From a bacterium (lineage in GTDB: Bacteria; UBP7; UBA6624; JBBIMK01), in assembly GCA_037444445.1 (NCBI GenBank), contig JBBIMK010000004.1, forward strand, positions 60,001 to 92,000: a DNA stretch of 32,000 nucleotides, given 5' to 3'. This document shows positions 1-32,000 of this stretch, piece by piece (the first letter of the stretch is position 1; the number at the start of each line of letters is the position of its first letter). The notes under the pieces were generated by a model, which had not been told where the DNA came from, did not search any database, and saw only the letters and a list, made by a program, of their open reading frames with translations. Made by a program: the position numbers and the translations under genes.

Positions 1-2214
1 TGGATAAGTGACTCTCCTTTTTATGCGATTGTAAAAGAGGGTAATGGAATCCCCTGTGACCGACTCCACAACTCCATCGTCCTCCGCAAAGAGGAGGAAG
101 CCAGAATCTATGGCGCAGCGGGATTCCATCCCTGTGGCCACGATGGGGGTCTCTGGCTTGAGCAAAGGCACTGCCTGACGGAGCATATTAGAACCCATCA
201 ATGCCCGATTGGCATCATCATGTTCCAGAAAGGGAACCAGGCTGGCAGAAATCCCCATCAACTGCCCGGGAGAAGCATCTATATATTGTATTTCTTCGCG
301 TTTTAACCATATAAAACTTCCTTCATACCTGGCAGAAACCCACTCCGGGATGAGGCGATTTGCCGCATCCACCGGTGTGGTGGCCTCGGCGATGCGAGCC
401 TGGTCTTCTGTATCTGCGGTTAAGAACTCAATGACTCCAGTTAACCGTCCATTCTCCACTTTATAATAAGGGGTTTCAAGGAAGCCATGATGGTTAATGC
501 GGGCATAGGTAGCCAGGGAGGTAATCAAGCCAATGTTCGGGCCTTCCGGGGTTTCAATGGGGCAAATTTTGCCGTAGTGGGACTGGTGCACATCCCGAAC
601 TTCAAAGCCTGCACGGTCGCGGGTAAGCCCGCCGGGACCCATGGAGGAAAGGCGTCGCTTGTGAGTGAGTTCTGCCAGTGGATTGGTTTGGTCCAGGAAC
701 TGGGTGAGGCGACCGGTGTTGAAGAAATTCCGCAGAGGGGTCATCAAAACTTTATTATTCATCAGCATCTGGGGAGTGAGAATGGCTGTATCCTGGTTTT
801 GAAGTTTCTCGCGAACACTCCGCTCCATTTTCTGTAGACCCGTTCGTAGCGCCTCCAGAGCCAGTTCCCCTACACAGCGAACTCTTCGGTTAGAAAGGTG
901 GTCAATGTCATCCGGGGTTCCTCCCTTTTCCTGAATTTGAATCAGCCGGCGAAGGGATTCAATCACATCAATATCTGTGAGGCTGCGCTCGGAGGGAGGA
1001 ATAGATTTTGTCTGGAGTTTGTGGTTGATCTGGTAGCGTCCCACTTCGGAAAGGTCATAGGTTTTCGTGTTGAATAAGCGAGTCCGAAGGTATTCCTCTG
1101 CCACCTCGGGCGTGGGGTTGGATTCGTTCGGGCGAAGGGTCACATAGATAGCCCGAAGGGCGTCTTCCCGGCTCTTAAAGGGGTCTTTCTGATATGTAGT
1201 TTTAATCGCATCATAGAAGGGTAATTCTTTCACCGGAAGCCAATAATCAAACACAGGTTGGTGAGCAGAGAGGGTGAGGATTCTCGGTCTATTCTTGTCT
1301 TCTGGAATCTGGAGCGAGAGTTGGATGAGAGAGAGCCGACGGGCCTCCACCTGGGTGACTTGTTCGTAGGACTTCACGAGGATTTCCCCGGTTCCATCTT
1401 TCGTGCGGGAGTCAAAATCATACAGGGTGAAGGGGGGGCACCATCCCACGAGGTTTTGTGGGGTATTTTCTACCTGAAAGTGAACGGGGGCGTGCCGAAT
1501 GACCTGGGTGTCCAGGGAGAAGTTCCGGGCTGTCAGGAGAGTGGTAACAGCAATTCGGCGGGTTTTCCCGATGCGCGCGAAGATGTTTCCATTGATGTCA
1601 AAACCCATTTCCAGCCAGGTGCCTCGGTTCGGGACGATGCGAGCGGAGAAGAAACTCCGCCCACGAATGTCCTGCACATCCTTAAAGTATAGCCCGGGAG
1701 AGCGAATGAGTTGAGAAACCACCACACGCTCTGCACCGTTGATAATGAAGGTACCTCGCTCCGTAATGGCAGGAATTTCCCCTACATACATCCTTTGCTC
1801 AATGATGGCTCCTGTCTTCCGATTCAGCAAGCGTAAAATGACATATAAGGAATGGGAGAAGGTAAGACCCCGCTCCTTACACTGATCCCAGGTGTAGGAC
1901 GACTTCTCCAATTCGTAATCTAAAAACTGTAACTGAACCTCACTTTTCTCATCCTGGGGGATTGGAAACATCCGACGGAAGACTTCACCTATCCCTTCCT
2001 CACAGAATCGCCGGTAAGAGTCTTGTATATGCTGGGTGAGGTGACCGATGGCAAACCTGCGACGGATTTTGCTGTAAGATACCCTGGAAAGTAGTGGTTC
2101 TACGGAATCCTTTCCCGGGAGTGAAGTGGGTAGAGTGACCACCGGTGCTCGAGAAGTGGCTTTTTTGGGGTGTACTGTCGTAGTGGAGGACCTATTGAAT
2201 TTCGGCTTTCGCAC
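1..2214 (-). CDS. rpoB: DNA-directed RNA polymerase subunit beta, N-terminal ~738 codons (3' end runs off the window start)
   Basis: My translation of the minus strand is open from 2214 to base 1. It contains classic RpoB blocks ([63 protein letters not shown]). It is absent from the ORF track only because it has no in-window stop. It lies directly downstream of rplL, as in the canonical operon. Start chosen at GTG 2212-2214, preceded by GGAGGA plus 5 nt; the alternative is GTG at 2142. Confidence 0.95.
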
Positions 2215-2572
2215 CTAAATCCTCCAGTTGCTTTTTGATTTGCTCGGCTTCGTCACGACTCACACCTTCTTTGATGGGCTTCGGTGCCGCATCCACGAGT
2301 TCTTTGGATTCTTTGAGCCCCAGACCCGTGAGAGACTTGACGAGTTTGACGACCTGGACCTTCTGGTCTCCGGTGTCCGTCAGAATAACATTGAAGGTGG
2401 TCTTCTCCTCGGCAGCAGGAGCTCCCCCTGCTGGAGCCGCACCAGCCGGTATAGCACCCGTAGCCACCGGCAGTGCGGTTATTCCAAATCGCTCCTTGAG
2501 CGCATTCACCAATTCCACCAGTTCACTGACCTTCAAATTCTCAATCGCAGTAAGTAGTTCCTGCGTTGTCAT
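2192..2572 (-). CDS. rplL: 50S ribosomal protein L7/L12
   Basis: 126 aa with an Ala/Pro-rich hinge ([18 protein letters not shown]) and the C-terminal domain [19 protein letters not shown]...[21 protein letters not shown] overlap with rplJ. Confidence 0.97.
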
Positions 2573-3117
2573 TCTTGATAACCTCCTTCTTGTTTTTTCT
2601 TTCTTTGAATGAGGGCTTCTAAGGTAATTACCAGGGTTGTAATCGGAGACAGCAGGCTTATGTATGCCGTTTGCAGGGGCATGAGCAGGGTTTCGTAACA
2701 GAAGGCTACAATGGCATGTCGGGATTCAAACCGGGTGAGGCTTTTGAGTTCCTCGGTGGGCATCCAGGTATTTTCCAGAATGGCACCTTTCACGACAGGT
2801 ATTCCTTCGTTGTCCTGTATAAATGACATCAGGGGTTTTAACAATTTCAAGGGGTCGTCAAAGGAAAAAAGAGCGGCAGTTGGACCCTGGGTAAGGTTTT
2901 GAAGGGAGAGTTGAGGATGGGTTCTGGAAAGGGCTTTCCTTAGCAGGGTATTTTTGAGGACGCGATATTGCCCGCCCCCTGCCCGAGCAATGCCCCGAAG
3001 GCGCCACTCTGGCATAGCCTTGAACCCGGTGTGGTTCACAAAGATCACGGATGTGGCCCCGGAAAGGGACGCTTCTATTTCTTCTACAAGTTTCTGCTTC
3101 CCTGAAGTTGCAGGCAT
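2569..3117 (-). CDS. rplJ: 50S ribosomal protein L10
   Basis: 182 aa at the position between rplA and rplL. N-terminal [25 protein letters not shown] is typical of L10. Confidence 0.93.
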
Positions 3118-3126
3118 TCAGACCAC

Positions 3127-3816
3127 CTATACCTTCGCCAGATTGAGTTTAATGCTGGGACCCATCGTGGTGCAGAGGTGGGCAGACAAAAGGAAGACAC
3201 CCCTGGCGGATGGGGGCTTGAGACGCTGAATCGTCTGGAGTGCGGAGCGGATGTTGTCTTCCAATTGAGTGGATGAAAAGTGCACTTTCCCGACGGGGAG
3301 GTGCAGGATACCATAGGTATCGTTCTTAAAGGAGAGTTTGCCTGCTTTGAATTGCCGGACGAGGGGGGCTACGGTGGGGGAGACGGTGCCTGTTTTGGGG
3401 GAGGGCATCAAGCCCCGGGGGCCCAGAATTTTTCCCAGGCGCGCCACCTCTTTCATCATATCCGGGGTGGCAATCAGGACGTGAAAATCGGTCCAGCCTT
3501 CTGCGATTCGGTCAATCAAATCTTTATCACCCACGAAATCGGCTCCGGCCTCTCGTGCTTCCATCGCCTGTTCTCCTTTTGCCAGCACGGCAACCCTGCG
3601 CTCTTTTCCGATGCCGTGGGGCAGGGACAGGGTGCCCCGAACTGCCTGTTCGGCTTTCTTCGGGTCGATCCCCAACCGGACGGACAGTTCTACAGTTTCA
3701 TCAAACTTAGCGGAGGCGCCTTTTTTCAAAATTTCTACCGCTTCCGACAGTTCATACGACCTGCCCGGCTCCAGAAGGGATAACAGGGCTTTATACCGTT
3801 TGCTTCGGACAGGCAT
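3127..3816 (-). CDS. rplA: 50S ribosomal protein L1
   Basis: The track ORF 3127..3894 is trimmed to the internal ATG at 3814-3816 (MPVRSKRYKALL...), which sits 1 nt after the rplK stop. L1 motifs are present (FDETVELSVRLGIDPKK, RVAVLAKGE, LGPRGLMPSPKTGTV). Confidence 0.95.
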   Translation of the reverse strand: MPVRSKRYKALLSLLEPGRSYELSEAVEILKKGASAKFDETVELSVRLGIDPKKAEQAVRGTLSLPHGIGKERRVAVLAKGEQAMEAREAGADFVGDKDLIDRIAEGWTDFHVLIATPDMMKEVARLGKILGPRGLMPSPKTGTVSPTVAPLVRQFKAGKLSFKNDTYGILHLPVGKVHFSSTQLEDNIRSALQTIQRLKPPSARGVFLLSAHLCTTMGPSIKLNLAKV

Positions 3817-3817
3817 G

Positions 3818-4246
3818 CTATTCTTCCACCTCCACACCCATGCTCCGGGCGGTGCCAGCCACGATTCGCACAGCGGAAGAGAGGCTGCGGGCATTCATCT
3901 CCTCCCGTTTCATTCGGGCTATCTCCTCTATGTGGGCTCTGGAAAGTTTCCCGACGATGGAACGCTTCGGGTCCCCACTCCCCTTTTCTATGGCAAGCGC
4001 TCGCTTAATCAGTTGCGAGACGGGGGGATTCTTTAACACAAAGGAATAAGTGCGGTCCACATACACCGTAATGACCACGGGGATGAGGTAGCCGGTTTTA
4101 TCTTTCGTTTTCTCGTTGAATTCCTTGCAAAACGCCATAATGTTGAGACCGTGTTGAGAGAGGGTGGGGCCCACCGGTGGGGCGGGATTGGCTTGCCCCG
4201 CCGGTATTTGTAATTTCACGACGGCTTTGACTTGCTTCTTTGCCAT
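3818..4246 (-). CDS. rplK: 50S ribosomal protein L11
   Basis: 142 aa. MAKKQVKAVVKLQIPAGQANPAPPVGPTLSQHGLNIMAFCKEFN is canonical L11. Confidence 0.97.
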   Translation of the reverse strand: MAKKQVKAVVKLQIPAGQANPAPPVGPTLSQHGLNIMAFCKEFNEKTKDKTGYLIPVVITVYVDRTYSFVLKNPPVSQLIKRALAIEKGSGDPKRSIVGKLSRAHIEEIARMKREEMNARSLSSAVRIVAGTARSMGVEVEE

Positions 4247-4249
4247 GGG

Positions 4250-4786
4250 TTATACCTTCCGCACCTGGTCAATCTCTAACTCAACGGGAGTATCTCGCCC
4301 GAACAGGGATATGAGTATCCGCACTTTCCCCCGGGAAGGGTCTACCTCCTGGAGTGTGCCTGAGAAGTCCATAAAGGGGCCGGAAAGAATTCGGACGGTG
4401 TCACCTTTCTGGAGGAGGAGGTCGGTATGTGGGATGGGGATGCCTGCAATCTGCTGGACCTCGCTCGCCTCCTCGTCGCTTAAGGGATGGGGTTCCTCCC
4501 ACCCGCCAATTAATCCTAAAACACCGGGGATTCCTCTTAACACGCGAGATAACCCCTTCTTCGCCTCTTGAGTGTATTCCATTTCAATGAAGATATACCT
4601 GGGATAAACCCGGCGCTTGAACCTGTGCTTCTTGCCCCCCCGCTCTTCTTCAACCTCTTGCTCTGGTATGATGATGCTGCCAATATGGTCCATCAGTCCA
4701 CTGACTTCTGCTTCACGCAGAATCGCTCTCTTCACTCGTTCTTCTTGCCCACTCTGGGTGTGGAGGATGAACCACTCTTTCGCCAT
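4250..4786 (-). CDS. nusG: Transcription termination/antitermination factor NusG
   Basis: The track ORF 4250..4891 is trimmed to ATG 4784-4786 (MAKEWFILHTQSGQEERV...), which overlaps the secE stop by 1 nt. It has an NGN domain plus a KOW motif (GDTVRILSGPFMDFSGTLQEVD). About 178 aa, a typical length. Confidence 0.93.
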   Translation of the reverse strand: MAKEWFILHTQSGQEERVKRAILREAEVSGLMDHIGSIIIPEQEVEEERGGKKHRFKRRVYPRYIFIEMEYTQEAKKGLSRVLRGIPGVLGLIGGWEEPHPLSDEEASEVQQIAGIPIPHTDLLLQKGDTVRILSGPFMDFSGTLQEVDPSRGKVRILISLFGRDTPVELEIDQVRKV

Positions 4787-5043
4787 CAGGTGAATAACCT
4801 CTGAATGAGAATGTAGGCGAGAAAATCTGCGAGGGATAGGATGAGAAGGCTGATGAATATAACTCGGAGAACGGCGAGGGAGGCTTGCCATGCGGAAACA
4901 GGGGTAGGCCAGGTGACTTTCTGAGCCTCCTGAACGAGGTCAATGAGGTATCGCTTGAGGCGATACCCGAGGGTGGTGTGCAATGAGGTGGAAGAGGGTG
5001 AAATGGGAGCGGGGGTTGACCTGCCGGGCATAGGCTTATTCAC
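4786..5043 (-). CDS. secE: Preprotein translocase subunit SecE
   Basis: 85 aa with VQEAQKVTWPT followed by one TM helix, at the position between rpmG and nusG. The start is uncertain: GTG at 5043 or ATG at 5031. Confidence 0.85.
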   Translation of the reverse strand: MNKPMPGRSTPAPISPSSTSLHTTLGYRLKRYLIDLVQEAQKVTWPTPVSAWQASLAVLRVIFISLLILSLADFLAYILIQRLFT

Positions 5044-5055
5044 CTTTATGAGGGG

Positions 5056-5220
5056 TTATTTCATCTCCCTGTGAAGGGTGTGCTTTCTGCAGTGGGGGCA
5101 AAATTTCTTGAGTTCCAGCCTTTCCTTCTCTAAGATGTGGGATTTGGTGGTAATGTAATTCCTCCTTTTGCACTCACTACAAAATAGAAGTATGCCTGAT
5201 TTCTTCGCTTTCTTGGCCAT
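5056..5220 (-). CDS. rpmG: 50S ribosomal protein L33
   Basis: Not in the ORF track because it is under 60 aa. My translation is [54 protein letters not shown] (54 aa), with the CxxC...CxxC zinc ribbon typical of L33. It lies between tuf and secE. Confidence 0.9.
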
Positions 5221-5235
5221 AGGGGAATGCAGGGG

Positions 5236-6471
5236 TTATGAAATAGCGGAGGTTACCACGCCTGCGCCCACGGTTTTTCCACCTTCGCGAACGGCGAAGC
5301 GAACACCTGCGTCCATAGCCACCGGGTAAATCAATTCCACCTCCATTAACACATGGTCACCCGGGTTGGCAAATTGCACCTCTTGCTTCGTGTCGGGGTC
5401 CATCAGGCGGAGGATACCCCCGGTCACATCAGCGGTTCTGACGAAGAACTGGGGCCGGTAGCCTGGGACGAAAGGCGTGTGGCGACCACCCTCTTCCTTC
5501 GTCAGGACATAGGTATCTGCGACAAATTTTTTGAACGGCTTCACCGAGCCGGGCTTGGCCAGCACCTGACCCCGCTCCACCTCTTCTTTTGCGATTCCTC
5601 GGAGGAGAACGCCCACATTATCTCCTGCCCGGGCATCATCGAGGATTTTTCGGAACATCTCCAGGCTGGTGGCTACGGTAGTGCGGATTTCACCGGACAG
5701 ACCGACGATGTCCACCTCCTCACCTGGCTTGAGGATGCCCTTTTCCACACGGCCCGTGACCACAGTTCCTCGTCCTGTGATGGTAAAGATGTCCTCAATG
5801 GGCATAAGAAAGGGCTTATCCACATCTCGGGTGGGGGAGGGTATGTAACGGTCCATCGCATCAATTAATTCCCACACAGGCCCGCACCAGGGGCATTCTC
5901 TCTTTCCACAGGCACACTCCATGGACTTCAAGGCGGAGCCCTGAATAATCGGGCAGTCTGGGTCGAACTGATACTTTTTCAACAGTCCGCGCACATCTTC
6001 TTCAATCAAGGCCACCATGTCCTTCCAGCCTTCTCCCTCGGATTGCTGGAGAATGTCGGTCTTATTGATGAAAACGAGGATAGCGGGGACATTCACCTGG
6101 CGAGCCAGGAGGATATGCTCCCGGGTCTGGGGCATCGGGCCATCGTCCGCTGCCACTACGAGGACGGACCCATCCATCTGGGCTGCGCCAGTAATCATAT
6201 TTTTGATGTAGTCCACATGCCCCGGGCAATCAATGTGAGCATAATGACGCTGGGGAGATTCATATTCCGCATGGTGGACGTTGATGGTGACGCCTCGCGC
6301 TTTCTCTTCGGGTGCGTTATCAATCTCCTCGTAGGATTTCGCCACCGCCAGATTCGCCTTCGCCAGAACCTTGGTGATGGCGGAGGTCAAAGTCGTCTTG
6401 CCATGGTCTACATGACCGATGGTGCCGATGTTCACATGTTCCTTACGCCGCTCAAATTTTTCTTTTGCCAT
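5236..6471 (-). CDS. tuf: Elongation factor Tu
   Basis: 411 aa with [15 protein letters not shown] and NK.D G-motifs. An AGGAGG SD lies upstream (complement of 6481-6486). Confidence 0.98.
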
Positions 6472-6514
6472 TTCTTCTACCTCCTGCCTTTATTTTCTTT
6501 TATCCTGACCCGAG

Positions 6515-6587
6515 AGCCCATGATCGGGATTGAACCGATGACCTCTTCCTTACCAAGGAAGCGCTCTGCCGGCTGAGCTACATGGGC
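6515..6587 (-). tRNA. tRNA-Thr (anticodon GGU)
   Basis: Hand-folded cloverleaf on the minus strand: acceptor GCCCATG/CATGGGC, D arm GCTC..GAGC, anticodon arm CTTCC-TTGGTAA-GGAAG, T arm ATCGG-TTCAATC-CCGAT. 73 nt, with no encoded CCA. Confidence 0.9.
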
Positions 6588-6619
6588 TATCCGGCTCTGA
6601 TTGCGTTCCCACCCTGGCG

Positions 6620-6692
6620 AGCGGGAGACGGGACTCGAACCCGCGACCCTCAGCTTGGAAGGCTGATGCTCTTCCACCTGAGCTACTCCCGC
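6620..6692 (-). tRNA. tRNA-Gly (anticodon UCC)
   Basis: Acceptor GCGGGAG/CTCCCGC, anticodon arm TCAGC-CTTCCAA-GCTGA, T arm GCGGG-TTCGAGT-CCCGT. 73 nt, with no encoded CCA. Confidence 0.9.
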
Positions 6693-6702
6693 AGAAGCAT
6701 CC

Positions 6703-6785
6703 TGGAGGGGGCAGGATTTGAACCTGCGAAGCCTTCCGGCAATGGGTTTACAGCCCATCCCCTTTGGCCACTCGGGCACCCCTCC
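6703..6785 (-). tRNA. tRNA-Tyr (anticodon GUA), type II with long variable arm
   Basis: GGAGGGG acceptor, anticodon arm ATGGG-CTGTAAA-CCCAT, 14-nt variable arm, T arm GCAGG-TTCAAAT-CCTGC. It closely parallels the E. coli tRNA-Tyr layout. The order Tyr-Gly-Thr-tuf mirrors the E. coli tyrU-glyT-thrT-tufB arrangement. Confidence 0.9.
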
Positions 6786-6834
6786 TCCGCCACAGGCGAG
6801 ATATTTGCCCATCTGCTCAAATCCAAAATTATAA

Positions 6835-6864
6835 AGTATAATAGACCTATACCCATTCTGTCAA
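6835..6864 (-). promoter_or_regulatory. Putative sigma70-type promoter for the tRNA-tuf operon
   Basis: On the minus strand there is a consensus -35 TTGACA (6864-6859), an 18-nt spacer, and -10 TATACT (6840-6835). It lies about 50 nt upstream of the tRNA-Tyr 5' end. Confidence 0.4.
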
Positions 6865-6884
6865 GTATCTTACAATTATTAGTG

Positions 6885-7571
6885 ATGAAACCCGGATGCC
6901 TCTTCATCCTCGCCACCCCGATTGGAAACCTTCAGGACCTATCACCCAGAGCCCTAAAGGTGCTTAAAGAAAAAAACCTATTCTGCATTGAAAATACGCA
7001 CTCCCTTAAAAAAATTCTTACCTCCTTTTCCCTATCTTCGCCTCAGCATATTATATCTTACTATGGTGAGAAAGAAAAATCAAGAGTGGGGAAAATACTC
7101 CATTGGCTCAGGGAGGGTAAGGATGTAGTCCTGGCGACTGAGAGTGGGACGCCAGGGGTATCTGACCCGGGGATGTATCTCGTCCGTGCGGCACTAAAGG
7201 AGGGAATACCGGTGGTTCCCGTGCCGGGTCCATCTGCCCTGTCCACCGCTCTTTCAGTGAGCGGCTTCCCTTCCACTCCTTCCATTTTTCTGGGCTTCTT
7301 GCCCGCCCGAAGAGGGAAACGGAGAAAACTTCTGAAAGCCTGCGGCAATTTAAAGGCTACCCTCGTGATATTCGTCCCCCCGCATGATGCTATCTCTCTC
7401 CTGCAAGAACTGCTGGAGATTCTGGGCAACCGTGAGGCCACTCTCTGCCGGGAAATGACCAAAATGTTTGAGGAAATTAAACTCTCCACTCTCTCTGAAT
7501 TTCTCCAGGATTTTCAATCCCGGAAGGAAATTCGGGGTGAGATCACCCTCGTCATCAGCGGAAAGAAATAA
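6885..7571 (+). CDS. rsmI: 16S rRNA (cytidine1402-2'-O)-methyltransferase RsmI
   Basis: The track ORF 6582..7571 is trimmed to ATG 6885, because its upstream part is the antisense of three tRNAs. Motifs seen: LFILATPIGNLQDLSPRALKVLKE, ESGTPGVSDPG, and VPGPSA of the tetrapyrrole-methylase-fold RsmI family. Confidence 0.85.
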   Translation: MKPGCLFILATPIGNLQDLSPRALKVLKEKNLFCIENTHSLKKILTSFSLSSPQHIISYYGEKEKSRVGKILHWLREGKDVVLATESGTPGVSDPGMYLVRAALKEGIPVVPVPGPSALSTALSVSGFPSTPSIFLGFLPARRGKRRKLLKACGNLKATLVIFVPPHDAISLLQELLEILGNREATLCREMTKMFEEIKLSTLSEFLQDFQSRKEIRGEITLVISGKK

Positions 7572-7639
7572 AATTTTCATCTTCTCTGCCCATTTTTTCC
7601 CCATTAAACGGCGCGAAACCTCCATCTATTAGTCAGACA

Positions 7640-9262
7640 CTACTCACCCACAGAACTGCACAGAGTTTTCACGGTAGCCTGCGTTGTGGTGCTGGTGACT
7701 TTCATCTCTTGAATAGTTGTGTTCGTAGCGAAAGATGCCTTCATAGATGTGGTAGAACTTACGCTCTTCAGTGAAGCATCCTCCATTATGGCGGAAGTAT
7801 CCTGACTGAAGTCGGGTGGGCAATCAGATGAAATAAGACCATTGGTATCCAACTTCAAAATCCAGAGGTCTGAGCAGGGATACCCATCACAGTTTCCCCC
7901 TGCACCGAAAGTAGTGGTAGAGCCTACCACAATGTAACCGCCATCTTTCGTGTGCTGAACCGAGCGGGCGACATCCTGCCCAGACCCACCGTAAGCCTTC
8001 TGCCACTGTATATTACCAGAAGAATCCAATTTCAGAACCCAAGCATCAGCATATCTTCCACCCAGAGAATTCGTTTCACCAGCCACTATATAGCCACCAT
8101 CAGCCGTCAGGTCAATGGAATACGGATAACTCACACCTTCGTCCGAGTAGATTTTCTGCCACTTCATATGGCCATGAGAATTCAATTTTAGAATCCACAA
8201 ATCATTACCAGTTTCCTGAGAAAGGCTGGTAGCACCTGCCACGATGTATCCTCCATCGGGGGTCTGATGGATGGCATTTGCACTTGTAGGTGATAGGCCA
8301 CCATATGCCCTTATCCAGACCACTTGCCCTTTAGCATCTACCTTCAGAAGCATAGCATTTTCCACCCCGTAGATATTCCAAATACCCTCTACTTTTTGAA
8401 TAAATTTCCCTCCCAGGATATATCCACCACCGGTGGTTTGCAGGATACAACAGGGAAAAGCAAAATAAGGACTGTCAGAAGTTTTTTGCCACTCCATATT
8501 TCCCCTGGAATCCAGTTTCAAAATCCAAATTTTACTGCGAGTTTCACAGTTCACACATGCAGTGATGATATATCCGCCATCTTTCGTTTGTAAGATATAA
8601 GATGGCTCTTCCTTTGCTGCGGTGCCGTAAGTCTTTTGCCAGAGTATATCTCCGTCAGCGCTCAGTTTCAGGACCCAGAGGTCGACAGTATCAGCACCAC
8701 GAAGAGAGGTGTATCCTGCCACAATATATCCGCCGTCGGTGGTTTGCCGGATAGATTTTGCCACATCCGTAGAGATACGATGATAGGCCTTTTGCCATTT
8801 TACATTTCCCACAGAGTCTAAGTTCAGAATCCAGAAATCATTTTTGTGGCCATAGACGGTAGTAGAACCCACGACGACGAATCCCCCCTCCCTTGTCTGC
8901 TGAACAGCGTATGCGTAATCACTGGAGGGACCGCCGTAAGTTTTTGCCCAGGTACTTATCACAGAGGTTCTCGTAAAAGTGGCTCTGCAAGATGTATTGG
9001 CATTCATCGTTATTCTGCCATCCGCACAGTCCGGGTCCCCGGACCATCCATCAAAATGCCAGAGTGGGGCAGGTAGAGCCACAAGGCTGACAATTGCCCC
9101 GTGGTAAAAGAATCCTGAGCACTCCGTTCCGCAGTGAATTCCTGCTGGTTCACTTTTCACCATTCCATTCCCTTTTTTTATCACCGTCAATTGATACTGG
9201 GGAGGTTCTTCTATTCCGCCGAAAGTGAACACACTCATTGCAAAAATGCATATTTCAGCCAT
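7640..9262 (-). CDS. Probably secreted repeat protein: divergent InlB-B-repeat-like N-domain plus seven ~50-aa propeller-like repeats
   Basis: The N-domain is YQLTVIKKGNGMVKSEPAGIHCGTEC...FDGWSGD..C....RATF. It is followed by seven repeats of the pattern W.K.YGG...D.A.S..QT.DGGYIVAG.T......D.W(V/I)LKLD..G...W. The true start may lie upstream at a non-canonical codon (see findings). Confidence 0.75.
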   Translation of the reverse strand: MAEICIFAMSVFTFGGIEEPPQYQLTVIKKGNGMVKSEPAGIHCGTECSGFFYHGAIVSLVALPAPLWHFDGWSGDPDCADGRITMNANTSCRATFTRTSVISTWAKTYGGPSSDYAYAVQQTREGGFVVVGSTTVYGHKNDFWILNLDSVGNVKWQKAYHRISTDVAKSIRQTTDGGYIVAGYTSLRGADTVDLWVLKLSADGDILWQKTYGTAAKEEPSYILQTKDGGYIITACVNCETRSKIWILKLDSRGNMEWQKTSDSPYFAFPCCILQTTGGGYILGGKFIQKVEGIWNIYGVENAMLLKVDAKGQVVWIRAYGGLSPTSANAIHQTPDGGYIVAGATSLSQETGNDLWILKLNSHGHMKWQKIYSDEGVSYPYSIDLTADGGYIVAGETNSLGGRYADAWVLKLDSSGNIQWQKAYGGSGQDVARSVQHTKDGGYIVVGSTTTFGAGGNCDGYPCSDLWILKLDTNGLISSDCPPDFSQDTSAIMEDASLKSVSSTTSMKASFATNTTIQEMKVTSTTTQATVKTLCSSVGE

Positions 9263-9397
9263 CCGGAATATCCACGCACCGTAAAGATATAACCCCGGGG
9301 ATTTATGCCTCCAGATTATCAGGATTGCGTTCCCTCCTCTCCCGATAGTTTGCGTTTCTTAACTTTGCGCCTTTCTTTTGTCCTCCACCATTTTAAC

Positions 9398-11299
9398 TCA
9401 AATTTTCCGGGCAATAAAAAGGGTTAATTCCGATTCCATCAAAGGATAGCGATAAAGCGTATGGACCTGAGTAGATAGCCACAAGGATAGAGGCGCTGAC
9501 TCCAGGGTATGGGCTGTGGGAGGCGAAAGGGCAATGGCTACCCAGCCATCCGGGCGGGCTAACTGGATGAAGCGTTCCAGGTAGTAGAGTTCGGGAGGGC
9601 AGGCAGATAGACGCTCCAGCACTTCGGGCGTAATCTCTTCATCCAGGGGCTCCTGCCTCGTCCAGTCATAATGCTCCACCAGGTCAAAAATTTTCCGATA
9701 ATCCACCCGCCTTTTCTTCTTCTCCATCGTCTGAAAGCCGGGAAGAAATTCCGCCAGGGTTACAGGTTTCTTCTCCTCCACCCGATTCCAGATTTCATAA
9801 TTTCTAAATAATTTATTCATTACGAGAGTTGCCCGGCGAATCTCATAAGGAGGAAGGCCGTAAAAGGCTTGTAAAGCCGGTGAATAAACAGGAGAAGAAT
9901 GAGGATGGAGGGATTCTGGTTGTGCGAGAAGTTGAGCCCAATTCTGGATGTGATTTTTTTTAGTATCCGTAGATGGGATACCCCATACGAGGTGGAATTG
10001 ATGGGGTTCTACGCCCCATTCTAACAGGTTCAATAACGGGTCTGAAATAAACAGATTGAATCGTTTCTGCTTACCGGAATGCACCCAGCCTTCTCTGAAC
10101 CCGGGTCGTGGCTCTACTCCGAAGAGATTTTCATCGGGGATGTGAAAGATTTCGCCAGCGTGGTGGAGGCCCTGCCCTGTTCCACAAAAAAGATGCAGGA
10201 TTTTCGCTCCTGAAGGAAAAGCCATGCCTGTTAGTTTTTTTAGAAGGCCGAGAATCTCTCTTTCCTGGTCTGCTTCTTTTTCGGTGGTAGGCATACCCAT
10301 CATTGTCGGGATGGCGACTCCTGGAAGGGGAGTCTGGACCATATTTGCAAGGAGATGTTGGTATTCCAGCAGAGGTTCATCCACAGTCAGGGGAGTCAGC
10401 CCCGCCTGGATAAGGCGGAGGTTACCTTCTGCTGGGGAAGTAGAAGGTGGGAACTGGCAGATACGGACTCTTTTCCCGCGTCGGTGAGCCTGGAGGCATT
10501 CTCTTTCCATATTTCCTTCTGGTCGAATCTGGACGGCGAGAATCAGGTCAGAGAGGGCAAGGATCAGCCGGTCTCGCTGGGCGCCGCTACCCGGCGTGCC
10601 CACATCTTGCGGTGAGAAGGGGGAAAGAACGAGGGTAGTTTTCGGGTCAAACAGTTCACCAAGTCTGCGGGCTAAAGGGGAAGGTTCTCTTTCTTTCTTC
10701 CCGGCAAAGGCTTGAAAAATCCCCCGGTCAGGAACCAGAAGCAAAGGGGAGCGGCGGATTTTGCTTCTCAAGGCGGGCAAATTATACGACACTCTCGTGG
10801 GGCTTGCCACGATGGTAAGCCCCATCTCCGCCGCCAGGTCTGCCAGCGCATTCGTCACCTCCAGTCCCCTCCGGTCCACCGTCCGGGAGTTCAAGAATGC
10901 AACCTTCGGCGAGGTAAGAACATCCGGATTCCCGTGTAAACATAAAACCGGCGGCGGATACTCAAAATACTTTCTCAATCCCGACGGATAGCCCTCATCC
11001 AGCACCGTGATTGTGTTTATCCCCCACTCCTGTAGCCTCGCTATTTCTTCTTCCCCCTTGCGGAAAACCCGTTTGCGGTTCCGATTCAGAAAATTTGCAA
11101 TAGGACCGGGCAAATGATATTCATCCTGATAAACTCTTTCCGACAGGCGGAAAAATTCCTCAAGGTTTCTTCCCTCTCTTTCATTAACTTTTAGGATTCT
11201 CCAGATAAGAGCAGACCGAATTCCCGGGAGAGTAAAAAGGAGGAGAAAAAGTTCGCGTTCATTCATTGGAAATTTCGCCCTCATCCTTCTCTTACTCAC
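9398..11299 (-). CDS. Divergent DprA/Smf-like protein fused to a class-I SAM-methyltransferase-like C-terminal domain
   Basis: aa ~20-305 align by eye with DprA: LPGIRS HhH-like N-terminus, DEGYPSGL, PPPVLCLHGNPDVL..PKVAFLNSR, GLTIVAS, RDRLILALSDLILAVQ, RGKRVRICQFP, GNLRLIQAG. aa ~360-633 carry the motif-I-like ILHLFCGTGQG, GVE, the beta4-like FHLVWGIPS and ARPDGWVAIALS. Confidence 0.6.
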   Translation of the reverse strand: MSKRRMRAKFPMNERELFLLLFTLPGIRSALIWRILKVNEREGRNLEEFFRLSERVYQDEYHLPGPIANFLNRNRKRVFRKGEEEIARLQEWGINTITVLDEGYPSGLRKYFEYPPPVLCLHGNPDVLTSPKVAFLNSRTVDRRGLEVTNALADLAAEMGLTIVASPTRVSYNLPALRSKIRRSPLLLVPDRGIFQAFAGKKEREPSPLARRLGELFDPKTTLVLSPFSPQDVGTPGSGAQRDRLILALSDLILAVQIRPEGNMERECLQAHRRGKRVRICQFPPSTSPAEGNLRLIQAGLTPLTVDEPLLEYQHLLANMVQTPLPGVAIPTMMGMPTTEKEADQEREILGLLKKLTGMAFPSGAKILHLFCGTGQGLHHAGEIFHIPDENLFGVEPRPGFREGWVHSGKQKRFNLFISDPLLNLLEWGVEPHQFHLVWGIPSTDTKKNHIQNWAQLLAQPESLHPHSSPVYSPALQAFYGLPPYEIRRATLVMNKLFRNYEIWNRVEEKKPVTLAEFLPGFQTMEKKKRRVDYRKIFDLVEHYDWTRQEPLDEEITPEVLERLSACPPELYYLERFIQLARPDGWVAIALSPPTAHTLESAPLSLWLSTQVHTLYRYPLMESELTLFIARKI

Positions 11300-11459
11300 T
11301 CATTATATCACGAGAATTTCAAACCAATTTTCATTGGGTGAAAGTTTTTGGGGTGGGCAAAATGCTCCTCCGCTCCGAAGATTTCTGGCTTCACCCTCCA
11401 TAAGAGAAGGCAGGGCACAGGGGTTTCGCACGCATGTATGTTATACTTAACTGTAGTGC

Positions 11460-12497
11460 ATGGAGATGTGGGGCCGGGTATTTCCGTGGGTAGTTTTTAA
11501 CATTTTTGTGGTGGTAATGCTCGCCCTGGACCTGGGCATTCTTCATCGCAGAGCGCATATTATCCGGATGAAAGAAGCCCTCCTCCTCAGCCTTTTCTGG
11601 ATTTCTCTCGCTGTTGTCTTCTGCCTGGGAATTTCCATCTGGCAGGGGCAAACCAAAGCCCTTGAATTCTTGACCGGATATATCATTGAGGAGTCGTTAA
11701 GCGTGGACAATCTCTTCGTATTTTTGTTGATTTTCACTTATTTTAGAGTCCCTGCCGAATACCGGCATAAGGTACTATATTGGGGCATTCTCGGTGCCAT
11801 CCTGATGCGGTTGATTTTTATTCTAACGGGAGTGGCTTTAATCCACCTGTTTCACTGGGTGATTTACATTTTCGGCGTATTTCTCATTTTTACCGGCTAC
11901 AGGATGGCCTGGCAAAAGGATGTAGAGATTCATCCAGAGAAGAATCCGGTGCTGAAGTTTTTCCGCCGGTTCTTTTCCGTAACAGAAAATTATGTGGGTG
12001 GGAAATTTTTTGTGAAGAAGGAAGGCCGTCTGTGCGCCACCCCTCTTCTGATTGTGCTTTTGATGGTGGAAAGCACGGATGTGGTTTTTGCGATAGATTC
12101 AATCCCTGCTATCCTTGCTATCACTCATGACCCGTTCCTCGTGTATACCTCCAATATCTTCGCCATCCTGGGGCTGAGGTCCATTTACTTTGCCCTTGCC
12201 GGGCTGATGCAATTATTTGACTATCTTCATTATGGGCTTTCTGCTATCCTCATCTTTGTGGGAGTGAAGATGCTGATTTCCGACTTTTATAAGATACCCA
12301 TCGGCATCGCCCTGGGAGTAGTGGCAGGTATGTTACTGCTGTCAATCCTGACTTCTCTTCTGTTTGCCGGTCAAAAGGGCAAGCCTATCGTTTCACGAGA
12401 AGATTTGCCGGAATCTGAAGGGAAGCACACAGAATCCAAAATTTTTTCTTTGCCAGAGGTTCAGGGTCCGCCACATAATCCCGGGCAGGGCGAATAA
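11460..12497 (+). CDS. TerC-family integral membrane protein (Alx/TerC-like)
   Basis: 345 aa and multi-TM, with the signature EESLSVDNLFVFLLIF and a second half containing ESTDVVFAIDSIPAILAIT. Confidence 0.85.
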   Translation: MEMWGRVFPWVVFNIFVVVMLALDLGILHRRAHIIRMKEALLLSLFWISLAVVFCLGISIWQGQTKALEFLTGYIIEESLSVDNLFVFLLIFTYFRVPAEYRHKVLYWGILGAILMRLIFILTGVALIHLFHWVIYIFGVFLIFTGYRMAWQKDVEIHPEKNPVLKFFRRFFSVTENYVGGKFFVKKEGRLCATPLLIVLLMVESTDVVFAIDSIPAILAITHDPFLVYTSNIFAILGLRSIYFALAGLMQLFDYLHYGLSAILIFVGVKMLISDFYKIPIGIALGVVAGMLLLSILTSLLFAGQKGKPIVSREDLPESEGKHTESKIFSLPEVQGPPHNPGQGE

Positions 12498-12500
12498 AAA

Positions 12501-13478
12501 ATGTTCATCGTTACTGGCGGAGCAGGATTCATTGGCAGTGCATTCGTGTGGAAACTGAATATGGAAGGCATCCAGAAAATTCTTATCGTGGATGAGCCTG
12601 ACCCGGAGGAAAAATGGAAAAACCTGACGAATCGCCAGTTTGAGAACTCTGTCCATAAAGACAAGTTCCTGAAAGATGTGATGGAAGATAGAATGCCATC
12701 CCCTGTATCCGCAGTCATCCACCTGGGAGCGTGCACTTCCACCACGGAGCGCAATGAGGAATATCTGATGCGAAATAACTATGAATATAGCCGGGTGCTG
12801 GCGGAATGGGCGGTGAAGAAAGGGGTTCGTTTCATTTATGCCAGCAGCGCCGCCACTTATGGAGATGGGTCTCTGGGGTTCTCGGATGACGATTCCACGA
12901 CCCTCCAGTTAAAACCTTTGAACCTTTACGGATTTTCCAAGCATCAATTTGATGTGTGGGTAATTCGGAATCAACTCACTGAAAAGGTGGCAGGGATAAA
13001 GTTTTTCAATGTGTATGGACCCAATGAGTATCACAAAGGTGAGATGGCAAGCGTGGTGTTCAAGGCGTATCGACAAGTGAAGGAGAGGGGGCGGGTGGAC
13101 CTCTTTAAGTCTTACCGCCCTGAATATGGGCATGGCGAACAAAAACGGGATTTTATTTATGTGAAAGACTGCGTGGAAGCCCTGTGGTGGTTTTTGCAGA
13201 ACCCACAGGTCAACGGGATTTTCAACCTTGGAACGGGGAAAGCCCAATCGTACAACGACCTGACGAATGCCATCTTTACCGCTCTGCGACTTCCGCCCCG
13301 GATGGAGTATATAGAGATGCCGGAAGGCATCCGGGGGCAATATCAGTATTTCACCGAGGCGAAGATAGAAAAACTCCGCCGGGCTGGATACGCCCAGCCC
13401 TTCCATTCTCTGAAAGAAGGGATAGCAGATTATGTGCTCCATTATTTAGAAAAGAGCAGAGAGGAGCAATACCTGTGA
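12501..13478 (+). CDS. hldD: ADP-L-glycero-D-manno-heptose 6-epimerase
   Basis: MFIVTGGAGFIGS..., HLGACTSTTE, NNYEYS, FIYASSAATYGDG, PLNLYGFSK. This is near-colinear with E. coli HldD/RfaD as I recall it. Confidence 0.88.
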   Translation: MFIVTGGAGFIGSAFVWKLNMEGIQKILIVDEPDPEEKWKNLTNRQFENSVHKDKFLKDVMEDRMPSPVSAVIHLGACTSTTERNEEYLMRNNYEYSRVLAEWAVKKGVRFIYASSAATYGDGSLGFSDDDSTTLQLKPLNLYGFSKHQFDVWVIRNQLTEKVAGIKFFNVYGPNEYHKGEMASVVFKAYRQVKERGRVDLFKSYRPEYGHGEQKRDFIYVKDCVEALWWFLQNPQVNGIFNLGTGKAQSYNDLTNAIFTALRLPPRMEYIEMPEGIRGQYQYFTEAKIEKLRRAGYAQPFHSLKEGIADYVLHYLEKSREEQYL

Positions 13479-13494
13479 TGGGGGGGAGCGGGGA

Positions 13495-14529
13495 ATGAGA
13501 TTGGCGGTTACGGGTGGAGGGGGCTTTCTGGGTTATCATCTGTGCCATCAACTGGCACACAGGTTTGAGGAGATTCGGGTGATTGATATAGCGCCCATCA
13601 ACCCACAAGAGTACCCCGGTAATGTGAAGTGTTTCCAGGCGGATGTTCGGGATGAGGAGGCCTTAGAGAGAATTCTTGCCGGCGTGGATATGGTGGTTCA
13701 CGGGGCGGCTGCCCTGCCCCTCTGGACGAAGAAAAATATCGTTACGACGAATGTGGATGGCACCCGGAATGTGCTGAAAATTGCTGTAAAACAGGGTATT
13801 CCGAGGGTGGTGCATATTTCTTCCACAGCGGTGTACGGCATACCGAAAAAGCATCCCATAGAGGAGAATGACCCTCTAAGGGGAGTGGGTCCCTACGGCG
13901 AGAGCAAGGTAACGGCGGAGCGGATATGTGAAGAATATCGGAAAAAAGGGCTGTGTGTGCCCGTGGTGCGTCCGAAAACTTTCATCGGAACGGGCCGCCT
14001 CGGTGTCTTCCAGATTCTTTACGATTGGGTGAAGTGCGGAAAGAAGATTCCTATCATCGGGAATGGGAAGAATCGCTATCAACTGTTAGAAGTGGAGGAC
14101 CTGGTGAAGGGGCTGGAGTTGTTGATGACCCAGCCGGCTGAGAAGGTGAACGATACCTTCAATGTGGGGGCGAAGGAGTTTGGAACGGTGCAGGATGACC
14201 TGGAAGCATTATGTGAGTATGCCGGGAGTGGAGCCCGCCCTATGCCCGTCCCGTCCTGGCTCGCCAGACCTCTGCTGGAAGTTCTCTGGACGCTCCGCCT
14301 CTCCCCATTATATAAATGGGTCTACGCTACCGCGGATAAAGATTCTTTCGTCTCCATAGAAAAGATACAAAAGCAACTGGGCTGGACCCCGAAATACACC
14401 AACGCTCAGGCTTTAATCAAGTCATATCAGTGGTATCTGGACCACGAGAAAGAGATTCAAGGGGTCGGGCTCACCCACCGCTCTCCCTGGAGACAGGGAA
14501 TACTGGCGATACTCAAAAAATTCCTGTAA
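13495..14529 (+). CDS. NAD(P)-dependent epimerase/dehydratase (extended SDR)
   Basis: TGGGGFLG Rossmann motif, the SST...YGESK catalytic triad pattern, 344 aa. Substrate unknown. Confidence 0.85.
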   Translation: MRLAVTGGGGFLGYHLCHQLAHRFEEIRVIDIAPINPQEYPGNVKCFQADVRDEEALERILAGVDMVVHGAAALPLWTKKNIVTTNVDGTRNVLKIAVKQGIPRVVHISSTAVYGIPKKHPIEENDPLRGVGPYGESKVTAERICEEYRKKGLCVPVVRPKTFIGTGRLGVFQILYDWVKCGKKIPIIGNGKNRYQLLEVEDLVKGLELLMTQPAEKVNDTFNVGAKEFGTVQDDLEALCEYAGSGARPMPVPSWLARPLLEVLWTLRLSPLYKWVYATADKDSFVSIEKIQKQLGWTPKYTNAQALIKSYQWYLDHEKEIQGVGLTHRSPWRQGILAILKKFL

Positions 14530-14605
14530 TCGCCGTTACCAGTCAAAACTCCGAGCATTCATTTTCTCAGAAACGGATGCAAACATATCGGGTGAAGCGT
14601 TCAGG

Positions 14606-14611
14606 TATAAT
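14606..14611 (+). promoter_or_regulatory. Candidate -10 box (TATAAT) upstream of the DHS-like gene
   Basis: Perfect TATAAT within TCAGGTATAATATAC, 80 nt upstream of ATG 14691. I found no convincing -35. The same 13-mer context recurs at 16835-16847. Confidence 0.3.
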
Positions 14612-14690
14612 ATACAATCGCACAGGGTATGAACATCAGGAAAACACTTTCAGGAAATGCCCGTGTTGTTAGATTAGAGGAGGGAACTTT

Positions 14691-15755
14691 ATGAAAAAAA
14701 GCCAACTCTTTCGGAATAAAGTCAAAGCCATTGAAGTAAGTAAGGGGAAGCGGATTTCGGAAGTATTATCAGAGATGTCGCAAACAGGGTTTCAGGGAAG
14801 GAAACTGGCAGAAGCCCTAAAAGTTCTGGAAAGGATGCTAAAAGACCCCTGCGTTACTATTTTTATGGGTTATGCCGGCTCCCTCTCCACCGCCGGACAA
14901 TGGAAGATAATTCAGTGGCTGATAGAAAATCATTATATAGATGTGTTGGTTTCTACCGGGGCGAATGTTTCGGAAGATATTGTGGAAGCAATGGGGTTCT
15001 CTTATTATCAGTACGACCGCCCGGTGGCAGATAAAACTTTGTTTCAGGAGGGGTATAACCGATACTACGATGTATGCGGGAAAGAATCGGATTACTATCG
15101 GATGACGGAATTGATTGCGGAATTCATTCTCACATTGAAAGAAAACCATCCTTACTCATCAAGGGAATTTCTGGCGGCTTTTGGGAGGTGGCTGGGGGAG
15201 AAAGGGATAGAGAGCCTCGTGACAGCGGCAGTGCGGGAAAAGATACCCATCTTCTGCCCTGCCATCATAGACAGCCCCTACGGCGACGCCGCTTTGATAG
15301 CGAAAAGCAAAGGCTTCCACCTGACCCTGGATGCGGTGAAAGATTATGTGGAGTTTATGAGCCTGGCTGAGAAAATTCAAGAAACGGGGGTGATTTATAT
15401 CGGCGGTGGCGTACCGAAAGATTTTATTCAACTCCTCGCTGTCACCTCGGATTTGCTTTACGCTGACCTGAAAGTCCCGAACAAGAAAGGAAAAAAACGG
15501 GCTGGAACCCATGAAACTTACTACCCACACAAATATGCCCTCCAGATTACCACTGACTCACCCCAGTGGGGCGGATTGTCAGGAGCCACCTTTGAGGAAG
15601 CCGTCTCCTGGGGAAAGGAACAGCCCGAGGGAGGGCTGGTCCAGTGCTATTGCGATGCTACCATTGCCTTGCCCATCCTTTCTCACGCACTGGCGGAAAA
15701 AATGCAGGGAAAGAGGAAGGGAACTGACTTCTCCAGATTCTTCCTCCTCACCTGA
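14691..15755 (+). CDS. Deoxyhypusine synthase-like protein (DHS/homospermidine-synthase superfamily)
   Basis: 354 aa with GYAGSLSTAG, LVSTGANVSEDI, IGGGVPKDF and AVSWGKEQ, which retains the Lys equivalent to the catalytic Lys of eukaryotic/archaeal DHS. SD GAGGAGGG upstream. Confidence 0.85.
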   Translation: MKKSQLFRNKVKAIEVSKGKRISEVLSEMSQTGFQGRKLAEALKVLERMLKDPCVTIFMGYAGSLSTAGQWKIIQWLIENHYIDVLVSTGANVSEDIVEAMGFSYYQYDRPVADKTLFQEGYNRYYDVCGKESDYYRMTELIAEFILTLKENHPYSSREFLAAFGRWLGEKGIESLVTAAVREKIPIFCPAIIDSPYGDAALIAKSKGFHLTLDAVKDYVEFMSLAEKIQETGVIYIGGGVPKDFIQLLAVTSDLLYADLKVPNKKGKKRAGTHETYYPHKYALQITTDSPQWGGLSGATFEEAVSWGKEQPEGGLVQCYCDATIALPILSHALAEKMQGKRKGTDFSRFFLLT

Positions 15756-15893
15756 ACCCCCAACTTCTGATGCAGGGCAGTCTAAAAGTTCAAAATGGCG
15801 AAGGGGGCCCGATGCTTTTTCAATGGAAAATCCCTCGCCAGAAATCACCTCGTCCTTCCAAAAAAGTAAGGATGTGCAGGAGAAACGAGCGGG

Positions 15894-15899
15894 TATAAT
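15894..15899 (+). promoter_or_regulatory. Candidate -10 box (TATAAT) upstream of the GNAT fusion gene
   Basis: GGGTATAATA lies 27 nt upstream of ATG 15926, followed by the SD GAAGGAGGGG. Confidence 0.3.
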
Positions 15900-15925
15900 A
15901 AAGAGGGTGAAGGAGGGGAAGGAAG

Positions 15926-16723
15926 ATGGAGATTCGGATAGAAGAGGTAACAGAGGAAAATGTGGAAGAGGTTGCGTGGTTCTGCATTTTCCCGGAATGG
16001 AGAGAAAAGACAGAGTTCATCAAGGGAGTGGAAGAGAAAAGAAAGTGGACGGAAGAAATGTTCCAGAAGTGGGGAACCTTCGCAAAAATCGCTTACAGAG
16101 GGAAATCACTCGTGGGGCAAATCCATTATCATCCGGTTCCCGAGGAGAAAACCACCTATATCCATTGCATCTATGTTCCCGACAAGGAGAATTGGCGAAA
16201 AGGAATAGCCCGAAAACTGTTGCTGAGCCTGATGGAAGAAATGAAACAGCCGCAAGTCTGGTTTGACCATCAGCCGGCATCCGCTCTCGTGACGAGAACC
16301 TTTCCGGGTGAAAAGCAGGGTCAGTATCCCGCCCGCCTCTTCTTTGCCGATATGGGCTTCAAGCCAGTGGGAAAGGACCCGGACTTTTTGTATTATCCTC
16401 TGAAGGAGGGTTTTGTTTATCAGCCTCTGCCAGTGAAAGCACCGGTGTATTTTCCACAGGAGGAAGATAAAGGCAAAGCGGTCATCATCTACGGACCTTC
16501 GTTCTGCCCTTTTTCCTTTGTTTTCCTGAAGAAAGCGGAGGAGGCGGTAAAGGAGGTGTCACCTGAGATTTCCATCCGATGGATTAGCAAGACAGAGGAG
16601 CCGGAAGAGGTGAAAAAGCGGGGCGATTTTGAAGGCGTCATTGTGAATGCCAGGCCCATCCGAACTTTTGTTATAGACAGAGAAAATTTTCAAAAAGAAG
16701 TCCAGCAAGCATTGAAATCGTGA
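15926..16723 (+). CDS. GNAT-family N-acetyltransferase fused to a C-terminal thioredoxin/glutaredoxin-like domain
   Basis: The N-terminal half has the GNAT motif-A-like segment YVPDKENWRKGIARKLLLSLMEEM. The C-terminal ~85 aa (AVIIYGPSFCPFSFVFLKKAEE...VIVNARPI) look like a small thioredoxin fold with CPFS in place of CxxC. Confidence 0.6.
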   Translation: MEIRIEEVTEENVEEVAWFCIFPEWREKTEFIKGVEEKRKWTEEMFQKWGTFAKIAYRGKSLVGQIHYHPVPEEKTTYIHCIYVPDKENWRKGIARKLLLSLMEEMKQPQVWFDHQPASALVTRTFPGEKQGQYPARLFFADMGFKPVGKDPDFLYYPLKEGFVYQPLPVKAPVYFPQEEDKGKAVIIYGPSFCPFSFVFLKKAEEAVKEVSPEISIRWISKTEEPEEVKKRGDFEGVIVNARPIRTFVIDRENFQKEVQQALKS

Positions 16724-16839
16724 AAGCCTCTGAACCAGCGGGAAGCCCCATCTTCCTTCAAAAACAGCAATGAGTAGTAGTAAGAGAATGAAAAAGGTCT
16801 GCCCTTGACCGTATGGACACTCAAAAGGAAATAGTCAGG

Positions 16840-16845
16840 TATAAT
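16840..16845 (+). promoter_or_regulatory. Candidate -10 box (TATAAT) upstream of the S9 peptidase
   Basis: Found within TCAGGTATAATATCC. It ends 7 nt before ATG 16853, the start of the track ORF. Confidence 0.3.
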
Positions 16846-16942
16846 ATCCATAATGGAGGTTGTTAGAAAGGTGACTTTTGAAATCTTAAAGCAGATTTTT
16901 TATGGGTATGACCCGGACGAGGCAAAAAAAACAGGAGGTGTG

Positions 16943-19012
16943 ATGATGGCGAGTATTTTCAAAATTGTATTTCGTAGCGGTGCTTTCGTCGCTGCGGTTT
17001 TTTTCATTCACTCCACCACTCTACCCGGGCAGGAGGAGGTTCCCCTGATTTCGCGGAGAGTGTTCTTCGGGAATCCGGACAGGGCAAGCCCCCAATTAAG
17101 CCCGGATGGCACACAACTGGCATTTCTGGCTCCGGATGAGGGTGTGCTGAATGTCTGGGTAGGTTCTGTGGACGACCCGACCTCTGCGAAGCCGGTCACC
17201 CACGACCGTCTTCGTGGCATCAGGATATACTTCTGGGCTTACACCAACCGTCACATCATTTATTTGCAGGACAAGAACGGGGACGAGAACTGGCGGGTCT
17301 ATAGCGTGGATTTAAGGTCGGGGCAGGTGATGGACCTGACCCCTGTGGAGGGCGTGCAAGCCCGTATCCAGCAGGTCAGTGAGAAGTTTCCTGCGGAGAT
17401 TCTTATCGGGCTGAACGACAGGAATCCGCAATTCCACGACCTGTATCGGGTGAATATCCTCAGCGGTAGCAAAAGGCTGATTCAGGAAAACCCGGGTTTT
17501 CTTGACTTTCTCACCGATGACTACTATCGGGTTCGCTTTGCTTTCCGCCTGACGCCCGACGGAGGAAACGAGGTGCTGAAACCCACGGAAGAAGGGAAGT
17601 GGGAGCCTTTTATGACCATTTCTCAGGAAGATTTACTGACCACCCAACTTATCAGATTTGATAAGTCTAACCGGGTTCTGTATATGACAGACAGCCGGGG
17701 GCGCAACACCGCAGCGCTGGCTTCCATTGACCTCCGAACCGGAGAGGAGGAAATTATCGCTGAAGACCCCCGAGCGGACATCAGTGATGTGATTGCCCAC
17801 CCTGCGGAAAAGAATATGGAAGCGGTCGCCTTCACCTACGACCGGAAGGAGTGGAAGATTCTTGACCCTGCATTGAGGGAGGATTTCGCCTATCTCAGCA
17901 CCATCAGTAAAGACGATTTGAATATCACCAGTCAGTCGCTGGATGACCGGAAGTGGATTGTGACATTTACGGTGGACAACGGTCCCATTCGCTATTATGT
18001 GTATGACCGGGATTTGAAAGAGGCGAAGTTTTTGTTTACCAATCGCAAGGCGCTGGAAGGCTTGCCTCTGGCAAAAATGCATCCGGTGGTCATACGCTCC
18101 CGGGATAACCTGAACCTGGTGAGCTATTATACCCTGCCAGTGTGGAGCGATGCGGATGGCAACGGCAAGCCGGAAAAACGATTGCCCCTGGTTCTCACGG
18201 TTCACGGCGGCCCCTGGTGGCGCGACAACTGGGGCTATAATCCCTGGCATCAGTGGTTTTCTAACCGGGGCTATGCAGTGATGAGTGTAAACTTCCGCGG
18301 CTCCACTGGCTTCGGCAAGAAGTTTATCAACGCCGGCGACAAAGAGTGGGGCGGAAAGATGCACGATGACCTCATAGATGCGGTGAACTGGGCTGTTGAG
18401 CAGGGAATTGCTGACCCAAAGCATATCGCCATTATGGGTGGAAGTTACGGAGGCTACGCCACTCTCGTGGGTATGACCTTCACGCCGGATGATTTCGCCT
18501 GCGGGGTGGACATCGTGGGGCCCTCTAACCTTGTCACCTTTATGAACGCCATCCCCCCTTACTGGAAGCCTCTGTTAGACCTCTTCACATCCCGCGTGGG
18601 CGACCACCGAACAGAAGAAGGCAGGGCGTTTCTCCTCGCCCGCTCTCCTCTCACTTATGTGGACCGGATACAGAAGCCGCTGTTAATCGGACATGGTGCC
18701 AACGACCCGAGGGTGAAGCAGGCAGAGTCGGAGCAGATTGTAAAAGCCATGCAGGGGAAGAACATTCCCGTTACTTATGTTCTTTACCCGGACGAGGGGC
18801 ATGGATTTGCCCGCCCACAGAACAACCTGTCCTTTTATGCCATCACCGATGTATTTCTTGCAAAATGCCTGGGCGGGCGCTACGAGCCCATCGGCGATGA
18901 CCTCACAGGCTCCAGCCTCCTGGTCCCCGCTGGGGCTGACCTGATTCCCGGCTTGCCCCGGGCTCTGAAAGCCCTATCCGCACCCACGAAAATCCTGCCT
19001 GCACTCCCCTGA
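16943..19012 (+). CDS. S9-family serine peptidase (prolyl oligopeptidase / acylaminoacyl-peptidase type), secreted
   Basis: N-terminal beta-propeller region plus C-terminal alpha/beta hydrolase with GGSYGGY (nucleophile Ser), HGANDPRV (Asp) and EGHGF (His). Start set at ATG 16943: AGGAGG at 16933-16938, and the product begins with the signal-like MMASIFKIVFRSGAFVAAVFFIHS. The track start at 16853 is the alternative. Confidence 0.88.
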   Translation: MMASIFKIVFRSGAFVAAVFFIHSTTLPGQEEVPLISRRVFFGNPDRASPQLSPDGTQLAFLAPDEGVLNVWVGSVDDPTSAKPVTHDRLRGIRIYFWAYTNRHIIYLQDKNGDENWRVYSVDLRSGQVMDLTPVEGVQARIQQVSEKFPAEILIGLNDRNPQFHDLYRVNILSGSKRLIQENPGFLDFLTDDYYRVRFAFRLTPDGGNEVLKPTEEGKWEPFMTISQEDLLTTQLIRFDKSNRVLYMTDSRGRNTAALASIDLRTGEEEIIAEDPRADISDVIAHPAEKNMEAVAFTYDRKEWKILDPALREDFAYLSTISKDDLNITSQSLDDRKWIVTFTVDNGPIRYYVYDRDLKEAKFLFTNRKALEGLPLAKMHPVVIRSRDNLNLVSYYTLPVWSDADGNGKPEKRLPLVLTVHGGPWWRDNWGYNPWHQWFSNRGYAVMSVNFRGSTGFGKKFINAGDKEWGGKMHDDLIDAVNWAVEQGIADPKHIAIMGGSYGGYATLVGMTFTPDDFACGVDIVGPSNLVTFMNAIPPYWKPLLDLFTSRVGDHRTEEGRAFLLARSPLTYVDRIQKPLLIGHGANDPRVKQAESEQIVKAMQGKNIPVTYVLYPDEGHGFARPQNNLSFYAITDVFLAKCLGGRYEPIGDDLTGSSLLVPAGADLIPGLPRALKALSAPTKILPALP

Positions 19013-19207
19013 CTTCCCCGCTGGCTTGCAAATCTCTGCAAAATATACCTGCCCACTTTCGTGGTGCCAGCCCCGATGACGAACATCTGGGAAGAAAACT
19101 GGCTATTCTGGAAAAAAAAGCGGTATACAGAATAGTGATATATGTGAGTGGAAAAAAGAGCGCCGTAAAGCAGAAGAGGAAAAAGGCGGGTGCGTTCAGA
19201 AAAAAAG

Positions 19208-19213
19208 TATAAT
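19208..19213 (+). promoter_or_regulatory. Candidate -10 box (TATAAT) for the bioY leader
   Basis: A perfect TATAAT about 195 nt upstream of the bioY ATG. It would give a long 5' UTR containing the structured element at 19258-19340. Confidence 0.3.
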
Positions 19214-19257
19214 ATGGGCAAGCCGGTGAAGGAAAGACCACCACAGCGTATAACACA

Positions 19258-19340
19258 GCATAAAAGGTTCCCGCGGGAGATAGCCTGCGTCATCTCACGG
19301 GGTCACCCAAATTTCGGCTACGCCGAAACTTCTTTTATGC
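19258..19340 (+). promoter_or_regulatory. Structured leader element, copy L (closing stem + long hairpin + short hairpin + U-rich tract)
   Basis: A perfect 9-bp closing stem GCATAAAAG (19258-19266) / CTTTTATGC (19332-19340). Inside it is an imperfect hairpin at 19267-19308, then CCCAAA, then the perfect 7-bp hairpin TTTCGGC-TAC-GCCGAAA (19312-19328). A homologous layout occurs at 20480-20539. Confidence 0.5.
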
Positions 19341-19407
19341 CGGGAATGTTTAATGAAATTGTGGGCAGTGACTTGAAAACATCGAAAAATTAGAAAGGAG
19401 AAAAGCA

Positions 19408-20076
19408 ATGCAGAATATAGCAATAGCGGAAAAGTATTTTAGAGCAAGATATTTATTTTTCAAATGGCGTTACAGTTTAGCTCTTGTAAATAAGATTGCT
19501 TTAGCATTAGGGATGGCCTGTGTGACTGGACTTTTTGCCCAAATAAAAGTCTCTCTTCCCTGGACTCCGACACCAATCACCGGTCAGACTTTTGCTGTAT
19601 TATTGGCTGGAGTCCTTCTTGGGAGATGGTGGGGAGGAATAAGCCAGGCAATATATGTAGTATTAGGTGTGGTTGGTGTTCCCTGGTTTGCAGGCTTAAG
19701 AGGGGGTTATGGCGTTCTCATTGGTCCCAGCGGAGGATATATAATTGGTTTTATCTTAGCTGCCTTGTTCATTGGCCATTTCACTGACAAATATATTAGA
19801 GCAAGGAGTTTTCTTTGCATGTTTACCTTTATGCTATTTGCCAATTTTGTCCTGATACACATACCGGGGTTAATACAGTTAGGAGTATGGTTTTACATAG
19901 CCAAAGGCACTGGATTAACTCTTTGGAAGCTGCTCTGGATGGGAACTATTCCATTCGTTATCGGGGACATAACTAAAATTGTGGGTGCGGCAGCATTGGC
20001 GAAAGCCATTACTCCCAAGGAAGCCTACAATGGTGAAGTGGATGCCGAGAGGGCAAAGAAATGGCGAATATTTTGA
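19408..20076 (+). CDS. bioY: Biotin transporter BioY (ECF S-component family)
   Basis: 222 aa and multi-TM, with PITGQTFAVLLAGVLLG and GPSGGYIIGFILAA, typical of BioY. SD AAAGGAG upstream. Confidence 0.88.
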   Translation: MQNIAIAEKYFRARYLFFKWRYSLALVNKIALALGMACVTGLFAQIKVSLPWTPTPITGQTFAVLLAGVLLGRWWGGISQAIYVVLGVVGVPWFAGLRGGYGVLIGPSGGYIIGFILAALFIGHFTDKYIRARSFLCMFTFMLFANFVLIHIPGLIQLGVWFYIAKGTGLTLWKLLWMGTIPFVIGDITKIVGAAALAKAITPKEAYNGEVDAERAKKWRIF

Positions 20077-20477
20077 AAATTCGTGCTCACCACCTCTTAT
20101 GCATACAAGGTTTTCAAGGATACGGTTATAGTGAAGATTTTGTAAAGAATATGATTGAAATTATTAAGAATATAGATTCAAATCCTGAATCAGAAATAAT
20201 TACTGAATGTGACATTATCTGTTCTTATTGCTCTCACAATGTAGAAGGAGTATGTCAAAAAAAGCCCGATTCTGCTCAAAAGGTTAAAAATATGGATATG
20301 CGAATTTTGAGAAAATTACAATTAAAAGATGGGATAAGAGGCAGAGTCAAAGATTTTCTTTCCCTTGCAAATACAAAGTTCAGAAATATTTCTGCCGTTC
20401 AAGATATATGTGGCGATTGTGATTGGAAAGAGAAATGCCTTTGGTTTATTTCACGAGTTGCCCACAACGGCAGATAA
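20061..20477 (+). CDS. DUF1284-family Cys-rich (putative Fe-S/metal-binding) protein
   Basis: An IRAHHLLCIQGFQGYGYS N-terminus plus a CSYCSHN...C...CGDC..KEKC cysteine pattern. Overlaps the bioY end by 16 nt. Confidence 0.7.
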   Translation: MANILKIRAHHLLCIQGFQGYGYSEDFVKNMIEIIKNIDSNPESEIITECDIICSYCSHNVEGVCQKKPDSAQKVKNMDMRILRKLQLKDGIRGRVKDFLSLANTKFRNISAVQDICGDCDWKEKCLWFISRVAHNGR

Positions 20478-20479
20478 CA

Positions 20480-20539
20480 GCGGATAAAAGGGAAATCAAA
20501 GATTTCCCCAAATTGCCTTCGGCAACTTCTTTTATCCGC
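20480..20539 (+). promoter_or_regulatory. Structured element, copy M (three-way-junction-like)
   Basis: A perfect 11-bp closing stem GCGGATAAAAG (20480-20490) / CTTTTATCCGC (20529-20539). It encloses GGAAATC-AAA-GATTTCC (20491-20507), CCAAA, and TTGCC-TTC-GGCAA (20513-20525), then CTT. Confidence 0.5.
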
Positions 20540-20590
20540 AAGCCGTTATGTGAAATCGGGCTATGGATATAAAATAGGATAATAGATAGA

Positions 20591-21949
20591 ATGAGGAAAA
20601 GATTAGAAGAAACAATTGTTATTTTTATTAGTACCCTTGAATGGAGTGTTTTAGCTGCAATCATCGGGATGGCAGTTGGATTATCAACAACCGTATTTTT
20701 GAAAATACTCAATTGGACTACATTTCTCACTCATCAATATTCTTATTATTATCTTTTCCTACCTGTTGCATTCTTTTTAAGTGCTTTATGTGTTCAATAT
20801 TTAGCACCTGATGCAGAAGGTCATGGAACAGAAAAGGTTATTGAAGCAATCCATAGATATTCTGGTAAGATAAAAGCAGTAGTTATTCCTGTGAAACTTG
20901 TTGCGTCTGTAATCACAATAGCCTTTGGTGGTTCAGCAGGGAAGGAAGGTCCTTGTGCTCAAATAGGTGGAGGAGTGTCATCTGTTTTTTGTGATATATT
21001 TAGATTTGATGATATTGATAGAAAAAAGTTGGTAATATGCGGTATTAGTGCAGGATTTGCTTCTGTATTTGGCACACCAGTAGCCGGTGCTATTTTTGGT
21101 GTTGAAGTTCTTTTTATTGGAAGTATCTTATATGATGTTCTTTTACCTTCATTTATTGCGGGAATTGTAAGTTATCATATCTCTTCGGCACTCAGAATTA
21201 CCTATTTTTATCATCCATTAAAATTTGTTCCTGTGTTTAGTGAATATCTTTTAATAAAAGTGATTATTGGAGGAATTTTTTGGGGCCTTGTTTCGTTTCT
21301 TCTGATTGAGACAATGAGATTTTTCCAAAATCAATCTTCTAAAATAGAATTATGGAAGCCATTGAAGGGTTTAATTGGCAGTTTGCTTCTTGTTGTTTTG
21401 ACTTTTATCTTCTCAACACAATTTCTCGGGCTTGGTTTGGAAACGATCCAGTCAACATTAGAAGGAACAAAAGTTATCTGGTATGCCTTTATTCTAAAAA
21501 TTATTTATACTGCTATTACCCTGAACTTTGGTGGTAGTGGTGGGGTAATAACACCTATATTTTTCATTGGAGCAACTTCTGGCTCACGATTTGCAGATTT
21601 ATTCGGGCTGGATAAAGCAACATTTTCTGCCATTGGTTTAGTGAGCGTTTTAGCAGGTGCAACCAATACTCCTATTGCGTCAAGTATAATGGCAATAGAG
21701 CTTTTTGGAGCAGGTATTGCTCCTTATGCTGCTTTGTCTTGTATCATTAGTTTTCTTATAACAGGACACAGAAGTATCTATCCTTCTCAGATACTCGTGA
21801 TTAAAAAATCTCCATCTATACAAATAGAGATTGGCAAAGAAATAGAGGAAATAACGCCAACGGTTCAACCAGGGAGAAAAAGCCTCACAAATGCGATTTT
21901 AAGAATTAGTAGAAAAATGAAAGAAAAGATTATTAAAGTGAAAAGATAA
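20591..21949 (+). CDS. ClC-family chloride channel/transporter (no CBS domains)
   Basis: 452 aa and polytopic, with GHGTEK, GSAGKEGPCAQIGGG (gating Glu present) and GGVITPIFFIGA selectivity-filter-like motifs. Confidence 0.85.
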   Translation: MRKRLEETIVIFISTLEWSVLAAIIGMAVGLSTTVFLKILNWTTFLTHQYSYYYLFLPVAFFLSALCVQYLAPDAEGHGTEKVIEAIHRYSGKIKAVVIPVKLVASVITIAFGGSAGKEGPCAQIGGGVSSVFCDIFRFDDIDRKKLVICGISAGFASVFGTPVAGAIFGVEVLFIGSILYDVLLPSFIAGIVSYHISSALRITYFYHPLKFVPVFSEYLLIKVIIGGIFWGLVSFLLIETMRFFQNQSSKIELWKPLKGLIGSLLLVVLTFIFSTQFLGLGLETIQSTLEGTKVIWYAFILKIIYTAITLNFGGSGGVITPIFFIGATSGSRFADLFGLDKATFSAIGLVSVLAGATNTPIASSIMAIELFGAGIAPYAALSCIISFLITGHRSIYPSQILVIKKSPSIQIEIGKEIEEITPTVQPGRKSLTNAILRISRKMKEKIIKVKR

Positions 21950-21960
21950 TGGCACGACTT

Positions 21961-22011
21961 CGCCTAACACAGGGTAAGAGGTTCCTCCATCGGGGTCACC
22001 CAGATTCCGCC
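21961..22011 (+). repeat. Partial copy R of the element (similar to the 5' half of copy L)
   Basis: CGCCTAACACAGGGTAAGAGGTTCC matches L 19247-19271 at 20/25 positions. CATCGGGGTCACCCAGATTCCG matches L 19297-19317 at 18/21 positions over the shared 21-nt core. L carries about 22 extra nt between the two blocks. Confidence 0.55.
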
Positions 22012-22120
22012 CCCTGGCTTCAGAAAAGGAAAGGGGGTGAATAAAACTGAAGAGGTGAGGTGAAATGAGAAAGAAAACCCCTGAATTAAGGCTGTTTATT
22101 TATGACGGAGGTGAGAAGGG

Positions 22121-22780
22121 ATGAATCCGGAGATTGTAAAGTTACGGGAGCAATTTCGTGAAGTTGGCGACCTCTCTCTGGAGATGGTGCGGCTGGCAAG
22201 TTCGGCTTATTTCATGGGCGATTACAGGCTTGCCCTTCAGGTTCTGGACCTGGAAAGGAAACTGAATCAAAAAGAGGTGGAACTGGAGCAAAATTGTCAA
22301 ATGGTTCTGACCCTTCATCCGATGGATGCTACCTCCATCCGCTGGATACTCTCCATTTTGCGCTCCTCTGTAAACCTGGAGCGGGTGGGCGACCATTGTT
22401 TCAAGTTAGCGAAGCGAGGGCAGGAACGCGGCAAGCCTTTGAATCATCCACAGGAGCCCACCCTCCGGGAACTCTCACAAGTGGCTTCCGGGATGTGGAT
22501 AGATGTTCTGCAAGCCTTCTATGATACCCATGGGGTTGCCGCCCAGACTATCCTGACGACTGACAGGTCTGCAAACCGCCTGAAAAAGGAGATTGTGGAA
22601 GGAATTCAAGCCTCCTGGGAAGCGGGAAAAACTTCTCCTTCCGATTACGAGGTACTGGTAACTGCCTCCGATTTAGAGCGCATTGCAGACCACGCCTGTA
22701 ACATTTCGGAAGAGATTATCGTTCTCATTTCGGGAGCGGCGGACCGGCGACAGGTCAGACGGGAGCGAGAAAAGTTGTAA
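22121..22780 (+). CDS. PhoU-family protein (two PhoU repeats)
   Basis: LERVGDHCFKLAK in the first half and LERIADHACNISEEI in the second, the classic duplicated PhoU motif. No pst genes are nearby. Confidence 0.8.
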   Translation: MNPEIVKLREQFREVGDLSLEMVRLASSAYFMGDYRLALQVLDLERKLNQKEVELEQNCQMVLTLHPMDATSIRWILSILRSSVNLERVGDHCFKLAKRGQERGKPLNHPQEPTLRELSQVASGMWIDVLQAFYDTHGVAAQTILTTDRSANRLKKEIVEGIQASWEAGKTSPSDYEVLVTASDLERIADHACNISEEIIVLISGAADRRQVRREREKL

Positions 22781-22869
22781 GTGTTCTTTTTCCTCTCGCT
22801 GGATGCAGTGGGAAGGCTATCCGCTGTCCTGATGTCAAAATTGAAGAAGGTGTGATATAGTTTTCAGGT

Positions 22870-24057
22870 ATGAAAGGTGAGAAAAGGGCATATTCTGGAT
22901 TTTTAATTTTGTTTTCAGGATTCCTGCTTCCCGTGTTCCAGCGCTGGGGTCGGCAAGCCTCCTTCCCGAAGGATTTTCCGGATATGGGCATCACTCTGAT
23001 AGACCAGTGGGTGGGGGATGTGGACTGGTTAAAAGATGGCTCGTGGATTGCTTATACGAAGCGGAACCCTCAGAACTGGTATATGGATGTGTGGAAGATT
23101 CGCCCCGATGGGTCGTCTGCACAGTGCCTGACCTGTGGCGAGAAGGCGCCGAAGAAGCATGCGGGAAGCGTCACCTGGCATCCCTCGGGCAAATATATCG
23201 TCTTTACAGCGGAAAATGAGGATGTGCAGACGAAGAAGGCAGATGAACTGGCTTCCCCGGGCGTGGGGTTGAATACCAATCTCTGGGCTATGTCCTCTGA
23301 CGGAAAGCAGTTCTGGAAACTCACGGATTATAAAACGGATTATGTGAATCCGAAAGGCGCCATTCACCCTCAGTTCTCCAGGGATGGAAAACGCCTCTTC
23401 TGGGCAGGACCCACCGGAAATTATCACATCAAGAAAGGTTATGAATGGGGTGAGTGGGCTCTCTTCGTGGCTGAGTTCTCTTTAGAAGGTGGAAGACCAC
23501 ACATAGAATATATCCGCAAGTTCCAGCCCGGTGTTCAGCACAGTTTCTATGAATCCCACGACTGGTCACCGGATGATAAAAAGGTGCTGTTCACGGGAAA
23601 CCTTCAGCCAGGGCAATCGGTTAATGAACTGGATATTTACGAATATGACCCTGTGAGCCAGGAGTTGAAGAACCTGACGAACACAGATAAGGACTGGGAC
23701 GAGCACGCCCACTATTCTCCCGACGGCTCTAAAATCCTCTGGATGTCGGGTGCAGGCTTGAATGTGAAATTCCGCAATGTGTATGGCTTGAACTGGGTGA
23801 AGGATGTGAAAACGGAGTTGTGGATGATGAATCACGATGGCACAGCCGCGCGACGGCTCACCTATTTTAATCAAAGGGGGCATCCCGATTGGGCGTGGTT
23901 CCAGAAGAATCTCTTTCCCACTTCACGAGTCGTTGTTTCTGACAGTTCCTTCAGCCCGGATGGAACGAAAGCCGTCGTCTGTTTCGCTTATGAATCCCGG
24001 TGGGGAATGATTAGCTCCTTTCTGGCCATTATAGACCTGCAAAAGAGGGGCTTTTAA
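22870..24057 (+). CDS. PD40/TolB-like beta-propeller repeat protein, probably exported
   Basis: Hydrophobic N-terminus (GFLILFSGFLLPVF). Repeated DGS.IAY / HPSGKYIVF / SSDGKQFWKLT / SRDGKRLFW / SPDGSKILW / SPDGTKAVV strands are typical of WD40-like PD40 blades. Confidence 0.6.
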   Translation: MKGEKRAYSGFLILFSGFLLPVFQRWGRQASFPKDFPDMGITLIDQWVGDVDWLKDGSWIAYTKRNPQNWYMDVWKIRPDGSSAQCLTCGEKAPKKHAGSVTWHPSGKYIVFTAENEDVQTKKADELASPGVGLNTNLWAMSSDGKQFWKLTDYKTDYVNPKGAIHPQFSRDGKRLFWAGPTGNYHIKKGYEWGEWALFVAEFSLEGGRPHIEYIRKFQPGVQHSFYESHDWSPDDKKVLFTGNLQPGQSVNELDIYEYDPVSQELKNLTNTDKDWDEHAHYSPDGSKILWMSGAGLNVKFRNVYGLNWVKDVKTELWMMNHDGTAARRLTYFNQRGHPDWAWFQKNLFPTSRVVVSDSSFSPDGTKAVVCFAYESRWGMISSFLAIIDLQKRGF

Positions 24058-24207
24058 TGATGCACGGGGGATGCGGTCTTCCACATCCGAAAAAAGAGCG
24101 GAGGACGGGTAGCCCTTTCCTACCTGAAATATACGCAGAACGCCGACGACCCTGTGATATACTCCAACAGTGGAGTGAAGGAATAAAATTTAGAAGAAAG
24201 GAGGGAA

Positions 24208-24501
24208 ATGCAAATGGCAACTTATGTGATGCTCAGCAGGTTTTCACCGGAAGCCTTCCGGGAGCCGAAAGATTTTAAGAAGTTAGCAGAGGAGGTATCG
24301 GATAGGATTAAGAAGGAATGTCCGGGTGTGAAATGGAAAGCGAGTTACGCCACTCTCGGGCGGTTTGATGTGGTGGATGTGGTGGAGTCCGATGACCCGA
24401 AGCAGGTGGGGAAAGCGGCGATGATTATCCACGCCTACGGGCATTCCACCACGGAAACCCTGCTGGCAACCCCCTGGGACGAGTTCCTCGCAACCCTGTA
24501 A
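24208..24501 (+). CDS. GYD-domain protein
   Basis: 97 aa. ATYVMLSRFSPEAF..., LGRFDVVDVVESDD and AYGHSTTETL resemble the GYD family. SD AAGGAGGG upstream. Confidence 0.65.
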   Translation: MQMATYVMLSRFSPEAFREPKDFKKLAEEVSDRIKKECPGVKWKASYATLGRFDVVDVVESDDPKQVGKAAMIIHAYGHSTTETLLATPWDEFLATL

Positions 24502-24591
24502 TTGCCGACCCCACTGAGCAAAGCAAAGAATCTCCCGCTGCGGTAGTGAACTGAACGGATTTCTATCCGACAGATGACCTTTCCGTTGGGA

Positions 24592-24600
24592 TGGTATGAT
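24592..24600 (+). promoter_or_regulatory. Candidate extended -10 (TGgTATGAT) upstream of asnA
   Basis: TGGTATGAT lies 33 nt upstream of ATG 24633. The -35 is weak. Confidence 0.3.
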
Positions 24601-24632
24601 ATACTTAAAATGATGCAAAGGGGTGAGGTAGT

Positions 24633-25763
24633 ATGAGGGATAAGAAGGCGGACCTGGCGGGTCCCGGCATCGGTTCTTATGAGGAGTTAGAGAGAATCCT
24701 GCCGGGGGATTATTTCCCACTCCTCAACCCGAAGGAAACGCAGATTGCCATCACATCACTGAAAGGCTACATTGAGGAGAACCTGTGTAAGGAGTTGAAC
24801 CTCATCCGGGTGGAGTGCCCACTGATTGTGGATGCGGAGAGCGGGGTGAATGACCTGTTGGACCGGGATGGCACTCGCACACCCATCCAGTTCCACATCT
24901 CTAACGACCACGACCAGCACCCCATTGAGGCTCAGGTTGTTCAGGCGGCAACCAAGTGGAAGAGGCTTGCCCTGAAACAATTCGGGATGAAGCCTGGAGA
25001 AGGGCTGTATACAGATATGCGAGCGGTGCGCAAGGACTATTTTTTAGACCACGACCACAGCGCCTATGTGGACCAGTGGGACTGGGAAAAGGTAATTACA
25101 CCAGACCAGCGAAACCTTTCTTACCTGAAGGAAACCGTTCAGAAAATCTGGAAGGTGATTCGGGGGGCGGAAACTTTCATCCAGACAGAGTTCCCTCAGT
25201 TGAAGACGGACAGGTATCCGAACCTGCCCGAGGAACTAACCTTCCTGCACGCCGAGGACATCTTAGACTGGTATCCCGACCTGCCCCGAAAACAGCGGGA
25301 AACGATGGTCCTGCAGAAATATCCGGCCATCTTTATCATCGGGATTGGCTGGCCGCTGAAGGACGGATTTCCCCACGAAATGAGAGCGGCGGACTACGAC
25401 GACTGGGTAACGGAAACCGTGTCCGAAGATGGCAGACCAATGCACGGGTTAAACGGCGACATCCTCGTCTGGAACCCGGTAACCCGACGAAGACACGAAC
25501 TGACCTCAATGGGAATTCGCGTGAATGCCGAAACCCTCCAGAAACAATTAGAGATGTCCGGACAACTCCATTTTCTGAAGTATCCTTACCATCAGGGAAT
25601 CCTCAGAGGTGAACTTCCGCTGAGTATGGGTGGAGGCATCGGTCAGTCCCGCACCTATATGCTCCTGCTAAGGAAAGCCCATCTGGGGGAGTGCAGTATT
25701 ACTGTCTGGCCCAAAATCCTGAAGGATATGTGCCGGAAGAAAAATATCTTTGTGCTGGAATAA
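24633..25763 (+). CDS. asnA: Aspartate--ammonia ligase (asparagine synthetase A)
   Basis: Colinear with E. coli AsnA as I recall it: KWKR..L, GEGLYTDM.A.R.D, YVDQWDWEKV, GLNGDILVWNP, SMGIRV, GGGIGQSR. It has a ~45-aa N-terminal extension, so an internal start is possible. Confidence 0.9.
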   Translation: MRDKKADLAGPGIGSYEELERILPGDYFPLLNPKETQIAITSLKGYIEENLCKELNLIRVECPLIVDAESGVNDLLDRDGTRTPIQFHISNDHDQHPIEAQVVQAATKWKRLALKQFGMKPGEGLYTDMRAVRKDYFLDHDHSAYVDQWDWEKVITPDQRNLSYLKETVQKIWKVIRGAETFIQTEFPQLKTDRYPNLPEELTFLHAEDILDWYPDLPRKQRETMVLQKYPAIFIIGIGWPLKDGFPHEMRAADYDDWVTETVSEDGRPMHGLNGDILVWNPVTRRRHELTSMGIRVNAETLQKQLEMSGQLHFLKYPYHQGILRGELPLSMGGGIGQSRTYMLLLRKAHLGECSITVWPKILKDMCRKKNIFVLE

Positions 25764-25782
25764 TCATACGGGAGAGAGAAAG

Positions 25783-26376
25783 TTAATACTGAAGAAAGGG
25801 TAACAGGCTGTGAAGGGCGAGAGAGCGGTGGCTCACTTGATTTTTCAGTTGCAGCGACACTTCGCCGAAGGTTTTACCAAATGGAGGATAGAAGAAAATG
25901 GGGTCGTAGCCGAAGCCCTGTGTGCCTTTCGGCTCTTCAGCGATGAAGCCTTCGCAGATTCCTCGCCCTGTCTTTACTTTCCCGTCAGGAAAGCGTAAAA
26001 CCATCACGCACACATAGCGGGCAGTCCTTTTATGAAAGGGAACATCTTTGAGAAGGTGAAGGACTTTTTCATTGGCTTCTTCCGGAGTCGGAGCAAAGCG
26101 AGCGGAACGAATTCCTGGCTTGCCTTTCAATATCTCTATTTCTAAGCCGGAATCTTCAGATAAGATAAAAATATCCGGATAATGGGTAGCGTAAAATTGG
26201 GCTTTGTTCAGGGCATTAGAACGGTAGGAACGACCCGCCTCCAGAGTGTGAGGTGTGAGGAGTGAGGGGTCAGGAGTGAACAAATGGATGCCAGAAGTGG
26301 ATGTCTTCAACAGGGAGGTAAGTTCCCGGCTCTTACCGGGGTTAGTGGTGGCAATGAGCAGTTCTCGCTTACCCAT
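25783..26376 (-). CDS. rdgB: Non-canonical purine NTP pyrophosphatase (RdgB/HAM1 family)
   Basis: LLIATTNPGKSRE, SEDSGLEI, GFGYDPIFF, SHRSLAL. Confidence 0.9.
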   Translation of the reverse strand: MGKRELLIATTNPGKSRELTSLLKTSTSGIHLFTPDPSLLTPHTLEAGRSYRSNALNKAQFYATHYPDIFILSEDSGLEIEILKGKPGIRSARFAPTPEEANEKVLHLLKDVPFHKRTARYVCVMVLRFPDGKVKTGRGICEGFIAEEPKGTQGFGYDPIFFYPPFGKTFGEVSLQLKNQVSHRSLALHSLLPFLQY

Positions 26377-26417
26377 ACCTTCTGTCAGTGTTTGGGGTCA
26401 GGCACCGGATTATGACA

Positions 26418-26777
26418 CTATTTGGGCTTCCAGCCTAAAAGGATGACGCCAGCGCTGATGAGCAAAACCCCCGCCACACGAGCCAGGCTCAATGGTTCTT
26501 TCAGATAGAACCAGGAAAAAAGCAGGATGAGAACATAGCCCACACTGATGGAGGGGTAAGCCACAGAAAGGTCAACGCGAGAGAGAACGATAATCCAGAG
26601 GATTGCGCTGATGCCATATAAGAGGAAGCCAGCGATAACAGGAGGATTTAGCAGGGATTGGACAATCAGAACCAGAATAGGGGGGTGGGAAACTGCCACC
26701 TCATTGATGCCGCGTTTAAGGAGAACCTGCCCGACGACTCCGAGCAAGATACAGATATAAAGAAGAGCCTTCGCCAC
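26418..26777 (-). CDS. Small 4-TM EamA/SMR-like membrane protein (ArnE/ArnF-like)
   Basis: 119 aa with four predicted TM helices and an ILLGVVGQVLLKRG start. It lies immediately downstream of the GT9 gene on the same strand. Confidence 0.5.
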   Translation of the reverse strand: MAKALLYICILLGVVGQVLLKRGINEVAVSHPPILVLIVQSLLNPPVIAGFLLYGISAILWIIVLSRVDLSVAYPSISVGYVLILLFSWFYLKEPLSLARVAGVLLISAGVILLGWKPK

Positions 26778-26838
26778 CGGGTTATCCCCTCACTGGAATC
26801 ATTTCAAATACCCTGTTTTCCCTTTTCGTATCTAATGT

Positions 26839-27909
26839 CTACTCGTATTTTACCAGAAATTCCTCCATCTGGCGAATCACTTCATCCGCCGATAAAGAAT
26901 GCATGCATACGAAATGGCGTCGGGGCGGGCACTTTTTCAAATAGCAGGGGGAACAGAACGGGCGCGTGGAGAGGACGAGAGATTTCCCTCCCACAGGGCC
27001 CGTGAGAGCCGGGTCAGTGGGACCAAAGATGGATACTGTAGGAGCGCCCACCGCAACACCGATATGCATAGGACCGGAATCGTTTGTGAGGAATCCTCTG
27101 GCAGTGTGAAGAACGGCGGCGAGTTCCATCAACTCCATTTTCCCTGTCAGATTCACAAAGGGAACGCTCAGGGCTGACTGAACAGCCTCCGACACAGAGG
27201 TATCCTCTTCTCCTCCTACGATAACTGGCCTCCATCCCTTCTTCTCGTAGAAATAGTTTCCCACCTTTGCAAAACCCTCCGCCAGCCAGCGTTTCGTTTC
27301 CCAGGAGCCCGCAGGATTAAGAACGAGGTAATCTCCCGTATTTTGCAGGAATTTTGTTTTGACCTGTTCCTGGAACTCGGAGGGAACCGGTAATTCAAGA
27401 GATAAGAACCGGGGTGAGATGGAGGAGAAACCGGAGTGACGGAAAGAAGAATAAGGCATGGGGGAGGGAGAGGCAGCAGTGCTACTGCGGGCAAGGTGAT
27501 ATTCCAGAAGGCGAAGATGATTGATGGCTCGGTGAAGGCTGGCGTGGTAAGGGAACGAGGCGGTGAGAAAGCCTTCGCGTCCCTCGGTGGCATAGCCGAT
27601 GCGAACGGGGATGCGAGCCAGCCAGCATAAGAAAGCGCTGGCAAAGGAACGGTGAAGAAGAAATGCACACTGGAATTGCTTTTCCCGAAGGACGGAAAGG
27701 ACACGGCGGGTTTCCTGCCATCCTTTCCTCTTATCGTACGGAATCCACTCGGAAAGATGAGGATTGGTCTGAAGAATTTTCAAGGATTGGGGCACACCCA
27801 GAAAGGCTATCTCAGATTTCGGAAACACAGATTTAAAGGCTCGCAAGAAAGGTGTGGTGAGCAATGTATCACCGATGTATGCCAGTTCAACTACGAGAAC
27901 CCGCTTCAT
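26839..27909 (-). CDS. Glycosyltransferase family 9 (LPS heptosyltransferase)
   Basis: MKRVLVVELAYIGDTLLTTPFLRAFK and NDSGPMHIGVAVGAPTVSIFGPTDP are hallmark GT9 (WaaC/WaaF-type) motifs. Confidence 0.85.
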   Translation of the reverse strand: MKRVLVVELAYIGDTLLTTPFLRAFKSVFPKSEIAFLGVPQSLKILQTNPHLSEWIPYDKRKGWQETRRVLSVLREKQFQCAFLLHRSFASAFLCWLARIPVRIGYATEGREGFLTASFPYHASLHRAINHLRLLEYHLARSSTAASPSPMPYSSFRHSGFSSISPRFLSLELPVPSEFQEQVKTKFLQNTGDYLVLNPAGSWETKRWLAEGFAKVGNYFYEKKGWRPVIVGGEEDTSVSEAVQSALSVPFVNLTGKMELMELAAVLHTARGFLTNDSGPMHIGVAVGAPTVSIFGPTDPALTGPVGGKSLVLSTRPFCSPCYLKKCPPRRHFVCMHSLSADEVIRQMEEFLVKYE

Positions 27910-27978
27910 ACAATAAACCCGGAATATTCAGCACGGAAGTCAAAGCGCATTCTACGGTGAGGAAAAAAGAGCAGGACT

Positions 27979-28551
27979 TCATTCACCTTTTATAAAAGTT
28001 AAAGGGGTTACGCCGGTGAATAAAAAAAGGAGTAGAAGGAGGAGGAGGAGGACAGAGAGGAGGACCCCTTCCCACTCTTTATTTTGTAGAAATAGCCTGA
28101 AACGAAAACCTGCGTGGGTGGTGGGGGAATAGGGGAGAGAGGAGGGAAGAAAGAGGGGGGTGTGCTGGATGTAATCTTTCCAGGGCTCGGGGAAAGCAAC
28201 CGCGAGGTCTTTTTCCTCCTGTTTCATCACAGGGAAGTAGAAAGCGAGGAAAAGAAGCAGGAAGGCGGTGTAGAAAATGGGAAGGGCACCGGCAATGGTG
28301 GTGAAGCCGAGGCCCGATAGAAAGGTGCCGAAATACAATGGGTGCCGGCAAATAGCATAAGGGCCGGAGGTGCAGAGAGATTTTTTCTTTTCAATCGTGC
28401 CCGCCGCCCATACTCTTTGCGCCAGTCCGAGAATAACCAGAGGCAAGCCGAGGAAGAAAAAAAGCCAGCGGGGTTGAGAAAAAATCAGCAAAAGCAGGAA
28501 ATACAACCGAGTGAGAACCATCCGCCAGCGGTTCATAAAAGTGAACCGCAT
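27979..28551 (-). CDS. Isoprenylcysteine carboxyl methyltransferase (ICMT)/phospholipid methyltransferase-family membrane protein
   Basis: Polytopic, with L.TSGPYAICRHPLYFGTFL, the characteristic family motif. Confidence 0.7.
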   Translation of the reverse strand: MRFTFMNRWRMVLTRLYFLLLLIFSQPRWLFFFLGLPLVILGLAQRVWAAGTIEKKKSLCTSGPYAICRHPLYFGTFLSGLGFTTIAGALPIFYTAFLLLFLAFYFPVMKQEEKDLAVAFPEPWKDYIQHTPLFLPSSLPYSPTTHAGFRFRLFLQNKEWEGVLLSVLLLLLLLLFLFTGVTPLTFIKGE

Positions 28552-28556
28552 AAAAT

Positions 28557-28594
28557 TTCAGATTTTAGATTTCGGATTTTGGGCTTCGGATTTT
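28557..28594. repeat. Three phased 10-mers (TTCAGATTTT / TTCGGATTTT / TTCGGATTTT) at exact 14-bp spacing
   Basis: Copies at 28557-28566, 28571-28580 and 28585-28594. They fill almost all of the 47-nt proS-ICMT spacer. Confidence 0.8.
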
Positions 28595-28598
28595 CCAT

Positions 28599-30041
28599 TC
28601 AGTAGGCTCGGGCGAACACGACGAGGGAGGTGGCGGAAGAGCCACAGACTCCGCAAACCGCCCGTTTCTCCGGCTTTTCATCCAGGAGGATACATCGGAG
28701 GGTTGCGCCCGTGTCTGTTTTCACTTTTCCCTCACATTTTTCTTGCCCGCACCAGGGTGTTTTAACAAACCCTTCCCTCACCTTCTGCTGCAGTTCGGAG
28801 TATTCCTCTGTGAAGACGGTGTGAGAGTGCAAAAAGTTTCGTGCATTCTGATAGACCCGGTCAGAAAGCGCCCGGAGAGAGTCCTGGAGGGCAATTTTGA
28901 GTGCGTCGCCAAGAGAGGGTTGAAATTTCTCACCGGTGTCCCTGCGAACCAGGGTTACTTTTCCCGCTTTCACATCTTTCGGACCGATTTCAATCCGGAC
29001 CGGCACGCCTCTCATTTCCCACTCATTAAACTTCCAGCCGGGGGTATACTGTTCCCGGAGGTCGGCGTGGACCCTGAACTCTTCCGACAGGATGGAGCGG
29101 GCCTTTTCCACGGCTGACAGAATTTCCTCTTTCCCATGGTCAAAGAAGATGGGGACAATCACAGCCTGGTATGGCGATACATCGGGGGGAAGGATGAGGC
29201 CGGAATCGTCACCGTGGGTCATAATAATGGCGCCGATAAGACGGGTAGAGACACCCCAGGAAGTTTGCCAGGGATGCTTCAGCATTCCATCTTTATCCAG
29301 GAACTGGATGTTAAAGGCTCTGGAGAAACCCTGGCCCAGATTATGAGAAGTTCCCGCCTGGAGGGCTTTTCCATCCGACAGGATGGCTTCCAGAGTATAG
29401 GTTCTCAGAGCGCCGGCGAAGCGTTCTGCTTCCGATTTCCGCCCCACAATTACAGGAATTCGCAGGTTTTCTTCTATCAATTTTCTGTAAATGCCCAGGA
29501 TAGTCAGGGCTTCTTCTTCTGCTTCTTCTTCGGTGGTATGGACCGTATGCCCTTCCTGCCATAAAAACTCGGTGGTTCGCAAGAAGGGGCGGGTAGTTTT
29601 CTCCCATCGCACCACATTTGCCCACTGGTTGATGAGCAGGGGAAGGTCGCGATAGGACTGAATCCATTTCGCATACATCGCATACATAATGGTTTCGGAG
29701 GTGGGGCGGATAGCGAGGGGCTCTTCTAATTCTTCTTGCCCGCCCCGGGTTACCCAGGCGCATTCGGGGGCGAAACCTTTCACATGCTCCGCTTCCTTCT
29801 TCAGAAAAGATTCCGGTATAAACAGGGGGAAATAAGCATTCTGATGCCCGAGGGCTTTAATTTCCCCATCCAGGATGCGCTGGATATTTTCCCAGATAGC
29901 AAATCCATAGGGGCGGATGACCATACAGCCTTTTACCGGCGCATAGTCCGCTAACTCCGCCGAGAGCACCACATCCGTATACCACCGGGTAATATCCAAT
30001 CCTCGGGGGGTAATCTCTTTCAACTTACGCTCCTGAGCCAA
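28599..30041 (-). CDS. proS: Proline--tRNA ligase, archaeal/eukaryote-like type
   Basis: 480 aa. WYTDVVLSAELADYAPVKGCMVIRPYGFAIWE, the class II motifs, and a C-terminal Cys-containing domain (PWCGQEKCE...CGVCG). It has no bacterial-type INS editing domain. Confidence 0.93.
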   Translation of the reverse strand: MAQERKLKEITPRGLDITRWYTDVVLSAELADYAPVKGCMVIRPYGFAIWENIQRILDGEIKALGHQNAYFPLFIPESFLKKEAEHVKGFAPECAWVTRGGQEELEEPLAIRPTSETIMYAMYAKWIQSYRDLPLLINQWANVVRWEKTTRPFLRTTEFLWQEGHTVHTTEEEAEEEALTILGIYRKLIEENLRIPVIVGRKSEAERFAGALRTYTLEAILSDGKALQAGTSHNLGQGFSRAFNIQFLDKDGMLKHPWQTSWGVSTRLIGAIIMTHGDDSGLILPPDVSPYQAVIVPIFFDHGKEEILSAVEKARSILSEEFRVHADLREQYTPGWKFNEWEMRGVPVRIEIGPKDVKAGKVTLVRRDTGEKFQPSLGDALKIALQDSLRALSDRVYQNARNFLHSHTVFTEEYSELQQKVREGFVKTPWCGQEKCEGKVKTDTGATLRCILLDEKPEKRAVCGVCGSSATSLVVFARAY

Positions 30042-30048
30042 GGGCTGT

Positions 30049-31254
30049 TCAACACTTTCCGCGCAGGATAGCTTCAGCGACCCTTATGCCGAGGCGAGTG
30101 GCTTTCACATCGTGTGTTCGTGCGATATGAGCGCCCTGAGCTCTGGCAAGAACAGTAGCCGCCACCGAACCTATCAGGCGGTCTTCATTATGGTCGCCAT
30201 AAATCGTACCAATGAAGGATTTCCTGGATACACCCACCAGAATAGGTCTTCCCAGCACCTTGTAATACCGTAGATAGTGCAAGAGGGTGAGGATGTGGTA
30301 GAGGCTTTTTCCGAATCCGATACCCGGGTCAATAATGATGTTTTCCTCCCGAAGGCCTGCCTGCGTGAGGCGTTGAATCTGCCGCTCAAAAAAATCGTAG
30401 ATGTCCACCAGAACATCCGTGAACTGAATGAGGTCCATCATCGTTTTCGGGGTTCCAATGATATGATTCAGAACATAAGGGACATTCAGGGAACGGAGGG
30501 TATCAGGCATGGCTTCATCCAGGGTTGAGCCGGAGATGTCGTTGACCATATCCGCGCCGGCGCGGACGGCTGCATCTGCCACCTTCGCCTTATAAGTATC
30601 AATGGAAATGGGATGGTCGGTGTGCCTTCGGAGGCGTTCAATCACGGGAAGCACCCGTTCCATTTCCACCTCTGCTGGGACGGGCTTTGACCCCGGGCGG
30701 GTGGACTCTCCGCCGATGTCCAGGATGTCCGCCCCTTCTTCAATCAACTGCTCGGCTCGTTCCACAGCCTTTTCCACCGTAACATACCGCCCCCCATCGT
30801 AAAACGAATCCGGGGTTACATTCAGGATTCCCATATAGTACATCCCTTTAGAGAAATCCAGGCGTGTTGAGCCCACTGTTATAGGCGGTGGGGGGCTGGA
30901 ACATTTCAGTAAAGAAGCCTCCATCTCCTCCGAAATTTTAGCCAACTGAAAGGGCGCGCGCTTCAGCGATTCAATCACCTGCTGATATTGCCGGTGTGTC
31001 CCCAGCAAAAGCAGGGTATACGACTCTTCTGACTGAAGTCTCATGAGATGGCGAGGCACTAAGGCATCCCCACCCTTCACCCGCATTTCCTGCTGGATGA
31101 GCAAGGCTTGCTGTAGGGTCAGATTTCGCAGGTGCATAGCCTGAAACTGACTGCTTTGAAGGTAGTCCGAAAAACTTCCCTCCTCACAGGCGATACGGTT
31201 CAACCACTCTTCCACATCTCCCCGGGAGGGGAGTGAAAACACAGGACGCATCAT
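30049..31254 (-). CDS. folP: Dihydropteroate synthase with ~130-aa N-terminal extension
   Basis: The C-terminal ~270 aa have GILNVTPDSFYDGG, DIGGESTRPG, ISIDT, NDISG, DPGIGFGK and SRKSF. ATGA overlap with purM. Confidence 0.9.
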   Translation of the reverse strand: MMRPVFSLPSRGDVEEWLNRIACEEGSFSDYLQSSQFQAMHLRNLTLQQALLIQQEMRVKGGDALVPRHLMRLQSEESYTLLLLGTHRQYQQVIESLKRAPFQLAKISEEMEASLLKCSSPPPPITVGSTRLDFSKGMYYMGILNVTPDSFYDGGRYVTVEKAVERAEQLIEEGADILDIGGESTRPGSKPVPAEVEMERVLPVIERLRRHTDHPISIDTYKAKVADAAVRAGADMVNDISGSTLDEAMPDTLRSLNVPYVLNHIIGTPKTMMDLIQFTDVLVDIYDFFERQIQRLTQAGLREENIIIDPGIGFGKSLYHILTLLHYLRYYKVLGRPILVGVSRKSFIGTIYGDHNEDRLIGSVAATVLARAQGAHIARTHDVKATRLGIRVAEAILRGKC

Positions 31255-32000
31255 GATAAGAATTTCACCCCTTCTTCATGGGCAACCACTTCTCCTATCA
31301 GCCAGGCTTTCCCCAGGAGGGCTTCACAATGGACCCGGATCGCTTCTGCGCGGGAAGCCTCCACCAGGAGCACCATGCCCACCCCCATATTGAAGGTGTG
31401 GAGCATTTCCTCCGGTTCCACTTCACCCTCCGACTGCAAGAATTGAAAAATGGCGGGGCGGTCAAAAGCATTCAGGGAAATGTGAACTCCGAGACCCCGG
31501 GGAAGGATGCGAGAAATGTTATCCGGCATCCCACCGCCGGTAATGTGGGCAAGCCCGTGAACATCTGGATAAAAAGCCCTCAGCACTTCCAGAACTGCTG
31601 GCACATAGATTCGGGTGGGCGTGGAAAGGACATCTCCCAGAGTTTGAGTAAACTCTGGAGGACAGGAGGAAAGAGGGATTTTCTTGACCTTCAGGATGCG
31701 ACGAATCAGAGAAAATCCGTTGGAGTGAACGCCGGAGGAAGGCAGACCCACCACCCGGTCTCCCGCCTTCATGGACTTCTGCGGCTGAATCCACTGGGAA
31801 GGGTCTAACAGCCCTATGGCAAATCCCACCACATCATACAGATTTTTTGGAAAGAAGCCGGGGAGTTCTGCCGTTTCCCCGCCCACGAGAGCACAGCCGG
31901 ACTCCAGGCAGGCGTCCGAAAGCCCGTGGAGAACCTCCTGATATACCGAGGGCTGAAGGACGGAGGATGCGAAATAATCCAGAAAGAGGAAGGGGCGAGC
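31251..32000 (-). CDS. purM: Phosphoribosylformylglycinamidine cyclo-ligase (AIR synthetase), C-terminal part; 5' end beyond the window
   Basis: The frame stays open to base 32000: ...LFLDYFASS...GCALVGGETAELPGFF..., then GLPSSGVHSNGFSL and HITGGG. The track ORF start at 31886 is an internal Met. Confidence 0.92.
   Translation of the reverse strand, partial: ARPFLFLDYFASSVLQPSVYQEVLHGLSDACLESGCALVGGETAELPGFFPKNLYDVVGFAIGLLDPSQWIQPQKSMKAGDRVVGLPSSGVHSNGFSLIRRILKVKKIPLSSCPPEFTQTLGDVLSTPTRIYVPAVLEVLRAFYPDVHGLAHITGGGMPDNISRILPRGLGVHISLNAFDRPAIFQFLQSEGEVEPEEMLHTFNMGVGMVLLVEASRAEAIRVHCEALLGKAWLIGEVVAHEEGVKFLS

Follow-up and report, generated by a model that had tools for sequence, protein, structure and literature searches.

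A divergent DprA fused to a degenerate N6-adenine methyltransferase core: an apparent orphan of a rare restriction-modification-like module of uncultured bacteria

A gene on the minus strand of the 32-kb stretch of DNA analysed here (the window) encodes a DprA/methyltransferase fusion protein whose methyltransferase part is predicted to be dead (9398..11266, 622 codons plus stop), and it appears to be the conserved orphan of a rare two-gene, restriction-modification (R-M)-like module found only in uncultured bacteria. Its product is probably a DNA-binding protein of two domains without enzymatic activity, and the modification subunit of such a module its likely ancestor. The first-pass annotation, which was made from the sequence alone, had proposed a divergent DprA fold followed by a degenerate class-I methyltransferase of the N6-adenine type. 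Pfam, profile-versus-PDB searches and AlphaFold2 (AF2) combined with Foldseek agree on the former, and exhaustive HMMER searches, profile-versus-PDB comparison, Foldseek and motif alignment lead to the latter. Foldseek searches on the AlphaFold model, which it had suggested for each half, returned DprA structures for the N-terminal and class-I methyltransferases for the C-terminal half.

Gene structure and genomic neighbourhood

The open reading frame runs uninterrupted on the minus strand at 9398-11299 and comprises 633 aa when counted from its GTG. Since the orthologous locus (L001) carries an in-frame TAA within the 11-codon extension, we took the conserved ATG at 11266 as the start, which yields a protein of 622 aa. 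The orthologue encoded on L001 (P0001), which is contained in SRR11582170, is likewise 622 aa long and 93% identical, and the 622-codon frame is open in both genomes, which differ by 6% in nucleotides. Upstream of the start lies a divergent intergenic region (11267..11459, delimited by the gene coordinates) shared with a TerC gene that starts at 11460. This region presumably holds a promoter; a TATAAT-like element (gatataat) is found 5' of the start of the fusion gene and is kept in L001, and in promoter and terminator scans around the fusion gene consensus matches did not rise above those in shuffled sequence.

On the same strand, 135 nt downstream of the fusion gene, a gene for a repeat protein (beta-propeller) is located at 7640-9262 and ends convergently with a gene ending at 7571; a further neighbour encodes a TP_methylase. 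The gene arrangement in the first-pass annotation, with a divergent promoter region on one side of the pair and a convergent gene end on the other, was accurate. Its pairing of the fusion gene with the repeat protein found no support in the survey of homologues, in which the adjacency was restricted to two near-identical genomes and was not seen at the locus of the distant relative P0009. We rejected an operon that would tie the fusion gene functionally to the repeat protein, as comparative support for it is lacking. The conserved partner in the family is a putative nuclease/methyltransferase-like gene. The 32-kb window contains no second open reading frame of the DprA or methyltransferase families and no member of the partner family. 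In a comparison of ProRS, the best match was P0043 with 98% identity; the best named relatives were unclassified MAGs at 65% identity, with Bacillota and Aminicenantes next at about 60%.

The DprA-like half

The protein begins with an all-helical region (aa 1-80; 11027..11266, minus strand) that was delimited from the AF2 model, with helices across residues 3-80 at pLDDT 79-95, and from the Foldseek alignment to Streptococcus pneumoniae DprA (SpDprA, 3uqz). This alignment takes in the N-domain, because its 295 columns span a target of 282 residues, and the region is the counterpart of the sterile-alpha-motif-like N-domain of SpDprA. A DprA Rossmann-fold (SLOG-type) domain follows (aa 81-310; 10337..11026, minus strand), to which PF02481, profile and Foldseek searches all point. 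PF02481 scored 51 bits on the DprA half (Pfam; gathering cutoff 29.6, E 1.4e-13), and the family profile matched SpDprA over the whole Rossmann domain (E 3.8e-26) as well as 3maj (7e-20) and Helicobacter pylori DprA (HpDprA, 3e-16). With the AF2 model, whose pLDDT is about 90 for aa 1-300, Foldseek found 3uqz at E 2.6e-14 and HpDprA at a target-normalised TM of 0.80-0.82. However, the NCBIfam DprA equivalog TIGR00732 gave 46 bits, far short of its cutoff of 191, and PRK10736 gave 24 bits where 495 are required. The N-terminal half is therefore a genuine but divergent member of the DprA family that falls outside the canonical DprA orthologues, and the function of canonical DprA is not simply transferable to it, given the equivalog score of 46 against 191 bits.

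Two signatures have been described for single-stranded (ss) DNA binding by DprA, namely G-S/T/A-R and F/L/Y-x-x-R-N/D, and the ssDNA affinity of HpDprA is controlled by R52, R143 and N144 (PMC3950713). According to the alignments, the equivalents of all three residues are present in the window protein, within NSR and G-A-Q-R-D. The former (10883-10891) stands in place of the canonical GSR, ASPTRVSY (10784-10807) replaces SGLARGID, and the latter occupies the F/L/Y-x-x-R-N/D motif, overlapping RDRLI (10562-10576). The first-pass annotation had listed NSR, ASPTRVSY and RDRLI as replacements of the most conserved DprA residues; all three are there, but RDRLI does not qualify as a loss, as R-D is allowed in the published signature (PMC3950713), and NSR keeps the arginine. 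What has changed in this half is the glycine of G-S/T/A-R, the aromatic platform (the F140 equivalent is a glycine) and the SGxARGID loop. A flexible interdomain linker (aa 311-328; 10283..10336, minus strand), recognised by a pLDDT below 50 at residues 312-326, leads over to the second half.

The methyltransferase-like half

The remainder of the protein (aa 329-622; 9401..10282, minus strand) is assigned by phmmer, profile and AF2/Foldseek evidence to a gamma-class N6-adenine methyltransferase core that is, by prediction, catalytically dead. Pfam, NCBIfam and PHROGs returned no family match for this half, with no Pfam methyltransferase model matching even at E = 1, and PADLOC gave nothing beyond a marginal match to mad2 (E 0.019). 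An exhaustive phmmer search with the C-terminal half alone against 1.84 billion proteins, in turn, found 20 distant N6_Mtase/Eco57I matches at E values from 3.8e-13 to 5e-4, all of which carry PF02384 and/or PF07669, and in the PDB the family profile matched RM.BsaXI (1.8e-22) and M.TaqI (5e-14) over the methyltransferase half. The AF2 model of this half (pLDDT 76.6) had 408 Foldseek matches in the PDB at E<=1e-3, and among the matches listed essentially all were SAM-dependent class-I methyltransferases, including 2f8l. By these profile and sequence similarities the half is homologous to the gamma-class N6-adenine DNA methyltransferases, with RM.BsaXI, M.TaqI and HsdM as the closest. The half has the 7-stranded class-I fold, the chain stops right after beta7, and a target-recognition domain (TRD) is missing; neither a Methylase_S match in the protein nor an S-like open reading frame in the 32-kb window was found.

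Motif I, the SAM-binding glycine loop, reads ILHLFCGTGQG and aligns with IIDPACGEGIFL in the relatives. It had been identified correctly but given as 10172-10201; it occupies 10169..10201 (minus strand), one codon more. Its acidic residue is replaced by His in the window protein and by Asn in the orthologue P0001. For motif II, GVE (10112..10120, minus strand), the alignments confirm the proposed identity, and the acidic residue is kept here but is Ser in P0009. The counterpart of this Glu in M.TaqI is E71, to which the ribose of SAM binds. Thus the glycines of motif I, the Glu of motif II and, by alignment, the Asp of motif III are retained in the window protein. The late strand noticed in the first reading, ARPDGWVAIALS (ARPDG; 9524..9559, minus strand), also aligns with a genuine methyltransferase motif: it comprises the end of an E-R-F-x-Q-L-A-[KR]-P-[GD]-G helix and strand beta5, and it aligns with FLE..L.PGG of M.TaqI and RM.BsaXI; its E, R, A, P and G are invariant (alignment A2).

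Strand beta4 and the degenerate motif IV read FHLVWGIPS (9971..9997, minus strand), which the alignment places on motif IV, as had been supposed from its position at the site of (D/N)PPY. Intact relatives have FDLVIGNPP[YF] there, and the catalytic Asn-Pro-Pro-aromatic motif is therefore lost, GIPS standing where they have NPP[YF]. Every intact fusion has motif X (GQFFTP; G-x-F-F/Y-T-P), which forms part of the SAM pocket and touches the methionine moiety of SAM; the motif is missing from the window protein, P0001 and P0009.

Between beta4 and beta5 the alignment with active relatives reveals a family-specific, mostly helical insert of about 115 aa (aa 433-546; 9629..9970, minus strand), which also occurs in those relatives and has low pLDDT in places. 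Its Y-x-I-W and D-W-x-R patches are conserved and GLPPY is not. The latter, found at 9845-9859 as reported in the first pass (PPY being aa 483-485 of the 633-aa ORF), belongs to a part of the insert with poor model quality and does not occur in P0009; we regard it as a coincidence rather than a motif.

Intact relatives and their partner gene

Word-indexed homologue searches gave one match with the protein and five with the family profile, and a scan of a genome collection with the window protein as single query gave none; it was the exhaustive HMMER search with the C-terminal half that revealed the family. At least 12 intact DprA-methyltransferase fusions exist in metagenome-assembled genomes (MAGs) of Pirellulales, WOR-3, Stahlbacteria, Cloacimonadota and others (e.g., P0008/L002, L012-L015, and L009-L011 of the Pirellulales), which currently bear the automatic labels "DprA" or "N-6 DNA methylase". 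The first-pass annotation knew of no described fusion of this kind. A search of an open-access library likewise found no description of one, but the architecture is no one-off. A regex/HMM scan of 15 loci detected GQFFTP, DPACGEG and NPP[YF] in 12 of the 12 intact fusions and NPP[YF] in none of the three degenerate ones, and the majority of the intact fusions have a Methylase_S-type TRD or a separate S-like gene.

All 12 intact fusions are followed downstream by a methyltransferase-family partner gene, and 11 of these partners belong to a single family. Typical members of the partner family show the pattern D..P.L.(I/V)E(A/G)(K/E) together with NPPG; the partner at L006 consists of a methyltransferase core only, and the Pirellulales partners read EGE. 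Weak, sub-threshold Pfam matches to HSDR_N were obtained for five of the six partners examined (E 1.7e-4 to 0.018), and RM.BsaXI ranks first among the PDB structures matched by the partner. The typical partner would thus be a putative PD-(D/E)xK nuclease domain joined to a methyltransferase-like core. From these features we infer that the ancestral module was a Type IIB/Type I-like R-M pair, consisting of a DprA-methyltransferase-TRD protein and a putative PD-(D/E)xK nuclease-methyltransferase-like subunit. Neither among 72,556 plasmid nor among 50,697 phage records did any carry both halves of the intact fusion (coverage <=36%), BFVD contained no similar fusion and a viral-contig scan no match, and an origin from a mobile element or phage has no support from the plasmid, phage and BFVD searches.

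A degenerate clade under purifying selection

The window protein, P0001 and P0009 cluster together in both halves, apart from the intact fusions. The DprA halves of this clade are 41% identical and at most 32% identical to any other member. P0009 is a distant relative with the same stripped-down architecture at 33% identity to the window protein. No member of the clade has motif X, NPPY, a specificity domain or a partner gene; at P0009 the absence of the partner refers to a contig of only 2.9 kb. Among billions of proteins the window protein has a single close and a single distant relative, which brings the clade to three known members, and scans of JGI metagenomes found no further ones.

Both halves are under purifying selection. 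In the comparison with the orthologue, a single pair with about 112 substitutions, pN/pS is 0.23 for the whole gene (p = 5e-15) and 0.21 for either half (p = 2.9e-8 in DprA, p = 4e-8 in the methyltransferase core), the values of both halves being inside the range of the neighbouring housekeeping genes. It is 0.19 over aa 430-555, which nearly coincides with the beta4-beta5 insert, and dN/dS rises above the rest of the protein in the linker and its flanks (0.44 for aa 300-345). Both dS and dN of the fusion gene are about twice those of neighbouring genes.

Possible function

The lost motifs and the missing TRD make it improbable that the window protein could methylate DNA, whereas the DprA half may well still bind ssDNA, since it has the two decisive arginines and the N/D position of the published signatures. 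The dead methyltransferase core might have a structural rather than an enzymatic task, in contacts with DNA or in oligomerisation. The cellular role would most likely be DprA-like, i.e., coating or protection of ssDNA and possibly its hand-over to RecA, and could have been inherited from an ancestor whose DprA part brought the methyltransferase to ssDNA.

Possible, and put forward here tentatively, is a reading that gives more weight to the intact relatives. These would constitute an undescribed R-M or defence module, with the ssDNA-binding DprA domain built into the methyltransferase/specificity subunit and a nuclease subunit on a non-catalytic NPPG methyltransferase scaffold, so that DNA which enters or replicates in single-stranded form would become a specific target of marking or attack. 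In this reading, the host would have kept the window protein, a domesticated dead descendant, as a new type of DprA-like factor of recombination or DNA protection.

It is unlikely that the protein is a ligand sensor or regulator, in which the SLOG-type DprA pocket or a residual SAM pocket would bind SAM, SAH or a nucleotide and control possibly the repeat-protein gene in a conflict or signalling system. The retained motif I glycines, motif II Glu and motif III Asp fit this idea, as do the same-strand gene 135 nt downstream and the membership of DprA in the SLOG superfamily, some members of which act in nucleotide-based conflict systems (PMC7824862). However, the acidic position of motif I differs (His versus Asn) even between orthologues of 93% identity, and P0009 has Ser at the acidic position of motif II and lacks GLPPY, so that the clade as a whole does not conserve a SAM pocket. 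Moreover, an effector or DNA-binding regulator domain is absent, and the association with the neighbour extends to two near-identical genomes only, not to P0009.

A role of the ShosA/PsyrA type is quite improbable. As a DprA-like antitoxin or part of an abortive-infection system, the protein would bind ssDNA and RecA and restrain a toxin until phage DNA arrives; ShosA requires ssDNA binding and RecA contact (PMC12961424). The PADLOC models of PsyrA (7e-16) and ShosA (1.5e-8) do match the N-terminal half, and Foldseek matched the ShosA structure 8zva at 8.7e-11, but these matches are no better than ordinary DprA matches and mostly cover aa 86-165 only. ShosA and PsyrA have no methyltransferase domain, and the true relatives of the window protein are found in methyltransferase pairs, not in toxin-antitoxin pairs. 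We rejected this type because a toxin gene is absent: neither a PRTase (ShosT) nor a RecQ-like (PsyrT) gene adjoins the fusion gene, whose neighbours encode TerC, the beta-propeller protein and TP_methylase.

About as improbable is that the protein is still active as a methyltransferase, be it by an unconventional catalytic loop such as GLPPY 40 residues downstream or on a substrate other than DNA adenine. Such an enzyme could draw on the class-I fold, the glycine-rich motif I, the acidic residues of motifs II and III and the existing PPY tripeptide. The latter lies, however, well away from the beta4 end, at which a catalytic loop would have to sit, and is deleted in P0009, and GLPPY was rejected as a displaced catalytic motif since it is not conserved; the lack of both motif X and TRD, and of any Pfam methyltransferase match, speaks against activity as well. 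The least probable alternative is a functionless remnant of a decayed R-M module with a frame not yet interrupted, as the loss of catalytic motifs, specificity domain and partner gene, the extreme rarity and the roughly doubled dS and dN might suggest, but the frame is intact in two genomes that are 6% apart, pN/pS is about 0.2 per half (p about 1e-8), and P0009 keeps the same architecture at only 33% identity, which implies long-term maintenance.

Significance

DprA is near-universal; it receives incoming single-stranded DNA and passes it to RecA, and R-M systems determine the survival of incoming DNA. To our knowledge, a link between DprA and R-M has until now been known solely in trans, in H. 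pylori. A recurrent DprA-methyltransferase fusion with a putative nuclease partner across phyla would be genomic evidence for a general strategy by which the capture of ssDNA is coupled with methylation or restriction, and the intact fusions with their partners, for example at L002 1598-6226 or L013 8001-12509, are cloneable two-gene modules on which the coupling of ssDNA capture and restriction could be tested. The window gene itself is a candidate for a bacterial pseudoenzyme exapted from a defence system, because its methyltransferase core is devoid of catalytic motif, specificity domain and partner gene and yet under purifying selection. For annotation, the labels "DprA" and "N-6 DNA methylase" are each misleading for this gene.

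Comparison with known systems

With DprA/Smf proteins (PF02481; 3uqz, 3maj, 4ljk/4ljr) the window protein shares the N-terminal helical domain and the Rossmann fold, and of the two ssDNA-binding signatures it keeps the Arg in G-S/T/A-R and, in the other, R-N/D. It differs from them in the replaced SGxARGID loop, signature Gly and aromatic platform, in its score below the equivalog cutoff, and at the C-terminus, where a methyltransferase-fold domain of 290 aa takes the place of the winged-helix domain. To M.TaqI, Type I HsdM and Type IIB RM.BsaXI (PF02384 N6_Mtase/PF07669 Eco57I) it is homologous along the entire catalytic core with its 7-strand class-I fold. Conserved features of these gamma-class enzymes are the glycines of motif I, the acidic residues of motifs II and III, and the E-R-F..L-A-x-P-G-G element, whereas the FxTP motif X and the TRD are missing, GIPS stands for NPP[YF], and an extra helical insert of about 115 aa is present.

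The intact DprA-methyltransferase(-TRD) fusions are the direct relatives and agree with the window protein in the order of their domains, in the divergent subtype of DprA and in the helical insert of the methyltransferase core; the window protein, in contrast to them, is devoid of GQFFTP, DPACGEG, NPP[YF], TRD and partner gene. ShosA and PsyrA share the DprA fold and belong to a conflict-system setting, with PADLOC and Foldseek matches comparable to those of canonical DprA. The DprA of H. pylori, which binds incoming DNA, makes physical contact with R-M methyltransferases and has a stimulating effect on them (Dwivedi et al., 2013, PMC3597690). The partners in that pairing are separate proteins and the methyltransferases active, whereas here a single polypeptide joins DprA to a methyltransferase part that is predicted to be dead.

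The DprA-Like Domain

The fusion gene of the window is a single, intact open reading frame (9398-11299, minus strand) of 633 aa when counted from GTG. Its sole close relative, P0001, is 93% identical, 622 aa long and encoded on Logan contig L001 in the same gene order as in the window. Since the 11-codon N-terminal extension is interrupted by an in-frame TAA in L001, we place the start at the ATG at 11266, giving a protein of 622 aa.

The N-terminal half had been read as a divergent DprA fold in the first-pass annotation, and three approaches agree on this. Pfam DNA_processg_A scores 51 bits (gathering score 29.6, E 1.4e-13), a subfamily profile matches crystal structures of DprA across the entire Rossmann domain (3uqz, 3.8e-26; 3maj, 7e-20; HpDprA, 3e-16), and an AlphaFold2 model of the fusion protein (27-sequence alignment, mean pLDDT 81.7, pTM 0.81) matches Streptococcus pneumoniae DprA (E 2.6e-14 across 295 columns) and the Helicobacter pylori DprA core (target-normalised TM ∼0.8). 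NCBIfam equivalog models stay far under their cutoff (46 vs. 191 bits); the gene lies within the DprA Pfam family, yet is no equivalog of canonical DprA. The replacement of the canonical motifs GSR, SGxARGID and RNRII by NSR, ASPTRVSY and RDRLI is indeed seen, but RDRLI is no loss, because both arginines and the N/D position of the experimentally determined ssDNA-binding signatures are kept (G-S/T/A-R and F/L/Y-x-x-R-N/D, with key residues R52, R143 and N144; PMC3950713). The glycine and the aromatic platform are gone. Judging from these residues, binding of ssDNA is plausible.

Three standalone metagenomic proteins of 291-292 aa (P0039, P0040 and P0041), with ∼31% identity to this half, have in common with it a subfamily-specific segment (EP..AR....FDPKT.LV.SPF) and the RDRLI/GNME motifs, and therefore the divergent DprA subtype also occurs unfused.

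The Methyltransferase-Like Domain

No model in Pfam, NCBIfam or PHROG matched the C-terminal half. An exhaustive phmmer search with aa 326-633 against 1.84 billion representatives found 21 proteins, and all 20 distant matches contain PF02384 (N6_Mtase) and/or PF07669 (Eco57I). A profile of these relatives matched RM.BsaXI (1.8e-22), M.TaqI (5e-14) and also Type I HsdM subunits. Modelled alone (pLDDT 76.6), this half forms a seven-stranded class-I core with 408 Foldseek matches at E ≤ 1e-3; among the matches listed, essentially all are SAM-dependent methyltransferases. The class-I methyltransferase-like fold proposed from the sequence is thus borne out by the phmmer, profile and Foldseek searches.

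Alignment with the relatives assigns motif I (ILHLFCGTGQG; IIDPACGEGIFL in relatives), motif II (GVE), motif III (ISDPLL), beta4 with motif IV (FHLVWGIPS, FDLVIGNPP[YF] in relatives) and a conserved helix with beta5 (ERFIQLARPDGW). The motifs quoted in the first-pass annotation lie where it placed them, except that motif I (10169-10201, minus strand) is one codon longer. Motif X (GQFFTP) and the catalytic NPP[YF] are missing from the window protein, and a target-recognition domain (TRD) is lacking as well, since the protein stops directly after beta7. Although homologous to gamma-class N6-adenine methyltransferases, the protein lacks the catalytic and specificity features that define them, and we infer that it is incapable of DNA methylation; an unconventional active enzyme is less well supported. 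The stray GLPPY of the first-pass annotation falls within a family-specific insert, at a place where the model is poor, and is absent from P0009, a distant relative; we regard it as coincidence.

Intact Fusions and Their Partner Genes

A survey of homologues revealed that the fusion is a family rather than a single case. Seven of the phmmer matches also have an N-terminal DprA domain. Scanning the species representatives of GTDB yielded seven additional fusions of full length, three from Pirellulales and one each from Candidatus Stahlbacteria, Cloacimonadota, WOR-3 and an unclassified MAG. Public annotation calls such proteins only "DprA," "N-6 DNA methylase" or "hypothetical." At 12 loci the fusion is intact, all of them retaining GQ[FY]FTP, a DPACGEG-type motif I and NPP[YF], and most carrying a Methylase_S-type TRD or, as in contig L006, a separate S-like gene. 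All 12 have a second methyltransferase-family gene downstream, usually abutting, while the flanking genes vary between loci. The fusion was not found on any plasmid, phage or viral contig searched.

Eleven of the 12 downstream partners belong to one family (including L002:4454-6226, L003:3294-4871, L008:3196-4857, L010:3850-5661, L012:3693-5465, L013:10854-12509, L014:10857-12620 and L015:3886-5652). Their typical N-terminus reads D[WY]LI...P.L.[IV]E(A/G)(K/E), a pattern typical of PD-(D/E)xK nucleases; the exceptions are the L006 partner, which has a methyltransferase core only, and the Pirellulales copies, which read EGE. Weak, sub-threshold HSDR_N matches fall in one common profile region in five of six partners tested (E 1.7e-4 to 0.018). 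The typical methyltransferase core has NPPG/NPPA as motif IV, with no aromatic residue, and no TRD, and the best PDB match of the family is the Type IIB enzyme RM.BsaXI. The partner may be a nuclease subunit using an inactive methyltransferase domain as scaffold. From domain content only, we infer that the two genes would form a self-contained restriction-modification (R-M)-like pair, [DprA-MTase-TRD] + [nuclease-MTase-like].

The TRD-less fusion P0018 is preceded by an AF2212-like small gene and a 65-aa ORF (L006:934-1340, L007:59-465), and two genes, one S-subunit-like (277 aa) and one unknown (287 aa), separate it from its partner; in this variant the module is split. Directly downstream of the module in L002 lies a 1298-aa nSTAND-type NTPase (PF25199; L002:6749-10645), which hints at a defence neighbourhood.

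Loss and Selection in the Degenerate Clade

Motif X, motif IV and the TRD are likewise absent from P0001 and from P0009 (607 aa, 33% identical, from a MAG). The partner gene is absent from the available sequence at all three loci, the P0009 contig being only 2.9 kb long, and the 32-kb window holds no further DprA- or methyltransferase-family ORF. These three known members form one cluster whichever half is used for the neighbour-joining tree, and their DprA halves are 41% identical to each other and ≤32% to any intact fusion, which points to one ancient loss behind the stripped-down architecture.

Compared with the orthologue (one pair), pN/pS is 0.21 in both parts, the DprA half (p = 2.9e-8) and the methyltransferase core (p = 4e-8), which lies between the extremes seen in nearby housekeeping genes (0.07-0.38). 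The gene is therefore no pseudogene, a functionless remnant is less well supported, and the dead methyltransferase core is maintained. The motif I acid position is His in the window protein and Asn in P0001, and that of motif II is Ser in P0009. Such inconsistent conservation of SAM-pocket residues favours a structural role over ligand sensing, leaving a small-molecule sensor or regulator less well supported.

Genomic Neighborhood

The gene layout described earlier was recovered, with TerC divergent at 11460 and, on the strand of the fusion gene, a repeat-protein gene (7640-9262, minus strand) that ends convergently with the next gene. In the repeat protein (540 aa), SBBP/delta-60-type beta-propeller repeats (LipL53-like) come after an InlB B-repeat domain, and its N-terminus (MAEICIFAMSVFTFGG...) shows no obvious signal peptide to back the secretion suggested in the first-pass annotation. 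We do not retain its functional pairing with the fusion, for which adjacency in two near-identical genomes is the sole support.

With a dS of 0.16, the fusion gene (9398-11266 vs. L001:7357-9225) has roughly double the synonymous divergence of its neighbours (0.04-0.09), and its dN is higher too; its history of mutation or recombination could differ from theirs, or codon usage could play a part. A tRNA-Thr/Gly/Tyr cluster (6514-6785, minus strand) lies just upstream of tuf (5236-6471) and is overlapped by the over-extended mechanical ORF 6582-7571 (plus strand), within which the true TP_methylase (RsmI-like) gene encodes ∼228 aa according to the L001 call. G+C falls to 0.36-0.44 at 19000-22000 (∼0.51 elsewhere), a stretch which includes a voltage-gated chloride channel (CLC) gene (20591-21949) and may be horizontally acquired. 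The L001 equivalent of 14691-15755 (plus strand), a gene adjoining two NAD-dependent epimerase/dehydratase genes, carries a deoxyhypusine synthase domain (PF01916). Deoxyhypusine synthase genes are uncommon among bacteria. The ProRS of the uncultured host has one match at 98% identity (P0043); every other match reaches 65% at most, the closest with names being unclassified MAGs.

Proposed Function and Comparison With Known Systems

Architecture, losses and selection are observed; building on them, we propose that the window protein is most likely a DprA-type ssDNA-binding protein, whose methyltransferase-fold domain would serve as a scaffold for DNA contact or oligomerisation. It would descend from an ancestor whose DprA took a methyltransferase to single-stranded DNA and, via the partner, a nuclease as well. 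If the intact modules are R-M or defence systems directed at ssDNA, the significance would be greater. Searches of open-access papers and bioRxiv preprints turned up no account of DprA fused to a methyltransferase, nor of the module of two genes, which is not proof of novelty. DprA-like domains of defence systems, as in ShosA, act via ssDNA and RecA (PMC12961424); a ShosA/PsyrA-like antitoxin is less well supported for the window protein than ssDNA binding with a structural methyltransferase fold. A coupling of DprA to methyltransferases is biologically sensible, since in H. pylori DprA binds R-M methyltransferases, stimulates them and also protects incoming DNA (PMC3597690).

What the first reader, a model, noticed from the sequence alone, without database searches (positions are those of the whole stretch)
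20480..20565. Second copy (M) of the element upstream of the ClC gene, with compensatory changes in the closing stem
The 60 nt beginning 3 nt after the DUF1284 stop fold as a three-way junction. The closing stem GCGGAUAAAAG (20480-20490) / CUUUUAUCCGC (20529-20539) has 11 perfect bp. It encloses GGAAAUC-AAA-GAUUUCC (20491-20507), CCAAA, and UUGCC-UUC-GGCAA (20513-20525), followed by CUU. Relative to copy L, the junction strings CCCAAAUU and CUUCUUUUAU are conserved. The distal hairpin differs in length, and the outer closing stem differs (GCAU.../...AUGC versus GCGGAU.../...AUCCGC) while remaining fully paired. Similarity continues downstream: TGAAAT.G.GGGC at about 20551-20563 versus 19353-19366. 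The element lies about 52 nt from the ClC start, and copy L lies 68 nt from the bioY start. Two transporter genes in one island sharing a structured leader suggests a common cis-regulatory RNA or a small structured repeat family.
Basis: seen in the sequence. Interest (0 to 1): 0.7.

Follow-up and report, generated by a model that had tools for sequence, protein, structure and literature searches.

The report
Gene-cassette recombination site, not RNA leader
The folded 60-nt element before the ClC gene is not a regulatory RNA but an integron-type (attC-like) recombination site marking the end of a mobile gene cassette, from a family near-identical across many bacterial and archaeal phyla whose partner recombinase appears to lack the domain thought essential for integrons.

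Summary
Window 20480-20539 folds as a three-way junction, and copy L (19246-19359) shares the junction strings with compensatory stem changes.

The interpretation as a shared leader RNA does not hold. The conserved unit is longer (20470-20556). It is bounded by integron core sites, R'' AGATAAC (overlapping the DUF1284 stop) and R' GTTATGT. A third, decayed copy N (21960-22066) follows ClC.

A relative's empty site shows that window 19020-22108 is a 3.1-kb low-GC insertion between an S9 peptidase gene and phoU. It reads L | bioY-DUF1284 | M | ClC | N.

A pattern scan found at least 114 family members in many bacterial and archaeal phyla. They lie in co-oriented arrays directly after ORFs, and 18 of 20 pairs covary.

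In related contigs, cassette content switches exactly at the GTT of an attI-like site, just downstream of a Xer/IntI-like tyrosine recombinase, and again at the GTT of the attC-like sites. This recombinase lacks the IntI-specific I2 domain. No canonical IntI was seen. The window itself holds no recombinase, so it is a CALIN-like remnant.

Verdict: an attC-type cassette site belonging to an apparently undescribed integron variant.

The parts
19020..22108 (+). Inserted low-GC cassette block (L | bioY-DUF1284 | M | ClC | N), lying between the S9 peptidase gene and phoU.
   Evidence: Relative L128 has the S9 peptidase stop and the phoU ATG 26 nt apart. blastn gives L128 5056-7043 = window 17032-19019 and L128 7051-7722 = window 22109-22780. 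GC is 36-44% in the block against about 52% in the flanks.
19020..19245 (+). Left 226 nt of the insertion. It has no ORF and no match elsewhere; its origin is unexplained (possibly a gene-less cassette or platform remnant).
   Evidence: Similarity to the fetched loci is confined to the attC-like M site and its first few tens of nt downstream; nothing in 19020-19245 matches.
19246..19359 (+). Copy L, an attC-like site. R'' GTATAAC is at 19248-19254. The stem arms are CAGCATAAAAG / CTTTTATGC. It has a long P1a hairpin and P2 at 19312-19328. R' GTTTAAT at 19348-19354 is slightly off consensus.
   Evidence: CM R1 scores 71.8 bits, E 1.6e-15. See also the alignment and the folds.
19408..20477 (+). 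Cassette 1 cargo: bioY (19408-20076) and DUF1284 (20061-20477).
   Evidence: Pfam PF02632 at 3.7e-38 and PF06935 at 6.7e-22.
20470..20556 (+). Copy M, the element of the finding: a complete attC-like site. R'' AGATAAC at 20472-20478 overlaps the DUF1284 stop (20475-20477). The stem is 20480-20490/20529-20539, P1a is 20491-20507, the junction CCAAA is 20508-20512 and P2 is 20513-20525. A 5-nt bulge AAGCC lies at 20540-20544. R' GTTATGT is at 20545-20551, followed by GAAAT at 20552-20556.
   Evidence: CM R1 scores 96.7 bits, E 8e-22. See the folds. Its 51-nt core is identical to cores in 10 loci from both domains.
20591..21949 (+). Cassette 2 cargo: ClC-family channel/transporter.
   Evidence: Pfam PF00654 at 2.4e-72.
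21960..22066 (+). Copy N, a decayed attC-like site. R'' GCCTAAC (21962-21968) and the 5' half are kept. The closing stem is lost and R' has mutated (GTGAGGT GAAAT).
   Evidence: CM R1 scores 18.8 bits, E 0.036, full-length alignment with broken pairs. The DNA fold gives z of about 0.1 on both strands.

Best explanation
M (20470-20556) is an attC-type site-specific recombination site that closes a mobile gene cassette. L is a second intact site and N a decayed one. Together they delimit two cassettes, bioY-DUF1284 and ClC, within a 3.1-kb block inserted between an S9 peptidase gene and phoU.

Proposed mechanism (inferred by analogy with integrons). When the DNA is single-stranded or extruded, the two arms pair. 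R''/R' (..TAAC/GTTA..) form one recombinase-binding box. The 10-11-bp stem (GCGGATAAAAG/CTTTTATCCGC) forms the second box. The two boxes are separated by a 1x5-nt asymmetric loop, and two variable hairpins cap the junction. A tyrosine recombinase exchanges strands at G|TT of R'. Everything 3' of that G therefore belongs to the next cassette.

Shown by comparison:
- Cassette content in related contigs switches exactly at these GTTs.
- The recombinase encoded next to such arrays is a Xer/IntI-like enzyme without the IntI I2 domain.

In this window no recombinase is present. The array is therefore a CALIN-like remnant. Cassette 1, flanked by two intact sites, could at most be mobilised in trans.
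For: 1. Core sites. 114 of 118 database hits carry ..RYYYAAC-A-[stem].. and ..[stem]-N4-5-GTTAKRY-GAAAT at the ends.

2. Structure. The three-way junction is 94.1% paired, and 18 of 20 pairs show compensatory changes. The covariation score is 0.59, against 0.145 for shuffles (0 of 500 reach it) and at most 0.11 for slid controls.

3. Arrays. There are 204 CM hits in co-oriented arrays with 0.3-2.6 kb spacing. A same-strand ORF stop abuts the 5' end in 75 of 126 cases (random 18 +/- 4). A same-strand ORF starts within 120 nt after the site in 76 of 126 cases (random 21 +/- 4).

4. Cassette logic. The R' extension of site n is complementary to the R'' extension of site n+1: 4.06 of 6 positions versus 3.20 for random pairs (p = 5e-4), with perfect matches in 27% versus 5%.

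5. Natural crossovers.
- L120, L121 and L122 are identical through the recombinase gene up to ...aaGTTA, then diverge.
- L125 and L126 diverge right after ...ccaaGTT and re-converge at the GTTATAC of the preceding attC-like site.
- The same pattern of first-cassette turnover is seen in L132/L133 versus L134.

6. Recombinase.
- One Xer/IntI-like family is present in 9 of 114 loci, and no canonical IntI is seen.
- The best PDB hit is VchIntIA, but only 26 residues span the stretch where IntI has 68, so I2 is missing.
- Contigs chosen only by recombinase homology also carry co-oriented CM hits downstream.

7. The window block is an insertion. A relative has the empty site, the block has low GC, and only L, M and N match the model in 32 kb.
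Against: - No recombinase or attI-like site lies in the window, so activity here is not shown.
- The L-to-M cassette ends match poorly (2 of 6) and L's R' is off consensus.
- The insertion's outer junctions do not fall on recognisable GTT crossovers. There are 226 nt to the left of L and about 42 nt to the right of N.
- The geometry differs from textbook attC: a 1x5 loop replaces the symmetric unpaired spacer plus extrahelical bases.
- I could not run IntegronFinder/HattCI.
- Everything is comparative. No recombination was observed.
- Most loci are MAG contigs, so taxonomic labels may include binning errors.
Confidence: 0.85

Rival explanations
1. These are ordinary integron attC sites (a classical CALIN). 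They are recombined by a canonical, I2-bearing IntI encoded elsewhere, and the I2-less recombinases next to arrays are not the cognate enzymes.
For: - R''/R' match the integron consensus.
- CALINs are common, and IntI1 recombines very diverse attCs, including archaeal ones (PMC9668308).
- The same ANME-1 genome as locus L014 was reported with a CALIN on a neighbouring contig.
Against: - No canonical IntI was found in about 0.65 Mb of flanks around 114 family loci, whereas 9 loci hold I2-less recombinases.
- An attI-like site ending in GTTA sits about 100 nt after the recombinase stop, and cassette turnover starts exactly there.
- The published archaeal attCs that were tested have a different interior, and none holds ATAAAAGG, CCCAAATT or CTTCTTTTAT.
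Confidence: 0.15
2. It is a cis-regulatory leader RNA or riboswitch shared by bioY and ClC.
For: - The fold is stable and lies upstream of two transporter genes.
- The stems covary.
Against: - No Rfam match.
- Downstream genes in the family are unrelated: toxin-antitoxin, restriction-modification, methyltransferases and others.
- The element is anchored to the upstream ORF's stop, and in the window it overlaps the DUF1284 stop.
- There is no G.U bias.
- Both strands fold equally well.
- Core sites and GTT crossovers are present.
Confidence: 0.03
3. It is only an intrinsic (bidirectional) transcription terminator of bioY-DUF1284.
For: P2 followed by CTTCTTTTAT is flagged terminator-like on the + strand in both L and M. 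P1a followed by TTTTAT is flagged on the - strand in M.
Against: - Terminator-like sites are not enriched in the region: 4 found versus 2.7 +/- 1.7 in shuffles.
- A terminator needs neither the invariant junction nor the outer stem nor the R''/R' sites, and does not explain cassette turnover at GTT.
- Termination could still be a side effect.
Confidence: 0.04
4. It is a REP/BIME- or MITE-type dispersed repeat moved by a transposase.
For: It is a short palindromic repeat with many copies across genomes.
Against: - In 32 kb there are only three copies, all inside the inserted block.
- Copies are co-oriented, lie after ORFs and occur in arrays.
- The associated gene is a tyrosine recombinase, not a RAYT or IS200/IS605 transposase.
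- The exchanged units are whole genes bounded at GTT.
Confidence: 0.03

Closest known systems
Integron attC (59-base element) sites and gene cassettes, for example attCaadA7 and Vibrio VCRs
   Same: - Inverse core sites RYYYAAC...GTTRRRY.
- An imperfect palindrome with a variable centre that folds as a single strand.
- Position at the 3' end of usually single, co-oriented ORFs in arrays.
- Crossover at G|TT, so the two ends of one cassette are complementary.
- An attI-like site beside the recombinase gene, with the newest cassettes next to it.
- Toxin-antitoxin and defence cargo.

   Different: - The interior is a long perfect stem plus a three-way junction with invariant GG..CCCAAAT..ACTTC strings.
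- A 1x5-nt asymmetric loop replaces the symmetric unpaired central spacer and extrahelical bases.
- The R box extends to about 9-12 bp.
- The sequence is near-identical across phyla and domains.
- The linked recombinase lacks the IntI-specific I2 domain and is often co-oriented with the cassettes.

CALINs (clusters of attC sites lacking an integrase), including those in archaeal MAGs (Ghaly et al. 2022, PMC9668308)
   Same: The window holds two or three sites less than 4 kb apart with no integrase, which is the operational definition of a CALIN. The habitats and phyla are the same (Asgard, ANME-1, DPANN).
   Different: The published, experimentally tested archaeal attCs have the canonical ..TAACAAnTC.. 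interior and do not belong to this sequence family. I could not test whether IntegronFinder calls these sites.
Xer/dif systems, IMEX elements and Acinetobacter pdif modules
   Same: The recombinase scores as high against archaeal XerA (NF040815 above its cutoff; PDB 4A8E) as against IntI, and it has no I2 domain. As in these systems, genes are bracketed by recombinase sites.
   Different: The sites are 60-110-nt folded palindromes with integron core sites, not 28-bp 11-6-11 dif-like duplex sites. The arrays are co-oriented with an attI-like entry point.
Integrase-mediated cassette insertion outside att sites (attG; bioRxiv 10.1101/2022.09.11.507474)
   Same: It offers a route by which cassettes end up between housekeeping genes, as they do here.
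   Different: The window's outer junctions do not coincide with R' GTT crossovers, so this route is not demonstrated here.

Membership tests
Integron attC site / gene cassette | Inverse core site R'' (RYYYAAC) at the 5' end and core site R' (GTTRRRY) at the 3' end. | tested here: met
   M has AGATAAC / GTTATGT. L has GTATAAC / GTTTAAT (weak). N has GCCTAAC / a mutated R'. The family consensus is ..yMTAAC / GTTAkrY, and TAAC and GTT are at least 90% conserved.
Integron attC site / gene cassette | Imperfect palindrome between the core sites that folds as a single strand and has a variable terminal structure. | tested here: met
   The fold has z = -5.6 to -6.8. In the family, 94% of cells are paired and 18 of 20 pairs are compensatory.
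Integron attC site / gene cassette | Canonical unpaired central spacer plus extrahelical bases between the R and L boxes. | tested here: not met
   The class has R''-A-[10-11 bp perfect stem]...[stem]-NNNNC-R', that is, a 1x5 asymmetric loop with no bulged bases in the stem. The canonical attC from PMC9668308, folded alongside, shows the usual internal loops and bulge.
Integron attC site / gene cassette | Sites lie at the 3' ends of co-oriented ORFs in arrays. The crossover is at G|TT, so the two ends of a cassette are complementary. | tested here: met
   Arrays are seen, and ORF statistics. The end-complementarity test gives p = 5e-4. Natural breakpoints fall at GTT.
Integron (complete platform) | Adjacent IntI tyrosine recombinase carrying the IntI-specific additional (I2) domain. 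| tested here: not met
   The window has no tyrosine recombinase. In family loci, the linked recombinases fall below the TIGR02249 cutoff and match it in two stretches that skip profile positions 179-234. Only 26 residues cover IntI4 residues 173-241.
Integron (complete platform) | An attI site next to the integrase gene where new cassettes enter. | tested here: met
   This holds for related loci, not for the window. Two short palindromes followed by GTTA.. lie about 100 nt after the recombinase stop, and cassette divergence starts there.
Riboswitch / cis-regulatory leader RNA | Match to a described RNA family, consistent association with functionally related downstream genes, and G.U tolerance on the transcribed strand. 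| tested here: not met
   No Rfam hit. Downstream genes are unrelated. G.T is 50 versus A.C 59.
Intrinsic terminator | G+C-rich hairpin followed by a T run; termination in vivo. | tested here: inconclusive
   The pattern is present in L and M, but such sites are not enriched over shuffles. Function is not testable with these tools.
REP/BIME or MITE | Dispersed intergenic copies and a linked RAYT or transposase. | tested here: not met
   Only three copies occur in 32 kb, all in the inserted block. The linked gene is a tyrosine recombinase.
Xer/dif-type site (IMEX, pdif module) | A 28-bp duplex site with two 11-bp arms and a 6-bp spacer. | tested here: not met
   The conserved unit is 85-115 nt with a folded interior.

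The most novel reading that the evidence does not exclude
M belongs to a previously undescribed, cross-domain integron-like system. Its parts are:
- a Xer/IntI-like tyrosine recombinase that naturally lacks the I2 helix;
- an attI-like site made of two palindromes plus GTTA;
- arrays of cassettes that each end in a highly sequence-conserved three-way-junction site.

It would be a sister or ancestral form of integrons. In it, recognition would rest on conserved sequence (the shared CGGATA-type half-sites in the attI-like and attC-like stems) rather than on I2 contacts with extrahelical bases.
Probability: 0.4. Interest if true: 0.8.

Novelty: new variant of a known kind. Interest (0 to 1): 0.58.

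Why it matters
For this window, the result removes a false riboswitch candidate. It also explains a low-GC transporter island as two horizontally acquired cassettes.

More broadly, integron integrases are defined by the I2 domain. That domain is described as necessary for cassette capture and for single-strand recombination, and the field notes a lack of evolutionary intermediates (PMC7790495).

A natural cassette platform with integron core sites, GTT crossovers and an I2-less recombinase, present in both Bacteria and Archaea, would supply such an intermediate. It would also make the origin of integrons testable by experiment.

The 51-nt core of M is identical in MAGs labelled Bacteroidota, Dehalococcoidia, Aerophobetes, Methylomirabilis, Chloroflexi, Methanosarcinales, Thermoplasmatales and ANME-1. 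This points to very wide recent cassette traffic in anoxic and subsurface communities.

Tried and rejected
- **Rfam.** Neither the gathering threshold (whole window) nor the E <= 10 search of 19000-20800 gave a hit on L or M; the gathering search also gave none on N.
- **BLAST of M.** No match in 72,556 plasmids or 50,697 phages. There was one hit in IMG/VR. The family is therefore not plasmid- or phage-borne in cultured collections.
- **Exact look-up of window proteins.** PhoU, ClC and P0121 are not on record, and the cluster names are empty. The host is therefore unnamed. It is bacterial by its L11-L1-L10-L7/L12, NusG and EF-Tu genes. The nearest named S9 peptidases, at 67-69% identity, are from Bipolaricaulia, NC10 and Chloroflexi.
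- **Family-agnostic detector.** AAC-N-stem...stem-N3-6-GTT was no more frequent than on reversed sequence (413 versus 501), so I dropped it as a statistic and used it only to read example sites.
- **Strand asymmetry.** G.T versus A.C counts (50 versus 59, p = 0.44) argue against a sense-RNA constraint. They cannot tell which DNA strand is the substrate.
- **Sequence strings in PMC9668308 supplements.** None found.
- **Literature searches** for an I2-less integron-like platform found none in the held library. This is not proof of absence.
- **tblastn of BioY, DUF1284 and ClC** against the fetched loci gave no hits. The recurring 20-nt 5' flank (tgcccgcaacggcagataac) therefore belongs to the element, not to DUF1284.

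Full report
**1. The observation.**
- The sequence at 20480-20539 is exactly as described.
- As RNA it folds into the three-way junction as the minimum-energy structure: -26.3 kcal/mol, z = -5.6, 0 of 200 shuffles as good.
- As DNA both strands fold equally well, with z = -5.9 and -6.8.
- Copy L upstream of bioY shares CCCAAATT...CTTCTTTTAT. That pattern occurs only twice in the window, against 0.00 expected.
- No Rfam family matches L or M, either at gathering thresholds or at E <= 10.

**2. The unit is larger, and there is a third copy.**
- The pairwise alignment of L and M extends outward to ..ATAACA on the left and GTT..TGAAAT on the right.
- Right after the ClC stop I found a third element, N. 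It keeps TAACACAG..TAAGAGGTTCC..GGGGTCACCCAGATT but has lost the closing stem.
- bioY, DUF1284 and ClC form a 36-44% GC stretch in a genome of about 52% GC.

**3. Relatives elsewhere.**
By my own estimate, about 3 chance hits were expected. Four hits looked like chance.
- The other 114 come from many bacterial phyla: KSB1, Aerophobetes, Dehalococcoidia, Atribacteria, Nitrospirota, WOR-3, CPR and others. They also come from archaeal groups: ANME-1/2, Altiarchaea, DPANN and Asgard.
- All carry ..RYYYAAC-A just before the stem and N4-5-GTTAKRY-GAAAT just after it. These are the integron inverse core (R'') and core (R') sites.
- In M these are AGATAAC at 20472-20478, overlapping the DUF1284 stop, and GTTATGT at 20545-20551.
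- M's 51-nt core is identical in ten loci from both domains.
- At least some archaeal assignments are sound. One family site lies 700 nt from an archaeal Nre gene on a single-cell genome contig. A family recombinase follows an archaeal ribosomal-protein/SUI1/RNase P p29 operon.

**4. Structure.**
- On 150 family members, 94.1% of cells are paired and 18 of 20 pairs show compensatory changes.
- The covariation score is 0.59, against 0.145 for shuffles (0 of 500 reach it) and at most 0.11 for slid partners.
- The junction strings (GG, CCCAAAT, ACTTC) are invariant, while the stems vary.
- G.T (50) and A.C (59) cells are equally frequent. This is what a DNA palindrome predicts, not a sense-strand RNA.

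**5. Cassette behaviour.**
- A covariance model (R1) finds only L, M and weakly N in the window.
- In the fetched loci R1 finds 204 hits, in co-oriented arrays with 0.3-2.6 kb spacing.
- A same-strand ORF ends at the element's 5' end in 75 of 126 sites (random 18 +/- 4).
- A same-strand ORF starts within 120 nt downstream in 76 of 126 sites (random 21 +/- 4).
- The R' extension of a site is complementary to the R'' extension of the next site rather than to its own: 4.06 of 6 positions versus 3.20 for random pairs (p = 5e-4), with perfect matches in 27% versus 5%. This is the signature of integron cassettes, in which the crossover at G|TT assigns the rest of R' to the following cassette.

**6. 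The partner recombinase.**
- Clustering the ORFs of the loci gave one recurrent family of tyrosine recombinases. It is present in 9 of 114 loci. No canonical IntI was present.
- NCBIfam places the family at NF040815 (tyrosine recombinase/integron integrase), above that model's cutoff. It falls below the integron-integrase cutoff, matching TIGR02249 in two stretches that skip the additional domain.
- The best PDB hit is VchIntIA (2A3V), but 26 residues stand where IntI has 68, so I2 is missing. XerA scores nearly as well.
- In six loci the gene lies upstream of, and co-oriented with, the array. The roughly 100 nt after its stop hold two palindromes followed by GTTA.., which is an attI-like site.
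- I then took homologues chosen blind to the DNA motif and fetched their contigs. Where several contigs share the same recombinase and upstream genes, the genes immediately downstream differ. They encode toxin-antitoxin, restriction-modification, GmrSD and small ORFs. Co-oriented R1 hits follow those ORFs.
- The breakpoints are exact. L120, L121 and L122 diverge after ..aaGTTA. L125 and L126 diverge after ..ccaaGTT and re-converge at the GTTATAC of the preceding, different attC-like site.

**7. The window.**
- A syntenic relative at about 80% nucleotide identity (L128) has the S9 peptidase stop and the phoU start 26 nt apart.
- Homology runs to window 19019 and resumes at 22109. Window 19020-22108 is therefore an insertion that carries L, bioY-DUF1284, M, ClC and N.
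- No tyrosine recombinase is encoded in the 32 kb.
- N no longer folds better than shuffles (z about 0.1). L's R' is off consensus, and the L-to-M cassette ends match only 2 of 6.
- The array therefore looks like an old, partly decayed CALIN-type remnant. How the block entered this position is unresolved, because the outer junctions do not fall on GTT crossovers.

**8. Comparison with known systems.**
- Functionally this is integron logic. By membership it fails two textbook criteria.
- First, the interior lacks the canonical unpaired spacer and extrahelical-base geometry (compare).
- Second, the linked recombinase lacks I2. That domain is described as necessary for cassette capture and single-strand recombination, and natural intermediates are said to be lacking (PMC7790495).
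- A published classification notes that the insertion is not fully conserved in its integron-like subgroup (PMC8138268). I found no description of cassette platforms with such enzymes.
- The archaeal attCs tested in PMC9668308 are of a different, canonical type. The same ANME-1 genome as locus L014 was reported with a CALIN on a neighbouring contig, so some related sites may already be counted as CALINs.

**9. Verdict.**
- The finding is real, but it is not a leader RNA. M is an attC-type cassette recombination site (confidence 0.85).
- The family-level reading, an I2-less integron variant spread across both domains, is well supported by comparison but untested by experiment. I put it at about 0.7 for the recombinase being the cognate enzyme, and about 0.4 for the system being genuinely undescribed.
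- A possible side role of P2 plus the T run as a terminator is left open.

Noticed in passing
L101 2243-3349 (-), and P0001-P0120: Many family recombinases carry an extra N-terminal stretch of about 85 aa with a conserved G-x-R-W-x-P-x-x-K-x-W-x-F/V-P motif. Pfam lists nothing for it (only PF13495, PF00589 and PF22823 further on).
   Followed up: no
L041 6383-7042 and upstream; L027 6326-7138; L040 4577-5383: Several array-linked recombinase genes look interrupted. L041 has an in-frame stop between the N-terminal part and the core. In L027 and L040 the N-terminal part is in another frame. These could be pseudogenes, assembly errors or recoding.
   Followed up: partly
L040, L101, L093, L078, L125 (about 100 nt after the recombinase stop); window 20481-20487: The attI-like palindromes (for example TATCCGCAATATTGCGGATA and GGATATCCGAA..TTCGGATA) share a CGGATA(A/T) half-site with the outer stem of M-type sites (GCGGATAAAAG). 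This may be a sequence-specific recombinase contact, and it could explain the unusual sequence conservation of these sites.
   Followed up: partly
window 19020-19245: The left 226 nt of the insertion is A-rich, has no ORF and has no match in any fetched locus. Its origin is unexplained (gene-less cassette, platform remnant or promoter region).
   Followed up: partly
L128 7037-7062 versus window 19013-19030 and 22095-22120: The empty site reads CTTCCCC-CAACAGA-AGGTGAAAG. It contains an AAC (GTT on the other strand) that resembles an R''-like or secondary target. The window's junctions cannot be matched to a clean crossover.
   Followed up: partly
window 20466-20471 / 20543-20548: In M, AACGGC pairs with GCCGTT. 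This gives an alternative 6-bp outer helix that competes with the TAAC/GTTA R-box pairing in the DNA fold.
   Followed up: no
L125-L127 6571-7031 and 7859-7944: Just upstream of the intact recombinase lie two short ORFs with recombinase Pfam hits (fragments of a second recombinase gene). A YhfC gene followed by a weak attC-like hit lies there too. This suggests tandem or nested platforms.
   Followed up: no
L120-L126, L132-L134 (downstream of the recombinases): Cassette cargo next to the recombinases is dominated by toxin-antitoxin pairs (ParE, RelB, HicAB), restriction-modification genes, GmrSD and methyltransferases. This resembles sedentary chromosomal integrons.
   Followed up: partly
window 7640-9262 (-): A 540-aa ORF with weak Kelch/beta-propeller hits contains five roughly 150-156-nt DNA repeats (families D1 and D2). 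It is an internally repeated protein unrelated to the finding.
   Followed up: no
window 6515-6785 (-): Three tRNA genes in a row lie downstream of the EF-Tu gene (5236-6471, same strand). A + strand ORF at 6582-7571, whose Pfam TP_methylase match begins at residue 108, overlaps them at its 5' end. Its true start is probably after the tRNAs.
   Followed up: no
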